Shown piece after piece: positions 1-64,000 of a stretch of DNA of 64,000 nt. The position numbers and the translations under genes were made by a program. The stretch's first letter is position 1. Each line of letters opens with the position of its first letter. The DNA is from a candidate division WOR-3 bacterium (GTDB taxonomy: Bacteria; Hydrothermota; Tepidihabitantia; B3-TA06), in the NCBI GenBank assembly GCA_965649265.1, contig CBFGKC010000003.1, positions 32,001 through 96,000 of the forward strand, in the 5' to 3' direction. The notes below the pieces were generated by a model. The model did no database searches, was not told the DNA's origin, and saw nothing but the letters and a program-made list of their open reading frames with translations.

Positions 1-7
1 AACGTAT

Positions 8-307
8 TCAAGATTCCTCCATCTCGTAGAGTCCTTCCGCAACCTTCTTGATCGTGACCTCGGGCCTCGGAAGCCTCAGAAGACCTGTGAAACCGTTCGC
101 GTCAATATGCCAGTGCTGGTGCGGATACTCCGGTCCCTGACAGGTGCAGTCGATGGCTCCTACCTTTGTCTTGAATTCCTTCCCCTTGAATCTCAAGGTA
201 AAGCTCTTTCCTGCGTCCGGAAACAGCTTCACCTTGTCCTTAAGGATAAGGATAAAACCTTCCTTGACCTCGGTCGTCGATAGTTTGCGTCTATAGATGT
301 CCGCCAA
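8..307 (-). CDS. small hypothetical protein with CxC...HxH motif
   Basis: 99-aa ORF directly downstream of the S8 protease; contains DCTCQGPEYPHQHWH. Confidence 0.7.
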   Translation of the reverse strand: MADIYRRKLSTTEVKEGFILILKDKVKLFPDAGKSFTLRFKGKEFKTKVGAIDCTCQGPEYPHQHWHIDANGFTGLLRLPRPEVTIKKVAEGLYEMEES

Positions 308-319
308 CTTGAATACTCC

Positions 320-1807
320 TTATTTTACAAATACGAACTTGCCCGATCCCGAACGACCGCCAGTTTCCAGTCTGAAGAAGTATACGCCTCCCGGGATCGC
401 AGGCTCTATCACGATTGTCCCGTCCGTTGCGCAATCCTTCGAGAAGACGCGGCTGCCTGATACGTCATAGAGAGTCAAGCTGTACGTGCAGGAAGGCTCC
501 AGGTCACGGAAAACTATTCTTCCGTTTCCGACAGAAGGAGCAAGAGGGAAGGTATGGTCACGCTTGATCAACTCTTCAACGCCGACCTCGGCTGTAAGCG
601 CCTGGTTGGAATTCATACGCAGTATCTTGCCGACATCCGAGTCTATTGTATCGGCACCCTCGATTATCGCGTTCCAGATTTGCTGGTTTGAATACTCAGG
701 ATGCGCGCTCCATATAAGCGCGGCAAGGGCCGCTATCTGAGGTGTCGTGAACGATGTCGCCTGGACTCCGCCGTAGCCACCGCCGAGCGTGGTCGACATG
801 CCGCCCGGCGCGAAAATGTCAACCTTAGAGCCGTATCTGGAACCCGACCAGCGATTGTCCGAAGCGTCGGATGCTCCCACTCCCATAACCTTATCGTAAG
901 CTGCCGGATATAGAACGTTGGTGTCACCTGAGTTGCCGACGCCGGCGCAAATGAAAAGTCCCCTATCCCACACGTCGTTTATAGCATTCTCCATCGGAAA
1001 GTAACTCGGGCCTTCAATGCTCATGCTAATTACTTTTGCTCCGTTGTCGGCCGCGAAGTAAATAGCTTCCACCGCCCAGCTGAGGTACATGGCTCCGGTA
1101 CTGTCTGCGATTCGCAGCATCATTGCAGAGGCTTGCCCTGCGGTTCCGGCAATACCCTTGGCGTTGTCCATTCTTGCGGCGGCTACTCCTAAGACTGACG
1201 TTCCATGCCCGATGTGATCGGAGACGTCGGTGTTACCGAGCGCGAAGTTACGCCCCGGAACAAGGTTCTCCTTGATGTCCTCGTGGGTGGTGTCGACGCC
1301 GGTATCTACAAAGGCGATGGTTACACCCTCGCCTTTTGTGGTGTTCCACGCGGTGTTAGTCTCTGTAATCGGCTTGTCCCACTGCTCGGAATAGCGCGGA
1401 TCGTTGGGTGTATAGGGGAGTGGGGTGTCGAAATTCATGTTAATATCTCCCGGGTACGCATCCCACCCCTTGGCGAGATATAGCATTGCGTTGGGTTCAA
1501 CAAACTCGACACCGGAAACGGTTTCTAGCGCTTCAAACAAATCATTCGTGCCGTTTTCGATTTTCGCGACATAGAGATCACCAGCCGCGTCAAGTGTTTG
1601 AGGGGAGGGGGAGGGGTAGTTAATAAGCGGCCTGACCGTTATCCCGTACATGTCGGCGAACCCTTCGAGAGCCGAAAAATCCCTTGTTTTTACGATTGAC
1701 TCGGAGTCGCGTTTGGATGCTGTCGGTACGCCTGGGATCGTCGACCCCGCAGTAAGGATTGCCGGAATCCATGAGCTAAATAACAGAAAGAACGAAAAAC
1801 TTTTCAA
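320..1807 (-). CDS. secreted S8 (subtilisin/thermitase-like) serine protease with T9SS/FlgD-like C-terminal domain
   Basis: Signal peptide; triad motifs VDTG, GHGT, ATSFTTP; C-terminal LYDVSG...GVYFFRL...GKFVFVK; GGAGG RBS before TTG start. Confidence 0.92.
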   Translation of the reverse strand: MKSFSFFLLFSSWIPAILTAGSTIPGVPTASKRDSESIVKTRDFSALEGFADMYGITVRPLINYPSPSPQTLDAAGDLYVAKIENGTNDLFEALETVSGVEFVEPNAMLYLAKGWDAYPGDINMNFDTPLPYTPNDPRYSEQWDKPITETNTAWNTTKGEGVTIAFVDTGVDTTHEDIKENLVPGRNFALGNTDVSDHIGHGTSVLGVAAARMDNAKGIAGTAGQASAMMLRIADSTGAMYLSWAVEAIYFAADNGAKVISMSIEGPSYFPMENAINDVWDRGLFICAGVGNSGDTNVLYPAAYDKVMGVGASDASDNRWSGSRYGSKVDIFAPGGMSTTLGGGYGGVQATSFTTPQIAALAALIWSAHPEYSNQQIWNAIIEGADTIDSDVGKILRMNSNQALTAEVGVEELIKRDHTFPLAPSVGNGRIVFRDLEPSCTYSLTLYDVSGSRVFSKDCATDGTIVIEPAIPGGVYFFRLETGGRSGSGKFVFVK

Positions 1808-1917
1808 GTGGCCTCCTTGGTTTGCTGATATCAGTTTATGCGCAGGACAGAATCTGTCAATGCTGCAGTGCAGGGAGGAGAGTCAATCCAGTGTACTGCC
1901 GGGAAGCATGCTCAAGA

Positions 1918-2328
1918 TCATTTCGGCCTGTACAGTAATCCAGTAAGGAAACCAAGCAGGGTCATCTCCAGAATCCCGGACAGCAAAAGGTAAAGGAATG
2001 AACCTACGGGCATCTGGAACATCGCAAAGGATGCCGCTGCGTTCATGACTACCCTGAAGAAACTTAACATAAGGCCGAAGATAAGACCCTTAACGATACC
2101 TGACGACGTCGGCAACGACGGATAGAGGAGAGCGAAGAAGAAGACAATGACAAGTCCGGAGATGATGTCAGTAACTATTCCGACAGGCATCAGGAATTGT
2201 CCTCTTGCCACAGGTTTGTAGAAGGCAAGCGCTTTTGCACCCATCGGGTTTGCGTTAATCAGGGCATCGAGCATGACGAACACAACACCTGCGATAAGTC
2301 CCACCCACAAGATGCGTAACCAGTTCAC
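1918..2328 (-). CDS. small 4-TM membrane protein
   Basis: Four hydrophobic segments; AGGAGG RBS. Confidence 0.8.
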   Translation of the reverse strand: MNWLRILWVGLIAGVVFVMLDALINANPMGAKALAFYKPVARGQFLMPVGIVTDIISGLVIVFFFALLYPSLPTSSGIVKGLIFGLMLSFFRVVMNAAASFAMFQMPVGSFLYLLLSGILEMTLLGFLTGLLYRPK

Positions 2329-2337
2329 GATTCCTCC

Positions 2338-3297
2338 TTATTTGACGCGTGCGAGAATCCTGTGCGCGAGAAGGGTAATCCACCTTGAGGGTTCCTTCTT
2401 CTGGCAGAACTCCCAGCCCTTCCACTTCGTCCATATGGACTCAGGAGTGAAGCGTCCATCCGCGTCTGCCTTGCCCGCAAGCACTTCGACCATCTCCTTT
2501 ACCCACCTGTCTCTGCGGGCATGCGGAAAACGCGTGACGGTATCCAGAAAATGCAGGATGTCGTACCATATAAGCGGCGCCTTTATTTTTTGAAAGTCCG
2601 TGCCTATGCCGAAGAGGTAGTACTTTTTCTTACCCCTCTCCTCCCAGTGTCCGAGAAGGGTCTCTATCGCTCGCTTTGCTTCGTCCGAGTCCAAAAGCTC
2701 CGGAATCTCGGCCGTCATCCTGAGCATTATCAAGTTGGCGTAAGGGCAGGGGTCGTCCCTGCGTCCTGGTCCCCTGAACTTTCCCATTGACTCCGATGCG
2801 AAGCATGGAAATCCAACCTCAGTAATCCTCGATGTGAGATGGTTCACGCCTTTCATCACTTTTTTGTCCCTCATACCGAGGCGCAGTAAAGAGAAAAGAA
2901 CAAGCGGCGCGTCGGTCGCGACCCAGTCCCAGCGCGGCTTATCGTCCCCGCCGAACGCCTTCGGGATGACTATTTTAATCTGGAAGGGTCCCTCCTTTGA
3001 CTGGTGAGCGAGAATCGAATCAACGGCAGGTTTGAGTTCGTTCCTTTTGACCCCGATATCTGCAAGGAATACGAGCTTGTGCAGGGGATGGACGGCATCG
3101 TTGTGGCGGGTGATTGTGTATTGTCTTTCCCAATCGTTAACCTCATTGATAATCCCGGTAACCATGGGATCGGCAATCATCTCAGCGTAAGTCTTCTCAA
3201 CTTCCTTGTCTTCCTCTCCCTTGCCCACAAGATCGACAAGAGTTCTTAGTTTGACGAACGGAGGGCCTTCAAGAAGCCATTCAAGAGGCGCTTTCAC
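2338..3297 (-). CDS. prenyltransferase/squalene-cyclase-repeat (alpha/alpha toroid) protein
   Basis: WLLE, HQSKEGPF, CPYAN, WYDILH, PSRWITL motifs; GTG at 3297 overlaps the upstream stop (ORF-track start 3354 probably too long). Confidence 0.75.
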   Translation of the reverse strand: MKAPLEWLLEGPPFVKLRTLVDLVGKGEEDKEVEKTYAEMIADPMVTGIINEVNDWERQYTITRHNDAVHPLHKLVFLADIGVKRNELKPAVDSILAHQSKEGPFQIKIVIPKAFGGDDKPRWDWVATDAPLVLFSLLRLGMRDKKVMKGVNHLTSRITEVGFPCFASESMGKFRGPGRRDDPCPYANLIMLRMTAEIPELLDSDEAKRAIETLLGHWEERGKKKYYLFGIGTDFQKIKAPLIWYDILHFLDTVTRFPHARRDRWVKEMVEVLAGKADADGRFTPESIWTKWKGWEFCQKKEPSRWITLLAHRILARVK

Positions 3298-4226
3298 AGA
3301 TGTTCCTTTCCCAGGACCTGCTTGATTATCCTTAAAGAATGCAGCGTAATCCATTTTGACGGCTGGTTCTTTCTGCCGAACTCGAAATCGCTGAAGGCTT
3401 TTATTACAGATTCGGCCTTGAACAAACCTTCGGCGTCCCTCCTGTCGAGTATCGTGCGAGCGACGTCCTTCATCCGTTTGTCCTTGCGCGCCCCGGGAAA
3501 GCGTGAGAGAATAGAAGCGTAAGCAAGTATATGGTATCCTACAAGCGGGTACTTAAGATTCGAGAAGCGGGAGCCTATACCGAAACCCATGCCGGGCTGC
3601 TCGGGGATTGGCAGTTTTGTCTCCCAGTGCCGAAGAACGAATTCGAAGGCTCGTTCAGCGGACTTGGAGCTTGAACGTTCCTTGTTAAAAGACAATACCC
3701 ACAACGCATGAAGGGTGGCATGCGGGCAGGAAGGGACGCCTTCCTTTTTTCCCCCTGGAAGGGTATTGACGCCGTGCAGCCATCCGCCGTCGAGCCGCTG
3801 GATCGACAAGAGGTGCTCAATTCCCTTTTCTATTCTTTCCGCGCCGTTTTCTCCAAGAGCAATGAGAAGCCCAAGCGCTTCGGCATGTCCGCATGGAATT
3901 TTCTTACCGTAGTACGATTTGAAACCGCCGTCGAGCGTTTGGCGGCTCGAGATAAGTTCCATTGACTTCAGTATGCGTTTGTCTGCGTCCTTATAACCGA
4001 AATCGGCGAGTGCGACAAGGGGGTCCAGGCGTCCGTTTCCGTAGAACCCCCCATCCTCGTCCTGCATCGAGAAAATCTTTCTAACCGAGGGGTCCTCCGT
4101 AATTCTCTCCTTCGCTTTCCTTACTTCTCTGTCCGTCTCTTGACTGTCCAGAAGCCATATCAGTGTGCGGTAGCGGACTGCGGGTTCCGATTCCTCCAGC
4201 AACCAATCTACGGTTTTCTTATTCAT
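3294..4226 (-). CDS. prenyltransferase/squalene-cyclase-repeat protein, paralog of the downstream gene
   Basis: QDEDGGF, QTLDGGF, QRLDGGW repeats; CPHAT; PSKWITL. Confidence 0.8.
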   Translation of the reverse strand: MNKKTVDWLLEESEPAVRYRTLIWLLDSQETDREVRKAKERITEDPSVRKIFSMQDEDGGFYGNGRLDPLVALADFGYKDADKRILKSMELISSRQTLDGGFKSYYGKKIPCGHAEALGLLIALGENGAERIEKGIEHLLSIQRLDGGWLHGVNTLPGGKKEGVPSCPHATLHALWVLSFNKERSSSKSAERAFEFVLRHWETKLPIPEQPGMGFGIGSRFSNLKYPLVGYHILAYASILSRFPGARKDKRMKDVARTILDRRDAEGLFKAESVIKAFSDFEFGRKNQPSKWITLHSLRIIKQVLGKEHL

Positions 4227-4374
4227 TGAAATTGACCACTTCTGGAGTATCTCTAAGTTTACAAAGTTGTCAAGGGGATAATCATATTACTTCAAATCAG
4301 GTATATTCTTAAAGCACTAAACAAGTGTGAATCAACAATCGATCTTTTCGCGTTATGCGCGAAAAGCAGCATGC

Positions 4375-7035
4375 TTACAGACCGTATTTTTCCTTGCGTA
4401 TCTCGAACGCCTCGCGGCCGCCCTCAAGGATGCGCTCGACGACCTCCTTTATGACGGGCGAGTCAAGATAACCGTAACGGCCTTCCTTGAGATACGAATG
4501 ATCCACGTCCGCTTCGAGAGCGAGTATCTGTGCAGCATCGCCTAAAACGGGTATGTTGGCGTTGTGAGTCGCTACAAGGAACTGGCGCTTGTCCATCTCG
4601 GATCGGAAGCGCTCGGCGATTTCCTCCACGATGAAGGCGTTATCCAGATCCTCTTCCGGTTGGTCGACAATCAAGGGGTAAGGGGAGGTAAGCATCAGTA
4701 TTCCAAGAATGGCCGTGCAGCGCTGGCCATCCGAAAGGTGGCCGACGTCTCTGTAGCGCGGATCCCTGGTCGAACCGAGGTTGAGCTGAATGGCGACTTT
4801 TGGCGGGACGTCGACGGTCTCAAGATGCGCGAGGGTCTCCTCGTCGAAGCGGGGAACAAGGCTGTCCGGGCCCAGCTTGAGAAGCGCGGCAAGAGCGTCG
4901 CGATCACCGGATCTCGAGAGTTCGACAACTCTTGTGAAACTAAACTGTTCGTCGTTGACGATGCGGAGAGCAGTTTCTCGATTGATGGTCGGAACTATCT
5001 TCCGTATCTCGATGGCGGAACGTTCCGGATCGCCCTTCTCTGAGAGGTCTATTTTAATCTTTCCGCCAAGATCGGCATTCCATTTAGCCACCTTTTCCGC
5101 GAGTGTCGAGAATCTTAGTTTTCTGAGATCGCGAATCCGTTCGAGCATGAGCCGGCGTTCGTCGCGTTTCATGGAGAGCCTGAGCGATAGGGCGTCGCGT
5201 TCAAGCTTGCGCTCGCGCAGGCGCATGGCTTCTTTCTCCAGAGTGATGAACTCGTTGACATCTATGCCTGGGAAGCGCGCCTGAAGAGCTCGCAGGCTTT
5301 CCTGAAAACGCTCCTCGCCTTCCGCGTAAAGCCTTTCCCACTGTCCGCGGAAAGTGTTGTGCGAGGTCTCGGTGGTCTGAAGCGAGGCTATCAATGCCTG
5401 TACGTTGCGCTCGAAATCGGCAACAAACTCGACAAGTGTATTCTTGTATTCGCCAAGAAGTTCGGGGTGAAGCGGAGCCTCCCCCTCCTCTTGCAAGGCG
5501 CGGAGTCTTGAAGATGTCTCGCCGATTAGACTCAAAAGCATCCTCTTTATATCCGAAAGGACGTTCTCGCCGCGTTCAAAGATGTGACCTTCCTGCTCGA
5601 ACTTGCGTTTTTCCTCGATTTTTGCAGGAACGTCCATTTCGAGAAAACGGGCAAGCTTCTCCTCTGTAACGGGGAGCTTTGCGAGTTCGGTATCTCTCTT
5701 GGAAAATTCCGCGGCAATGGATGTTATCTCCTGCGTTTGCTTGGCAAGCTTTTCGAGAAGAGCGGTTTCCTCTTCACTATATGCGTTAAGTTCTTTCTCA
5801 GCAAGGCGTTCGAGAAGCGTTATCTGGAAATCCTGCCTTTTGGAGATTTCGTAAATCTCCTTGTTGCCGAACACCTCTGCACGGAATATATCCTTCGGGT
5901 TCAAGCTAAGCTTGGCACCGGTTTCTGAATCCCGCACGACGGGCTCAAATGGATAGATGCGTTCAATGATGTAACGCTTGGGCTGTGGTTCGTGCGATTC
6001 GACAAGAAGCGATATCTTTGAACCGGGAAGAAACACGTCTCGCAGCACCTGATCGTGATTCTCTCTGTTGCGATCGGTTTTGGGTTTTTCGTCGAGGGCG
6101 AAGCGAAGGGTTTCAATGATTGTCGTCTTACCGGTTCCGCGTCCGCCTATCATCGCATTGAAGCCAGGGTTGAGATGGATCTCGAGGTCGCTCAGGAATC
6201 CCCCTTCCCAGCGGGCCGCAAGTATCTTGGAGTATATTCTTTCCTCCGCCTCGTGAGGGAAACGAATCTTGGCTTTCCAGTCGAGAAGAGCGATTCGGAG
6301 TCCTTCCAGGTTGTGAGTTCCGAGCTTTATCGAAACCTTCTTTGTACCCACGTCTTGCGGCTTTGATGCAAAGGAACCTGCAAGCCTGGCAAGAGGCATC
6401 CGGCGTTCGAAGCCTTTCCTTGTTCCTGAAAGAAGTTCCTCGTCATCCGCCGATAAATGCTTGGTGGAATCGGGCAGAATAACTCCCCAAATCCATGGAT
6501 CGGCCAGAAGGGCGGGATGCTCCTTCAATACCTTGTTGTAATACAAAAGAACCATGCCTTCGGCCTTGCGGGCGCGTGCGACGGCATCTCGCGGCGAAAG
6601 CGCTACCGGTACAGGCTTGTTGTTGCGAAAGAAACGCTCACCTTGTCCCAGTCCCATCTCCGTCAGGAATGCGTCAATCTCGTGCTGTTTCTTTCCGGGC
6701 TCAAACAAAACCACTATGTCAACACCGTCTTCAAGCAATATCCGAAGCCCAGGGTAAATGCTAACACCGCGATTCTTAGCCTCGACCCCTAAATCGTCCA
6801 GCCAGGCTCCCCTTTCCTCGAGTCCTAAATTGTAATCTGCCGCCCCAACAAGACGGATATTTTTTTCCACCGCAGACGACACGATCAGATTGATAATCTC
6901 CTTCCTTGAGCTTTCTACCCCTGGATCAAATCCCTCGGGCTCTTTGTAATCGGGCGAGGCAGGGGTTTTTATAGCCAGGTCGGCCCAGATTGCCTTCGCT
7001 CCGTTTGCTTTAGCAAGAAGGTCTTCAAACGGCAT
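4375..7035 (-). CDS. TrlF/Ppl-like PHP + SMC-type ABC ATPase with degenerate PHP domain
   Basis: Walker A GGRGTGKT, coiled coil, signature LSDGQ, Walker B IVDQPEEDLD, ATH; N-terminal PHP-like DLAIKTPAS and AADYN. Confidence 0.85.
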   Translation of the reverse strand: MPFEDLLAKANGAKAIWADLAIKTPASPDYKEPEGFDPGVESSRKEIINLIVSSAVEKNIRLVGAADYNLGLEERGAWLDDLGVEAKNRGVSIYPGLRILLEDGVDIVVLFEPGKKQHEIDAFLTEMGLGQGERFFRNNKPVPVALSPRDAVARARKAEGMVLLYYNKVLKEHPALLADPWIWGVILPDSTKHLSADDEELLSGTRKGFERRMPLARLAGSFASKPQDVGTKKVSIKLGTHNLEGLRIALLDWKAKIRFPHEAEERIYSKILAARWEGGFLSDLEIHLNPGFNAMIGGRGTGKTTIIETLRFALDEKPKTDRNRENHDQVLRDVFLPGSKISLLVESHEPQPKRYIIERIYPFEPVVRDSETGAKLSLNPKDIFRAEVFGNKEIYEISKRQDFQITLLERLAEKELNAYSEEETALLEKLAKQTQEITSIAAEFSKRDTELAKLPVTEEKLARFLEMDVPAKIEEKRKFEQEGHIFERGENVLSDIKRMLLSLIGETSSRLRALQEEGEAPLHPELLGEYKNTLVEFVADFERNVQALIASLQTTETSHNTFRGQWERLYAEGEERFQESLRALQARFPGIDVNEFITLEKEAMRLRERKLERDALSLRLSMKRDERRLMLERIRDLRKLRFSTLAEKVAKWNADLGGKIKIDLSEKGDPERSAIEIRKIVPTINRETALRIVNDEQFSFTRVVELSRSGDRDALAALLKLGPDSLVPRFDEETLAHLETVDVPPKVAIQLNLGSTRDPRYRDVGHLSDGQRCTAILGILMLTSPYPLIVDQPEEDLDNAFIVEEIAERFRSEMDKRQFLVATHNANIPVLGDAAQILALEADVDHSYLKEGRYGYLDSPVIKEVVERILEGGREAFEIRKEKYGL

Positions 7036-7227
7036 GGTTCCTCCTTAAGGCTCTATTGTACCACTAATCCGTGCTTTAGTCAAGGATCAGCGTGTTTCGC
7101 CGTTTTTCCTTTGATTTCTGCAGATTTCCCGGCGTCACTTAAATTCCGTTATCAATAACACTTGAAGTGCCTTCCGGTGGTTCACAGTTGCCATAGGTCT
7201 CCTTTTTTTCTTCTGGATTGTTTAAAC

Positions 7228-7255
7228 TTGACAACTAAAAAGTTTTTCGTAGACT
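7228..7255 (+). promoter_or_regulatory. sigma70-type promoter TTGACA-N16-TAGACT
   Basis: Consensus boxes upstream of the SDR gene. Confidence 0.65.
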
Positions 7256-7304
7256 GACCAGACTTGATTAAACGAACTTAAACCCCACCAGAGGAGGAAG
7301 GCCA

Positions 7305-8249
7305 ATGAAGGTCCTCGTAACCGGGGCTAACGGCTTTTTGGGTTCGCATCTCGTGGATCGGCTTGTCGCCGAGAACGAAGAAGTGGTGGCTCTCGATCCG
7401 ACCAACGGTCGCGGTTTCATCACCAACAATGCGCGCATCTACCGTCAGGACTATTCATCAGGCGGCCTCGAGAAGATATTCGAAAAGGAACGGCCTGAGT
7501 TCGTATGTCATTTCGCCTCCGAGGACACGATCGTCACGAGTTTCGAACGGCCGGTGGAGAATGCGAACCACATCCTTTTTACTCTGCTTCTTCTCGAACA
7601 ATGCAAGAGGTATCAGGTAAAAAGGGTCATCTATGCCTCCTCTGCCGCCGTTTACGGCAATCCCCAGTATCTGCCTTGCGACGAGGTGCATCCCACGCAC
7701 CCGGTTTCTCCACTGGGAGTCACGCAGCAGACGGTGGAGAGCTACCTTTACTTCTACTGGGTAAACTTCGGGCTCGATCACACCATACTCCGGGCCGCCA
7801 ACGTCTACGGCCCTCGCCAGACCGCGGGAAGACAGGGCGGCATAGTTTCCACGCTCGTAGACGGGATGTTGCGGAAGCAAGAAGTGATTCTGAACGGCGA
7901 CGGGATGCAGGAGAGGGACTTTCTTTTCTTTTCCGACTACATGGATGCGACCATGGCGGCGCTCAGGCTTTCGGAAAGACAGAGCAAGCGCGCCGCCGCC
8001 ACGGACTTCATATTCAATATCGGCAGGGGAGAGTCATCTTCCATCATGGAGCTTTTCTCCATGCTCGGGGAAAGGATTCCTTATCCTAGAAAACCGGTAC
8101 GCGGACCCCAGAGGCCTTGCGAGGTTTTCGTCATGAGCCTCGATCCTTCACGGTCCATGAAAACACTTGGTTGGAAACCTAAGGTTTCTCTGGCCGAAGG
8201 GCTTGACCGCACCATCCTCTGGTTCAAGAAAGAACTCAAGATAAAATAG
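7305..8249 (+). CDS. extended SDR (UDP-glucose 4-epimerase-like) lacking the YxxxK motif
   Basis: VTGANGFLG, SSAAVYG, NVYGP, RDF; catalytic motif reads PLGVTQ. Confidence 0.85.
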   Translation: MKVLVTGANGFLGSHLVDRLVAENEEVVALDPTNGRGFITNNARIYRQDYSSGGLEKIFEKERPEFVCHFASEDTIVTSFERPVENANHILFTLLLLEQCKRYQVKRVIYASSAAVYGNPQYLPCDEVHPTHPVSPLGVTQQTVESYLYFYWVNFGLDHTILRAANVYGPRQTAGRQGGIVSTLVDGMLRKQEVILNGDGMQERDFLFFSDYMDATMAALRLSERQSKRAAATDFIFNIGRGESSSIMELFSMLGERIPYPRKPVRGPQRPCEVFVMSLDPSRSMKTLGWKPKVSLAEGLDRTILWFKKELKIK

Positions 8250-8395
8250 CCCTCCAGCCCTCCTCCCTCCCCGTTTCAGTCTGTTACTCTTCCCGTTGAA
8301 GGGAAGGTATCTTTTTTTAAAGAAAGAACCAACGCTAAAATATCCCACTGACCCTCCTCCCCTTGCACTCTCTGGACCCTCCTCACCCTGTCAGA

Positions 8396-9007
8396 TTACT
8401 CCTCATCGGCAGAAAAGATGTTCCTGTTGCGTCCAAGAATGTGCCAGTGGAAGCTGCCTTCCGTTTCCTGTTCCTCGTCACGGATGTCGATAATTTCCAT
8501 TTTTTTAAAAAGCGCGACTATCTCGGCGGCATCGCAAAAATGAAGTCTTTGTCCATCGGAAAGAAATGTATTAGGCTCGATCTCATCGCCCACTCCGAAC
8601 CGTGAGTTTTTCGTGGAGGCAAGTGTTAAATAAAAAAAGCCGTCCTTGCGAAGCAGGTCGAATTTAGAGGAAAGCTTTTCCCTCAGTTCTTCAAAAGATT
8701 GCTCGTAAAGAGTATTGAAGGCGAAGAGGAAATCAAACGAACCTGGGTTAAGTTTCGATACCTCATTGGAAGAGTCCCAGAGGATTTTTATCCTCGAACC
8801 GAAGGAACTCAGCTGTTCGTTTCCAGGGTCTAGTCCACAATCGCTGGAATAGAGCAGGGTTACTTTGAATCCTTCACGCGCGAATAAAAGGGTGCTTGCG
8901 GGCTCAGAACAACCGACCTGAAGAATCTTCTGAACTCCTTCCGCGTGAAGGAAGCGAGAGACGACTACCAGACGTCTGGTCGAGATATCGGTTCTGTCCT
9001 TGAGCAC
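8396..9007 (-). CDS. class I SAM-methyltransferase-fold protein with degenerate motif I
   Basis: KILQVGCSEP, SFDFLFAFNTLY, LLRKDGFFYLT. Confidence 0.7.
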   Translation of the reverse strand: MLKDRTDISTRRLVVVSRFLHAEGVQKILQVGCSEPASTLLFAREGFKVTLLYSSDCGLDPGNEQLSSFGSRIKILWDSSNEVSKLNPGSFDFLFAFNTLYEQSFEELREKLSSKFDLLRKDGFFYLTLASTKNSRFGVGDEIEPNTFLSDGQRLHFCDAAEIVALFKKMEIIDIRDEEQETEGSFHWHILGRNRNIFSADEE

Positions 9008-9027
9008 TTATCCCTGTCGGTCAAGGT

Positions 9028-9468
9028 TCATTCATCGAACCATCTTTTAAGTGTTTCTCTCATCTTGCGTTCCACTTTTTCATCAAGGTCCTTTTCTTCC
9101 AGAAGCTTACGTTCAAGGAGTTCGCGGAGCCTTTTGCGCTCCCTCTGGCATTTGTTCAACCGGGCGGTTGCTCCTCCTCCTCCCCCCCAGATGATAAGGA
9201 TTCCCAGAAGGAACCCGAAGTCGTACCAGCCTCCGTTGTTGAAACGCTCATAGATCTCGACGTTCTGGTTGAAGAGCGAGATGATGAAGGTTATTATGGA
9301 AATCATTCCGTGCCACAACCCTTGCCAGAAACCGGCGGGATTCTGGACGTTCCAGCGGGTAACGTCGCCTGCGGCGCATCCAAGAGAAAAGACAACCAAC
9401 GCCCCGACCGCAGTCAGGACAAGATATTTAAGGGTTTTAGAGCTAACCCGGGTTGGAGAAGATACCAC
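9028..9468 (-). CDS. membrane lipoprotein (AGFWxGLWHG family)
   Basis: Lipobox SLGC; AGFWQGLWHG...NNGGWYDFGF; C-terminal coiled coil. Confidence 0.8.
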   Translation of the reverse strand: MVSSPTRVSSKTLKYLVLTAVGALVVFSLGCAAGDVTRWNVQNPAGFWQGLWHGMISIITFIISLFNQNVEIYERFNNGGWYDFGFLLGILIIWGGGGGATARLNKCQRERKRLRELLERKLLEEKDLDEKVERKMRETLKRWFDE

Positions 9469-9621
9469 TTATCCTCCTTATATCTAATATCTAAACTATA
9501 CTAAATAATGCCTGTTAGTCAAGGGGAGCAAACCTCCTCGGGTGAAAGCCAAAACCGGTTTTTTGCCGTTATCCCCTTTTTGCTGGATGAGGGATTCACG
9601 TTACAATACATGTTTTTTCCC

Positions 9622-10350
9622 TCATTGAGTGCTTGTTGACATCTCGAGTCTGGATTGAAGGAACCGGGGTGGTACATAGGCGAAAAAGCCTATGATAGCG
9701 GCAGCAAGGATCACTAACCTGAGCCAGGGCGGGCCGGGTCTGAGATAGTCCACGATTATCGCCGAAAGGGCGATAAGAAAGGAGAGGGAGGTCATAGGTA
9801 TGCGGTAGCGGGCCATTTTCGACCTTGCCCGCAGAAGTGCGAGATTCATTCCCAGCATGGCCAGTGCTCCCGGAACATAGAGGCCGAATATGGCTATCAG
9901 CCTGGCAATTTCGCTCGAAGGTTCCCATTCCGTGTACCAGAACTCGACAGTGTAGTTCGCCGCTCCTGCCGAGATGTTGATGATGTTCCAGACCAGCCAT
10001 ACGGCTATGAAAATTGAGGATACACCCAGGGCCAGATTCCTTTTCGAGGTAAGGAAATATACGAGAAGAAACACGGGAGGAGCAACAAGGAGACCCCCGA
10101 AAACGTTATCAACGAAGAAGAAGATGTAGTCAAGCTCCTGCCATCCAAGGTATCCGGCGGTCGTCCTCAGCGCGACGAAAAAGTAAAGGAGTGCGAGCGA
10201 GATCCAGTAAAAAGTAAAGGCGAAGCCAGCAGCTCTTACCCTTTCTCCCTTTTGCCGGCGCGCGACTATAATGCCCAGGAGCATTGATACCACAGCGATT
10301 GCAAGGCTGACTCCGACGTTTATTAATAGACCATACTTATCCGTGTGCAT
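9622..10350 (-). CDS. stand-alone 7-transmembrane receptor-like protein
   Basis: Seven hydrophobic helices, no soluble output domain; GAGGAGG RBS. Confidence 0.8.
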   Translation of the reverse strand: MHTDKYGLLINVGVSLAIAVVSMLLGIIVARRQKGERVRAAGFAFTFYWISLALLYFFVALRTTAGYLGWQELDYIFFFVDNVFGGLLVAPPVFLLVYFLTSKRNLALGVSSIFIAVWLVWNIINISAGAANYTVEFWYTEWEPSSEIARLIAIFGLYVPGALAMLGMNLALLRARSKMARYRIPMTSLSFLIALSAIIVDYLRPGPPWLRLVILAAAIIGFFAYVPPRFLQSRLEMSTSTQ

Positions 10351-10375
10351 GAGGCCTCCTCTTGGTTTTCAAGGT

Positions 10376-11020
10376 TTATCCGAAAAACTCGTCCACTTCT
10401 GACGCTATTTCAAGGAGAGGGAAGACACGGACGGTCTCGCCCTCCGCGAGCCCGAGCTCTGTCAGGGCAGAGGTGTTCAATTCCACCGCGTCGCCCAGGC
10501 CTTTACGGGTTTTTATCTTGAAAACGCGTGACTTTCCCGATGAAGACTTTATCTCCACCTGCCTCACCGTCGTTGAGCCTTTTGACAGTTTCCTCCACTC
10601 ATCCAGGACGTTGAGGTCGAGCACGACCTGGTCGAATCTTATCTTGCCGGCCACGGTTTGCAGTTCCTTCTCGCCTGGTTCCTTTGTTGAGGACGCGAGT
10701 GTTGACTCCAGCTGTTTCAGCACCCTGTCAAGGGCGGCTTTGAGCAGCAGCAGCTTCATGGAGAGCTGGCCGATGACGACGATGAAACCCTTCTCGAACG
10801 TTCGAATCGCGATGCGGCCCTCCTTGAATGTTCCGTATATGGCCTGAGGCTTTTGCTTGTGAGACTGGATACCCAGGCTGAATGCGTATCCGATGTTGGA
10901 AAGCAATGATTCATCCGTTTCATGAGTGAACGAGGATTCCAGAACCTGCCCCTCGTTATTGCAGAGGATTACCCCTTCAAGTCCTGCGACGGAGTGGAGT
11001 GACGTAAGAGCTTCCTTCAT
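10376..11020 (-). CDS. Roadblock/LC7 (MglB-like) protein with C-terminal beta-barrel-like domain
   Basis: LHSVAGLEGVILCNNEGQVLES roadblock start; C-terminal VELNTSALTELGLAEGETVRVFP. Confidence 0.8.
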   Translation of the reverse strand: MKEALTSLHSVAGLEGVILCNNEGQVLESSFTHETDESLLSNIGYAFSLGIQSHKQKPQAIYGTFKEGRIAIRTFEKGFIVVIGQLSMKLLLLKAALDRVLKQLESTLASSTKEPGEKELQTVAGKIRFDQVVLDLNVLDEWRKLSKGSTTVRQVEIKSSSGKSRVFKIKTRKGLGDAVELNTSALTELGLAEGETVRVFPLLEIASEVDEFFG

Positions 11021-11024
11021 TATC

Positions 11025-11924
11025 TCAGGATTCCTCTCTCAGGCGCTTCTCTATCTCAGAGCCGATCATGGCCGACGAAGAGTCGAAGTTTATTTTTGTT
11101 CCTATGTAAGTGTTTTTGAAGGGGTGAACGAGTATCCTGTGATCTGAAAATTCAATGGAACCATGAACCAGTTTGCCTTTGGCGAAAGTCTCTCCAACCT
11201 GCTCAAGCGCTTCTCCAAGAAGGGCAAGAAGCTGCGCCGTCTCCTGCCCGGAATCCATTTCCTGAGCCTCGAGGAGTGAGCCGTCCATGGAGGCGACGAT
11301 GATGCCTTTAACTCCCTCAATAGACATTACCTTTTGGGCAATTGGAGAACCTTCTGTGAAGCGGGTTTCCTGGGCTCTAACGGTTTCCGGTTCCTTACCG
11401 GTAACCGGCTTGGCGGGCTGTTCTGCAGGTCCCTGGGGTTCCCTGGACATCGGGGTTGGCGCTGGTTCTCTCTTGCCTGCAGATAAATCAGTCTGAGGAG
11501 GAGCCGCTTTTAACTCAAGAGAGGTTTTTCCCGTGGGAGGGGGAGGGGTGGCTATCTCGAAAACCGTCTCCCTGGTTTCGGTTTTGTTTGCGGGTTCGGT
11601 GGTTTTCGATTTGGCTCGATCCTCGATTTCGGTGAACAGCTTGTCGAGGGGTTCATTAATGGTTCTTACAGGAAGAACGGGCAGCTCCTCGAGCCAGTAT
11701 TTGCCCTTTGACCAGGACAGAATGAGCGTGAGTGCATCCAGACCGGAAAGGTTGCGGCAAGCGGCGTTCCTTACACTGCCTGCAGAGCAATGTATTATGG
11801 CTTCCTCACCGTTTTCGGCCTTAAGGAGTACCTCGTATGTTCCGGTGAGCTGACAAATTAACTGTATAAGGTTTTTTAATCTCTGGGTAGAGTCGAACTC
11901 TCCGAAAGTGTCCTGAAGAAGCAT
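11025..11924 (-). CDS. DUF4388 (PatA-N-like) + Pro-rich linker + Roadblock/LC7 protein
   Basis: LKNLIQL...GLDALTLILSWSKGKY...RTINEPL; C-terminal MSIEGVKGIIVASMDGSLL. Confidence 0.82.
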   Translation of the reverse strand: MLLQDTFGEFDSTQRLKNLIQLICQLTGTYEVLLKAENGEEAIIHCSAGSVRNAACRNLSGLDALTLILSWSKGKYWLEELPVLPVRTINEPLDKLFTEIEDRAKSKTTEPANKTETRETVFEIATPPPPTGKTSLELKAAPPQTDLSAGKREPAPTPMSREPQGPAEQPAKPVTGKEPETVRAQETRFTEGSPIAQKVMSIEGVKGIIVASMDGSLLEAQEMDSGQETAQLLALLGEALEQVGETFAKGKLVHGSIEFSDHRILVHPFKNTYIGTKINFDSSSAMIGSEIEKRLREES

Positions 11925-12124
11925 AAAGTATTATAGAATAGGTAAGAATTGATGCTTGTCAAGAGAAAGCGGTTGCAGAGTCGGAAAAAGCAAAAGAGAC
12001 GTTCAAAAAACGGCTTTGAGCATTTCCAAAGGGACTGATGCATTACCACTCAACACCTCAGAAACCATCTTTTCGAGAGTTCCTATGTACGTCCGAAAAC
12101 GGACTGCAAGGAGAGGGTGCGTTC

Positions 12125-13417
12125 TTAAAAAGTTGTCCCGCTTGCCCAGTTGAAGTCCTCGACAAGAATCGAAGGTAAAAGCATCGCTCCCTGGCGGCGT
12201 TCGACTGTTCCCATTGCCAGAGGGTTTTTGAGAATCCTCATGGGTGAATCATTGAATCTCATGTGCTTTACCGCATGTTTAATCTTGCCGTCTTCAACAT
12301 AGAAGAAACCGTCGCGGCTCGTGCCCGTAAGCACAAGATCCATCGGGTTCACGTAACGGATATACCAGAGATTCATGACCAGGAGTCCTTTGTCTATCTT
12401 GCGAATCAACTCATCAAGGCTCTTGTTGCCGCCGGTCATAGAGAAAGTCATCGACGAAGTAACGACAGGTATGCGCTGCTTCTTTGCCCAGTACCTGGAC
12501 GTCCAGAGATTCGTCAGAGTTCCGTTTTCGATGTATGCCGTTTTCTTTCTGGCAATGCCGTCATTGTATAAATCCATGGGCGTTCCCGGATTCCTGGGAT
12601 CCGAAGGATCGGATATTATGTCTATTTTCGAGGAGATGAGCTTTTTACCGAGTTTGTCTTTGAAGAAGCTTCGACCTTCGTCCGCAGCGCGTCTGTCCAT
12701 TTGAAAGACCGCGAAAGGCATCAATTCGGCAAGGGCTCTTGCGGTGATAAGTGTTTTGTAAACGCCGGGTTTGAGTTCCTTCGGGTTTCGACCGAGTTCC
12801 TCTGTGCGAAAAGCCTCGATTGCTAGCGCCTGTGGATTGATTTTAGCAATATCCTCGTCCTGGGCCACGGCGGACCCGGATGAATCACCGGTCTGGGCGG
12901 TCATCGAAAACTCCGCCTCTGTCCATACGTGCTCTCCGGCCAGTCCTCGTGTGTTCCCGACGTAGAGGCCATAATCACCTGAACGGTATATGCCTGATGC
13001 AGTCGTTTTGCGCGAGGCTGCCTCGGCCGTGATCTCGCGAATCACCCTTGCCTTAGCGTCTACCGGTGTCTTTGCGGTCTTCTCGAAGAATCGCTCGACC
13101 TTAAGGAAGCGCTGACCTTGAGGCAACTCGATATACTCGGGGTCCTCGGGAGTGGCCTTGACTATGGCTTCGGCCTTGCGGAGAGCCGCCAGCACTCCGC
13201 GCGAAGAGACGTCGGATGTCTCGGCCTTGCCTCTGCGGTGTTTGTTAACAGCGGTAACCTCGAGATTGATGCGGTGCCTTGTGGTGTTCTGCGTTATCCG
13301 GTTCTCGGCGAAGCGAGAAAGATTCTCGTTCTCCACATAGAGAGTAACGTTTGCATCCTCGACTTTCTTGCGCTTGGATATGAGATCTATGGTTTCTTTG
13401 AGCCAGTCTTTGTTCAT
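12125..13417 (-). CDS. pmbA: PmbA/TldE family subunit
   Basis: SRFAENRITQN, LWYIRYV, TGTSRDG, MRFNDS; ATGA overlap with the tldD stop places the start at 13417. Confidence 0.85.
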   Translation of the reverse strand: MNKDWLKETIDLISKRKKVEDANVTLYVENENLSRFAENRITQNTTRHRINLEVTAVNKHRRGKAETSDVSSRGVLAALRKAEAIVKATPEDPEYIELPQGQRFLKVERFFEKTAKTPVDAKARVIREITAEAASRKTTASGIYRSGDYGLYVGNTRGLAGEHVWTEAEFSMTAQTGDSSGSAVAQDEDIAKINPQALAIEAFRTEELGRNPKELKPGVYKTLITARALAELMPFAVFQMDRRAADEGRSFFKDKLGKKLISSKIDIISDPSDPRNPGTPMDLYNDGIARKKTAYIENGTLTNLWTSRYWAKKQRIPVVTSSMTFSMTGGNKSLDELIRKIDKGLLVMNLWYIRYVNPMDLVLTGTSRDGFFYVEDGKIKHAVKHMRFNDSPMRILKNPLAMGTVERRQGAMLLPSILVEDFNWASGTTF

Positions 13418-14859
13418 TTCTTCCCCCGGCTGACGCGAATGCGGCGTACCCTTACCCATGGGCCGCCGTTTGTCATCTGGGCAATTTGAATGGGTTCGCC
13501 CTTTCCGCAGTTTCGCAGACCTCTGGGTTCCCACCACTTCTGTCCGGCAATCATATCCACCGAACCCCAGAACTCCGGGGTTATGGATTGATAAATCACG
13601 TCCCTAAGCATTCTTGTCTTCTTACCGTTCTTGATCTCGTAAAAGAGGTCCCCCCCGAACTGAAAGTTCAGTCGGCGCTGGTCTATTGACCAGCTCCCTC
13701 TTCCTTCGATCCAGATGCCTTTTTTAACGTCGGCGACAAGATTTTCAGGCGATATATTCTTGTTACCCGGCATAAGAAAGAGGTTAGGGATGCGATTGAT
13801 GGGCATCGACGCGTAGCTGTCGGCCCTGCCCGAGCCGAATGAGCGATTGTACCCTGCCCGCATCGCGACCTCACGGGTGGAGCTGTAATTCCTGAATATG
13901 CCATCCTTTACGATATCCCACCGCTGCCCTTGGACACCCTCGTCGTCGTAACCGGTTGATGCAAGTCCGCCCTCAAGGGTGTTATCGGCAACAAAATGGA
14001 TGAGATCGGAACCGTAGCGGAAAGCGCTATCCTTCTTGTCGAGCGTAACAAAGCTCGTGCCTGCGAAATTTGCTTCGTAACCGAGCACCCTGTCGAGTTC
14101 GGTTGCGTGACCTACCGATTCGTGAATGGTCAAAGCCAGGTGTGCAGGATCGAGGATAAGGTCAGTCGGGCCCTCCGGAGGGTAATCGGCAGAAAGCTTG
14201 GCAACCGCTTCTTCGGCGATGCGCTGGGCATTCTCTTCCATCTTAAGGCTAAGGATGTGTTCCCAGCCCTTGTTCATGGGATGATCCTGGAAGGTTCTTG
14301 TCTGGCTGTCGCCCTTGCCTACTGCAACAGCCGTATAATCACCGCCAACTGTAGTAATAAGCGTTTCTATAAAGGAACCTTCGGTTGACGCAAAAAACTG
14401 GTGTCTGCGGGTTATGTGGCTGTTAGCTCTGGCCTTGACTATGCCTTTTACGCCAAGCATTGTCTCGTTGATTCGTAAGAGCATGGCGATTTTTTCTGCA
14501 ATAGGTATAGTAAAGGGGTCTATCTCTACCTTTGTTTCAAACCTGTCTTTATGGGCGGGCTCAGGCGCGAGCGTAATCTTCTCCTGAATTGTAAGGGCCG
14601 ATGCCTTAGCTACTGATACCGCCTCCCTTGCGACCTTTTCGGCGGAGCGCTTGTCAAGACGACTTATGGAAGCAAAGCCCCATGCCCCATTCTTCAAGAC
14701 CCTAATGCCAATACCAGCGTCACTTAGGTCTCTCGTGGCCTTGGGCGACCGGTCTTCGACGTAAAGAAACTGGTCTTGAATCGAAAGGACACGGGCGTCG
14801 GCGTAGTCTGCCCCGGCAAGCCTGGCAACTTCGACTGCGCGCTCGACCAAATCCTTCAT
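13414..14859 (-). CDS. tldD: TldD metalloprotease
   Basis: HESVGHATELD zinc motif, YDDEG, NCGKGEP. Confidence 0.92.
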   Translation of the reverse strand: MKDLVERAVEVARLAGADYADARVLSIQDQFLYVEDRSPKATRDLSDAGIGIRVLKNGAWGFASISRLDKRSAEKVAREAVSVAKASALTIQEKITLAPEPAHKDRFETKVEIDPFTIPIAEKIAMLLRINETMLGVKGIVKARANSHITRRHQFFASTEGSFIETLITTVGGDYTAVAVGKGDSQTRTFQDHPMNKGWEHILSLKMEENAQRIAEEAVAKLSADYPPEGPTDLILDPAHLALTIHESVGHATELDRVLGYEANFAGTSFVTLDKKDSAFRYGSDLIHFVADNTLEGGLASTGYDDEGVQGQRWDIVKDGIFRNYSSTREVAMRAGYNRSFGSGRADSYASMPINRIPNLFLMPGNKNISPENLVADVKKGIWIEGRGSWSIDQRRLNFQFGGDLFYEIKNGKKTRMLRDVIYQSITPEFWGSVDMIAGQKWWEPRGLRNCGKGEPIQIAQMTNGGPWVRVRRIRVSRGKK

Positions 14860-15135
14860 AAAATCCTCCTTAGAATTATCATTTCAAACGGGATCACCCT
14901 GCGCAAAGAGGGGATATCCCTCCCGCGAGAGAGGTTGATCCCCAAGATATTGACAAATCAACAATATATATTATACGCTGTAACTCCTCATTTGTCAACC
15001 CTTTGGGTAGTAAATTTCTAGTAATAGGATGGGTTTTATAATTTCGCTTACCTGGAGGTGGAATAGGCTAATTCTTGACTGTGCAAGGATTCGGATTAAA
15101 CTATTCAAGAAAATAATCTTATAAGAAAGGAGCAT

Positions 15136-15861
15136 GTGATGGCGAAAGCAAACCAAAAGACCATCTCGTGTCCAATCTGCGGCAAATCTAAAAGGCCTTC
15201 CGAGATGATTGCGGGCGATCTGGTGCGTGAACCCATTGTCGAGCTTATCAAGGAGGAGAATCCTGAATGGACGCCGAAGGAAGCAATTTGTCTTGACGAC
15301 CTCAATCGCTTCAGGTCCGAATACGTCGAGGACGTGCTCGAGGAGGATAAGGGTGAGCTTTCCACTCTGGAAAAGGACGTTTTGAATAGCCTGCAAAAAC
15401 AAGAACTGCTATCCAAAGATCTTAATGCAGAATTCGATAAAAAATTGAAGTTCGGCGAACGCGCAGCGGACAAGATTGCCGAGTTCGGCGGAAGCTGGAA
15501 GTTCATCATAATCTTCGGGGCAATTCTTGGATTCTGGATTGTCCTTAACACGGTTCTCCTCTTCAAAAAGCCGTTCGACCCCTACCCGTTCATCCTTTTA
15601 AACCTCGTGCTTTCGTGCCTTGCCGCAATTCAGGCGCCCATAATCATGATGAGCCAGAACCGCCAGGAGGCGAAAGACCGACTGCGTTCTGAGCACGACT
15701 ACGAGGTAAACCTCAAAGCCGAGATTGAGATACGCTACCTCCACGAGAAACTTGATCATCTCTTGACCCACCAGTGGCAGAGGCTGCTGGAGATCCAGGA
15801 GATACAAACGCAGCTGATGGAGGAACTTACAGCGAAGCGGGTCGTGAAAAAGAAGAAATAG
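15136..15861 (+). CDS. DUF1003 membrane protein with N-terminal CxxC
   Basis: ADKIAEFGGSW, FDPYPFILLNLVLS, QAPIIMMSQNRQ. Confidence 0.9.
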   Translation: MMAKANQKTISCPICGKSKRPSEMIAGDLVREPIVELIKEENPEWTPKEAICLDDLNRFRSEYVEDVLEEDKGELSTLEKDVLNSLQKQELLSKDLNAEFDKKLKFGERAADKIAEFGGSWKFIIIFGAILGFWIVLNTVLLFKKPFDPYPFILLNLVLSCLAAIQAPIIMMSQNRQEAKDRLRSEHDYEVNLKAEIEIRYLHEKLDHLLTHQWQRLLEIQEIQTQLMEELTAKRVVKKKK

Positions 15862-15886
15862 CCATCCCCTGAGAGCGGAGGAGAAA

Positions 15887-16582
15887 ATGGAGATTGAAAA
15901 ATCACGAATAGGGGGATATAGAATCGAGTGGGGTATTGAACCCTCACTGTGGGAAGACGATGAAACGGAATCTTACATTCTTAACATAGATGATTTGAGA
16001 ATCGAAATCAAAAACAAGACTGTTTCGGTGCTTGGAACAAATCAGGATGATTTTAGAAATCGAGCAAGTCGAGCAATGGAGGCAGTTTCGATTTTGTTTA
16101 TCTTGAACAGAGGAGGGGGTGCAATGATTGTCCGTGAAAGAAGAAATGAACTAATATGTTCTGGTTCGTCAAGATTCCTTTATTGTTTCGAAGATACTAA
16201 AAGGTTTATTGATAATAATTCGAAATTACTCAAATATTATATGGACGATACCTTGAGAAGTTCTGTAGCTTACTATAATTTAGCCCTACAAGGCTCCGAC
16301 CAGCTCGCAATCGCAGGAAACCTTTACATGGCGATGGAGGAGCTGGCGGCTAAATTCAAATGTTGGGATGAGGTTTCGGATGCGTTAAAGCCTTTCGATA
16401 AGAAAATAACTAAAAACCACGTAACAAGAAAAATAAGACAGAAACTTAATGAAGGAAGGCATGCATATCTTAACGATGGAAGTAAGGCTCAAAAATTAGA
16501 TGATGAGGAATTAAATCGCCAAAAGCAGTGGATCAGAGAAGTTATCCTCGCCTACGTGGAGTGGTTGAAGCAGAACCCGTAA
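15887..16582 (+). CDS. AT-rich hypothetical protein, possible HEPN/ApeA-like
   Basis: 231-aa ORF; LYMAMEEL and LNEGRHA motifs. Confidence 0.6.
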   Translation: MEIEKSRIGGYRIEWGIEPSLWEDDETESYILNIDDLRIEIKNKTVSVLGTNQDDFRNRASRAMEAVSILFILNRGGGAMIVRERRNELICSGSSRFLYCFEDTKRFIDNNSKLLKYYMDDTLRSSVAYYNLALQGSDQLAIAGNLYMAMEELAAKFKCWDEVSDALKPFDKKITKNHVTRKIRQKLNEGRHAYLNDGSKAQKLDDEELNRQKQWIREVILAYVEWLKQNP

Positions 16583-16624
16583 GGACCCCTCCCCCCCCTC
16601 TCATTTTTGGTTTTTGAGGAGGGC

Positions 16625-17017
16625 TTACCCGGAACGGAAGTTTTCGCTTATCCTTTCCCCGGCGTCACGCGCGTTCATGATTAGCTTGCCTATCGGGATT
16701 TTTGCGTCGCCGCGAGCTATCAGCATAAAGTCCCTTCTGCCGTCTATCGCAAGGGCGTAGAAGTAACCGCTCAAGGCCCTCACAATCATCTCTTCGCAAC
16801 CGCTCAGGTTCATCCTCTCGAGCGTCTCCTTGGCCTCCTCGAAAAGACTTAAGGACGATACCGCAGCCATGTCGGTGTTGTTTCCGTTTTGAGATATCTT
16901 AGAATACTTGCATACGGGCAAGCCCTCGCGATCGATCAGCATACTCATTGTCATGCCCGGCGTGCCAATCACCAGTTCCCTCAAAATTCCCTGAACCTCG
17001 TGCGGTTCAGACGGCAT
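16625..17017 (-). CDS. Roadblock/LC7 domain protein
   Basis: TPGMTMSMLIDREGLPV...MAAVSS; typical 130-aa length. Confidence 0.82.
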   Translation of the reverse strand: MPSEPHEVQGILRELVIGTPGMTMSMLIDREGLPVCKYSKISQNGNNTDMAAVSSLSLFEEAKETLERMNLSGCEEMIVRALSGYFYALAIDGRRDFMLIARGDAKIPIGKLIMNARDAGERISENFRSG

Positions 17018-17280
17018 AGTTTCGCTCCTGTTTCCATATTATAAACGATGCCCACTATCCCCTAAATCCATACCGTAAATAAAGTATAAAAATGCAATAT
17101 ATTATAGAATAACAAAAGCCTTTGTCAAGTGATTTTCTAATCATCCCGGCTGTAAGTGTTCACCATATCGGAAGCTGGGCATGCTCTCGGTGTGGATAGA
17201 GCGTTCTCATGAGATAAACAGGTTTTCTTTTGTGGTTGCGACTCGTCTTAAATATAGAGTTCGATTGAAAAGGAGAAGCT

Positions 17281-18618
17281 ATGAAGTATCAAAAAAAGTT
17301 TCGCACCACAGATATCATTACCTTACTACTTACTATAACTCTTATCCTTGCAGTTTCCGGATGCAAGAAAGAGTTTTCCGGCGACCCTTACGTTCGTTAT
17401 GGGAAGGAGACAGGCTCCAGGCTGGCTGCAGCCGATGAGCTTTTTTTCTCAAAGAAGTTCGCTGAAGCAGAGAAGGCATACCGCAAGATAGTTGAGAGTG
17501 ACGCGAAGTGCGTGGATGCGGTGATAGGTGTAGGCCGCGCCTTGAGATACCAGGGCAAGCTGGATATGGCGGCAAAGGAATTCAAAAAGGCATACGAGAT
17601 GGACAAGTCCTACCCGCTCGCGGTACTTTTCTACGGCGAGGCGCTGATTCCGTGGTACGGCATGGCTCCGGCGGATGTATCGCAAAGCAACCTGGTTGAC
17701 AGGGGAATCGGCTATCTTGAGGAAGCATTGAAAACAAATCCTGGGCTTGTGGAGGCGCATCTCTCACTCTGGCCAGCCTATCTTTGTGCGGGTGATTTTG
17801 AGAAAGCAAACGCGCAGCTCAAGGCACTCATCGAGAAGAACTACTTTCCCAAACCGGTGCTCGACTTCGGCTACAACCTTCTTGCAGGCGCGGATAAGGA
17901 TGCAATAATCTTCACCAACGGCGATATGGATACCTATCCGCTTCTTGCGCTCCAGCAGGGTAAGGGCATACGTACCGACGTAAGGGTCGTGAACGTAAAC
18001 CTCCTGAACCTTCCCTGGTACGCGAAATACGTGCGCGATCAACTGGGTGTGCCGATATCGTACCCGAACGAAATACTCGATACCCTCAAGCCAATGGTGC
18101 TTAATCCCGCTCAAAAGGAAGAAGACGTTAAGCTTGTCTCGGATCTTCTCATAGACGAGATAATCGCGAACGCCGGGAAAACACCTATTTACTTCGCGAT
18201 GCTTCCCCAGGCGTTGATCGAGCGGCACTGCGTCAACCGCTCATGGGAGGGTCTTTTGACGAAAGTCGTGTACGAACCGGTAAATAACTACCGCAATCGC
18301 GCCAGGGCACTGGAGAATGTTGAAAAGAATTATCGAATAGAGATCCCCGATGCAAAGGTTGCCTGGACCTCCAACCTTTCACCTCTCACGCGAGACATTT
18401 CAGGGCTTCTCATCAATTACGGCGCGGTGTACAATATGATTGCTGCGGACTTCGCTGATGAGGGGCTGAAGAACGAAGCCGTAAAATACTTCCGCAAGGC
18501 GGCCGACGTTTTCAAGAAACTTGATGCAAAGGAGATGCTCCGTACTACTGTTGAGAACTGGCTTCGCATCAATCCCTCCGATCCCGAAGCGCTTGGGCTT
18601 AAAAAGAGTTTAACTTAA
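17281..18618 (+). CDS. TPR lipoprotein with DUF2723/TMEM260-like soluble domain
   Basis: Lipobox VSGC; TPR repeats; IIFTNGDMDTYPL...RTDVRVVNVNLLNLPWY. Confidence 0.75.
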   Translation: MKYQKKFRTTDIITLLLTITLILAVSGCKKEFSGDPYVRYGKETGSRLAAADELFFSKKFAEAEKAYRKIVESDAKCVDAVIGVGRALRYQGKLDMAAKEFKKAYEMDKSYPLAVLFYGEALIPWYGMAPADVSQSNLVDRGIGYLEEALKTNPGLVEAHLSLWPAYLCAGDFEKANAQLKALIEKNYFPKPVLDFGYNLLAGADKDAIIFTNGDMDTYPLLALQQGKGIRTDVRVVNVNLLNLPWYAKYVRDQLGVPISYPNEILDTLKPMVLNPAQKEEDVKLVSDLLIDEIIANAGKTPIYFAMLPQALIERHCVNRSWEGLLTKVVYEPVNNYRNRARALENVEKNYRIEIPDAKVAWTSNLSPLTRDISGLLINYGAVYNMIAADFADEGLKNEAVKYFRKAADVFKKLDAKEMLRTTVENWLRINPSDPEALGLKKSLT

Positions 18619-18640
18619 ATTCTCCGACCACAAAGGCACA

Positions 18641-18677
18641 AAGGCCCCCCTCCCCGTAACACATAAAGGGGGGCCTT
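18641..18677 (+). terminator. hairpin downstream of the TPR gene
   Basis: AAGGCCCCCC...GGGGGGCCTT inverted repeat; no clear U-tract. Confidence 0.45.
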
Positions 18678-19221
18678 AATCTATTTCGATGTATCATTGA
18701 ACACCGCGGATCGAACCTTACATCGCCGCCGCAGATCAAAAAAGAAGGATCGGTCTGGCAAGGCATTTTTTCTTTGACCGGCCCCATTTCTTTTTTGCGG
18801 GAATGAGAAACCTGACGGGTTCATATTGGGTTAACAAAGATATCTGATGCTGGTATGAAAGACCTGAGTCTGAACCTTAGCGATATGGTTGTCTTTCTGC
18901 TCCTTCTATAATTCTAGTTATCAATGAAATAGGGTTTATATACCTTAGATAAGTTACACTGACATTTTATGATGATATAAGACAAAAATTGTAAAAAGCC
19001 GGTTGTGAATTGATTGAAGATTGCCAATTAGAGAGAATTCGTTAATTCAATTTCTTTCAGGCAATTTTTAAGACATATAAAAAGACATAAGAAGACTTGA
19101 CATGTTTAGAGTTTTTTTTATAATATATTCGCATATTCCGTAAAATCTAAAAAAGGAGGCGTAAAAAGTAAAAAATCACAGGAGAAGAAGGGCTCAGCAT
19201 AACCAAAACCAATGACCTATC

Positions 19222-20289
19222 ATGGTCGAGGAGAAAGCAATGAAGAAATTTCTGGTCGTTTTGATTGCTGCGTTGGTGTTGACTGGAACAGCTTATTCGC
19301 AGCTCATTGACAGCGTAGAGGTCTCCCAGTCTGTTGAAATACATCAAGGATGGGAGCAAGCCAATGATCTCCATTTCGTCGTGTACCCTAACGAGCCGTG
19401 GGTAGGAATCCTAGCATGGGAAATGAAGATTGACGGCACTCCCCCTTACGCTTACGTCGTGGACAGTGTTTACAACGATGAAGGAAAACTCCACTGGCTG
19501 CGTTTTGACGTTACTTTCGACGGTATTGTTCCTTTTTGCAGCAAGGTATTAATCGATGTCAAGCTTTGGCTTGATCAGGCAAACGCAATCGTAATTGACA
19601 GCATATACTGGACCTGGAATGGGGAAAAGATCAATGGCGATAATAGATTTGACTTTCCTGGAGTTGGATTCTCGGTAGATAACATAAGCCTGGATGGTCG
19701 CTCGACCGTATGGATTCGCAACATGAGTGATGAAGTACTTTTGATGCAGAATGTACGATTTGCAAGAAACCAGCCTGAGTCCATTGAACCGTCCGATCTC
19801 AGCACATTCGCAGATTGGACAGATCGTGCCGAGTCATTTACTTCGTTACCGTCTACTGCGTATTCCATTCCCCTCGAAGGCATGGTACCGGGTGCATATC
19901 TCTACCTGGCTTGGGAAGTCTTTTCCCCGGGTACCGGAGTCGGAGCTGATGTCTTTCTGGGCCCTGTATCCGGCGTTCACGAGGACCAGTTAGGTGTTCT
20001 TCCTCTTGACGTCAAGGAATATGGAGTTATTAACGAAGTCAAGTTCCTTGATGTCAACGCCTTCTCGGGATATTCCACTATCCAATACTTTATACCTAAG
20101 GCAGCTAACGTGAACTTGAGCGTGTATGCGGTGACTGGTGAGTGTGTGGCCACACTCGTCAACGAGGAACAATCAGCCGGTGGACATACCTTGCGCTGGG
20201 AAGGCAACGGACTGCCGGCAGGACTTTACATCGCACGCCTCTCAGCCGACGGCATCCAGGCTTCGGAGAAGATGATCAGGCTTAAGTAA
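19222..20289 (+). CDS. secreted beta-rich protein with T9SS/FlgD-like C-terminal domain
   Basis: Signal peptide MKKFLVVLIAALV (start probably 19240); C-terminal VYAVTGECVATLV...GLYIARL...KMIRLK. Confidence 0.82.
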   Translation: MVEEKAMKKFLVVLIAALVLTGTAYSQLIDSVEVSQSVEIHQGWEQANDLHFVVYPNEPWVGILAWEMKIDGTPPYAYVVDSVYNDEGKLHWLRFDVTFDGIVPFCSKVLIDVKLWLDQANAIVIDSIYWTWNGEKINGDNRFDFPGVGFSVDNISLDGRSTVWIRNMSDEVLLMQNVRFARNQPESIEPSDLSTFADWTDRAESFTSLPSTAYSIPLEGMVPGAYLYLAWEVFSPGTGVGADVFLGPVSGVHEDQLGVLPLDVKEYGVINEVKFLDVNAFSGYSTIQYFIPKAANVNLSVYAVTGECVATLVNEEQSAGGHTLRWEGNGLPAGLYIARLSADGIQASEKMIRLK

Positions 20290-20378
20290 GTTCAAAAGCA
20301 ATGCATTTCTGTTTCAAAATCGAATCATTCGCTCTGAATTGAACGGAGACCTGAGATCATTAAAACTCTCTTAATGAA

Positions 20379-20414
20379 TTTTAGGCGCGGAGAAATAGAC
20401 TCCGCGCCTAAAAA
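20379..20414 (+). terminator. inverted-repeat terminator or processing hairpin
   Basis: TTTTAGGCGCGGAG-7 nt-CTCCGCGCCTAAAA. Confidence 0.65.
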
Positions 20415-20574
20415 CATCCTAAAGCCGGAGTGTTTCAAATTATCCGGGCATTCTGAAAAGATTACCCTCTATAACCATTGATTGCCGTGGAGCGGCAGAA
20501 AGGAGAGCGCGGAGCACAAATCTAAAAAGCCCGAAAGGCACTTTTCACCAAAATCTAAAACTAACGGAGATAAA

Positions 20575-21627
20575 ATGAAAAGGATAACTACAGTAACTCT
20601 GGTAGCCCTGGCAATGGCTACGATGGCTTTTGGATACAAAGCCAGTAAAACTATCCTCATTCATCAGGACAAATGCGATACCGCAACCGATATCCACTTC
20701 ACAACTTTCCAGAAGGAAAAAAACATCCACATCAACAGCTATAATATCACTGTGGAAGGCTTCTCAAATGTTAGCACAACCCCGAATGATCACGGGGTAG
20801 GAGACGGCCAGGTTCACGGTGTCGATGTGGATTGCGAAGGCGGAGCCATTCCTTATTGCCAAGAAATCAAGGTGCAAATCGAGTTCGATTTAAGCGACTT
20901 CAATACGGTAAGAATCGAAAACATACAATGGACTTATAATGGAGATACAATCCCCGGAGTTCCTCCTGACACGATCCCCGCCGGAGTTCCAAATCTCGGA
21001 TTTGCAGTAGATTACATTAACTCTCAGAATCAGTCAACCTACTGGTTCTACAATGATGATTCGGTAACCGTAATAGTACGTAACTTCCGTATGGCACTAA
21101 ATCAACCGGGTTACATGATTCCTGACAAGTTGTTTAATTTCACAGACTGGACCAACTTTTATAGCGATTTCGTAGTTCCTCCTTACAGCTTCTGCGCGAT
21201 TCCTCTGGACGGTATGCTGATAAGTCTCTACACTTTTGCAGCTTACGATGTTTACAAGCCGGGCTCTGCATACAATGCTGAAATGAAAGTACTTTCATCT
21301 ACCGAGGTACATGAAGATCAGACCGGAGGCGTTACTGAGCCTCTTAACATAGAAGAGATGGGTCTTCTTAAGGATACAAAGATTCTTGAAGTTGCAGCCT
21401 ATCCGGGTTACTCCGAGATCAAGTATCAGCTTCCTCGCTCTTCCTACACAAATCTGTCCGTATACTCGCTTACCGGCGAAAAAGTAGCGACCCTTGTCGA
21501 TGAAGTTCAATCTGCAGGCGGTTATACTCTTCGCTGGGAAGGCGACGGCCTGCCAGTCGGGCTTTACATCGCACGCCTCTCCGCCGATGGCATTCAGGCA
21601 TCGGAAAAGATGATCAGGCTTAAGTAG
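20575..21627 (+). CDS. secreted paralog of the upstream gene with T9SS/FlgD-like C-terminal domain
   Basis: Signal peptide MKRITTVTLVALAM after GGAG RBS; same C-terminal GLYIARLSADGIQASEKMIRLK. Confidence 0.82.
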   Translation: MKRITTVTLVALAMATMAFGYKASKTILIHQDKCDTATDIHFTTFQKEKNIHINSYNITVEGFSNVSTTPNDHGVGDGQVHGVDVDCEGGAIPYCQEIKVQIEFDLSDFNTVRIENIQWTYNGDTIPGVPPDTIPAGVPNLGFAVDYINSQNQSTYWFYNDDSVTVIVRNFRMALNQPGYMIPDKLFNFTDWTNFYSDFVVPPYSFCAIPLDGMLISLYTFAAYDVYKPGSAYNAEMKVLSSTEVHEDQTGGVTEPLNIEEMGLLKDTKILEVAAYPGYSEIKYQLPRSSYTNLSVYSLTGEKVATLVDEVQSAGGYTLRWEGDGLPVGLYIARLSADGIQASEKMIRLK

Positions 21628-21644
21628 TAAACTTAGAGAAAAGT

Positions 21645-21674
21645 AAAGAAGGGATCGGCAACGATCCCTTCTTT
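21645..21674. terminator. bidirectional intrinsic terminator
   Basis: AAAGAAGGGATCG-GCAA-CGATCCCTTCTTTT between convergent genes. Confidence 0.8.
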
Positions 21675-21732
21675 TATCTCTGATTTATTAAGAGATCCTA
21701 CACGCAGATGAGTAGACGGACATGCAGGTGAA

Positions 21733-23391
21733 TTAAAACAACCCGGAAATTTTTCCCTCATCGTCAATATCGATGCGTTCGGCCGCTGGAGTTTTTGGAA
21801 GGCCTGGCATCCTCAAAATCTCGCCCGTTATCGGGATAAGGAATCCTGCACCTGCGGCTATAACGATGTCGCGAACGGTCACGAGAAAATCCTTTGGTCG
21901 TCCGAGGAGGTGGGGGTTGTCCGAAAGCGAATTCTGTGTCTTGGCGATGCATATCGGCAGTTTGTCGTATCCGAGCTTCTTGATCTGGCGAAGGTCTTTC
22001 TCGGCGTCAGGAGTAAAATCAACCGCTTCAGCCCCGTATATCTCCCTGGCAACGGTCTCTATCTTTCGCTCGACCGGCCAGTCCAGTTCATATAAAGGTT
22101 TGTAATGTCCTGGTTCCTCTCTGAGCACTTTGACCACCTTCTCCGCTAAGGCCATTCCACCCTCGCCGCCCCTTGCCCAGACCTCAGCCCTTGCGGACTC
22201 GTATCCCTTCTCCTGGCAGAACTCCTCGATAACCCTTATCTCCTCCTCGGTATCATTGGTGAAAATATTTATCGCCACCACCTCAGGCATCGAAAACTTG
22301 GCAATGTTTTCAAGGTGTTTTGCAAGATTCGGCAATCCCCTGCGCACGGCCTCGGCATCCGGATTATCGAGTTCTTTCTTGTCGACGCCGCCGTGCATCT
22401 TGAGTGCACGCACTGTGGCCACAAGGACTACAACGCCCGGGTCTAGGTTTCCGGTTCTTGAGACGATATCAAAGAACTTCTCAGCACCGAGATCGAAACC
22501 GAATCCGGCCTCTGTGACAACGTACTCCCCGTGATGGAGGGCTAGTTTAGTGGCCATGATGGAGTTGGCTCCCTGCGCTATGTTGGCGAAGGGTCCTCCA
22601 TGGATGAAAGCTGGAACTCCCTCGGTCGTCTGGACGATGTTAGGTTTGAACGCATCCCGCAACAGTGCAGCCATCGCGCCTGATGCCTTGATGGCTTTTG
22701 CGGTCACTGGCTCACCTGTGTAAGTAAAGCCTATGAGGATCCTGTCGAGCCGGGCTTTAAGGTCTGAGAATGTCTCGGTCAGGCAAAGAATAGCCATTAC
22801 TTCGGACGCCGCAGTGATGTCGAAACCCGATTCGCGCGGAAAGCCCATCGCTTTCCCGCCGAGTCCGATGACTATCTGACGCAGGCTGCGGTCGTTCACG
22901 TCCATGACGTGTCGCCAGAGCACTGTCCTTGGATCTATTCCGGCTTCGTTTCCATGATGGATGTGATTGTCTATCATGGCAGTCAAGAGGTTGTGTGCCG
23001 CGGTGACCGCATGGATATCACCCGTGAAGTGGAGATTGATGTCGTCTGAAGGAAGAACCTGTGATGCTCCGCCGCCGGTTGCACCACCCTTTACCCCCAT
23101 TACCGGTCCGAGCGAGGGTTCCCTCAGTGCGAGCGCCGGATTCTTACCTATCTTTGCAAGCCCCTGTGCAAGCCCGATGGAAATGGTTGTCTTTCCTTCG
23201 CCCGCAGGGGTGGGGGTTATGGCGGAGACGAGTATAAGCTTACCCTGATGTTCGCACCCGTAAATGGCGTGGCATTTCTTTTCGTGAATCTTTGCCTTAT
23301 ACTGCCCGTAGAGTTCCAACTCATCCGGCATTATCCCGATCTTTGCGGCGATGTCGAAGATCGGCTTCATCTTTAAGTTATCAGTCGACAT
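21733..23391 (-). CDS. fhs: formate--tetrahydrofolate ligase
   Basis: TPTPAGEGKTT, REPSLGP, HGGPFANIA, TEAGFGFDLGAEKF, MPGLPK. Confidence 0.97.
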   Translation of the reverse strand: MSTDNLKMKPIFDIAAKIGIMPDELELYGQYKAKIHEKKCHAIYGCEHQGKLILVSAITPTPAGEGKTTISIGLAQGLAKIGKNPALALREPSLGPVMGVKGGATGGGASQVLPSDDINLHFTGDIHAVTAAHNLLTAMIDNHIHHGNEAGIDPRTVLWRHVMDVNDRSLRQIVIGLGGKAMGFPRESGFDITAASEVMAILCLTETFSDLKARLDRILIGFTYTGEPVTAKAIKASGAMAALLRDAFKPNIVQTTEGVPAFIHGGPFANIAQGANSIMATKLALHHGEYVVTEAGFGFDLGAEKFFDIVSRTGNLDPGVVVLVATVRALKMHGGVDKKELDNPDAEAVRRGLPNLAKHLENIAKFSMPEVVAINIFTNDTEEEIRVIEEFCQEKGYESARAEVWARGGEGGMALAEKVVKVLREEPGHYKPLYELDWPVERKIETVAREIYGAEAVDFTPDAEKDLRQIKKLGYDKLPICIAKTQNSLSDNPHLLGRPKDFLVTVRDIVIAAGAGFLIPITGEILRMPGLPKTPAAERIDIDDEGKISGLF

Positions 23392-23497
23392 CTGACCTCC
23401 TTTGATATTCCCTTTAGTCTAACCGGAAAAAAGAGCGTGTCAAAGGGATTGACATCTTGATTCTGCCCGAGTATTCTTTTCCAAAAAGGAGGCTTTC

Positions 23498-24514
23498 TTG
23501 AGAACTACGATAATTTTCTTATCCACGGTAATAACCTTTCTGGGAGCAGGGGAGCTGGTAATAACCCGCGACGGAGAAGTCGCTCAGACACAGGATGTAT
23601 CCGATTGGACGCCCGGGGAGGAGTTTTGCTTCCTCGAGGGTGAGCCCTACAACAACTACTACTACCCCTGGTCGGGCGAGGAGTCCATAGATTATATGGT
23701 CGACGACAAGGGTCTGTGGGTTAGTGGCACGCTCAAGGGTTTCACGACCTTCGATCAGGAACCGAAGAAAGTAAGGAAACCTCAGGACGTGGTGACGATT
23801 CTGGCGACCGTCGAGTACCTTCCGGACCTCGTGCGTTTTCCCAATCTCGTGGCACTTTCCGTTGTGCCGACGGATGAGGAAAACAATCTCTCCGACCTTC
23901 GAGCGCTCAAGGGGCTTCGCTACCTTAACCTTGGCGAGGGTCCAATCGCGGATAATGGAGTGGACGCGTTTGTTGGTCTTGCCGATCTCAGGGAACTCGA
24001 CGCTAGCTTTACCATCCTTCCAGAGGGTGCAATGGAGAACATTGGCAAGCTTCCGAATCTAAAAAAACTCTCACTCAACGCGGTCTCCGGGGAGGAAATA
24101 CTCTGCCTTAGGGGTATGAAAAAGCTCGAGGCGTTAAGCACGATGTATACGATAGCCGACACCCCCTGGCTCGAATTGCTCCCGACTCTCACCGGACTCA
24201 AGGAGCTATCAGTCATCCAGTCCGAAATCGCACCCGAGGTTCTGGAACTGCTTGCAGGAACGAATCAGCTTGAAAGGCTCTACCTGCCATACGCCGGTAT
24301 CGACGATATCCATCTCAAGTCGATAGGCAAAATGACCAATCTAAAGGAACTCGATCTCTACGGCACAAGGATAACGGAATCGGGCCTCAAGTATCTGGAG
24401 AAGCTCGTGAATCTGAAAACACTCTATCTCGGCGGCGGCGGAGAAATCACCCCCCAGGGGGTGGAAAAACTTCATAAGAAGCTTCCTGCGTGTGAGATAG
24501 GATACGACGAGTAG
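23498..24514 (+). CDS. secreted leucine-rich-repeat protein
   Basis: Repeated LxxLxL units (e.g. LKELDLYGTRITESGLKYLEKLVNLKTLYL); N-terminal hydrophobic segment. Confidence 0.88.
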   Translation: MRTTIIFLSTVITFLGAGELVITRDGEVAQTQDVSDWTPGEEFCFLEGEPYNNYYYPWSGEESIDYMVDDKGLWVSGTLKGFTTFDQEPKKVRKPQDVVTILATVEYLPDLVRFPNLVALSVVPTDEENNLSDLRALKGLRYLNLGEGPIADNGVDAFVGLADLRELDASFTILPEGAMENIGKLPNLKKLSLNAVSGEEILCLRGMKKLEALSTMYTIADTPWLELLPTLTGLKELSVIQSEIAPEVLELLAGTNQLERLYLPYAGIDDIHLKSIGKMTNLKELDLYGTRITESGLKYLEKLVNLKTLYLGGGGEITPQGVEKLHKKLPACEIGYDE

Positions 24515-24543
24515 GCTTGACAAGCTGATTTTTTAGTTTAGTC

Positions 24544-26940
24544 TTGTGCAATATAAGGAGGAACGTTATGGTTCGGATCGTTAGGAAAAGCACCACAAGT
24601 AAATTCCCGATGTTTTTGTTTGTCTCATCCCTATTGCTGCCTTTGGTGGGATATTCCCAGGGGGACAGGGTGGATAGTCTTATTGCTCTCCTTCAATCTC
24701 GTAATTTCGAAACCCAAAAAGAAGCAATCCGCGGATTAGCCTGGATTGGTGACTCACGGGCAGTTTTGCCTATTGAGAAATTGCTCGACGAGGATGATAT
24801 TCGCATCAGGCGAGAAGCAACCAGGGCACTAGGGGCTATTGGTGATACTAGCGCTACCGAAAGAATTCTCGCATTGATGAACGATGCTGACACAGCCGTC
24901 ATATTGGATGCCATAATTGCTCTGGGTGTGCTCAAAGACAAAAGGGCAGTCGAGCCGCTAGTGATAAGATTAAGGAGTGAAGACAGGATTGAACAAACAT
25001 CAGGCAGGAGCTTAATTGAGATAGGCGATGCGGCGGTTCCGATTCTTATCAAAGCTTTATCAAATCAAAAATGGAATGTCCAATATCCAGCAGAAGCAGT
25101 CTTACGAGATATGAAATCAATCAAAGTAGAAACTTTAATCGCAGCATTGCATGATGACAGTTCAAGAACCCGACGTATAGCTGCAAATCTTCTTGGACGT
25201 ACAAAATGCAAAAGAGCGTTGGGGCCCCTTATAGATGTTCTTCAGGATTCAGTTGCGTTCGTTAGATTTAACGCCGTAATCGCCCTAGGGACAATAAACG
25301 ACATTCAAGCAGTGGAGCCTTTGATTCAATCTTTAAAAGACAGCGACCCAGATGTCAGGACATATGCAATTCAAAGTTTAGCAAGTTATAAGGATGAACG
25401 GTCAGTAATTCCTTTCATGGGATGCTTAAACGATGAGAATTCCTACGCCAGGTCTGAGGCTTTCAAAGCTTTGAAAGCGTTTGCTGATCCGAGAACTATA
25501 GACTCTTTAATTCCCTTTCTGCGCGATTCTTACGTCCGCTCAGAGGCTGAAGAAGTCCTAGCCGCCATTGGCAGACCTGCAGTTAAGCCGCTGCTTGAGG
25601 CATTTAGGGATTGTAAATATTACGACACTAAAATAGGAATCATTTCAACGCTGGGAGAAATAGGTGGTCCCCTTGCTTTAAGGAAACTTGCAGAGATAGC
25701 TGACTCACAAGTTTACTCGTTCAGTGCAACGCAAGCCTTGGGAAAAATAGGAAAGCCTGCAGTTGGCGAGTTGATAAACTTGATGAATGCCAAGGAACCA
25801 TTTGTACGCGAGGAAGCAATTGAAGCTTTGGGGCGAATTGGGGACAAACGGGCAGTCCAACCCCTCGTTGAGATAATCCAGAAAAAGGATTCATCAACCC
25901 TGATTCCTGCAGTAAAGGCTTTAAAAGCCCTGGATAGTTCCGAAGCATTTCCTTTCTTATTAAGTATGCTGGAATATCCGGATAGTAACGTTAGGGCGTT
26001 TGCAGCATGGGAATTGCGAGATATGAATGATAGTCGAGCAGTCGACCCCTTGATTTCTTTGTTGGAGAACGATGATAGTTGGATTGTAAGGAGGAATGCA
26101 ACTTGGTCTTTGGGTGATATAGGCGATAAGTGTGCCACGCCAAAGTTAATTAATGCCTTCAAGAATCCAGGTAAGTACTATGTAATCGCTGTTGAAGATG
26201 CCTTGATAAGGATCGATGATACTACGGCAGTTCCTGATATGATAAATGAACTCGGAGGCAATAATGCTGGGTATGCTGCAAGAGTACTCGGACATTTAAA
26301 GGACAAGCGTGCGGTTGAACCTTTGATTAATGCGTTGAAAAGTGGAGGCCGTTTCACCAAGGAAGAGGCTATAAAAGCCCTGGGGCAACTTGGGGATAAG
26401 AAAGCTGTGGAACCACTAATTGCTGAGCTTTCCGATTCTAATGCACGGATTCGAAATGAAGCCTGTAATGCATTAGTGGATTTGGGGATACAATCTGTAG
26501 AACCTTTAATTGAAGCTTTGGAAACGGAAGATACTTTGATTGTAAAACAAAGCGTAGGGATTCTTGGTCGTATTAAGGATCGCCGTGCCATTGAACCACT
26601 AATTACTCAAATCCACGGTTCTATTAAAGGAATTAGATGGGAAAGCGCAGTTGCTCTGCTCAATTTCAAATGCGAGCAGCATTCACAGGAGACTTTTGTT
26701 GCACTCCTCGATGATGAATTTCCTTGCATGCGAGGACTGGCTGCTATGGCACTATGGCACTGTGAAGAGGTAGATCCTCAATCAATAAAGTATTTAATAT
26801 ATGCCCTTACAGATGGCGAATGTAGATTCAATCAAGATAATGCCTGGACAGCCCTCAAAATGATCACAAGAGAAGATTTTTTATATGACTACCGTACTTG
26901 GCGCAATTGGTGGGAGAAAAACAAAAGATCGTTTAAGTAG
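24544..26940 (+). CDS. HEAT/PBS-lyase repeat protein, probably exported
   Basis: Many ALGxIGDxRAVEPLI repeats; start may be 24568. Confidence 0.9.
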   Translation: MCNIRRNVMVRIVRKSTTSKFPMFLFVSSLLLPLVGYSQGDRVDSLIALLQSRNFETQKEAIRGLAWIGDSRAVLPIEKLLDEDDIRIRREATRALGAIGDTSATERILALMNDADTAVILDAIIALGVLKDKRAVEPLVIRLRSEDRIEQTSGRSLIEIGDAAVPILIKALSNQKWNVQYPAEAVLRDMKSIKVETLIAALHDDSSRTRRIAANLLGRTKCKRALGPLIDVLQDSVAFVRFNAVIALGTINDIQAVEPLIQSLKDSDPDVRTYAIQSLASYKDERSVIPFMGCLNDENSYARSEAFKALKAFADPRTIDSLIPFLRDSYVRSEAEEVLAAIGRPAVKPLLEAFRDCKYYDTKIGIISTLGEIGGPLALRKLAEIADSQVYSFSATQALGKIGKPAVGELINLMNAKEPFVREEAIEALGRIGDKRAVQPLVEIIQKKDSSTLIPAVKALKALDSSEAFPFLLSMLEYPDSNVRAFAAWELRDMNDSRAVDPLISLLENDDSWIVRRNATWSLGDIGDKCATPKLINAFKNPGKYYVIAVEDALIRIDDTTAVPDMINELGGNNAGYAARVLGHLKDKRAVEPLINALKSGGRFTKEEAIKALGQLGDKKAVEPLIAELSDSNARIRNEACNALVDLGIQSVEPLIEALETEDTLIVKQSVGILGRIKDRRAIEPLITQIHGSIKGIRWESAVALLNFKCEQHSQETFVALLDDEFPCMRGLAAMALWHCEEVDPQSIKYLIYALTDGECRFNQDNAWTALKMITREDFLYDYRTWRNWWEKNKRSFK

Positions 26941-27040
26941 GGGGACGGGTAAAAGGGGTCCCAAGAAACTGCAATACGGTTTCCCGGGGTATTCAAGCAG
27001 GGTTCCCCAGAAAAAACGCTGTGATTTTCGGGGGTTAAAA

Positions 27041-27112
27041 AGCGGCGGACGGGACTCGAACCCGCAACCAACAGCTTGGAAGGCTGTTACTCTACCATTG
27101 AGTTACCACCGC
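27041..27112 (-). tRNA. tRNA-Gly (TCC), CCA not encoded
   Basis: GCGGTGG/CCGCCGC acceptor stem, anticodon loop CT-TCC-AA, GGTTCGAGTCC T-arm. Confidence 0.95.
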
Positions 27113-27180
27113 GGGTCGGCGATGTTTCACGCACAAATATGAAGTATAGCAATGCCCGGAAAGTATGTCAACCTTAAACC

Positions 27181-27208
27181 TTGACACTCATGCAACTTGA
27201 AATATAAT
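27181..27208 (+). promoter_or_regulatory. tRNA-Pro promoter TTGACA-N16-TATAAT
   Basis: Perfect -35 and -10 boxes with a 16-bp spacer. Confidence 0.8.
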
Positions 27209-27250
27209 CACAGCTGAAAAGGCTTTTCCTCGGAAAAACGCCGTTTCGAT

Positions 27251-27325
27251 CGGGGCGTGGCGCAGCCCGGATAGCGCACTAGCTTGGGGTGCTAGGGGTC
27301 GGTGGTTCAAATCCACTCGCCCCGA
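27251..27325 (+). tRNA. tRNA-Pro (GGG), CCA not encoded
   Basis: CGGGGCG/CGCCCCG acceptor stem, CTAGC-TTGGGGT-GCTAG anticodon arm, GGTTCAAATCC. Confidence 0.95.
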
Positions 27326-27330
27326 TGTAT

Positions 27331-27370
27331 AGAGGCGGATTTTCCTTAAAGGAATCTCCGCCTCTTTTTT
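27331..27370 (+). terminator. intrinsic terminator after tRNA-Pro
   Basis: AGAGGCGGA...TCCGCCTCT stem followed by a T-tract. Confidence 0.8.
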
Positions 27371-27388
27371 CGGAATATCTTAGTTGTT

Positions 27389-28264
27389 CTAGGGTAAATA
27401 AGTTCCGATGAACTCCTCTATTTTTTTGGAGTAATCGTCTCCCGCGGTGTAAGGTACGTTGCCGTGCCCTGCATTCTGTACCCAGAAAGAATCCTTAGGC
27501 TCTTCAGCCAGTTCCCAAAGCACAAGCGCGTTGTGCTCAAACACCACGTAGCTATCACTGCGTCCATGCATCATGAGCAATGGGCAGCCGATATTCGCGA
27601 TCCTTTTTTCGCTGTCGAAATCGTCGCCGGAGACGAGTCCGCCCGGAAGCCCCAGGAGCCCCGAATCTTTGAGTAGTGCTGCGGTCGAAGCGGGGGATGA
27701 TTCGAGGATGACGGCCCCTGGCGAGCGCACGTCCGCCGCGAGGTAGGTCGTCATGTAACCGCCGAGTGAAAAGCCTAAAAAAACGATCTTTGAAGTATCA
27801 ACCATCTTCTGGGCGAGAATTCTCTCAAGTGCTCCTTTGGCGCTTTCGAAACAGGTAACGCTTGAAGGTTCCCCCTCGGAGCGGCCAAACCCCGGGTAGT
27901 CGTAGATGTACACGCGGTAGCCCATCTCCCACAGGAGTTCTACCCGATCCCAGTACGCGTCTATGTTGGCAGAATTGCCGTGACTGTAGAGTATTGTAAC
28001 CCTTTCGCCGAAAGGCATGGACGTGTCGGAGAGTGTATCACCGGGATGCAAAGCCCAGAAACCGTAGATCAAACCCGAACTGATTGAGAAGCTGTCAGGG
28101 ACGATAAGGTCATCCGGTATTATCCCGCGGTAATGCTCGAAATTCTTCATAACCTCTGGATCAAGGTATGAGTCTGTGTGTACGTTATCATAATAAAAAG
28201 GTTCAAGCGAGAAGCATCCTGCGTTAAGTAAGAGCGCGATAGGCAAAAATAGGCGGTTAATCAT
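27389..28264 (-). CDS. alpha/beta hydrolase lipoprotein (ABHD17/YhfR-like)
   Basis: Lipobox NAGC, HGNSAN, DYPGFGRSEG, GFSLG, HGRSD, AGH; start reassigned to 28264 after GGAGG. Confidence 0.85.
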   Translation of the reverse strand: MINRLFLPIALLLNAGCFSLEPFYYDNVHTDSYLDPEVMKNFEHYRGIIPDDLIVPDSFSISSGLIYGFWALHPGDTLSDTSMPFGERVTILYSHGNSANIDAYWDRVELLWEMGYRVYIYDYPGFGRSEGEPSSVTCFESAKGALERILAQKMVDTSKIVFLGFSLGGYMTTYLAADVRSPGAVILESSPASTAALLKDSGLLGLPGGLVSGDDFDSEKRIANIGCPLLMMHGRSDSYVVFEHNALVLWELAEEPKDSFWVQNAGHGNVPYTAGDDYSKKIEEFIGTYLP

Positions 28265-28910
28265 TGCTTCCTCCGGGGTAGAGCGTGACTCCCAGAACGA
28301 CTCCGAGAGCACCCTGGTCTAAGGGTGAGATGGGAAAGTTCACGACTCGGTATTCTGAGTTCTCTGTCGGTGAATACCATTTTACTTCGAGATCGACGCC
28401 TGCATACCCAAGCCTGTACTCGGCACCTAAGAGTCCTGCCCATGCCGCATAAGGCTTCTCGAGTTGAAAGAACGTTTGTCCTCCTGAGTAGAGCAGGAGT
28501 TTGTCGCAGACTATCCATGAGAAGATTGCCTCAACTTCGGGCGAGAATCCAGCAGCCACGTTGAACGGGTTAACCCAGAAGGTAGGATTGGCTCCGAGGA
28601 CAAGTGAAGGCAGGAGTTTTTTTCCATGAATGATTTCATAGCTTAAACCTGCTTCCAGGCCGATTGTTCCGAATGCAAGCATTGTCGGGTGCAAACCTAT
28701 GTGGGCCTCAAGGCTTTTTAATACGCCCCAGCGGTAGCGTAAAACGGAGTAGGGGAGTGGCAAATCACCGATGCCAGGCAAGGTTACGATTGGACCACCA
28801 ACAGAGACTGCCACGGCGTTTTGTCCCGGTTCGAGAGGCCTGACTGTGGAAACCGTTCCACAACCCGTTATTAAAATTGCCAAGAAGAACAATTGCAGAC
28901 GTTTAATCAC
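28257..28910 (-). CDS. lipoprotein, probable outer-membrane beta-strand protein
   Basis: Lipobox ITGC; amphipathic beta strands. Confidence 0.75.
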   Translation of the reverse strand: MIKRLQLFFLAILITGCGTVSTVRPLEPGQNAVAVSVGGPIVTLPGIGDLPLPYSVLRYRWGVLKSLEAHIGLHPTMLAFGTIGLEAGLSYEIIHGKKLLPSLVLGANPTFWVNPFNVAAGFSPEVEAIFSWIVCDKLLLYSGGQTFFQLEKPYAAWAGLLGAEYRLGYAGVDLEVKWYSPTENSEYRVVNFPISPLDQGALGVVLGVTLYPGGSND

Positions 28911-29132
28911 GCTTCCTCCATTTTTGGAGATAATATATTACATCAAAGATTTAAGTCAACAGAAGGAATTGAAACAAAAAAAGATATCAAACGTCTTTAG
29001 GATAATGGTAGTCGTGAGTTTATACTCATGCCCCATGGTGATTAAACGACAATTCAAAGGGGAGAGTCCTGCAAGACTCTCCCCTTCAGTAAGATACCTA
29101 CAGGAACATAAGAATCCTGGTATGGAGGATAA

Positions 29133-29375
29133 ATGGGTATAGCCAGCTTTATTCTATCCATCGTCGGGCTTGTGGTGGGGGCTATTGGACTTGTGCCATT
29201 GTTGGGCTTGTTGGAATGGGTGGCGCTGGCCCTGGGTATTATGGCTTTTATAATGGCGATTGTACCAATATCAAGGCGAATCGTTGCCCCTTTTGCCATT
29301 GTGGGGCTGATCCTCTCGATAGTCGTTATTGTCATGGCGATTCTCAGACTTGCCGTCGGAGGCTGGTTTAGTTAA
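29133..29375 (+). CDS. small 3-TM membrane protein
   Basis: GGAGG RBS; highly hydrophobic. Confidence 0.75.
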   Translation: MGIASFILSIVGLVVGAIGLVPLLGLLEWVALALGIMAFIMAIVPISRRIVAPFAIVGLILSIVVIVMAILRLAVGGWFS

Positions 29376-29429
29376 GGGATTCCCATTACGATGGATTTCC
29401 GGGGGGAGGGGGTTGAACCTTTTAAACCT

Positions 29430-30143
29430 TTAGTTTGGATTTGCTTGACGTCTGAGGTCTTCGAAAGAAAGATGTAAGCGATAGTTGATTCTTGCGATTT
29501 CTGATTTGGTGTCGCAGTTAACCCGCGGGTATATAGGATGCCCTATATAAACTTCGATGCGGCGGTTAAGTACATTACCTAACACAGAAAATGCGCCTTC
29601 CCAGGCCTCATTAATCCATGGTCTAGAGTATGGCTCAGGTCCAAGGATTAGATTCTTGAGATAAACGGGAACAATGGGCGTATTGGTCTTGATCGCCAGG
29701 AATGCAGCTCCTTTATTGATTCCTGAAATTGCTCCGTCTCTGTCAAGATGAGCGGAAGGGAAAATCCCTAAGTTCTGTTTGTGTTTTAAAAGCTCTATAG
29801 CCCTTTTTATTCCCTTGAAATTGCACAAACCTTCGTTAATGGCAACCGGTATCATATCGCAAAAGAAAGTCATGAAGAATTTTATGAAACGCCCTTCAAA
29901 CCATTTTTTGGCTGCGAGCATGAAGAGTCGGCGCTTGAGAGCAATCTGCAGAATTATGGAATCCACGCCGGTTACGTGGTTGGCTACCACTATCGTATTT
30001 CTCTTGAGATTCTTCCGGAAGTCCATACCGAATATCTTGATTCTGACCAGGCGACCGTAGGCTTTTAGAAATGTATTCTTGAGACTCGTAAAGAAAGATC
30101 GTATTTCTGATGGCCAAAGCTTTGGCCCACCGTGTAAGTCCAT
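29430..30143 (-). CDS. plsC: 1-acyl-sn-glycerol-3-phosphate acyltransferase family
   Basis: NHVTGVD (HxxxxD), GIFP, KGAAFLA, PIVPV. Confidence 0.8.
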   Translation of the reverse strand: MDLHGGPKLWPSEIRSFFTSLKNTFLKAYGRLVRIKIFGMDFRKNLKRNTIVVANHVTGVDSIILQIALKRRLFMLAAKKWFEGRFIKFFMTFFCDMIPVAINEGLCNFKGIKRAIELLKHKQNLGIFPSAHLDRDGAISGINKGAAFLAIKTNTPIVPVYLKNLILGPEPYSRPWINEAWEGAFSVLGNVLNRRIEVYIGHPIYPRVNCDTKSEIARINYRLHLSFEDLRRQANPN

Positions 30144-30356
30144 AAGATAAATTTAATCCGTATAATGTAGTTGTCAATCCCGAAAAATTGCATGTGTTTC
30201 CGGTCTAAAAAAGCAATGAACTATGATTCGTCAGAAACCAATCGTCGGTTATGAGTAGTCAGCAGCTTCCGAAAATTCTTTTTGAAGAATACAGGAGTTG
30301 CATCTTTCTTGGATTTCAAGTGCTTGACAAAAGGCGTAAGACCTCTATAGTTTTGC

Positions 30357-31328
30357 GTGGACGAGATGCAAGACACCAAAGAGAGTCAAAATCTTGAAGA
30401 AATGAATCTGGACGAGCTTCGTGATTATACCGAGCAAAGGCTTACAGAGATACTATCGGTTCTTTCCGACGTTGCACTGGGTGATCTGACTGTAGAGGTC
30501 CCTATAACAAGTGAGGATATATTCGGTTCCGTTGCCATGGGTGTCAATGTAATGGTTAAAGGACTGAGGGAGCTCAAAGCACAGGATGAAGAAAAGACCC
30601 ACTTGCTCGAAAAAACAAATCAGGAACTCGAGGATTTCGTATACATTGTAAGTCACGATCTAAAGGCCCCACTGAGGGCAATGATGGGTTTCTCAAGGTT
30701 TCTCAAAGAGGATTACCAATCCAAGCTTGATGAGGTCGGGCAGGACTACGTAAGAAGGATTGTCGGAGGTGCCGAAAGGATGGAGCGCCTTATTAACGAT
30801 CTACTGGAACTCTCACGTATCGGGCGACACCGCAACCCGTTCAAGGAATCGGATTCCGGAGAACTTGTCAAACAAGCCGTTGAATTCGTTCATCCTGATC
30901 CGAACGTAGAGATCGTTATTAAAGACGACATGCCTGTAATATGGTGCGACGAGGTAAGGATAGTTCAGGTCTTTTCCAATCTTATAAGCAACGCGATCAA
31001 ATACAACAACCAGCCGCAAAAGACAATAGAGATATGCTGGGTTTCTCATCCGGAGGACGGATTGGACGAGTTTACGGTTCACGATAACGGTATAGGCATT
31101 GAAGAAAAGCACATGGAAAAGATATTCAGGATATTCCAGAGGCTTCATAGCCAGGATGAATACGGAGGTGGCACTGGCGTCGGTCTCAACATTGTGAAGA
31201 AAATAGTCGAGCAGCACGGGGGCAAGATATGGGTTCAGTCTGCCCCAGGTCAGGGTTCGACGTTCCATTTTACTCTTCGCCGCCCTATTGATGAGGACGA
31301 AGTAACTAAAGGAGTATGGGAAGCTTGA
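30357..31328 (+). CDS. cytoplasmic sensor histidine kinase with no adjacent response regulator
   Basis: SHDLKAPLR H-box, NLISNAIKY, DNGIGI, GTGVGL; no TM segment. Confidence 0.92.
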   Translation: MDEMQDTKESQNLEEMNLDELRDYTEQRLTEILSVLSDVALGDLTVEVPITSEDIFGSVAMGVNVMVKGLRELKAQDEEKTHLLEKTNQELEDFVYIVSHDLKAPLRAMMGFSRFLKEDYQSKLDEVGQDYVRRIVGGAERMERLINDLLELSRIGRHRNPFKESDSGELVKQAVEFVHPDPNVEIVIKDDMPVIWCDEVRIVQVFSNLISNAIKYNNQPQKTIEICWVSHPEDGLDEFTVHDNGIGIEEKHMEKIFRIFQRLHSQDEYGGGTGVGLNIVKKIVEQHGGKIWVQSAPGQGSTFHFTLRRPIDEDEVTKGVWEA

Positions 31329-31361
31329 CAAATTTCTTTGACGGAGTAGTGTGATTTATAT

Positions 31362-31625
31362 ATGGATAGGTTTATTTGCGTCCATACCTGCCCTCGTGAA
31401 GAGGCGCTCGTAATTGCCGGGCTGCTTCGAGCCTCGGAGATAGCAGTGCATCTTATAGAAGATTCACCTGGCAACCTTCGTCCTTTTTCGGACAAGAAAC
31501 CAGTTGTCCGGATAATGGTTCCACGCGAAGCGGCGGAATTCGCTTATCAACTTATCAGGGATTCGCAGGAGCAGGATTTCGCCGATTTCGAACAGAGCGC
31601 CGAGCAAGACGACCAAGAGTCTTAG
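31362..31625 (+). CDS. DUF2007-like small protein
   Basis: EALVIAGLLRASEI...VRIMVP pattern. Confidence 0.7.
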   Translation: MDRFICVHTCPREEALVIAGLLRASEIAVHLIEDSPGNLRPFSDKKPVVRIMVPREAAEFAYQLIRDSQEQDFADFEQSAEQDDQES

Positions 31626-31732
31626 TTCCTCAAACCATCAGCGGTCAAAAAATCCAGGAGTTTTCTACTGAAAAAAGCTTCACCCTGTTGGTATAATCAT
31701 AATGGTTTGTATTTTTCAAGGAGTAAGGAAAG

Positions 31733-33304
31733 TCAGAATGTTGCAGGAACCTTTGTGCCATCACCTTCTACCAGCCACTTCCACGTTTTTTCAATCCTGT
31801 CCCAATTTTCTTCTCTGTCAAGCGACCAGTAGCGGCCTATGACGCCTGCGACCTTTCCCAGTTGCATGGCCCTGCACTCTTCTTCAATCATGCCCACGTA
31901 CCTGGCGCCTGCCTGAGGTCTTTCCCCGCGTCTTCCAAGCATTGCATGAACGAAGACGTTATCAGCGTTCCGGATTTTGCAGAGCTTAAGAAGTGCACGT
32001 AGATGCTCGATTGATCCGTGAGAGGAGTAGAAGCTGACAATGCCGAGAAGATGCAGCGCCCTGCCTCCGGTTTTTGCCCCATCGATGGCCCATTTAAAGA
32101 TTTCGTTCTCCATGAAAGAACCGTCGGCGATCGCTTGATCTATTCTGACCCTGTCAGATGGAACGTGTCTGCCTGCGCCTATGTGAAGGTGTCCTACTTC
32201 CGAGTTCCCTACGCTCCTTTCCGGCAATCCGACCCAAACTCCTGCTGCGGCAAGTGTCGTGTGCTGCCGGGAATTCCAGAGGTTATCGAAATTCGGCGTG
32301 TTCGCTCTAATAATCATGTTACCGAATGAATCCTCATTGTAACCCCAGCCGTCTAAAATGATGAGCAGGAGTCTTTTTGCGCAAGGGGCCTTACCATTTA
32401 TCAACGAATTGCCGTTCATCTCGAGTGGTTTCTCCAAATCGCAGAGCGAGAGGATAGTAGGTGCGACATCACGCAACTCACCTTGATTGAGGCTGTAATC
32501 GCCGGGGGCATCGATTATGAAAGGGACCGGACTTCGGGTATGTCCCGTGTCTATACCCCCCTCCGGGTAAAGCCAGTGCTCAACCGTTCCGTGATCGGCG
32601 GTCACAATCGTAATCACATCATTCCTTCTGGCGCATAAAAGCATCTTCCCCAGGCTTTCATCCACCGTCTCGATCGCTTTCAGCACGGCCTTTTCATTCT
32701 CAAAGTGCCCGACCACATCAACGTTGCACAGGTTGACGATGATTATATCTGCCGTCGGGTCAGCGAGAGCCTTACAGGTTTCATCCGTCACCATCACGGC
32801 CGACATCTCGGGTGCTTCATCGAATGTGGCTACATCTTTGCGCGTCGGGATGGTGATCCGCTCCTCTCCAGGATAAGGCTCCTCCCGCTTCCCGTTCAGA
32901 AAGTATGAGACGTGAATCGCTTTCTCCGCCTCCGTGATCTTGAGTACACGTTTACCGGCATTTGAAAGAACCTCGCCAAGCGTATTACGGAGTCTCTCTA
33001 AAGGAGGAAAGGCTTCCCTGACTCGAAGACCGCTGTGATAGTGTATCATCGTCGCGAAAGTAAGATTGAGATTTCTGATCTTGAAGTGATGGAATTCCGG
33101 TTCGGTAAGAGCTTCGGTAAGTTCTACTTCCCGTTCCCCTCTGATATCGTAAAAGATTACCGAATCTCCTTCTTGAATGCGTCCTATAGGATTGCCTTGA
33201 TCATCAACCAGAACGTGCGGCACGAGCAATTCATCCTCTTGGTCGGAATCGTAGGCCTCAAGGATTGCCTTTGCGAGAGGGGTTTTAAGAGAGGGCTCGT
33301 TCAT
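31733..33304 (-). CDS. gpmI: 2,3-bisphosphoglycerate-independent phosphoglycerate mutase, circularly permuted
   Basis: LIILDGWG, GNSEVGH, GRYWSLDR, DVVGH, ADHG, GHT and DVAPT all present, but the two halves are swapped. Confidence 0.9.
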   Translation of the reverse strand: MNEPSLKTPLAKAILEAYDSDQEDELLVPHVLVDDQGNPIGRIQEGDSVIFYDIRGEREVELTEALTEPEFHHFKIRNLNLTFATMIHYHSGLRVREAFPPLERLRNTLGEVLSNAGKRVLKITEAEKAIHVSYFLNGKREEPYPGEERITIPTRKDVATFDEAPEMSAVMVTDETCKALADPTADIIIVNLCNVDVVGHFENEKAVLKAIETVDESLGKMLLCARRNDVITIVTADHGTVEHWLYPEGGIDTGHTRSPVPFIIDAPGDYSLNQGELRDVAPTILSLCDLEKPLEMNGNSLINGKAPCAKRLLLIILDGWGYNEDSFGNMIIRANTPNFDNLWNSRQHTTLAAAGVWVGLPERSVGNSEVGHLHIGAGRHVPSDRVRIDQAIADGSFMENEIFKWAIDGAKTGGRALHLLGIVSFYSSHGSIEHLRALLKLCKIRNADNVFVHAMLGRRGERPQAGARYVGMIEEECRAMQLGKVAGVIGRYWSLDREENWDRIEKTWKWLVEGDGTKVPATF

Positions 33305-33447
33305 TCCTTTGAATTATATTCGACTACCTGTGATTGGCAAGATATCAGAGTCCCACTGTAAAAAGGCTCAGAATCTGCAAAATAAGTGTTGACCAGCCCA
33401 AAAACGCGGATATAGTCTTATTTCTAACCTTAAAAAAGGAGGATGAA

Positions 33448-33741
33448 ATGCAAGAAAAAGCGAGGACAAGAACAGTACGTCTGACGCTCTCGCCTTTCGT
33501 GAAAGTCTTACTCGTGGTTATCGCGGTAGCCCTGTCGGTCATTGCAATGAGAGGGCTTCTTTCCCCCTCCTCCCTCTATGCGCAGTCTAACTCGGGCACA
33601 ATGGACGTAAACATAGAGAGTATCGGCGGAACATCAATTTACGGATCCATTCCGGTCGACATAAAGGATTTTCCCTACGAGGGGCTGAAGATATCCGAAT
33701 TCCCTTACTCGGGATTGAAAGTTGAAGTCAAGAACAACTAG
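33448..33741 (+). CDS. small single-TM hypothetical protein
   Basis: AAGGAGG RBS before ATG 33448; short repeats DFPYEGLK and EFPYSGLK. Confidence 0.7.
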   Translation: MQEKARTRTVRLTLSPFVKVLLVVIAVALSVIAMRGLLSPSSLYAQSNSGTMDVNIESIGGTSIYGSIPVDIKDFPYEGLKISEFPYSGLKVEVKNN

Positions 33742-33822
33742 GTTTCTGAAGTTGTTATTCAGGCAGGAGGTATGGGGATAATTTAACCTTGACACCGGCT
33801 TAAGCATCCATAAACTTCATGC

Positions 33823-34587
33823 ATGGGTTTATTATTGCTTATAACGTTCTTTACGCAGTATGCAGACGTTTATGCTCCCCAGAAACCTCTTGATGTGGAG
33901 TCAGGGACTACCGTGTCCGCGGCCAGCGCGGAACTGGATTTTGTGTACAGAAATGCAAACGGTGACAGTACCATCTCATCCCCCTTTTTAACACGCATCT
34001 CCTTTTCTCCGGATGGTTACAACGACTTTGGAGTAAATCTGCCTATCATGTGGGTTTTGGTGAACGATGCTCACAAGATTTTTATCGGGAATATGGATGT
34101 TCATTACAAACGTCGAATAATAGGTTCACTCCCATACGGGTATCTCTCTGCCAAGGCTAACGCTCACTTTCTGTCATCGCCGCCGGATGATTCCTTGGGG
34201 ATTAGGGATTTCCTTGGCGAGGCCAGATCCACATACGGTCTTGGTCTGGCCTACACCTATGAAATGCGTCTACTCAAGGAGTATAAGGATATCATCGGCA
34301 ACCTTCCGCTTGTTGGTACCGTTGCTGTCGAAGACAATTTTCTTTACAGAGACGGTACCACTAAAGAGTGGGGCACCGATTTCGCCAGCGGATTCGCATG
34401 GGGTGCATCTGTTGACGTACTTCCTCTTGCGTTCGTTTTTGCCGGCGCATCGGTGGAGGGAACGAGCGATGGTGTAACAATAGCACCGCATCTGGGAGTA
34501 CGCTGGTTCTGGATTGACCTTGCCGCAAGCTACAGAATTGCACCTTCGAGACAAAGTTTCAATGTGAGTTTCAGGTTCTTCCTGTAG
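33823..34587 (+). CDS. putative outer-membrane beta-barrel protein
   Basis: Signal peptide, amphipathic strands, C-terminal FNVSFRFFL. Confidence 0.65.
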   Translation: MGLLLLITFFTQYADVYAPQKPLDVESGTTVSAASAELDFVYRNANGDSTISSPFLTRISFSPDGYNDFGVNLPIMWVLVNDAHKIFIGNMDVHYKRRIIGSLPYGYLSAKANAHFLSSPPDDSLGIRDFLGEARSTYGLGLAYTYEMRLLKEYKDIIGNLPLVGTVAVEDNFLYRDGTTKEWGTDFASGFAWGASVDVLPLAFVFAGASVEGTSDGVTIAPHLGVRWFWIDLAASYRIAPSRQSFNVSFRFFL

Positions 34588-34660
34588 TATCCCTGAATCC
34601 TTTAATTGGTGACAAAACAAGGGATGGGAAGCGTTTAATTGTTTCAGGGCTTTGAGGGAA

Positions 34661-35524
34661 TTACCTTACGATCCGGCCGATGCGTTCCCAGTTTATCCGT
34701 GCGATTCGCTCGAGAAGATTGTTTCCCTCGCCTAAAGAGAAATAGATGACGACAGGTGATCCCTTGAGGAATTTTATAGGAATCGGTCCCCAGTAGCGGC
34801 AGTCGTCGGACTGGTCGCGGTTATCTCCCATGCCGAAGACATAACCCTGGGGAATAATAATCGGACCGAAGTTGTCGCGCACCTCGTAGCGGCGTTCGAA
34901 TTCAAGGTTCAGCCAGCGTTGGTTGAATTCTTCGCGGGCAACTACGGGTGGAAAGAGCGACGGGTCCTTGTGGGTCACGTAGCGCGAGTCGTCAAAAGCC
35001 TTTCCATTAACGTAAACTTGTTTGTTTATCACCTCGACTGTATCCCCAGGAAGCCCTATGCAGCGTTTGACGTAATTGTGAGGCGAGTACCATGTAAAGT
35101 GCTTTTCCCATTTATCCCAGAAGATCGGCAAGAGCGGGAACCATTTCGGGAAAAAACGGCCATACCTCTCCTCGGGTTCGGGCCACCTCGTGTCCCTGGG
35201 ATAGCGAAATACGATTATCTCCCCGCGCTTTGGCAGCCTCCCCGGGATTATGTCTGCGTTCGTAAAAGGAGCCTTGAATCCGTAAACGAACTTGTTGACG
35301 AGAAGAAAATCGCCCGGAAGAATCGTATCTTCCATTGATCCTGTAGGAACCGTGAAGGCCTCAATGACGAAGGCGCGTATGGCGAGAACGATGAGGATCA
35401 CTAGCCCCCACGAGCGCACGAACTCCCACAGCCTGCGTCCGAAAGGCTTCTTCTGTTTTCTGGGCTGCTCGATCCTGTTCTGCTGCGGCTGCTCTATGTT
35501 CCTTTTCTTCTTGCTCTTCGACAT
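34661..35524 (-). CDS. lepB: signal peptidase I
   Basis: PTGSM, YVKRC, MGDNRDQSDDCRYWG. Confidence 0.93.
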   Translation of the reverse strand: MSKSKKKRNIEQPQQNRIEQPRKQKKPFGRRLWEFVRSWGLVILIVLAIRAFVIEAFTVPTGSMEDTILPGDFLLVNKFVYGFKAPFTNADIIPGRLPKRGEIIVFRYPRDTRWPEPEERYGRFFPKWFPLLPIFWDKWEKHFTWYSPHNYVKRCIGLPGDTVEVINKQVYVNGKAFDDSRYVTHKDPSLFPPVVAREEFNQRWLNLEFERRYEVRDNFGPIIIPQGYVFGMGDNRDQSDDCRYWGPIPIKFLKGSPVVIYFSLGEGNNLLERIARINWERIGRIVR

Positions 35525-35652
35525 AAGACGACATTATAGGTGTCCAAGACGCTTAGTCAACAGTAATCGTAAGGATTCTTTCTATACTATTTATATTTGT
35601 TTTCGGCTGTGTGTTATAAATTGGTAAAAAAATCCCTATATCCCTGATGAAA

Positions 35653-36873
35653 TTAATTGACCACTTTTCCGATTCTCTCCCAGTGCGTTCCAAGTATCCT
35701 CATTGGAATACTCAGCTTGTTGGAGTCCCTGTCGAACTCGTCGCCGAGCGAGTAGTAGCATACCGCGGGTGAACCCTTTAGCATCTCTTGCGGGACGAAT
35801 CCCCAGTAGCGGCAGTCATGTGAATAATCCCTGTTGTCGCCCATTCCGAATACCATTCCTTTAGGAACGACAATCGGTCCAAAGTTGTCACGCATATAGA
35901 AATGCATTATGTATGATACGTAGAGTGAACTGTCAATATCGGGCAGGGTATCGTTGTACGCACGCAGATATATCCGGTTGTAGTAATTCTTGAGATCGAA
36001 AGAATCCTTTTCGGGCAGAGGAAGTTCGAGAGGCATGCCGTTTTCTCTCAAAGTCCTGAGATGTCTGGGAAGCATGTAAAAGCTTAATATGTAATGCATG
36101 TAGAGTTTTTCTGGAATCCTGCCTGTGTAATAGAGCTTGTTGAAGAGACTGTCGCAGTATAGACGAATGTTTTTGAAAGTCACTTTGTCGAAGTTTCCAT
36201 AGTTTTTGTAGACTGCGGAATCGGAATAGTATAGGCTGTCCTTGAATTGGAAGCAGATGAGGTCCATCCAGCGTTTTGAAAACTCCTCGCGCGGTATCAG
36301 CCTTGGGAAAAGATAAGGATCTTGGAATACGGCTTTGTCCTTATCGTCAAATGGTTTTCCGTTGATGTAAAGGTGTTTATCTACAACTTCAACGGTGTCG
36401 CCCGGCAATCCAACACATCGCTTGACCCAGTTTTCGGGTGCGTAGAAACTGAACTTCCTTTCCCAGCGGTCCCAGTGAATGGGCAAGAGCGGGAACCATT
36501 TGGGAAAGAATCGAGCATAACGCTCGTCGGGCTGCGGCCATCGGCCGTGGTGCGGGTATCGAAAAACGATTACATCACCCGTTCTCGGTGCACGTCCGGG
36601 GATGATGTCTTTGTTCGTGAAGGGCATCTTGAAACCGTAACGAAACTTATTCACGAGCAAGGCGTCTCCGGGCATTATGGTTTCCTCCATCGATCCCGTA
36701 GGTACGATCATGGACTCAACACCGAATGCCCTGATGACGAGTACGAGCAAGATGATGGTTGACCAGTCCCTTATGAAATGCCACGTTTTTCTCCAGAAGC
36801 CTCTCTTGGGTTTTACGACCCCCTCCTTACTGCTGGTCCCTTCTGTAAAACTACTCATCGGCTGCTTTGCCAT
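35653..36873 (-). CDS. lepB: signal peptidase I paralog with a large insertion
   Basis: PTGSM, WVKRC, MGDNRDYSHDCRYWG; start moved to 36873 because ATG 36882 overlaps the -10 box. Confidence 0.88.
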   Translation of the reverse strand: MAKQPMSSFTEGTSSKEGVVKPKRGFWRKTWHFIRDWSTIILLVLVIRAFGVESMIVPTGSMEETIMPGDALLVNKFRYGFKMPFTNKDIIPGRAPRTGDVIVFRYPHHGRWPQPDERYARFFPKWFPLLPIHWDRWERKFSFYAPENWVKRCVGLPGDTVEVVDKHLYINGKPFDDKDKAVFQDPYLFPRLIPREEFSKRWMDLICFQFKDSLYYSDSAVYKNYGNFDKVTFKNIRLYCDSLFNKLYYTGRIPEKLYMHYILSFYMLPRHLRTLRENGMPLELPLPEKDSFDLKNYYNRIYLRAYNDTLPDIDSSLYVSYIMHFYMRDNFGPIVVPKGMVFGMGDNRDYSHDCRYWGFVPQEMLKGSPAVCYYSLGDEFDRDSNKLSIPMRILGTHWERIGKVVN

Positions 36874-37009
36874 AAGTGGCATTATAAAGTATCCTAAATT
36901 CCTGTCAATAGAAGACGGATATTCTTATCTAAGTTACAAGAACATCTGTTCGGGAATGCTCAGGTGAAATGGCGTAATCTTCCAAGCTTCTTAAGATCAG
37001 GGTAAGGGG

Positions 37010-37489
37010 CTAAAAATCAATGATTCTTCTTGCCCCGGCATAGCGGTGTTCGTAGTAGATGTTACCGGTAAAGGGGACGACGATTACGCCGTCAGTAGAG
37101 GATGCATGAACCATTTTACCGTCCCAAAGGTAAATGCCCACATGATTGACCTCTTTCGAACCCTGTGTTTTGAAGAAAACAAGATCACCAATCTTAAGGG
37201 CCTCTCTTGAAACGCTCTTGCCCATTTTGAACTGGCCTGAAGCCGTATGAGGTAGCTTGACGCCAAACCTTGCGAAGACGGTCATTGTAAAACCCGAACA
37301 GTCAGTTCCGCTTGATGTTGATCCTCCGTATCTGTATGGTGTACCTTTGAACCTATGGATTTCCTCCACAAGAGCATCCCTCGTAGGAGTGCGAATTACT
37401 GTCGAGGACATACACCCCATCAGACTCAAAAGAAGAACGCAGACTACTTGTATGGCTCGCATCCTTCCCTTTCGAAGCAGGGTCCACAT
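37010..37489 (-). CDS. NlpC/P60 peptidoglycan endopeptidase lipoprotein
   Basis: GTPYRYGG, DCSG, GDLVFF, HVGIY, HAS. Confidence 0.92.
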   Translation of the reverse strand: MWTLLRKGRMRAIQVVCVLLLSLMGCMSSTVIRTPTRDALVEEIHRFKGTPYRYGGSTSSGTDCSGFTMTVFARFGVKLPHTASGQFKMGKSVSREALKIGDLVFFKTQGSKEVNHVGIYLWDGKMVHASSTDGVIVVPFTGNIYYEHRYAGARRIIDF

Positions 37490-37494
37490 AATCT

Positions 37495-39519
37495 TTAATT
37501 CAAGTTATCTTCGAGGAGTGCGTTTATCTCCGATGAAAGAATTTTGTCAACGTTTTGGAATCTTCCAACGTGCTGGAACTGAAGCCGTCCCTTTTTGTCG
37601 ATAACAAGATGTGTGGGTATTGATTGAATATCAAACATTGATGCAACCTGGCCGTTGTCCAAGAAGACTTGGTATAAGAAAGTGTTTTGATTCAGGAATT
37701 CGTTGATTATTTTGGCATCCTCGTTGGATACGCCAAGAAAAACTACATCGTCTCGATCTTGGAATTCCTTGACCAGAGAGTTAAGCTGAGGCATCTCTTC
37801 TCGGCAGGGCTGACACCAGGTTGCCCAGAAGTTAATTATTACAACTTTACCTTTCAGGCTTTCAAGAGTGATCGAATTCCCTGAGAGATCAGTAAGACGA
37901 AAATCTGGGACACTTACGTTCATCCTGTTTCTGAGAGCAACTTTCATTTTTTCGTTAAAGAACCACTCTCCAAAACCTGTAGTATCTTCATGTTCAATCA
38001 AGTAAATATCCTTGATTGCGTCCTGTGTTGCCGTATCCTCAGGTTGAACAATTAGCAAGTTGACAAGGGCCATGAGTCTTACATCAAGATTGCCCGCCTT
38101 TTCGCTAACGGCAAGAAGCTTACGATATAATTCTTCGCTGTAAGCAGGTATCTCGGAAAGAAGCGTGTCGGCCTTGAGAAGGTTTACCAGTGCCGCATCA
38201 TAATCACCCGATTTGAAAGAAAGCCAACCCTTTGTCATATATAGGCTTGCCTGGGATTGCAGGAGCTTGCTTTGACGCACCTCAAAACTTTCCCACCAGA
38301 GTAACTTGCGATATTGATCCTGGGTAGTTTCAGCAATGGCTTTATTCATGGCCTTTGAGGCTTCGGCAAAGTTTTTTCCTTTCTCTGCCGCTGCTTCAGC
38401 GAATACAACGGCAGCTTGAGGTGTCTTCGATGCATTCAGACCGTTGCGGTAATAGTTGATGGCTGTATTCCAGCTCCTTTCCTTGTAATACTCGGCCAAT
38501 TGAAAATTGAGTTCAGGGTCATTGGGATATGATTTCCACCATTTTTCGAGTTCAGTGGCCCACTCGGCGGTAGGTTGATCATATTTGACCCCAAGCATAG
38601 TTACAATAAAAGCAGGTGCAAGTTCAGATGACGGGAATTCGCTAAGAAAGGAATTGGCTATATCCTGAATTCTTCTCTGCCGCCCGCCTCCCAGTGCATA
38701 ACTCATTAGGAGAAAATAGCCGCTTTCTTTCGCTTTCCCTTTTAGCAAAGGAAAGACTTCTCTTTCATAATTGCCTACTGTTTCGGGAGTTTCTTTAATG
38801 TAGCTGTATATGGAGTACTCGTAGGTGGTCCAGTACGAACTTTCGGGATATTTCTCAGCACAAACAAGCATCAGATCTTGGGCTTTTCCTTTGAACTCCG
38901 TTGAAGTCAAAAAAAACTCCATTGACGCAAAGTAAAGAGCTTCAAGGGAGTCGGGGGCCAAAGCGATTAGAGAATCCAACTTTGCAGCAATTGAAACCTT
39001 GTCTGTTTTACCTTCTTCAAGTTCAATCCGTTTAAGAAGGACAAATGCTGCCCAGTTCATCGGGTAGTTAACAAGTTCTTGTTCTAGAAGTTGTTGCGCT
39101 TTTGTCAAATGATCTAGGTTAGCATCTAGGTAGAGACTTGCGTAAAGACGATATGAATCATAAACGGGTTTTTCTTTGTTGTCGTATAGAGGGATTCCGT
39201 CAAAGAGCAAATCGTCCTGCATAAGAGAGGCGTCGTTATCTTCAATTGTATATTGAACAAAGCGAGCATTTTCAGGGATCTGATACGAGAAAATAAAGGA
39301 TTCGGCAGCTTTCTTTCCATGAACGATTGCGACTAGAACCGTATCGGGCGTATGGGCTGAGAAGACAACCAACGGGTCTTCAGACAACCTTGGGAGCGAG
39401 TTCACAGTTAGGGTTATTTTCTCTCCTGTCTCAGGATATGCAGGTTTTATTTCAAATTGCTCAGAAGCAGCAAGAAACCCAAATAAACCAATAGCAAGTA
39501 ATGTAATTCGTTGAATCAC
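37495..39519 (-). CDS. exported TPR-like protein with C-terminal TlpA/ResA thioredoxin
   Basis: NFWATWCQPCREEMP; GTG start at 39519 after GGAGG. Confidence 0.85.
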   Translation of the reverse strand: MIQRITLLAIGLFGFLAASEQFEIKPAYPETGEKITLTVNSLPRLSEDPLVVFSAHTPDTVLVAIVHGKKAAESFIFSYQIPENARFVQYTIEDNDASLMQDDLLFDGIPLYDNKEKPVYDSYRLYASLYLDANLDHLTKAQQLLEQELVNYPMNWAAFVLLKRIELEEGKTDKVSIAAKLDSLIALAPDSLEALYFASMEFFLTSTEFKGKAQDLMLVCAEKYPESSYWTTYEYSIYSYIKETPETVGNYEREVFPLLKGKAKESGYFLLMSYALGGGRQRRIQDIANSFLSEFPSSELAPAFIVTMLGVKYDQPTAEWATELEKWWKSYPNDPELNFQLAEYYKERSWNTAINYYRNGLNASKTPQAAVVFAEAAAEKGKNFAEASKAMNKAIAETTQDQYRKLLWWESFEVRQSKLLQSQASLYMTKGWLSFKSGDYDAALVNLLKADTLLSEIPAYSEELYRKLLAVSEKAGNLDVRLMALVNLLIVQPEDTATQDAIKDIYLIEHEDTTGFGEWFFNEKMKVALRNRMNVSVPDFRLTDLSGNSITLESLKGKVVIINFWATWCQPCREEMPQLNSLVKEFQDRDDVVFLGVSNEDAKIINEFLNQNTFLYQVFLDNGQVASMFDIQSIPTHLVIDKKGRLQFQHVGRFQNVDKILSSEINALLEDNLN

Positions 39520-39638
39520 AAAAAACCTCCAATTGCATGAAAAAATAATTTGAGGAATTATAGGTGTTGTAGATAGGGTGTCAAGGCAGCGTTTATAATA
39601 GCAGTTGACACATTGATACTCCGGCATAAGCTTGCATT

Positions 39639-40055
39639 ATGAATTTCATGGATTCTCTTTTTGTTTCAGGAATGGGAAAATGGCTCGCTGTGGCGGTTGG
39701 GTTGTTATGGCTCACGGTGATTATCCTGTTGTTGATTCATTTTGCCAGGCGCAGATCTGGCTATTATGTTGCACACCCCTTGGTTTCAAAAGGTGCAAAG
39801 ACAATCCTGCTCATTCTGGACATTATGCTTTTCATTTTGGCAGTTCTTGTTGGTGTTGTTGCGGTGAAGTTTTTTTCACATGGTTCTCTGGTCTGGGAGA
39901 TCCGACTTGGGCTTATCTCAGGGGTTATTGCTTTGCTTGGTATTTTGATCGTGATCAGGGAAGGCTTTTCGTTGAGAATCTCAGCGTCAAGTGATAATAC
40001 TAGTAATTCCGGTGTTTCCACGAAGACCACAAAAAAAAGTAAGAACAAAACTTGA
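39639..40055 (+). CDS. 3-TM membrane protein
   Basis: Three hydrophobic helices; consensus promoter directly upstream. Confidence 0.7.
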   Translation: MNFMDSLFVSGMGKWLAVAVGLLWLTVIILLLIHFARRRSGYYVAHPLVSKGAKTILLILDIMLFILAVLVGVVAVKFFSHGSLVWEIRLGLISGVIALLGILIVIREGFSLRISASSDNTSNSGVSTKTTKKSKNKT

Positions 40056-40086
40056 CACTGCTCCCGTTGATGGTAGACTACGGCGG

Positions 40087-41397
40087 ATGATTACGAAGTT
40101 GCCCCTGAATAGAAGGATGTGGCTTTTACTGTTCGTCCTTGCTATTGCAGGATTGCAGATGTTTATGAAAATCGGACCGTGGTTTTTTGTTGGAACAGGG
40201 ATTTTTCTTGCATTGGCCGTAGGCTATACTGCTCTAACCGTCGGGAGGGAATACCCTCACGAACCTCCTGATCCGACCTATCTTCCGTTCGTATCCATAA
40301 TCATTCCTGCCCATAATGAAGAAAACGTAATCGGCCAGACGGTATTACAGGCCTTCAAGATTCGCTACAATAAAAAGGGCAAGCGAAATTACGAAGTCTG
40401 GGTGATTGACGATCGCTCTACCGACCGAACCAGAGATGTTCTGATTACTCTAAAGAAGAAACTTAGGGGCCTTCACATTCTTTCCAGAAAGTATGATGCA
40501 TTCCCGGGAAAATCGGCTGCTCTTAATGATTGTCTTCCTCTTACGAGGGGGGAGGTGTTGCTCATACTCGATGCGGACGCACACTTTTCTATTGATCTCA
40601 TATCACAGGTGGTTCCTTTTTTGGCCGCGGGTGATATAGGAGGCGCACAGGTGGCCAAAAGGATAGCTAACCCCGAGACAAATGTACTTTGTTCCAGACA
40701 GGCAGATGAATACAAAATTGATATCAGTGTTCAGCTAGGTCGGGATACTGTAGGGGGAGCGGTCGAATTCAAAGGCAACGGAACTTTCATAAAACGCAGC
40801 GCTCTTGAAGCCGTCGGCGGATGGACCAACCACACACTTACAGATGATCTCGATCTTTCGACAAAGATGCTTCTCGGTGGCTACCGGATAAGATTCGTGC
40901 CCGATACGGCGGTCTGGGAACAGGCCGCACCCGATTTAAAAGGTTTTTTCAAGCAGAGACTAAGGTGGATCGAGGGCGGAATGATGAGATATCTCGAGTA
41001 TCTCCCACGAATTTTCCGCGGACCGATGCAACCGCGTCAGCGTTTCGACATGATTATGTTTTTGCTTGAATATGCCGTTCCTGTGTACGTTCTTTTCGAT
41101 CTCTTGTCTCAGTTTGTCTGGCAATTTACGCTCGGTTATTTACGACTCGGCAACCTTGGTCTGGTAATGCTTGCGACCATTGTCACATTCGGCGGGAAGC
41201 TCATTTCCTCTTACATCCGAGAACGCAGATATAACTTTTGGCAGATACTGGGACGGACATTCCTGACCATGTTCTACATGGGTCACTGGTTCCCGGTCGT
41301 CATTGCAGCCACATTCAACTTGATATTCGGTCTGGAATCGAGAACGTGGAAGAAAGTGAAAAGGGTAAAGGCCGAAGAAATAGTCAAAACCTCTTAA
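40087..41397 (+). CDS. membrane GT2 glycosyltransferase (glycolipid synthase/cellulose-synthase-like)
   Basis: IPAHNE, DDRSTD, GKSAALN, DAD, TDDLD, QRLRW. Confidence 0.9.
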   Translation: MITKLPLNRRMWLLLFVLAIAGLQMFMKIGPWFFVGTGIFLALAVGYTALTVGREYPHEPPDPTYLPFVSIIIPAHNEENVIGQTVLQAFKIRYNKKGKRNYEVWVIDDRSTDRTRDVLITLKKKLRGLHILSRKYDAFPGKSAALNDCLPLTRGEVLLILDADAHFSIDLISQVVPFLAAGDIGGAQVAKRIANPETNVLCSRQADEYKIDISVQLGRDTVGGAVEFKGNGTFIKRSALEAVGGWTNHTLTDDLDLSTKMLLGGYRIRFVPDTAVWEQAAPDLKGFFKQRLRWIEGGMMRYLEYLPRIFRGPMQPRQRFDMIMFLLEYAVPVYVLFDLLSQFVWQFTLGYLRLGNLGLVMLATIVTFGGKLISSYIRERRYNFWQILGRTFLTMFYMGHWFPVVIAATFNLIFGLESRTWKKVKRVKAEEIVKTS

Positions 41398-41452
41398 TCT
41401 CTTACAATGTCGCGGATGATGTAAAATGACTACCGGGGGGATGCAATTATTA

Positions 41453-41543
41453 TGTAAAATGCTTCAGTGTTTTTGAGGTTTGCTGACGTTTTGTTTTACT
41501 TTGCTAGACCGTTTTTAGGGTGCTTTTGCAGATGTTTTGTTTT
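41453..41543 (+). repeat. imperfect direct repeats, candidate transposase-binding end sites
   Basis: TTTGCTGACGTTTTGTTT, TTTGCTAGACCGTTTT and TTTGCAGATGTTTTGTTT at 21-25 bp spacing after TGTAAAATG. Confidence 0.5.
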
Positions 41544-44183
41544 TTAATGCCAACTGACTATTTTTTCGAGAAGTTTTAAACAATGATCATTGTCAGGTTC
41601 TTTTTCAAGACCAATGTTACAAAACTTTTTCGCTTGTTCTTGATCATGCATATTCATACACAACCACGCCACTCTTGAACAATCAACCCCATCTGCTTCT
41701 TCAATTCTCTTTTCCATTGCATCTACAAGAGGTCGAGCTAATCTTTCCTTTATGGTAACTTCCATGTTTGATAATTCGACGCGAAAAAGTTGGTTAATTC
41801 TGTTTGCGGTATAGCTAATTATTGCAAACGGAATATCTGGAAGTAAACACCGTTCCACAAGGGCTTGGGCTTCACCCTCCCAATCCACGGTAATACGACA
41901 CAAATTAGCTAATCTTTTCCAGGCATCAAGTTGGTCATTTATTGATGAAGGTTTTTCAAGAAAGGTGCGTATTGCATTTTTTGCCTTATTAAAATCACGA
42001 ATGGGTCTTTCTTCGTACAGAGTAGCTATAAGTAACCATGCAGGAGTATAATTGCGAGCTATTAATTCTAACATTGGAAGGTGTTTATCTAATTCGGTGG
42101 CTTTTTTAGAAACCAAATCTGATATATACTTAAAGAGCCTCTGTATACGTGGCCCGAATCCGTGTCGGATATCTGATTTTTGTGCTGCACCAAACATCCG
42201 AAGTAGCTGAGTATCAGTTTCTATAGCGCTTTTTTGGACACTTGTTCTTAGTTTACTGCTTCCAAATTGTGCTGCCGCTAATGGTACCGTTATGAAAATT
42301 TGTTTGTCTGCTTCCGATCGCATAATCTCGACCAATGAACTTCTAACCAGTTCGTCAATTCCTTCTTCAACATCCATCTTCTCACTCTCAGGTCTACTGA
42401 GAAGAACTGCCTCTAATGCAAGTTTCGGAATGGTTGAACGCCAATTACACAAAGTAAGGAATACTCGATTTGCTACCGGAGAAAGTCTTGTATATGTCCT
42501 TTCAAATAGAGCTTCCAATATCTCGCCTTTACCTGCAACAATTCTTTCGACAGATTCGAATTTTTGGGATTTTGCCATTTCTCCAAGTAGTATTTTGATA
42601 ACATAAGGATGCCCATCGGATTCGTGGTACAATTCAGACTTGACTTTTTTGTCAAGGATATTATGTAACCCAAGAGGACCAGAAACAACATCAATAAGTT
42701 TTCCACTTTCTTCTTCGGTCATACCTCTAACTTCAAGAGGGTAGTCTGCTTTAAAGTCACTCCTCCGAGTAGTGATAAGAACCTTGTTTGGGAGTCTTAC
42801 ATGTGCGTCAATCCATTTGTAAAGTTCCATGGGGTGTTCAATAGTTTCAAAATTATCAAACACAAAAAGTGTAGGTTTGAATCCTGTTGGAACTTCGTTT
42901 AATTGTTCAGCAAAAAAATCAACAGATCGAAAATCTTTCATTCGGAATTCGGGGGGCTTTACAAGACGAGTATACTCATCCGCTATTTCATTCAATGTGA
43001 CTACATGGGGTGCTACTGGTTTCGGGCCTTCTGGTAAAAGGTCAATGTCTCGAGCAGAAAACCAGACATTGACTTCAAATTTCCCTACTTCTGATATACG
43101 ATGAAGTACAGTCAGTGCCAACCAAGTTTTACCTATACCGCCTCTTCCCCTTAGAGATACGATTGGGTGCCTATCGTCCATAAGCACCCGGTACAATTCC
43201 TCTTCTAGTTCTTTTCTTTCAATGTAATCTGGTTGTTGCGGAGGAAGGTTCCCGAGCCCTTTCCCTTGCACATCAAATTCTCCAAGGCCCTGCGTATCAC
43301 TTTGGGGTAATGAAGATGCAGGTCGAGAATATTTTGAACCATCTTTGTCGGGATTCTCACCCGTGATATAAGAAAGGGTTTCAAATCGGTTGTCTTTAAA
43401 ACTTCCATTCGGGTAGAAAAAATCTCTTGCATCAGGGTCAGACTCTATTAATTCAACATGGCTTGGTGAAGAATACCCGAAGTGAACATATACACCATCT
43501 TCGAAATGAGGTAAATTAACCGCACCGCTTTTTCTTTTTAGATAGTCAAAACTTGTGGTGTTTCTAGACCAAGAAGTGACTCGGTAGGCATAGTGAAGAT
43601 TACGGCGTAGGTAAGCCCATGGTCTTTCAAATAAGGAGTAATTATTACAGAGGATTAATATTGATTTATAGAGATCAGGGCCTAGCGGACAGCAGACGCT
43701 CGTAAGTAATGCCCCATGTCCCTTTGTCTTATTTCTAAAAGTGGAAAAATATGAAAACCACATTCGCCCGCTAACCTGATTTGGCAAATCTAAAGACTCA
43801 GACCCAATTGCCTTCAAGCATTTATGCATAAGCGCGACTGCGTCATATTGCCACTCCCCATCTTTATGTTTTTGGGTTAGTTCATTTCGTTCATTCCTTA
43901 CTTCGATTGGAAGAAGCTGAGCTGTTTTTCCAGTATAGCTAAGAATTTCATCAATCGCATCGCTCCATGTACCCACGCCACCAGCACGAACTAAATTGTA
44001 TACTTGTAGGTATTTATGTCTTTCTTGATCTTCACCCATTGCAGCAACAAGTCCTGCGGCGACAGTTTTGGTCAACATTTCTCCGAAGAGGAGCAAATCT
44101 GAGAAAAAGGTCATATCCGAGTCTTCACGTGCTCTTTCAACTCGTTCATTCATGCGGTCGAAAGGAAGAAACCCTAAACTCAT
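41544..44183 (-). CDS. STAND NTPase: HEPN-like N-terminus + NB-ARC + TPR-like C-terminus
   Basis: GRGGIGKT, FVFDNFE, LITTR, GHP; RNKTKGH motif; AT-rich. Confidence 0.85.
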   Translation of the reverse strand: MSLGFLPFDRMNERVERAREDSDMTFFSDLLLFGEMLTKTVAAGLVAAMGEDQERHKYLQVYNLVRAGGVGTWSDAIDEILSYTGKTAQLLPIEVRNERNELTQKHKDGEWQYDAVALMHKCLKAIGSESLDLPNQVSGRMWFSYFSTFRNKTKGHGALLTSVCCPLGPDLYKSILILCNNYSLFERPWAYLRRNLHYAYRVTSWSRNTTSFDYLKRKSGAVNLPHFEDGVYVHFGYSSPSHVELIESDPDARDFFYPNGSFKDNRFETLSYITGENPDKDGSKYSRPASSLPQSDTQGLGEFDVQGKGLGNLPPQQPDYIERKELEEELYRVLMDDRHPIVSLRGRGGIGKTWLALTVLHRISEVGKFEVNVWFSARDIDLLPEGPKPVAPHVVTLNEIADEYTRLVKPPEFRMKDFRSVDFFAEQLNEVPTGFKPTLFVFDNFETIEHPMELYKWIDAHVRLPNKVLITTRRSDFKADYPLEVRGMTEEESGKLIDVVSGPLGLHNILDKKVKSELYHESDGHPYVIKILLGEMAKSQKFESVERIVAGKGEILEALFERTYTRLSPVANRVFLTLCNWRSTIPKLALEAVLLSRPESEKMDVEEGIDELVRSSLVEIMRSEADKQIFITVPLAAAQFGSSKLRTSVQKSAIETDTQLLRMFGAAQKSDIRHGFGPRIQRLFKYISDLVSKKATELDKHLPMLELIARNYTPAWLLIATLYEERPIRDFNKAKNAIRTFLEKPSSINDQLDAWKRLANLCRITVDWEGEAQALVERCLLPDIPFAIISYTANRINQLFRVELSNMEVTIKERLARPLVDAMEKRIEEADGVDCSRVAWLCMNMHDQEQAKKFCNIGLEKEPDNDHCLKLLEKIVSWH

Positions 44184-44403
44184 TATTCGCCTCTTGCTTC
44201 TGAAAGGACTTTATAATATAATTTTAAATTGAATGGCAGGATATAATAAAAAAGATCGACGATCTTCAAAGCAATATTATGCCCCAAGATATTTCGATTG
44301 TTTTCAACTTTAAACCGGTCGCCCCAGTAACCCATAATATATAATAACTAAAGTCAGTTATTTTGTCAAGCCTTGTCCCCGATCACACTCGTTATTCTTT
44401 CAC

Positions 44404-45324
44404 TCACTCCGACCTCCCCTGGAAGGACTTCTCTTCACGACAGAGTTCCAAAGCTCTTTTGTTCCGCCACACGATCTCTATCCTTTCACTTCGTTTCTTT
44501 CCTTCGGCCTTCTTTGTCAACGACGCAAAACAATAGGTTTTGAAAATGGACTTATCCCATTTTGCCTTCTCCAATGGGGCGTATAACGGATTGTCGTATC
44601 CTGAAAGGACAACTGCACCTTTAATCTTCAATAATACTGTAATCAATTCCTTGTGGTGCTCGTCATCCATTTCGTGTCTGTAACTACCGCTCTTTCGAGT
44701 ACTATGAACATACGGAGGATCCAAGTAGAAGACTGTATCTTTAGAGTCCCACTTTTGGATCACATCAAGGGCATTTCTATTTTCTATTTGAACGCAAGTC
44801 AGACGTTTATGCCACCAATATAACGCGGCCAATCTTATTCTCCAACCTTGTGTTTTCTTGCAGCGGTTACCATCTGGTGTTACTGCACGAGCCCAACTTG
44901 CCTTATGGTGATCGACACTACCGCTAATGCCTTGATTCTGAGCTACAAAAAGTGCCCAAGCTCGATCATCAAGTGAAGATTCTTGATCTTTTAAAACCTC
45001 AACAGCCTTTTCGTATTCCTTTCGTGCGTAAAGTGTCCAGACCACTCTGTGCGCCAGCTTGTCGAATCTCTTTTGATCCTGAAGCGCTCGAAAAAGAGCC
45101 ACCAGGTTTTCGTCTAGGTCATTATAGACTTCAATTGCCACTGGTTCTCTGTGAAAAAGAATGTTAGCCGCGCCTCCGTAAGGTTCGACATATACTTTTC
45201 CTTTCGGTATCAGTGGTATCAATTTATCTGCGATCAGTCCCTTACCCCCGAACCAAATTAGTGGCGCGACGGTTCGTCTTGATTTGGGTAAGGCACTAAT
45301 GATGAAGTGTGTAAAGTAATGCAT
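44404..45324 (-). CDS. Dam-like (D12 class) DNA adenine methyltransferase
   Basis: WFGGKG, EPYGG, YNDLD, YLDPPY. Confidence 0.92.
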   Translation of the reverse strand: MHYFTHFIISALPKSRRTVAPLIWFGGKGLIADKLIPLIPKGKVYVEPYGGAANILFHREPVAIEVYNDLDENLVALFRALQDQKRFDKLAHRVVWTLYARKEYEKAVEVLKDQESSLDDRAWALFVAQNQGISGSVDHHKASWARAVTPDGNRCKKTQGWRIRLAALYWWHKRLTCVQIENRNALDVIQKWDSKDTVFYLDPPYVHSTRKSGSYRHEMDDEHHKELITVLLKIKGAVVLSGYDNPLYAPLEKAKWDKSIFKTYCFASLTKKAEGKKRSERIEIVWRNKRALELCREEKSFQGRSE

Positions 45325-45348
45325 ATCCTTCCTTTCTTCCCCCTCAGT

Positions 45349-46881
45349 TTAGCCTTTAAATACTCTCGCTATGCCCCCTGCGAATCTCTCGACTACAGAA
45401 AAAACTCTACGTTTGAGTGACTGAATTCTGATTCTTCGTCTGCCCATACCTATTCCCTCAATCTCCAATTTCATCATACCGGCCACAAGAGCGTCTGGAA
45501 AGTGATCTTCTTTCTTCACTATGTGGCCGCCCTCGTCCCTTCTCCACCTGCGCAACTGCCTCAAAAGCATGTGCTCCGAAGGTCTGATTCCTATCTTTCC
45601 CTTTTCAAATAGGTAAGCCAGATTCGAGACGCCTTCCTCTTTGAATGTATTGAATACGACGCCCAGAGTTGCATCAGGGTCTTCCGGTTTCGAACTCCAA
45701 ACGGCGAATCCTTCGTCGCGCATTCTCTTGTTCTCGAACGGATGCGAGGAGTCGCCGAATACTTCGCGCACTCCCCAAAGATCGCGAAGTTTCCTAAGCT
45801 TTTCTACTATCGGATCGATCCCGTGTCTCGAAAACATTTCAGTGTGACGCACGAATACCGTATCCCCGGCTATACCGAGGATCACCACGGCCGTCATGCT
45901 GGCAAATCCCCAGTCGATACAGAACCAGGAGTAGTCGAACTGGACAGGAAAGCCTCGACTTCCCAAATCTATGGCTCTGTCAATGTCCGGAATCTGGATC
46001 ACCAGGCCGGTGGAAGCCGGCCGCATACCCATTATTTCGACCTCGAATGTGTCCTTCGGAGAATCCTTCCACTCGCCTACGATCTCGTTGACGTCTATCC
46101 ATCCGTTAGAACGCTTCGCTTTCCCCTTGCAGTATTTATCTTTGAACTCCGGCACCGGGCAGTTCTCGCATTCGTAGGCGCAGGGTTTCGCGATATCGAA
46201 GCTGTCCCAGGAGAAGAGTTCGTACCCCAATTCCTTGTGATTTTCGACGAGATCTGGGAAACTGCCTGTAAGCTTGTGATACGTGGACATGCGAAGGATG
46301 ATCGCAGGTTTCGCGGTACGTACCGTATAGCGGGCGGCTTTCATGACATCATCGTCGGTTTCCGCTTCTTCGTCGATGATGAGAAGGGCGCCGCGCTTGC
46401 CCCGTCCCAGGTGCATGCCTCTAATCGACTTCGGAGAGGCGGTCTTCGCCACGATCCGGTTGCCGGTCTTCCCGACGAGATCGCTGTGGCGTATCCGTTC
46501 TACGGCGTCGCTCAACTGTTCTTCCTCTTCCGCAAGGTCGAGCCAGTCGGTGATGTATCCGAAGAGGGTCAAGGCCTGGGTCTCTGAGCCAGCGACTATC
46601 CCGACATCATAATCCTTGAAGAGAAAGAAAGCGGTCGCGATAATGGCAGCCCCGAAAGTTTTTCCTCCTCCTCGTGGGCCGAGCGCGACGGCTTTCAAGA
46701 CTTCGGTTGAATAAAGCTGGTTGAACATCCTTTCGAACGTAGGAAAGAAATTGATGCCGCGTTCCTTGAAGAACAACTGAGGGTCTTTCTTGTAGACGTT
46801 CTCGTGACGCTTAAGGAGACTGACTGCATCGACCAGGAGACTTCGTCTGACCTCTTGTAGATTGAGCGTTTCCTCAGGCAC
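45349..46881 (-). CDS. terminase large subunit
   Basis: GPRGGGKT, LLIIDEE, CIDWG, DHFPDAL. Confidence 0.85.
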   Translation of the reverse strand: MPEETLNLQEVRRSLLVDAVSLLKRHENVYKKDPQLFFKERGINFFPTFERMFNQLYSTEVLKAVALGPRGGGKTFGAAIIATAFFLFKDYDVGIVAGSETQALTLFGYITDWLDLAEEEEQLSDAVERIRHSDLVGKTGNRIVAKTASPKSIRGMHLGRGKRGALLIIDEEAETDDDVMKAARYTVRTAKPAIILRMSTYHKLTGSFPDLVENHKELGYELFSWDSFDIAKPCAYECENCPVPEFKDKYCKGKAKRSNGWIDVNEIVGEWKDSPKDTFEVEIMGMRPASTGLVIQIPDIDRAIDLGSRGFPVQFDYSWFCIDWGFASMTAVVILGIAGDTVFVRHTEMFSRHGIDPIVEKLRKLRDLWGVREVFGDSSHPFENKRMRDEGFAVWSSKPEDPDATLGVVFNTFKEEGVSNLAYLFEKGKIGIRPSEHMLLRQLRRWRRDEGGHIVKKEDHFPDALVAGMMKLEIEGIGMGRRRIRIQSLKRRVFSVVERFAGGIARVFKG

Positions 46882-47431
46882 CAGAGCCTCTATTCAGAGC
46901 CTTCAGCCTTCTTTCGAGTTCATTGAAGATCTCGTCTTGCTTTTCAGTAAAAGCAGTACCCAGCAGTCTTCTAAGTATCTCCACGAAGGGTTCCATTGCC
47001 GATTCGAGGATTTTTCTTACGTTCGGACCCTTCGATTGCCCCTCCATGATCTTCAAACGCTCGCGTTCCAGTTCAACCAGTGCATAGATCGCCTGTCCGG
47101 GCGAGAGTCTGACCCCTTCCTTGACTTGCTGCAGATACTGATCATAGGTCGTATTGATTAGCTTCGAGTACCTTTCGAGTGTACTCAACTTCTCGTCAAC
47201 GACTCTGGCTCTTAGTTTCTCGGCGAGGTCGGACTTGGCTATCTCATCCTGGGCTTCCCAATCGTCCTCAATACGCCACTGGTCGATGGTTCGTGTTGTC
47301 GGTCCCTGAATTTTGAGCTTCTTGCGGCAGTAATCGTCGAGTTGTGCGGCTATCTGGGGTCTGGAAAAGCCTTTTCCATGAAGGGTATATGCGAGGGTTC
47401 GTATTTCCGGAGGGTATTTCTTACTTGCCAT
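46874..47431 (-). CDS. terminase small subunit-like HTH protein
   Basis: YPPEIRTLAY...PQIA...TIDQWRIEDDWE; lies directly upstream of TerL. Confidence 0.7.
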   Translation of the reverse strand: MASKKYPPEIRTLAYTLHGKGFSRPQIAAQLDDYCRKKLKIQGPTTRTIDQWRIEDDWEAQDEIAKSDLAEKLRARVVDEKLSTLERYSKLINTTYDQYLQQVKEGVRLSPGQAIYALVELERERLKIMEGQSKGPNVRKILESAMEPFVEILRRLLGTAFTEKQDEIFNELERRLKALNRGSGA

Positions 47432-47669
47432 TTTGGTGTTTTTCAGTCTCGACAAGCGAATGTAGACTTTTCAAGGCCTTCTCTTTATAAAGTTCGTGCA
47501 GTTCCTCCTCTCTCGATTCAAGCAATTTCCTGTATTTGGCAATCTCCTCGTCTTTCTCTTTGTCTATTCGGATTCTTGTTTCTTGAAGAACTTTCCATAA
47601 GGCCACGACAGCTACGATCAAAGTTGAAAGGGGGATTCCGAAGTCTTTGACCAGAGACAGAATATCCAA
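47421..47669 (-). CDS. BhlA/UviB-like holin candidate (1 TM + coiled coil)
   Basis: DFGIPLSTLIVAVVALW then a charged coiled coil; within the lysis cluster. Confidence 0.55.
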   Translation of the reverse strand: MDILSLVKDFGIPLSTLIVAVVALWKVLQETRIRIDKEKDEEIAKYRKLLESREEELHELYKEKALKSLHSLVETEKHQNGK

Positions 47670-47678
47670 ATTCCACCC

Positions 47679-47948
47679 CTAGCCCTGGAGTTTCTTCAGG
47701 ACCTCATCCGCTTTCTCGCAATCGGCGTTGCGCAGAATTGAATAAGCACTCACGTCAGAGAAAAACTGCGCATCGGAAGTCTGACGATCCTTATATGCCT
47801 GGAGTCCCTGAACGAGATTGTTTTCGGCGCTTTCGACAGCGGTTAAGGCGCTTTTGGGATCTTTGCCCTCGGAGCATTTCTTCCTTGCAAGGGATATTGC
47901 CTCGAGGGCCCTGGCGAAATATTCTATGGGTTGAGGTTTTCTTGCCAT
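47679..47948 (-). CDS. phage hypothetical protein
   Basis: GGAGG RBS before ATG 47948, just after the endolysin stop. Confidence 0.65.
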   Translation of the reverse strand: MARKPQPIEYFARALEAISLARKKCSEGKDPKSALTAVESAENNLVQGLQAYKDRQTSDAQFFSDVSAYSILRNADCEKADEVLKKLQG

Positions 47949-47950
47949 TC

Positions 47951-48883
47951 TTATCCTCCAAATGCGAGTTGTTTGAGTTTTAACCAACTCTCCTTGCCGC
48001 ATACCCCGTCTGGCTTGAGGCCGTTAGCCTCTTGAAATTCAATGAAAGCGTTTTGCGTCTTCGTCATCCAGTCACCGTCGACCTTTCCTGGATCGTGGTG
48101 CAGTGTCTTCAGTAATTCCTGAAGCCTGCGAACCGGACCGAAATCAGTCAGATCGCGAATCCCCATCCTCAGCGTCGGATCGAACCTTGGGGGTCCGTAC
48201 GTATGTCTTGCTGCTTGCGAAAATTCACTGTAGTCGTTCATACCCCATAGAGTGAGGATGACGGGCGTTCCTTTGGGATGATCCTCGAACCAGGCAAGGA
48301 ACGTTTTCCAAGGCTCGCCTTCCCAGCTGCCACAGGGCCCTACGCAGCCCGCGCTGTAATCGAAAATGCTGGGGTCGGTCTGTTTTCCCATGGGATGGAA
48401 CCACTGTCCTATCGCATCGGTACGGGGTATCTCGTCAACGTCCTGGGTGTAACGGTTTCCCTGGTTCTTTCTGTCTCGCCAGAAACGGGTCTTGCCGGCT
48501 ACACCTTGAAGCACAAGTCGTCCGTCCTTCGGTCTGTTCGTAGCCTCGAATGGATGCTGTCCCCAGCACAGATTCGCGGCACCTTCGGGATTGGCCTTCT
48601 CCGTCTCGGTATAAAGCCTTCCTGGAGCGGACGTGCCGTAAGACGCAAAAATCTCTTTCTGTTTAGTCAGTGGATTTATCCTAGCCAGTACGCAGGTGTC
48701 GTTGTACTTGTCCGGCTCGTTGTCGTTCGAGGATATTCTTTGGAGATCTGTACCTTCCCTTTCCGGCGTAGCGCCCTGTATGAAAATGATGTTGACGGCT
48801 CCCGGATCGTCGTTCCACTTGCCGCATAATCCTTGTCTAACGAACCGTTCGAGGTAGCCGTAGTCGAGATTCTCGGAAAGCAT
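47951..48883 (-). CDS. endolysin with C-terminal PG_binding_1 domain
   Basis: DPGKVDGDW...FQEANGLKPDGVCG; catalytic-type WFH...YSAGC; TGATG overlap gives start 48883. Confidence 0.8.
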   Translation of the reverse strand: MLSENLDYGYLERFVRQGLCGKWNDDPGAVNIIFIQGATPEREGTDLQRISSNDNEPDKYNDTCVLARINPLTKQKEIFASYGTSAPGRLYTETEKANPEGAANLCWGQHPFEATNRPKDGRLVLQGVAGKTRFWRDRKNQGNRYTQDVDEIPRTDAIGQWFHPMGKQTDPSIFDYSAGCVGPCGSWEGEPWKTFLAWFEDHPKGTPVILTLWGMNDYSEFSQAARHTYGPPRFDPTLRMGIRDLTDFGPVRRLQELLKTLHHDPGKVDGDWMTKTQNAFIEFQEANGLKPDGVCGKESWLKLKQLAFGG

Positions 48884-49548
48884 CAGAACCTCCATCCAGC
48901 TTCGGCGGTGAGTTGAATGCCGTAAAGTGTCACAGTCGGACCTACGCTTACTGGCCCCCATCCGATATATCCCCTTATGGCAGGCTCTACAAAAGGCATA
49001 GTCGAATCACCCCACAGTTTGAAGCCCGCGTTGATAGCCAAACCGCCGTAAAATTTAGTCCAGAATCCTCGAGGCTTTTCCACGTAAAATCCGTCGCCCT
49101 TCGTCTTGATGGAGAAGTCGGTCTCTACATCGTAAAGATATTCTTTGACTAACGCCGTATTATTCCACGAATCGGCAGGGACGAGTGAAGTAAAACTCAG
49201 TTTGTGCCCTTTCTTTTCGAGGTCTATGATTGCTTCGGGCCAGTGACCCCATATCGTATCGGGAATGATGCTGTCCTTCGAGACGAAAACCGTTTCCGGT
49301 TTCGCCTCTTTCTTGAATGGTTTCTCATACCATTTGATGACCGTATCTTGCTTCAGGTTTTTGAGATAATCGGCGAGGCTGTCCAGGTTGACGATTCGTT
49401 TCTGCAAATCCCCTAATTGCCCCCACAAAGGCACGACGCTCTTCTGTTCCTTCCAGCATGATCCGGTAATGAAACCTGCTATCACGGCCACTATAACTGC
49501 GAGTGTCCACCAGAAGATACGTCGAAAAAGAGGTTGTTTACTTTCCAT
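48883..49548 (-). CDS. spanin-like protein
   Basis: N-terminal TM, coiled coil, C-terminal beta strands ending in F; next to the endolysin. Confidence 0.5.
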   Translation of the reverse strand: MESKQPLFRRIFWWTLAVIVAVIAGFITGSCWKEQKSVVPLWGQLGDLQKRIVNLDSLADYLKNLKQDTVIKWYEKPFKKEAKPETVFVSKDSIIPDTIWGHWPEAIIDLEKKGHKLSFTSLVPADSWNNTALVKEYLYDVETDFSIKTKGDGFYVEKPRGFWTKFYGGLAINAGFKLWGDSTMPFVEPAIRGYIGWGPVSVGPTVTLYGIQLTAEAGWRF

Positions 49549-49567
49549 GTATTAGTGTAATTTTGCA

Positions 49568-49610
49568 CTTGAGCGTGTCGAGGTTTTTCTGAGCGCACGG
49601 TAGTCTTTTA
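49568..49610 (-). promoter_or_regulatory. phage late-promoter motif, copy 1
   Basis: 37/43 identical to 62433-62475; followed 8 nt later by -10 TACACT. Confidence 0.7.
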
Positions 49611-50645
49611 TTGGCTGACAGGAATTCCATACTGTACCGCCCTTTCGAGGTACTGAGGAGGCAATCCCTGGGGAGCGAAACCCCATCCCTCGTCCGGATG
49701 CTCTGCGGGGGCTATAGGATCGGGGATCATTCCGTAATGTTCTGCGACGTATTTCGAGATCAGGATTATGCTGCAGCGACAGTTGAAGCCGTTGGGCGGC
49801 CACCATTCGTTCCATACGGGAGAGTCCAGGGGAGCCTTGAAACCGTGCATGGCTCTGTGCGCCGGTCTGGTTCGCTCGTCCCTAATCGCGTGGTACTCCG
49901 CCAGGGCTATCCGCTGCTGGTTTTGTCTCGCATAATTACGCTGCCCTTCGTTATAGGCACTCTGGACGTTCGTGCGGTAGACGGTTTCGAGATAACGAGC
50001 ATTCGATTTGCTCATTCCAAGAGACGTGAATGTTTCGTCTATAGAATCTCTCCACTCCGCAAATGTGCCGCCCTTTTTAATGTGTTCAGCCATAGCTTGC
50101 TTCACGTCCTCGATCAAATCCGCTGTAGTGAGTCTCGAAATGGTGAAGGCCTGGTTCCTGTACTTAGCGTCAAGTCTTTCGTACTCATCATGGGTTAGGG
50201 GAATCTTCTTCAGGATGGCTTCGACGGCTTCCCTGGTCAATAACGGAGCCTCGTCGAAACCGGCATAATAAGAATCGGCGAGTTCCCCGAAATCGACATT
50301 CTTCCGTACCTGATCTTCAACGTGTTTAATCGCCACGAGATTCCCCAGGAGCATGGCCTGTCCCAGGGTCTCATCGGCGTCGTCGAAGCTTATTCCGAGA
50401 TCATTCCAGGAAAGCTCTCTTACTTGACCCTCGGAATCGGCTTCAAGAATCCTCTCCTTTAGCCTGTCGAATATACTCGAAAAAGCCGAGTATCCTTCTT
50501 TCGCTGCGTTTCTTACTTTACGTTCGAGATCCTCGTCCTGGGCGTGAGCGAAAGCATCGCGGACTTTGAATCCCGGTGTATCGGGATGTGGAGAGACGAG
50601 TTCTTCGGAGTAATATGCGAAACTGCCCGGCTCCTCCTCGATCAA
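49608..50645 (-). CDS. Mu gpF-like minor head protein
   Basis: TVYRTNVQSAYNEG, DERTRPAH, WWPPNGFNCRC. Confidence 0.9.
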   Translation of the reverse strand: MIEEEPGSFAYYSEELVSPHPDTPGFKVRDAFAHAQDEDLERKVRNAAKEGYSAFSSIFDRLKERILEADSEGQVRELSWNDLGISFDDADETLGQAMLLGNLVAIKHVEDQVRKNVDFGELADSYYAGFDEAPLLTREAVEAILKKIPLTHDEYERLDAKYRNQAFTISRLTTADLIEDVKQAMAEHIKKGGTFAEWRDSIDETFTSLGMSKSNARYLETVYRTNVQSAYNEGQRNYARQNQQRIALAEYHAIRDERTRPAHRAMHGFKAPLDSPVWNEWWPPNGFNCRCSIILISKYVAEHYGMIPDPIAPAEHPDEGWGFAPQGLPPQYLERAVQYGIPVSQ

Positions 50646-50662
50646 GACGAAGGGTTTATCCT

Positions 50663-51952
50663 CTACGACCTCCCGTTCCGACCAGGCGCGAAAAAACGGC
50701 CTTCCTCCCTGAATATCGGTAGCGTCGGAGGGGTGCCTTTAAGTATCTCTTCGTCTTTCTGAGCCTCAGGAATCCCGAACGTCTCGCGAACATACTTCAG
50801 GGATATAGGCAGCCCCGCATTCGAGAGAGCCACCAGGGTGTCGGCGTACTCCTTTGAGGCCTTGTTGGGCGCCGTCTTTATTATGAAAGAAGGGCAAAAA
50901 TCCTCTGTAGCGGCAAGGCCGTAGTTGAAATCCACGAGCCATGAGACGACTGTGGCGTCCATGGTGCCTTGAAGGAGAGTCGCGTCAGATTCTATTATGT
51001 CCTGGCGGACCTCCTGGTGCGTTTGTGAGGCCGCGTAAGAACCCACCTGGCCCACTTCCTGGGTAAGGGTTCCGCCGAGTACGCACTTCGAGATCTCGGA
51101 GTTGCAGAATTCGAGAAGTTCCTTGAAGAAACTGCCCCTTTCTCCGACGCTTGTTTTCGCGAGTTCGGTATCTATGGTCGTGTCGTTAGGTACGGCAGCC
51201 ACAGAATCCTGCTGCAGATTAACGAGGGCGGTGACGAGTGCCTTCACATCGTCGTCCGTGTAATGAGAAGGATACTTCCCTACGATGGAAGGGACCCCGA
51301 ACTTCTCCGCGACTATCATCCAGAATGACTGACCGTGTTTCTTGAAGAACCAGGGCCAGTAAATGGAAACGAGAAGGGGAGTGGCGTAGGGGATGTCATC
51401 GAGCGGGTCGTGTTTGTGGCAGATAAACTTCCTGTCGGGCAGGTCTCTTGGCTGCCAGGTAAGACCATCTATGAGACGGAGCACATTGTCTTCCCCGAGA
51501 GTGAACCTGTCGGGCTTGCGGGTTTTGTATTCTTTGACTCTAATCTCCTCCGGATTGACGCTCCACATGATCTCTACTACGCTGTGGCCGTACGGAACGG
51601 CCTTCAGCAGGTGACCGAGCGTTTGCTCGAAACGAGGTATAGAATACAATGCACTTCTTACGAAATCCGCTATTTCGACCGCTCTGGGCGAGTCGTCTTT
51701 CGCTATTATCTCCCAGGTGCGGCCAGCAACTCCTGCCCGTCTGGAACGGAACACGCTCTGGATATGCGGGTCTGCCATCATCTCTTCTGCAACGTCCCAG
51801 AATCTCTTCCCAGGGTGCCGTTCCCAGAATCCAGGTATTGAAACGGGCATTTCGTTGAGTACATTGAAGAAAAGACCGCCCAGGAAAGACCTCGTCTGAG
51901 GTGCGCTGATTTCGGCTGTGACGGGTTTGGGTTTGCTTTCTTCAGTCGGCAT
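50663..51952 (-). CDS. Mu gp29-like portal protein (DUF935)
   Basis: DPHIQSVFRSRR, YGHSVVEIMW, EKFGVP, ISKCVLGGTLT, GSYAASQTH. Confidence 0.92.
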   Translation of the reverse strand: MPTEESKPKPVTAEISAPQTRSFLGGLFFNVLNEMPVSIPGFWERHPGKRFWDVAEEMMADPHIQSVFRSRRAGVAGRTWEIIAKDDSPRAVEIADFVRSALYSIPRFEQTLGHLLKAVPYGHSVVEIMWSVNPEEIRVKEYKTRKPDRFTLGEDNVLRLIDGLTWQPRDLPDRKFICHKHDPLDDIPYATPLLVSIYWPWFFKKHGQSFWMIVAEKFGVPSIVGKYPSHYTDDDVKALVTALVNLQQDSVAAVPNDTTIDTELAKTSVGERGSFFKELLEFCNSEISKCVLGGTLTQEVGQVGSYAASQTHQEVRQDIIESDATLLQGTMDATVVSWLVDFNYGLAATEDFCPSFIIKTAPNKASKEYADTLVALSNAGLPISLKYVRETFGIPEAQKDEEILKGTPPTLPIFREEGRFFAPGRNGRS

Positions 51953-52308
51953 TACGCCTCCTTGGCTAAATGAATTATGAACTCTTCAAGTTTTTCCGGT
52001 GCCACTCTCCATCCTTTCCGGGTTTTCCTGGCTAAACGCGAGTTCTGACACGCTCTTCGGACTGTCGCCGAAGAACAGTTCATTATCTGGGCTATCTCGG
52101 ACGGCGATTTACCCCTCGCTATGAATATGTCCTCGTTCTGGCGCCTTCGAACCTCATAAACGGGTACTCTCAACCGACCGGCAACCTTGAAAAGCGAGAT
52201 CTTACCTTCTTCTCTGAGCTTGATGATTGACTTAGGCTTTATGCCTAGAAGCGAAGCCGCTTCCGCGAGAGGATACCCTGCGGTTCTGATGGCGCCGCCC
52301 AGGTTCAT
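51952..52308 (-). CDS. tandem HTH (excisionase/MerR-like) DNA-binding protein, candidate late activator
   Basis: Two repeats: LAEAASLLGI...GRLRVP and PSEIAQIMNCS...GWRVA. Confidence 0.7.
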   Translation of the reverse strand: MNLGGAIRTAGYPLAEAASLLGIKPKSIIKLREEGKISLFKVAGRLRVPVYEVRRRQNEDIFIARGKSPSEIAQIMNCSSATVRRACQNSRLARKTRKGWRVAPEKLEEFIIHLAKEA

Positions 52309-52439
52309 TTCAATCGTCCTTCTTTCCGCACAGAAAGTCTATGTCTTTCTTAAGAATCACATCGACTTTTATCCAACCCATGCGGATCGACAGAATGACC
52401 ACACCGACAGTAACCAAAAGTGTAATTATCATTATCCAG

Positions 52440-53066
52440 TCAATTACCAATCTTGCCTCCAATCGGATACTTTTCTAACAATTTAGGTTGTACTCTGAAA
52501 TCGGGGTCGGCGGTTTGCAGAAGTTGATCTTTCGACCATCCCCGAATTCTCGACCAGGTGCGACCGCCGTATCGTCCCGGCCATACGTCTCGAGGTGAAC
52601 TATTCGTTATGAAGACTCCGGTTATCCCGCGTCCGGCCCACGCGTCCACGAGGTGAAAGAATACCTCCACGAAGTGGTCGGAGCAGACCTCTACGCCGAG
52701 ATCATCCACGACGATCCACCGGGCAGTCTTCAGGATTTCGAGTTCTTCCTCCTTCTTTTGCGTGAGGTATCCTCCCCTTCCGATGAGAAGGGAAAGGTCG
52801 GTCGCCTTAAAGTATGCGCCGGGTTCATATCCGGCGGCAATGTTTCGCGCCAGTCTGTAAGCTGCGGATAGGCTCTTACCTGACCCCGTTTCACCCTGAA
52901 CTATGGACAATTGCTTAGGTCGAATCTCATTAAGGAAGAGATTCGTGGTAGGGGTAAGACGGACTTCACGGTCAAGGTACTCCTTGCCGAAACGTGCGCG
53001 TATAAACTTCCGCGCATTAGGAAGCCACATAGCCTCTCTCATCTCCGCCCTGCTGAACTCCCTCAT
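52440..53066 (-). CDS. DnaC/IstB-like AAA+ ATPase
   Basis: GETGSGKS, IVVDDLG, FITN, YGGRTWSRI. Confidence 0.82.
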   Translation of the reverse strand: MREFSRAEMREAMWLPNARKFIRARFGKEYLDREVRLTPTTNLFLNEIRPKQLSIVQGETGSGKSLSAAYRLARNIAAGYEPGAYFKATDLSLLIGRGGYLTQKKEEELEILKTARWIVVDDLGVEVCSDHFVEVFFHLVDAWAGRGITGVFITNSSPRDVWPGRYGGRTWSRIRGWSKDQLLQTADPDFRVQPKLLEKYPIGGKIGN

Positions 53067-53713
53067 AAGGAAGTCCTTCCGGTTTCGACAGGCTTCTCGA
53101 CAGGACTCTGCTCTCTCGAATCACCTGGTGCTTTCCTGTCCTGGACTTCGAGCATATCGTTTATGTATTTGAAGAACTGCTTTACGAAAGCCGCAAGGTG
53201 CCAGCGCTGCGCCAGGAATGAACGAAGGTCGTATTTATCCATTGTGAAAGCCATACCCCGCATGATTCTGACGATCCCTTGCAGCTGCTCGTCCGGAGAA
53301 TAGTTCTTTAGTTTTGGATGGAGTGACGCCTCTCTAAGCATCGCCTTAGCTGCCCTGGCTATGCCACCGTATTCATGCAGGGGGTTTTCCCTGTCGCAGG
53401 GGTCGAAATGATGGGTTTCCTTGATTATCTCCCGATACTCGTGGATCAGTTCATAAACGCGGGGGTCTGCTTCTTTCTTCTTCTTGCCTGTGATGCCAAG
53501 TCTCGCTTTAGCCGATATGGTCAACCTGATTCGGCCGTTCGTTTGTTCTACCCAGCCCGTCCTTTGGAGATCGTCAACTGAAACGTGCTGTTGTATCTCT
53601 TTTCTGGACATCCCCGCGAGTACCTTGAGGAGGGCGACGGTCAAGCCGTCGGGAAGTCTTTCCCCCAGGGCGTCCGTTGCCTTAAGCAAGGATCGGAGTT
53701 CTGTTATCGTCAT
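53063..53713 (-). CDS. hypothetical protein, possible replication initiator
   Basis: wHTH-like N-terminus; translationally coupled to the DnaC-like gene. Confidence 0.5.
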   Translation of the reverse strand: MTITELRSLLKATDALGERLPDGLTVALLKVLAGMSRKEIQQHVSVDDLQRTGWVEQTNGRIRLTISAKARLGITGKKKKEADPRVYELIHEYREIIKETHHFDPCDRENPLHEYGGIARAAKAMLREASLHPKLKNYSPDEQLQGIVRIMRGMAFTMDKYDLRSFLAQRWHLAAFVKQFFKYINDMLEVQDRKAPGDSREQSPVEKPVETGRTSL

Positions 53714-54282
53714 AACATTGCCCCGGAATGAAGTCTGTGGACTGACTCATCCCGACCGTTTGGGTCGATATATGCTAGTTCGAGGCTACCAAATATATCT
53801 AATTCGTTAAAGGCAGGGAAGCGGGTGTCAGCTTGCCAGACCCCGGACCAGGGCTTGAGTTGTTTTCCAAGTTTCCTGGCTCTATTGCATAACTCGATAT
53901 TCAGTTCTTTTGGTCCGGTTTTGATGAGATAAACAATTCCCCAGGTGTCCGGCGTGGCGCGATTAATGTCTATCTGGAAGCCGTCCACAACAGCCGTGAT
54001 GATCTGAGGACCCTTGCTGGCTATCGTTCCACCGACATCTTTGATTAACCTTGGGATATCGAACCAGAGATTGCGGTTAGGGAAAGGTTCGAGTTCGCCG
54101 TCCTTGTTCTTAAGCCATTCGCCTTTGGGGATCACGACTAAGTCGACGTCGTGAACGAGAGGCCTCCCTCTTCTTATCGATCCGGCTATCTCTATCCTGT
54201 CGCAAGCGACTCCGAGAGCGTCAACCATATTCTCGCCTATGATTCGGGCCTCCAGTAGAGGGAGTTGTTCGTGCTTTGCCAT
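53710..54282 (-). CDS. minimal X-family DNA polymerase (palm + thumb)
   Basis: AGSIRRG...HDVDLV, QIDI, KTGPKELN, ELDIF...YIDPNGR. Confidence 0.82.
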   Translation of the reverse strand: MAKHEQLPLLEARIIGENMVDALGVACDRIEIAGSIRRGRPLVHDVDLVVIPKGEWLKNKDGELEPFPNRNLWFDIPRLIKDVGGTIASKGPQIITAVVDGFQIDINRATPDTWGIVYLIKTGPKELNIELCNRARKLGKQLKPWSGVWQADTRFPAFNELDIFGSLELAYIDPNGRDESVHRLHSGAML

Positions 54283-54284
54283 AT

Positions 54285-54488
54285 CTACCTCGTTGCTCCA
54301 TAGAGTCTTCTAGTCGGCCAATCCTGTCTCCTGACCCAGGTCAAAAACCTGATTTTCGAGCAGAGTTCCTTGTCCGACAAGTCGATCATCGTCGTGACAC
54401 CGATGCGCTTTTTGAACAACTCGCGAGAAATACCGAGTTCTTTCAACTCGGCGTGGAGCTTTCGCATCAGGCGTGTTCTTTTAATCAT
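54285..54488 (-). CDS. short GemA (DUF1018)-like protein
   Basis: KLHAELKELGI...GVTTMIDLSDKEL. Confidence 0.55.
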   Translation of the reverse strand: MIKRTRLMRKLHAELKELGISRELFKKRIGVTTMIDLSDKELCSKIRFLTWVRRQDWPTRRLYGATR

Positions 54489-55381
54489 CCCTTTACTCCG
54501 GCCACGACATTCTTTGTGGTCGATTTCTGGGCTGTCGTATAGATCGAGTGGCCTCGGTTGTGATAGAGTTCCATGACATTACGGCCGACGGTATTGATGG
54601 TCGAAGGCAGTCGGTGGAGTCCCCTTGAAGTCAAATATTCGTCGGAAAGCTTCGCCTTGATCTCGGCCACGAAATCCTGGGTAAAAGTTCCACCGTCGCG
54701 TGAAGCCTGGAACTGAATGAAGCGTTCGACTTCGTCCGCTCCGAGTCCGGCCAGCTTGAAGCTCGACCTTCTTGCGTAATCCGGGAATTCCGGTTTGCCT
54801 TCTTCCACGATGTAATCGGGTTTGTAGAAAGCGTTCTTATCCGAAAGGTCGGCGGCAATCACTACACCTGGGCCGTACTTTTTGTTTTCTATATTGATTC
54901 GGGAAGCTGTATAAAGAAGTTCCCAGATATGGCGGGGTTGTGAAAGAGCTTCGTCGAGTATTATGAGGACTTTCTGGCCGCTTTCGTAGAGTTTATAAAG
55001 CAGATCCCTGAGCTGGAGTCTGCGTCCCTGCTTTGTCACTCCTTTTTTATCCACCCAATCCCCCCAGCGCCATGCCGGTTTTTCACCGAGTCCTATTATG
55101 ATGTCCTTCCACAGCAACCCGCGAAGGTTGGTTCGCATCGTTCTCGGGTACGAACCCAACTCTATGACTATCATCTTTGAGTCTTTCTTCGCCGCGAGCC
55201 GTAGGGCATTCAGTGCAAGCGTAGCTCCCCCGCCGATAGGTGAATCGAGAACCTGAAACTTGTGTTCGTTCGCGGCATCCGTACCCTTGCGGATCACGAA
55301 ATCCACATCCTTTGATTTGAAAAATGTACCCGGTTCAAGCTTTGCGACCGGCGTAAATGCGTTCAGTTCATTGAGTGCCAT
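54485..55381 (-). CDS. MuB/ExeA-like AAA+ protein with degenerate Walker A
   Basis: LDSPIGGGAT, Walker B LIILDEA, LPSTIN. Confidence 0.6.
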   Translation of the reverse strand: MALNELNAFTPVAKLEPGTFFKSKDVDFVIRKGTDAANEHKFQVLDSPIGGGATLALNALRLAAKKDSKMIVIELGSYPRTMRTNLRGLLWKDIIIGLGEKPAWRWGDWVDKKGVTKQGRRLQLRDLLYKLYESGQKVLIILDEALSQPRHIWELLYTASRINIENKKYGPGVVIAADLSDKNAFYKPDYIVEEGKPEFPDYARRSSFKLAGLGADEVERFIQFQASRDGGTFTQDFVAEIKAKLSDEYLTSRGLHRLPSTINTVGRNVMELYHNRGHSIYTTAQKSTTKNVVAGVKG

Positions 55382-55458
55382 TTTATACTCCCGAACGCCT
55401 GTACGCCGCCGGACTGAATCTCCTCGAACAATACCGGCGGCGACAGACGGTTTTCATT

Positions 55459-55803
55459 TTATTTCTTTCCTGTGGTGACGTTGTTAGTAACTTTGGGTCC
55501 GGCTTTATCAGCCAGGATAGAAGTCGTTTTCCAAAGTCCTGCCGCCACACCGCCGGAGAAGAAACCGTCCAGCAGCGCGACGACTATCGGAATGACCGTT
55601 TGGATCATTCCGAGCTTGAATGCGAGAAACTCCAGACCATAGACCAGTGCGCCCAGGGCAGTACCCACGATCAGCGCAAGAAGGGTATTGATCCACCCTT
55701 CGGTCTTGAGCCATTGCTTGAGTTTCGTTACGATAGTGACGACGATGACCGATCCGAGGATCGTCACGCCGAACAGATTAAGGGTCAGTTCTGCGCCCCA
55801 CAT
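55459..55803 (-). CDS. 3-TM holin-like membrane protein
   Basis: IVTKLKQW...LALIVG...GFFSGGVAAGLWK; AGGAGG RBS. Confidence 0.6.
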   Translation of the reverse strand: MWGAELTLNLFGVTILGSVIVVTIVTKLKQWLKTEGWINTLLALIVGTALGALVYGLEFLAFKLGMIQTVIPIVVALLDGFFSGGVAAGLWKTTSILADKAGPKVTNNVTTGKK

Positions 55804-56045
55804 TGGGCCTCCTTTTTGATGAGTTTTATCTCGAACTCCTTTTGAGTTCCTCTTGATCCGAGTTCCAGAATCTCTCTCCTTGAGATTCCGAGTTCTAAAG
55901 CTTCTTCAAGGGTCAATTCCAGACCCACGCCCTGCCCTTTGAAGGTTACGATCACCGTTGGAATGTCCGGTTCCTCTATACCGAGGATCGAATGCGCGAC
56001 CTTTCTGGGAATCTTCTTCGTTATTGCGCGTACTATAGCTTTCAT
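55785..56045 (-). CDS. phage hypothetical protein
   Basis: Coupled ORF with RBS. Confidence 0.65.
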   Translation of the reverse strand: MKAIVRAITKKIPRKVAHSILGIEEPDIPTVIVTFKGQGVGLELTLEEALELGISRREILELGSRGTQKEFEIKLIKKEAQCGAQN

Positions 56046-56464
56046 TTTGCTTTCCCTCCTGGTGTGTCACCGTTTTCCAAACCCATGCTCCTTAGGATAT
56101 CTGAAAGCGCGTCCCCTTTTTCGGAAGGAGTATCCGTGAGTCTGTCGGGATGGTTTGAAGGAGCGGAGTCCTTGACATCTTCTATCTTCAGCTGGTTCCT
56201 TCGAGCCTTCATGAACAACTCGTAAACGTTCTTGCTGCATATCTCACAGAGCACGTCTCCCTCGACTTTGAGTAGCTCCCTCAGTTTCATTGCCAGGGAC
56301 TGCGAGAACTCCTTCTTGTGTTTTTCGAGGATGGCAGCCACCGCTTCCTTCAGGAGCCTTCCGGCGAATTTCAAAGGGACGTAATTGATGCCAAGCCTTT
56401 GAAGTTCATCCACGCTACGCTGACAGTGACCTGCGCATCTGGGAATCCCCTTATCGTTCCTCAT
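56042..56464 (-). CDS. phage hypothetical protein with two CxxC-like motifs
   Basis: CAGHC and CEIC; overlaps the transposase stop. Confidence 0.65.
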   Translation of the reverse strand: MRNDKGIPRCAGHCQRSVDELQRLGINYVPLKFAGRLLKEAVAAILEKHKKEFSQSLAMKLRELLKVEGDVLCEICSKNVYELFMKARRNQLKIEDVKDSAPSNHPDRLTDTPSEKGDALSDILRSMGLENGDTPGGKAK

Positions 56465-58073
56465 TATTGCTCCTTAAAATTTCTTCTATGCTAACCTTGG
56501 ACACCTCACCAAGCGCATCGAGAATGCGCTCAGTTTGTCTTTTGATTTCGATACGTGAATGTGGAACCGAACAGAAGGGATCGACTAATTCTCGTCTAAT
56601 CTGTTCAGGCAAATCTCCAAGAGGACCGAGAGCCTCTGCTAAAAGGTCGCGTTGTGCATTCTCGTGCATGAGTTCCAGTCCCGGACCTTCCACCTTCCGG
56701 CCACTGGTCGACGGAGGCGGTGTCCAATCCATATCTGCGGGTATTTTCGAATCAAATACTCTTTCGACCTCGTCGAGTGTGAAAGGTTCAACGGTTTTTG
56801 ATCTCTCCGATACCGACCTTCTCATCCTTTCGCTGTTTTCGTATACCGGAACCGGTCGGTTCTCACGAGCTTCTTCGAGCAGCAGTCTTTTTGCCGGGGA
56901 ATATCTGGTTCCAGGTACGTAAATGTACAGTCTATCATCGAGTTTTATCAGTTCTACTTTCGTTCCGTCCTTGATCAATTCCGGCGCGAAATAGTCCTTA
57001 TTCTGATACGTCAAATAACCTCGTCTTACGGTTGCGTAGAGTTTCTTGAAGGCGAGTTCATCGTAATTGGAAGGAAACCATAGGTTCGGAACGAAATTCC
57101 TCCAGTATTCGAGTCGGGTTCCCTTCTCCGCAGAGTGGAGTTTTAGGCTTCGTGTCTTGCAGTAATCGGTCAACAGTCCGTTTACTTTGTCCAGGGAAAG
57201 TTGAACGCCCCTGGCCATACCGTTCAATATCACCGCCTCCAACTCCTGTTTTATGATTCTTATCCCTCCTTCAACCTTGCCTTTCTTCCAGGGGCTGGAA
57301 GGTGGTGCAGGTATCTTCGTCACACCGATTTTTTCGAGCAAGTTCGAGATCTCTTCCGTCTTACCCCAGGAAGCCTGGTCGACGTAGATAGATTCGGGTA
57401 CACCCCAGAATGGATATTCTGGTTTCGATTCCCATGCTGACCGCATGAACTTGATAACTAGCGAAGTGCTTTCACCGCGAGACAAGTAATATCTCGCCCA
57501 TATCATGCCCGACGCATCGTCCACGACGAGTCCTATCCACACACGCAGCCTGTCCTCGTTAGGCCGGTTCTCGTAGACATAGTTCGAGCGTATCTGCACC
57601 GAATCCTCGCCTGCGAAACGCAGAACGTCCGAAACCGAGAAGTCTATCTGATGAAGTCCGTTCGGTACGCTCCGTCTGAATCGTTTCGTGACCCGGTGTT
57701 TCTTTCCTATCCGATAGGTACGCATGAATAAAGAGAGTTCCCTTGATCGTATCTCACCCTTGGGAAGTCTTCCGGCGGCTTCGAGGGTTTCGATGAGATA
57801 TGAGAGGGCTATCTTGGTGCTGGCGGAGGTGCTCATTATGGATTCCACATAAGCGGCGGCTTCTATTAGCAAAGTCCGTTTCTCTTCGGTGAACTCGGCC
57901 TGCCTGGGTCGCTCTATGAATCCTCTGTACAATGCATTCCGCAAACTCCCCGGACTGCAATTCGCGCGCTCCGCCCATTCGGAGAGAACGGTCTGCTTGC
58001 GGCAGTGTGAAGCAAGCCTGTATTCCTCCGTAAATTTCACGAATGACTCCGGGCTGAGCGCGATGGGTCTCAT
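56451..58073 (-). CDS. Mu-like DDE (rve) transposase
   Basis: HQIDFS, VVDDASG, IYVDQAS, KGKVEG. Confidence 0.88.
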   Translation of the reverse strand: MRPIALSPESFVKFTEEYRLASHCRKQTVLSEWAERANCSPGSLRNALYRGFIERPRQAEFTEEKRTLLIEAAAYVESIMSTSASTKIALSYLIETLEAAGRLPKGEIRSRELSLFMRTYRIGKKHRVTKRFRRSVPNGLHQIDFSVSDVLRFAGEDSVQIRSNYVYENRPNEDRLRVWIGLVVDDASGMIWARYYLSRGESTSLVIKFMRSAWESKPEYPFWGVPESIYVDQASWGKTEEISNLLEKIGVTKIPAPPSSPWKKGKVEGGIRIIKQELEAVILNGMARGVQLSLDKVNGLLTDYCKTRSLKLHSAEKGTRLEYWRNFVPNLWFPSNYDELAFKKLYATVRRGYLTYQNKDYFAPELIKDGTKVELIKLDDRLYIYVPGTRYSPAKRLLLEEARENRPVPVYENSERMRRSVSERSKTVEPFTLDEVERVFDSKIPADMDWTPPPSTSGRKVEGPGLELMHENAQRDLLAEALGPLGDLPEQIRRELVDPFCSVPHSRIEIKRQTERILDALGEVSKVSIEEILRSNNEER

Positions 58074-59314
58074 TTCTTGTTCTTCTGGGTCTTGAAGGTT
58101 CCCTTAGGAAGTGTCATGAGGTCGTCTGTGGTTCCGTCGCGGCTTTCGGATATTGCTTCGGTTCCCGAGGGATTGTAGGTTGCAACGGTCGCCGTATTAT
58201 GCAAGGCATAAAGAAGGCTCTTGACCTTCTCGTAGGATTCCTCTATCTTAGGAGAGGACTCGATTATCTTAACCGCGTCTTCCGGCCACAGCTTCACCTG
58301 ATTGACGAATGCCGTAAGGTCATTTTCGAGTCTGTTATGTAAGGCGATGAATGAAGAATCTATAAGTGCTTCTTTTTCTGCAAGCGTCTTACGGGTGTTT
58401 TCAGGGTCGTCGAAATCATTAAAGGGATCATCCTTTTTAGCCGGTGGCAATGCTTTCTTTTCGACTGGTTTGTCGGCTGTAAATTTTGAGAAGAGCCTCG
58501 GAAGTTCTTCGACACCTTTTTTAAGTATCTGGTCGATGGTGATCTCCTCTCCACCAACCGATGTGAATCGTCCGGTATCGAGGAATCGCGCGAATTGTTC
58601 GGGTGCCTTTAGAAATTCTCTGAGCTTTCGTTGAGGAATCCTTCCTAATCCAATTTCTTCTGCTCGTTGAAGAACATTGTCTTTCCCGTACTGTTTGATG
58701 AAAGCCTGCCCAAGCCTTTTACGGTAGGACACCTTCATATCACTCCACCCAAACATAACCTGGGCCGCTACACGGGGTGATTCAAATTCATCTATTACCC
58801 AGGGCGCATGTTCCCCTTCACCTAAATAAAGTGCAGCAGCAACACATAATTGTATTTCAGCGAGCGATTTGTTCTTTACCGCGTCTTCCGCATAACTCAG
58901 GGCGGCTTCTCTGTCCTGTGCCATTTCGGAAGAAATCAATATCTCAACTTGTGGCTGCCCTTTTTCCAGTTCGACCTTAACCGTAGAACCGATCTTTAAG
59001 GTAGTAGGATTCTTTGCCGGAATATTTTTCTTCTCATTCTTGACTTCTTTCTTCACCTTCAGCTCCTTTCCGTGAATGGCGATACATTTATCTCTATTAT
59101 CGTTGAACAAGAGCCTGAGACTCGGCTCGATTTTTTCGAAACAATCCGCACATTCGGCGGGCGTAACGTTTCCCGAACGTTTGGCGCAAAAGAAGGCCTT
59201 AGATAGTTGTAATTCATCCGCTTTGGCCTTCTGGTCGGAAGCGCTCTCCTGAATGACGGAGATTGCTTCCTTGCATTTGTGATCCCATTCTTCCGGGGTC
59301 ATTTCTTCCTCCAT
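58070..59314 (-). CDS. phage early protein with Cys-rich N-terminal module, DUF3102-like centre
   Basis: FFCAKR...CADC...CIAIH; GEHAPWV; ATG 59314 after GGGAGG. Confidence 0.65.
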   Translation of the reverse strand: MEEEMTPEEWDHKCKEAISVIQESASDQKAKADELQLSKAFFCAKRSGNVTPAECADCFEKIEPSLRLLFNDNRDKCIAIHGKELKVKKEVKNEKKNIPAKNPTTLKIGSTVKVELEKGQPQVEILISSEMAQDREAALSYAEDAVKNKSLAEIQLCVAAALYLGEGEHAPWVIDEFESPRVAAQVMFGWSDMKVSYRKRLGQAFIKQYGKDNVLQRAEEIGLGRIPQRKLREFLKAPEQFARFLDTGRFTSVGGEEITIDQILKKGVEELPRLFSKFTADKPVEKKALPPAKKDDPFNDFDDPENTRKTLAEKEALIDSSFIALHNRLENDLTAFVNQVKLWPEDAVKIIESSPKIEESYEKVKSLLYALHNTATVATYNPSGTEAISESRDGTTDDLMTLPKGTFKTQKNKK

Positions 59315-59497
59315 TACTGATGATCGTTCCTCCCTTAAGATTGGCGGCGCGAGTTGCGCAACCCGCGCCGCTTTCATCGGTAAGGGAGGAGGTTACGTTG
59401 AGTTTGATAGGGCGACCGCCGCCGAGCGTTCGGAGCTGAGGAATGAGTCCGTGCCCGGCGGCGGCATTCTTTCCTTCGTTGGCTACGAGGCTAAAGC

Positions 59498-60088
59498 TCA
59501 TCGCACACCTTCAATATTCAATTCCACAGGCAGCCCCAATTTCGCTAGTTTCTCCGGTGACCCGTAAAAATGCCGAGCGCATGCTACCTTACGTCTATGG
59601 ATCTCTGTCTCTCGCGAATGCAAACTGAACATATTTGCTTCGTTTTCCTCGTCGGTTAGAGGAACGTAATAGCCAAGAGGAAGCTTATTCGTACTCGCAA
59701 CGTAATAGTCCTTTTCGAGCAGCATGTCCCGAATACTTTTTCTCAGAGAATCGTCCGACAGGTGATATGATCCGAAGCCTTCCGTCGAAAGTCTTTTCCT
59801 TATCTCGTGTGAAGTCATCGCATTCCGCATCCCTCTCGCGTGTACCCACAAGAGATTCCAGATCGCTTTTTCCAGGACAGTCAAAGGTTCCTTTTCGAAA
59901 GCAGGACGCGCGATCACTCGATAAGCCGCGATACATTCAGCATGAGATTTGTTAAAAGCTTCCTTACCTTGAAGCCAACAAGCCTGGCATTTCGAGGGCG
60001 TAACCCCTGCGTTCCTTTTGGCGCAAAAGAACGACCTCGAAACATTCGCCACCGACTTATTCGCGGCTTCTATCCCCAGCTGTTCCAC
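59498..60088 (-). CDS. Cys-rich module + winged-helix protein
   Basis: FFCAKR...CQAC...CIA; TSHEI...DSLRKSIRDM...GYY. Confidence 0.7.
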   Translation of the reverse strand: MEQLGIEAANKSVANVSRSFFCAKRNAGVTPSKCQACWLQGKEAFNKSHAECIAAYRVIARPAFEKEPLTVLEKAIWNLLWVHARGMRNAMTSHEIRKRLSTEGFGSYHLSDDSLRKSIRDMLLEKDYYVASTNKLPLGYYVPLTDEENEANMFSLHSRETEIHRRKVACARHFYGSPEKLAKLGLPVELNIEGVR

Positions 60089-60089
60089 T

Positions 60090-60542
60090 TCATTCCTTTA
60101 CGGTACGGATCACGCAAACAGATTTTATGTTCCTTGAAGCGCCAAGCTTTTTGAGATCGGCGTCACCGAGTCTCTTAAGAGCGAGAACATCTATGGAATG
60201 CTTTACGGCGAATCCGTCCGGATAACGTTCGTCTAGGAGACGCAGCGTCTTAGCCTGATCAGTGATCACGAGTTCGTCGGTATCCTTGAAGAGCACGGTT
60301 CCGGCGTCGAATTTCTTGGACTTGCCGCCGAACTCCGCGAAATGATTGCGGCAAAACTTTTCTATGGCCGTCTTGCGGCCTTCTATCTCGGCCTGCCAGG
60401 CTTCCGTTTCCTCTTCGTATTTTTCCTGCGCCACCGCGATCGCGGCGTCGGCCTTCTGACGTTTCATTTCTACGAGTCTTTCGAGTTTACGAATCTCGAC
60501 GAGCTCGGCGTTAACGTCTGGGAATCCTCTGATTCTTTTCAC
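60090..60542 (-). CDS. gam: Mu Gam-like host-nuclease inhibitor
   Basis: Coiled coil then FGGKSKKFDAGTVLFK...VKHSIDVLALK. Confidence 0.8.
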   Translation of the reverse strand: MKRIRGFPDVNAELVEIRKLERLVEMKRQKADAAIAVAQEKYEEETEAWQAEIEGRKTAIEKFCRNHFAEFGGKSKKFDAGTVLFKDTDELVITDQAKTLRLLDERYPDGFAVKHSIDVLALKRLGDADLKKLGASRNIKSVCVIRTVKE

Positions 60543-60638
60543 TTCGTCTCCTTGCTTTTAATAATGTGATGCTCTCTTGTAATGGCCGCCTCCCTTGTGT
60601 AGAATTTTAACGTCAACGAACATGCAAAGGAGACGGCC

Positions 60639-60911
60639 ATGATCTTTTTAGATGAAGGGATTCCTTCTCTTCCCCCAACTGGATACAAGGTTTTGGATGA
60701 AGCATTTGCATTTGCTCTGACCAATGCAAGCGGAAGAACCTTTGAATCGGAGGGAGGATTAGTGCTTCTCATTTTAACAACCGTGCTAGAAAACATAGGA
60801 CCCGACTTAAACAACCGGTTAACCCGCATTGAAAATCTTTTACCTGAACTGGAGAAACTTCTACATAATGCACGTGAGACATCCATTCGAGGAGAAACTC
60901 ACCCAGGATAG
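60639..60911 (+). CDS. small antisense-oriented hypothetical protein
   Basis: AAGGAG RBS and TTGTAA-N17-TAGAAT upstream. Confidence 0.55.
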   Translation: MIFLDEGIPSLPPTGYKVLDEAFAFALTNASGRTFESEGGLVLLILTTVLENIGPDLNNRLTRIENLLPELEKLLHNARETSIRGETHPG

Positions 60912-60917
60912 ACGTTA

Positions 60918-61361
60918 TCACTTCTTTCTCCTTTTTGGGAATGCCTCGTCTACTCGCAGTCCTAAAACACGGGCTATGGCCTTCTGGAGTTTCTCGTTGG
61001 TTCTTTCACCTCTGATCGTTCTTTGAATTGAATCGGGTGTTATTTTGATACCAAACTGCTCATAGACGAGGTCTGCAATTCTTACGAAACTGATTTCCTT
61101 TCCCCCTTTTTCGAGCGGTTGAATCATCCTCTGTCTGATCACAAGGGTATTCGCTTCTCTTTTATAACCTTTCGGGTATTTCTTGACAGTTACTGTTTTT
61201 ACAGTATTATCCGATGTCGGTTTAACGACATTTTCAATATGGGAGCTGAAATGAGAAACATCCTTGGAGCTTTTGCGCGTCTTTTTCGTTGCGCGCTCGC
61301 GACCGAGGGTGAGTTTAGAGGAGGCTGATTGAACTCTGGCTCTGTTAGGTGTCGTGTTCAC
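60918..61361 (-). CDS. Ner/Cro-like HTH protein
   Basis: SIQRTIRGERTNEKLQKAIARVLGLRVDEAFP; divergent from the repressor. Confidence 0.7.
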   Translation of the reverse strand: MNTTPNRARVQSASSKLTLGRERATKKTRKSSKDVSHFSSHIENVVKPTSDNTVKTVTVKKYPKGYKREANTLVIRQRMIQPLEKGGKEISFVRIADLVYEQFGIKITPDSIQRTIRGERTNEKLQKAIARVLGLRVDEAFPKRRKK

Positions 61362-61367
61362 GACATT

Positions 61368-61395
61368 ATTATAACCAATCGTATATCATTGTCAA
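61368..61395 (-). promoter_or_regulatory. early lytic promoter TTGACA-N16-TATAAT
   Basis: Perfect boxes; -10 lies 6 nt from GTG 61361. Confidence 0.8.
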
Positions 61396-61435
61396 GTCCC
61401 TTTCGTGCATACTTAATCACTAACGGTGTTAATTA

Positions 61436-62410
61436 ATGAGCACGATTGGGGATAGGATAAAAGAAGTACGCAAATTGCGGGGAATATCAGCAAAAAAGTT
61501 AGGCCAATTGTTAGGTGTTTCTCAATCGGTCATCGCAAAATGGGAAACAGGCGCAAGAAAAAACTTACGTTCAGATTCCGTCAATAGGCTTGCAGGAGCA
61601 TTAAAAGTTAACACCCAATGGCTTTTAACTGGTGAAGGGCAAATGGAGAAATCCGAAAATAATAGCTCCGATTTACACCGCGGTGTAAATTCGGGTTCGT
61701 ATTTACGCGACTTAGATGTAGAATCCTTGGATTCTAAGGCTGTAGGGAATCGAATCCGGGAGGCAAGGGAAAGTTATCCAAATATTACATACGGAGTCGA
61801 TCCTGTGGGTATTTCTCAAGCCAAGTTGGCGGACAATATCAAGGTCGACAGCAGTCTAATATCAAAGTGGGAATCGGGCGAACGCGTTCCAGGGAAAGAG
61901 CAGTTCGAGCCTCTCGCGAACGCGCTGGGTGTCAAGCTTCGGTGGCTCTTAAGTGGTGAAGGTAAAAAGGACAGGTTTCCCGTGCCTCCCTCGAAGCAGT
62001 TACAACCTGCTTCGGGTGAAATGCGCGAGGTGCCTATTTTGGGATACGTGCCCGGCAGTGATCCTTTCGCGCCGGGACATGAACCAGAAGGGAGCATCAT
62101 GGTGCCACTCGAAGTATCGGAGCATCCTGGGCTGTTTGCCCTTTACATCAGGGGGGATTCAATGTCCCCTAAAATAGAAGACGGTGATCTCGTGTTCATA
62201 GAACCCGTTGAAGGCGAACTTCGGACGGGTTCAATCGTAGTAGCCCTGATTCAGGGTGAAACCACATGCAAGATTTTTAAGCGAACCGGTTCGGGAAAAC
62301 CCATGCTGGTTCCTCTCAATCCCGTAGTCGAACCTATTTACTTAACCGACGACGGAGATAGAATATTAGGGGTCGTCGCAGGAAGTTACCGGGTGTTCAA
62401 ACCCCTTTGA
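61436..62410 (+). CDS. CI/LexA-like repressor: two XRE HTH domains + S24 peptidase
   Basis: IGDRIK...WLLTGEG and VGNRIR...WLLSGEG; GDSM and TCK. Confidence 0.92.
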   Translation: MSTIGDRIKEVRKLRGISAKKLGQLLGVSQSVIAKWETGARKNLRSDSVNRLAGALKVNTQWLLTGEGQMEKSENNSSDLHRGVNSGSYLRDLDVESLDSKAVGNRIREARESYPNITYGVDPVGISQAKLADNIKVDSSLISKWESGERVPGKEQFEPLANALGVKLRWLLSGEGKKDRFPVPPSKQLQPASGEMREVPILGYVPGSDPFAPGHEPEGSIMVPLEVSEHPGLFALYIRGDSMSPKIEDGDLVFIEPVEGELRTGSIVVALIQGETTCKIFKRTGSGKPMLVPLNPVVEPIYLTDDGDRILGVVAGSYRVFKPL

Positions 62411-62432
62411 AATAGCAGTTTCGATTAAGACC

Positions 62433-62475
62433 TAAAGTACCACCGCGCGCTCAAAAAAACCTCGACACGCGCAAG
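62433..62475 (+). promoter_or_regulatory. phage late-promoter motif, copy 2
   Basis: Matches the reverse complement of 49568-49610; -10-like CACAAT 8 nt downstream. Confidence 0.7.
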
Positions 62476-62527
62476 CATACCAGCACAATTTAAGCGTGAA
62501 CGTTCACTCTCATTCTGGAGGTAGCGC

Positions 62528-63670
62528 GTGAAGAAATCCAAGAAGATTTTTCGTGTTCCTACCTATCACCCACGATTCGAAATCACCAGAGAAGTGATCC
62601 GCGAGATTGCGGCTTCGTACGATCCCTCCCTTCAAATAGCGCCTTTGAAACCCGGACACCAGAGCCAACCGGGAACGCCCGCTTTCGCCTGGTTCAAGGA
62701 AATCCGGGCAGTAGACGATTATCTGGAAGTGGTATTCGACACCGATCTCGTGACGAAGGCGGGGTTTGCAGCCTTAAAGAGCGGCAACTTCAAGACCGTT
62801 TCTCCGGAGTTTTACCCTCCCGACTCTCCCTACAATCCGACGCCCGGCAAGTGGTATTTCAAGGCGCTCGCTCATCTCGGCGCGCAGTCGCCAGCGGGAA
62901 AAGGACTCGACACCATCGACGCTTCAGACCTTGAAGGATTCACACCCCCGGAAACGTGGAAAGTCGCCGAAGCACTCGCTTTCGAGGAAGGCGAGCGGGA
63001 AAACGAATCTTATCTGGTGTTCGATCAGGAACCCGAAAAAGGAAAATCCAAAAACAACCTCGACCCAGGAGGTCAAGTGAAAAGACTGAAAGAAATCGTC
63101 CTGGCCGCGATCAAAGGGATCGTGCCGGACGACAAACTGGCTGAGTTCGGCGAGAAGATCGCGACTGAAGTCTCGAAAGGGATAGACGTCGCCAGCTTCT
63201 CCGAAGAAGACAAGGCTGTAATGGTTCTCGTTGAGAACCTCGCCAAGGCTCAGGCCGTAGCCTTTACCGAGCAAGGCAAGTCGCAAAAGACGGAAGCCGA
63301 ACTCGCAGCAGCCCGCAAGGAACTCGCAGAGTTCTCGGAAAAGAGCCGCCGCTCGGTCATAGAAGCGAAAGCGGACTCGCTTTCTCGCTCAGGAAAGCTT
63401 CCCCCGAAGCGCAAGGAAGAGTTCGTGAAGCTCGGCATGGCCTGCCCTACCGACGAGACGACTTACGTCGCCTTCACGGAAAAGGACGGCAAGGCCTCGA
63501 AACGCTCTCTCTTCGACTCTTTCTGCGCGTTCTTCGAGGAGTTCGTTCCGGCCAACCAGGCCGTCATCGACGAGGTGTCCAAGCCCGAAGGGAAGACCGC
63601 CGACTTTTCGGAACAGGACAAGTCCATCGACGACATAGTCAAGCGCAATTCGGGAGGTCGCAATGGCTGA
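62528..63670 (+). CDS. Mu gpI-like prohead protease/scaffold
   Basis: SYDPSLQIAPLKPGH, PAFAW, FKTVSPEFY, LGAQSPAGKGL; C-terminal helical scaffold. Confidence 0.88.
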   Translation: MKKSKKIFRVPTYHPRFEITREVIREIAASYDPSLQIAPLKPGHQSQPGTPAFAWFKEIRAVDDYLEVVFDTDLVTKAGFAALKSGNFKTVSPEFYPPDSPYNPTPGKWYFKALAHLGAQSPAGKGLDTIDASDLEGFTPPETWKVAEALAFEEGERENESYLVFDQEPEKGKSKNNLDPGGQVKRLKEIVLAAIKGIVPDDKLAEFGEKIATEVSKGIDVASFSEEDKAVMVLVENLAKAQAVAFTEQGKSQKTEAELAAARKELAEFSEKSRRSVIEAKADSLSRSGKLPPKRKEEFVKLGMACPTDETTYVAFTEKDGKASKRSLFDSFCAFFEEFVPANQAVIDEVSKPEGKTADFSEQDKSIDDIVKRNSGGRNG

Positions 63671-64000
63671 GTCTTACGGAGTAACGACCGACTCCAGGGC
63701 GGCGGACAACCTCATCGCAGGGAGTCATCCCGCGATTCAGATTCCGGTGGTCCTGGGTTCGGGGGCAGGGGATCTCGCAAGAGGCCAGCTCCTGGGTCGC
63801 AAGACTTCGGACAACAAGTACTACAAGTTCACGCCGGGTGGTTCCGACGGAACCGAAGTTCCCCGCGCCATACTTACGAGAGCCACTAACGCCGTCTCCG
63901 CGGACGCGAAAACGACCGCATACGTGCACGGCGAGTTCAACGAAGCGGCCATAGACTGGAACGGGGCAGACTCGACCCAGAAAGCGGCCGCGAAGCGCGC
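63663..64000 (+). CDS. lambda gpD-like head decoration protein (partial, runs off the window)
   Basis: Hand translation MAESYG...DNLIAG...LARGQLLG...SDGTEVPRAIL...AYVHGEFNEAAI; absent from the ORF track. Confidence 0.8.
   Translation, partial: MAESYGVTTDSRAADNLIAGSHPAIQIPVVLGSGAGDLARGQLLGRKTSDNKYYKFTPGGSDGTEVPRAILTRATNAVSADAKTTAYVHGEFNEAAIDWNGADSTQKAAAKR

Follow-up and report, generated by a model that had tools for sequence, protein, structure and literature searches.

What does a membrane protein with seven helices and no output domain of its own do when it is encoded behind two Roadblock proteins? We addressed this question for three genes (A, B and C; Table 1) of a candidate division WOR-3 bacterium, lying in a window of 64,000 nucleotides (contig CBFGKC010000003.1, positions 32,001 to 96,000; assembly GCA_965649265.1). 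In prokaryotes, most seven-transmembrane (7TM) sensor modules described to date share a polypeptide with their outputs, and Roadblock/PATAN proteins are regulators of MglA-type GTPases and polarity whose inputs are largely unknown. An initial annotation of the locus, made from the sequence alone, proposed that the 7TM protein signals through a Roadblock heterodimer to a GTPase encoded elsewhere. Our analysis suggests that the three genes encode a real and probably undescribed split receptor-adaptor module.

The operon and its two soluble proteins

The gene set is confirmed: three tightly spaced minus-strand ORFs encode two Roadblock proteins and a 7TM protein, with gaps of 4 nt between A and B and 25 nt between B and C and a GAGGAGG ahead of the ATG of C. 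A promoter-like site lies where a single promoter had been proposed for all three genes, with a TATAAT a few bases beyond it; since a scan of the region returned four such sites in 4.1 kb compared with 2.7 ± 1.5 in shuffles, it is position alone that favors this one as a promoter. The operon does not end in a terminator-like site on the minus strand; the sole one (9421-9400) falls within the next gene.

Table 1. Features of the A-B-C operon, numbered from the first nucleotide of the window.
Feature	Positions	Strand	Description
Gene A	11025-11924	minus	299 aa ORF; PATAN/DUF4388 (about 16-104), Pro-rich linker (about 105-190), Roadblock/LC7 (197-271)
Gene B	10376-11020	minus	214 aa ORF; predicted Roadblock fold 1-111, predicted double-psi-like beta-barrel 118-204, disordered C-terminal tail
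Gene C	9622-10350	minus	242 aa ORF; stand-alone 7TM protein
Codons of B tail S207-G214 (SEVDEFFG)	10379-10402	minus	final eight residues of B
Promoter-like site TTGACA-16-TATTCT	11935-11962	minus	10/12 matches; ends ~10 nt ahead of the ATG of A

The DUF4388-Roadblock assignment of protein A is upheld by two comparisons. Its C-terminal part is a Robl_LC7 domain (PF03259; 23.4 bits against a cut-off of 23). The N-terminal domain scores under the Pfam cut-off for DUF4388 (PF14332; 19.2 bits against 25), and hhalign with 12 Pfam-verified DUF4388 domains gives 97.3% (E 2.4e-11, 86 columns; reversed control 0.2%); by this profile match, it is a PATAN/DUF4388 domain. Among homologues the domain is strongly conserved and the Pro-rich linker variable. 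An HMM of the domain matches four REC-DUF4388 paralogues in the genome, which encodes five REC-DUF4388 proteins in all, two of them REC-DUF4388-Roadblock. Protein A resembles the PatA-type PATAN response regulators (REC-PATAN) in its N-terminal domain, and the two Roadblock-bearing paralogues are a further point of likeness; unlike these regulators, A has no receiver domain, and its presumed input is the 7TM protein C, acting through B.

Residues 3-43 of protein B match Robl_LC7 at 16.8 bits, below the cut-off, and its AF2 model is of moderate quality (pLDDT 72.6, pTM 0.43). In this model the predicted Roadblock fold matches LAMTOR2/p14 (6ehp_B; E 7e-7, TMt 0.76), which is the most similar structure, and MglB (6h5b_B). 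The modeled barrel (pLDDT about 80-86) matches the double-psi beta-barrel of VCP-like ATPases (7dbo_B; E 3e-5, TMt 0.72), with further matches to 7du7_A (TMt 0.75) and p97 N-domains (E about 5e-6). Because the model matches both folds, the label of Roadblock-barrel that B had been given is right. The protein ends in the pattern ...SEV[DE][DE]FFG, in which S207, E208, V209, F212, F213 and G214 show no variation among 15 homologues; an ORF end of the form [DEK]FF[GDEA] is found once among the 7202 ORFs (at least 80 aa) of the genome, at B. The Roadblock domains here look like a dimerization platform that joins the PATAN domain of A to the barrel and tail of B.

Fold and kinship of the 7TM protein

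Hydropathy of C shows seven peaks, oriented N-out/C-in by the positive-inside rule. The AF2 model (36-row alignment; pLDDT 94.3, pTM 0.91) likewise has seven transmembrane helices (6-31, 36-68, 71-101, which is kinked, 104-128, 147-174, 178-203 and 209-225), followed by a short helix (229-240), and places an extracellular beta-hairpin (130-135/140-144) where a hairpin-like loop between TM4 and TM5 had been noticed in the sequence. As this hairpin of roughly 15 residues is all that C exposes outside, there is no evident ligand-binding domain. Conservation on the cytoplasmic side falls on R32, R39, Y98, R174, R181-Y182-R183 and A224-Y225-x-P227-P228. Searches of Pfam and NCBIfam found no family at threshold and no output domain in C, in agreement with the earlier reading that it lacks a kinase or cyclase output, and 33 of the 34 family representatives are shorter than 300 aa. 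We regard the weak scores for MHYT (13.3 bits) and MAG3450_fam (13.1 bits) as chance.

The modeled structure drew only GPCR-fold chains, or designs of that fold, among its top 50 matches both in Foldseek against the PDB and in the wide search of VIA. The best Foldseek match had E 4.6e-4 and TMq 0.56; superposition on ADGRL3 (8jmt_A) gave Z 16.0 (rmsd 4.0, 208 aligned) and on LYCHOS (8wr3_B) Z 14.2, on a scale where helical bundles reach about 14 without kinship. In place of the GPCR class motifs, DRY and NPxxY, C has Y98, RYR at 181-183 and AYxPP at 224-228, and neither C nor 27 relatives match a GPCR Pfam family. Protein C may share with eukaryotic GPCRs and LYCHOS/GPR155 the arrangement of the seven helices, and it has the N-out/C-in orientation and the short helix after TM7; unlike them, it would work with a Roadblock/PATAN adaptor instead of a heterotrimeric G protein, and in the lack of any sequence relation the similarity is one of fold only. 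The association of LYCHOS/GPR155 with the Ragulator-Rag Roadblock system offers a further likeness through the predicted resemblance of B to LAMTOR2.

A remote relative may be HisKA_7TM (PF16927), a 7TM sensor region found at the N-terminus of histidine kinases, mainly those of archaea. In hhalign with 23 HisKA_7TM domains, the C family scored 87.8% (E 3.4e-6, 175 columns), colinear over TM1-TM6, against 1.3% and 4.5% for reversed controls, though membrane profiles are prone to composition bias; circular-shift controls were not independent because they kept the cognate register. In the Atlas, HisKA_7TM is present on 10% of the members of the closest cluster that has a Pfam family at all (score 0.88), and sequence-to-profile searches with PF16927 gave no match for C (E up to 0.1) or 27 relatives (E up to 0.01). 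With moderate confidence, these comparisons suggest a distant kinship of C with HisKA_7TM. The two have seven transmembrane helices and similar length in common, and archaeal genes of the C family adjoin kinase genes. In contrast to HisKA_7TM kinases, C is a free-standing protein that is joined to a kinase at none of the loci read, and its partners here are Roadblock/PATAN proteins, with no kinase. GPCR-like folds in archaeal kinases have already been published (PMC13581589).

Linkage of the 7TM gene in bacteria and archaea

The linkage, which the initial annotation had marked for checking, is conserved. In the family of this bacterium, the gene order A-B-C, with E[ED]FFG at the end of B, is kept in all four genomes with an orthologue of C (G000, G100, G099, G102); paralogues of C located apart from A-B (G102:C83, G101:C432) have no tailed neighbor. 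In a second bacterial phylum (Acidobacteria bacterium record), 9 of 401 sampled genomes contain a family member, one each, and at all nine loci the directly upstream same-strand gene encodes the barrel of B (HMM E 1e-9 to 1e-11; hhalign 96-97%) and has EKFFG, EDFFD, DDFFE or DDFFA at the C-terminus of its product. The upstream protein begins with Pfam DUF4388 (58-66 bits) and has no Roadblock domain in six of the nine. Judged by its domains, this PATAN-barrel-tail protein is a Rosetta-stone fusion of parts split between A and B; full-length hhalign of the fusions with A gave 0.2% for the PATAN part, and a later domain-level test gave 97.3%. The barrel-tail gene accompanies the 7TM gene in 13/13 bacterial loci of two phyla, at 32-56% identity of the 7TM protein and with a changed domain partner. 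From this distribution, the element that travels with the 7TM gene is the barrel and acidic FF tail of B, often with PATAN, rather than Roadblock.

Archaeal relatives have other partners. Of the 39 family genes called in haloarchaea-like genomes, 19 follow a gene on the same strand that ends in [RK]xxxL[IVL] (RxxELI/V) and encodes a histidine kinase (9), a KaiC-like ATPase (6), a PAS-V4R protein (3) or a fragment (1); the other 20 have no tail-tagged upstream gene. The same ending occurs in 4 of 231 other ORFs, three of which lie directly upstream of family genes missed by the ORF caller. These loci are 61-74% GC, and the GC3-based gene caller missed the family gene in 5 of 40 (L051, L065, L075, L079, L083). 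In ANME-2/Methanosarcinales, the order in 11/11 loci is a glpX-type FBPase, the 7TM gene, a 119-124-aa unknown and a RimK-like ATP-grasp, with no signaling neighbor of the 7TM gene; since these loci are closely related (61-95% identity), together they weigh about as much as a single observation. Look-alikes of the family, which may or may not belong to it, also occur in Promethearchaeota. Since archaeal members pair with kinases and KaiC-like ATPases, signaling to a GTPase is not a property of the 7TM family. Several small ORFs had seemed Roadblock-like by eye, namely 99-126-aa ORFs and N-halves of 210-aa proteins (L121-L123), the 119-124-aa ORFs of the ANME loci and small ORFs that precede KaiC genes; all were rejected, with at most 2% in hhalign with the Roadblock alignment of this genome and no HMM matches. 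Publications on Haloferax CirA and the Qar system make no mention of a 7TM neighbor.

Charges on the 7TM proteins follow the same divide. At loop position 37, 11 of 17 bacterial members have R and 16 of the 19 archaeal members linked to a tail have E/D; positions 176-177 carry Q/K-S in the bacterial proteins and acidic residues in the archaeal ones. The loop charges are opposite to those of the tails, which amounts to one bacteria-versus-archaea contrast whose pattern the untailed archaeal members share. In complex prediction, C as partner of the A and B chains scored 0.42, compared with 0.00 for the best of three controls, including one with B replaced, in a job unlike the calibration set. 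Of 80 solved complexes, 58 passed the mark, as did 2 of 110 mismatched pairs; because 0.42 falls in the band at or below 0.60, which held only 7 of the 80 and both passing mismatches, we take it as a weak indication that C may contact A and B. The runs shared at least 61% of contacts with partner pLDDT of at least 77, and no interface was returned.

Possible output, alternatives and significance

MglA-type GTPases, whose presence in the genome had been left to be checked, are encoded on contigs C4 and C5, outside the operon. Contig C4 has an MglB-like/MglA-like pair, and an operon on contig C5 comprises Robl156, then a 344-aa protein with a Roadblock-like C-terminus (E 1.1e-4) and PATAN-like character, then a GTPase. 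The two MglA-like proteins of the genome are encoded at L112:3989-4564 and L110:12274-12891. No GTPase gene lies in or beside the module at the 13 bacterial loci, within the flanks read, and HATPase, DUF742 and GTPase families are absent from A, B, C and the flanking genes. The proposed route from the 7TM protein through a Roadblock heterodimer to a GTPase elsewhere therefore stands in part: such GTPases exist and the predicted contact of C with A and B weakly favors the first step, but nothing ties the operon to a particular GTPase.

Two known systems invite comparison. The Streptomyces conservon (CvnA-D: kinase-like sensor, Roadblock protein, DUF742 protein and MglA-type GTPase) also unites a membrane sensor and a Roadblock protein in one signaling unit. 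As had been claimed, the module here differs from it, the operon having no kinase-like sensor, DUF742 protein or GTPase and instead a 7TM sensor with two Roadblock proteins that carry PATAN and barrel domains. Likeness to the MglA/MglB polarity switch and its Roadblock co-factors (Myxococcus, Thermus) lies in the match of B to MglB and in the pair on contig C4, whereas A and B are away from a GTPase, bear additional domains and are linked with a membrane protein. According to one published account (PMC4316618), MglA and MglB genes sometimes occur near PATAN genes, and conservon kinases carry a conserved C-terminal motif, LPxR, a kind of feature that the module shares.

We consider it about an even chance (roughly 0.5) that A-B-C is a split receptor-adaptor module in which C senses, A and B transduce, and the target is likely an MglA-type GTPase. 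C would be a stand-alone seven-helix sensor lacking its own output domain, and its trigger could be a ligand on the hairpin side, a lipid or the state of the membrane. The Roadblock domains of A and B would pair, bringing together the PATAN domain and the barrel-tail, and the barrel with its acidic ...EV[DE][DE]FFG tail may dock on the basic cytoplasmic face of C; a change in C would then alter the action of the PATAN/Roadblock platform. As output, we infer a GTPase encoded elsewhere, either that of the contig C4 pair or that of the contig C5 operon, though polarity or pilus machinery touched by PATAN proteins in other bacteria could be the target instead.

Alternatively, C may be a membrane or pole anchor for the PATAN/Roadblock adaptor, much as the Ragulator anchor tethers its Roadblock subunits, with the signal entering elsewhere, for example through REC-PATAN regulators. 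C has nearly no extracellular mass beyond the hairpin, docking of the tail would suit anchoring equally well, and the five REC-DUF4388 proteins, including the two with Roadblock, suggest that PATAN/Roadblock units here are usually phosphorylation-driven. We nevertheless think a mere anchor quite unlikely: the C family is remotely related to a histidine kinase sensor domain, its archaeal relatives are paired with otherwise soluble kinases needing input, and its conservation spans the helix core and hairpin (W138, P160), beyond what a plain anchor needs. The receptor and adaptor could also have an output other than a GTPase, with a motility or pilus motor, or the two-component network, as the direct target of the PATAN domain. 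Small GTPases are the established partners of Roadblock domains, to which PATAN is joined here, and the same genome contains the parallel-built operon on contig C5, so this output seems to us an unlikely, if serious, contender. In its favor, the adaptor has no Roadblock domain in six of the nine second-phylum loci, a GTPase is linked at no locus, and a preprint on Synechocystis reports an interaction of response regulators bearing PATAN domains with the type IV pilus motor (10.1101/2021.06.11.447907).

Information might instead flow in reverse, C being a transporter, channel or membrane enzyme regulated by A and B and, in archaea, by kinases or KaiC-like ATPases. The metabolic context of the ANME-2/Methanosarcinales genes would fit this, as would the absence of a signaling neighbor from about half of the archaeal members, but the 11 ANME loci carry the weight of about one. 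Moreover, both structure searches returned receptor folds or designs of them and no transporter or enzyme among their top 50, and neither C nor 27 relatives match a Pfam transporter or enzyme family, making reverse flow improbable. Adjacency alone is generally weak evidence, and A, B and C could be unrelated in function and merely share a transcript; linkage at every bacterial locus in two phyla despite diverged 7TM sequences, together with a tail found once in the genome, renders such chance neighborhood very hard to credit.

There is also a wider and more tentative reading, which we would not call probable: the bacterial and archaeal stand-alone GPCR-fold 7TM proteins may be one family of "receptors in trans", with interchangeable transducers (histidine kinases, KaiC-like ATPases, PAS-V4R proteins and PATAN/Roadblock adaptors) selected by a lineage-specific C-terminal tail of the upstream-encoded protein (...EEFFG in bacteria, ...RxxELI/V in haloarchaea-like genomes). 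In this view the tail would dock on the cytoplasmic face of the receptor, much like the C-terminus of G-alpha on a GPCR, and a bacterial 7TM protein, Roadblock pair and MglA-type GTPase would be the counterpart of eukaryotic 7TM/Ragulator/Rag. The literature searched contained no description of the stand-alone 7TM family, the barrel-FF-tail adaptor or the tail rule. Such a split system would, if real, provide a membrane input for soluble archaeal kinases and KaiC-like ATPases and a receptor for Roadblock/PATAN adaptors, with a simple, testable recognition rule residing in a few terminal residues of the partner. It would also offer a tractable prokaryotic GPCR-shaped protein with Roadblock-fold adaptors, bearing on the origin of 7TM-to-GTPase signaling.

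The membrane protein C and its family

For C, the stand-alone membrane protein of the three-gene operon A-B-C, the initial annotation had claimed seven transmembrane helices with a hairpin-like loop between TM4 and TM5, and both features are borne out. Seven hydropathy peaks are present, loop charges indicate an N-out/C-in orientation, and in the AF2 model (36-row alignment; pLDDT 94.3, pTM 0.91) seven TM helices are followed by a short one, with a beta-hairpin linking TM4 to TM5. The best 50 Foldseek matches in the PDB were all GPCR chains, three of them with E up to 0.001 and the best being GABA-B (6w2y_A; E 4.6e-4, TMq 0.56). An aligner independent of Foldseek, run against 48,161 chains, likewise placed only GPCR-fold entries in its best 50: adhesion, Frizzled/Smoothened, class A and class C receptors, LYCHOS/GPR155 and two de novo 'GPCR-like fold' designs. 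Since helical bundles can attain Z ~14 without kinship, as this aligner warns, we read its best match (ADGRL3, 8jmt_A; Z 16.0, rmsd 4.0, 208 aligned) as a GPCR-like arrangement of the helices in a predicted model and not as homology. PMC13581589 notes that archaeal kinases and bacterial cyclases can have GPCR-like folds, and states that GPCRs are not traceable to prokaryotes by sequence.

In sequence space the family is small: a word search of 5.8 billion clusters gave 8 proteins at E up to 0.001, a full HMMER search of 1.84 billion gave 34 representatives, nearly all ~240 aa, and none of the 27 relatives scanned reached a Pfam cut-off. When the family profile was set against that of 23 HisKA_7TM domains drawn from genomes of archaea, 175 columns aligned colinearly at 87.8% (E 3.4e-6), as against 1.3% and 4.5% for reversed controls; PMC5847659 includes HisKA_7TM among the sensor domains of haloarchaeal kinases. 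As leads only, the nearest ESM Atlas clusters (score 0.95-0.96) hold 242-244-aa hypothetical proteins, mostly archaeal and commonest in Promethearchaeota, and the nearest cluster with any Pfam family (score 0.88) has HisKA_7TM on 10% of its members. C is a member of a family, spanning bacteria and archaea, of 7TM proteins that stand alone, are GPCR-shaped and are remote kin of HisKA_7TM.

The Roadblock adaptor operon

The open reading frames of the operon are closely spaced (A-B 4 nt, B-C 25 nt), and GAGGAGG stands just before C. Because promoter-like sites in the region (4 observed) do not exceed those in shuffles (2.7 +/- 1.5), it is only position that speaks for a promoter ahead of A. A separate promoter-like site before the next gene indicates that the transcription unit probably ends with C. 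Behind that second site lie genes for a membrane protein whose C-terminal stretch is highly charged and for a methyltransferase-like protein; the same pair follows C in genome G100 and the paralogue C' in genome G102 (contig C83), so it travels with the 7TM gene. Two TldD/PmbA-family metallopeptidase genes directly upstream of the operon are absent beside it in other genomes, and an 886-aa protein encoded elsewhere in the window, in which long coiled-coil-like stretches accompany a Walker-A-like motif, is 80% identical in the sister genome G100.

Features of the operon, its surroundings and compared loci (window positions unless a locus, L, is named)
Feature	Position	Strand	Description
A	11025-11924	minus	ORF, 299 aa
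B	10376-11020	minus	ORF, 214 aa
C	9622-10350	minus	ORF, 242 aa
Promoter-like site TTGACA-16-TATTCT	11962-11935	minus	motif scan
Second promoter-like site	9522-9495	minus	ahead of gene following C
Charged membrane protein	9028-9468	minus	146 aa
Methyltransferase-like protein	8396-9007	minus	203 aa
Two TldD/PmbA genes	12125-14859	minus	
Coiled-coil-like protein	4375-7035	minus	886 aa
Stand-alone Roadblock gene	16625-17017	minus	130 aa
TPR protein gene	17281-18618		
Robl156, 344-aa protein, 205-aa small GTPase	L110 10856-12891 (window's genome G000, contig C5)		operon
Thermoplasmatota 7TM array	L015 3769-7030; L016 228-1449		
Archaeal 7TM protein with own tail	L072 3550-4410		

In protein A, the Pfam match to Robl_LC7 (residues 197-271) just passes its cut-off of 23 with 23.4 bits, and that to DUF4388 (PATAN; residues 16-104) falls short of its cut-off of 25 with 19.2 bits; domain-level hhalign scored the N-domain at 97.3% (E 2.4e-11) against 12 DUF4388 domains verified by Pfam, the reversed control reaching 0.2%. 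Across 14 homologues the N-domain is highly conserved, the Pro-rich linker variable and the Roadblock domain conserved, and a 107-aa stand-alone copy of the N-domain is present in the same genome. The precomputed annotation of two homologues of A (P0077, P0078) lists PF27410.1, a family outside the Pfam set scanned here that may already cover part of A.

Pfam detects only the start of a Roadblock domain in B (16.8 bits), and the AF2 model (15-row alignment; pLDDT 72.6, pTM 0.43) comprises a Roadblock fold (1-111), a beta-barrel (118-204) and a disordered end (205-214). By Foldseek, the first part resembles LAMTOR2/p14 (6ehp_B; E 7e-7, TMt 0.76), MglB and Asgard Roadblock proteins, and the second the double-psi beta-barrel of VCP-like ATPases (7dbo_B; E 3e-5, TMt 0.72). 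Within the last eight residues, S207, E208, V209, F212, F213 and G214 are invariant across 15 homologues, and B alone among the genome's 7202 ORFs of at least 80 aa ends in [DEK]FF[GDEA]. Relatives of A and B carry the NCBI name 'candidate division WOR-3 bacterium'.

Tailed upstream partners in bacteria and archaea

In the window's phylum the 7TM family occurs in 5 of 272 genomes, that of the window included, all from its own family-level group, where 4 of the 10 other genomes carry it. Linkage of the three genes, which the initial annotation had placed in one operon, is retained: the order A-B-C is kept in 4/4 genomes with an orthologue of C (55-71% identity), and the flanking genes differ. 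C' (39% identical) follows C in one genome and lies apart from A-B at two other places, where no tailed neighbour stands beside it. The family also reaches a second bacterial phylum (record titled Acidobacteria bacterium), recognised through a distant member with 32% identity to C; 9 of 401 genomes sampled there have one copy each. At all nine loci the directly upstream same-strand gene encodes B's barrel (HMM E 1e-9 to 1e-11; hhalign 96-97%) and ends in EKFFG (3 loci), EDFFD (2), DDFFE (3) or DDFFA (1); six of the nine proteins also have a clear N-terminal DUF4388 domain (58-66 bits). PATAN and barrel-tail are thus fused in that phylum, whereas in the window A carries the one and B the other, both alongside a Roadblock domain. 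From this fusion we infer that A and B would pair through their Roadblock domains, and that the barrel-tail would be the element tied to the 7TM protein.

One family representative comes from a Thermoplasmatota MAG, in whose phylum the family occurs, often multicopy, in 29 of 301 sampled genomes. In this MAG four tandem 7TM paralogues are flanked on one side by a KaiC-like ATPase and on the other by a Roadblock protein (Pfam 17.7 bits; E 3.7e-7 against a Roadblock HMM derived from the window's genome); the array adjoins two genes of the T2SSF type (pilus/archaellum platform) as well as topoisomerase VI genes. In an archaeal sample of 40 regions (61-74% GC), with neighbours scanned against Pfam, 39 family ORFs were called in 35 regions, and for 19 of them the directly upstream same-strand gene ends in [RK]xxxL[IVL] (e.g., DRSRELI, RRVKELV, ERARRLV). 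These genes encode nine histidine kinases, six single-domain KaiC-like ATPases, three PAS-PAS-V4R proteins and one contig-end fragment, so that the tail is present regardless of the upstream product. Among 231 other ORFs of the archaeal loci only four end in this way, three of them directly upstream of uncalled family genes, judging from coordinates. Kinases encoded downstream of the 7TM gene lack the tail in four of five cases, the exception being at L054. Each of the three PAS-PAS-V4R genes follows a triple-KaiC gene, and L053, L059 and L078 show a recurrent haloarchaea-like operon of triple-KaiC, PAS-PAS-V4R ending ...GLARRVKEL[IV], and family 7TM.

Two observations count against a universal rule. 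A tailed upstream neighbour is absent for 20 of the 39 archaeal family ORFs, and all 11 ANME-2/Methanosarcinales loci (L130-L140) have a non-signalling context of glpX-type FBPase, 7TM, a 119-124-aa protein of unknown function and RimK-like ATP-grasp. One archaeal 7TM protein (L072) itself ends in a partner-type tail (...NRVRDLI), which hints at chains of 7TM proteins.

Proposed tail docking and a possible GTPase target

The partner's short C-terminal tail would dock on the receptor, whose family-wide cytoplasmic invariants are R32, R39, Y98, R174, R181-Y182-R183 and A224-Y225-x-P227-P228. At loop position 37, 11 of 17 bacterial members have R, whereas 16 of the 19 tail-linked members from archaea have E/D; at positions 176-177 bacteria have Q/K-S and archaea acidic residues. 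Since this is a single clade contrast and untailed archaeal members show the same charges, a switch of charge with tail type at these two sites is only suggestive. Complex prediction with A 1-105, A 185-299, B and C (C being the scored partner) gave 0.42 (runs 0.42, 0.41, 0.44), in a range, 0.60 or under, where 7 of 80 solved complexes and both passing mismatches reached the mark (overall, 58/80 solved complexes and 2/110 mismatched pairs). The best control scored 0.00, as did that with B replaced and C kept; runs share at least 61% of contacts, with partner pLDDT at least 77. The prediction, which gives no interface, lends weak support to contact between C and the A/B chains. The receptor-to-adaptor step is backed by comparative evidence and, weakly, by modelling.

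The GTPase that the initial annotation placed elsewhere in the genome has candidates on contigs C4 and C5. The genome has 12 Roadblock matches and two small GTPases adjoining Roadblock genes: on C4 a 164-aa MglB-like protein precedes a 191-aa MglA-like protein, and the C5 operon may be an equivalent of the A/B pair that has a linked GTPase, its 344-aa protein having a Pro-rich linker, a Roadblock-like C-terminus (E 1.1e-4) and an N-terminus that is PATAN-like by eye only, without a Pfam match. There are also two REC-DUF4388-Roadblock and three further REC-DUF4388 proteins. The window's stand-alone Roadblock protein (Pfam 20.4 bits, below cut-off), whose gene adjoins that of a TPR protein, shares 37% identity both with the Roadblock protein encoded on contig C11 and with the corresponding domain of a REC-DUF4388-Roadblock protein. 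Given these GTPases and REC-DUF4388(-Roadblock) proteins, a small GTPase is a reasonable target of A/B; as no GTPase gene was linked to the module at any of 13 bacterial loci within the flanks read, that step is one we infer.

The 7TM-Roadblock module is real and extends further than the initial annotation saw, to a cross-domain family and a tailed upstream partner. Family 7TM proteins usually have their partner gene immediately upstream, and a short tail at the C-terminus marks its product; for C the partner is a Roadblock adaptor made of two proteins, which bears PATAN and an FF-tailed barrel.
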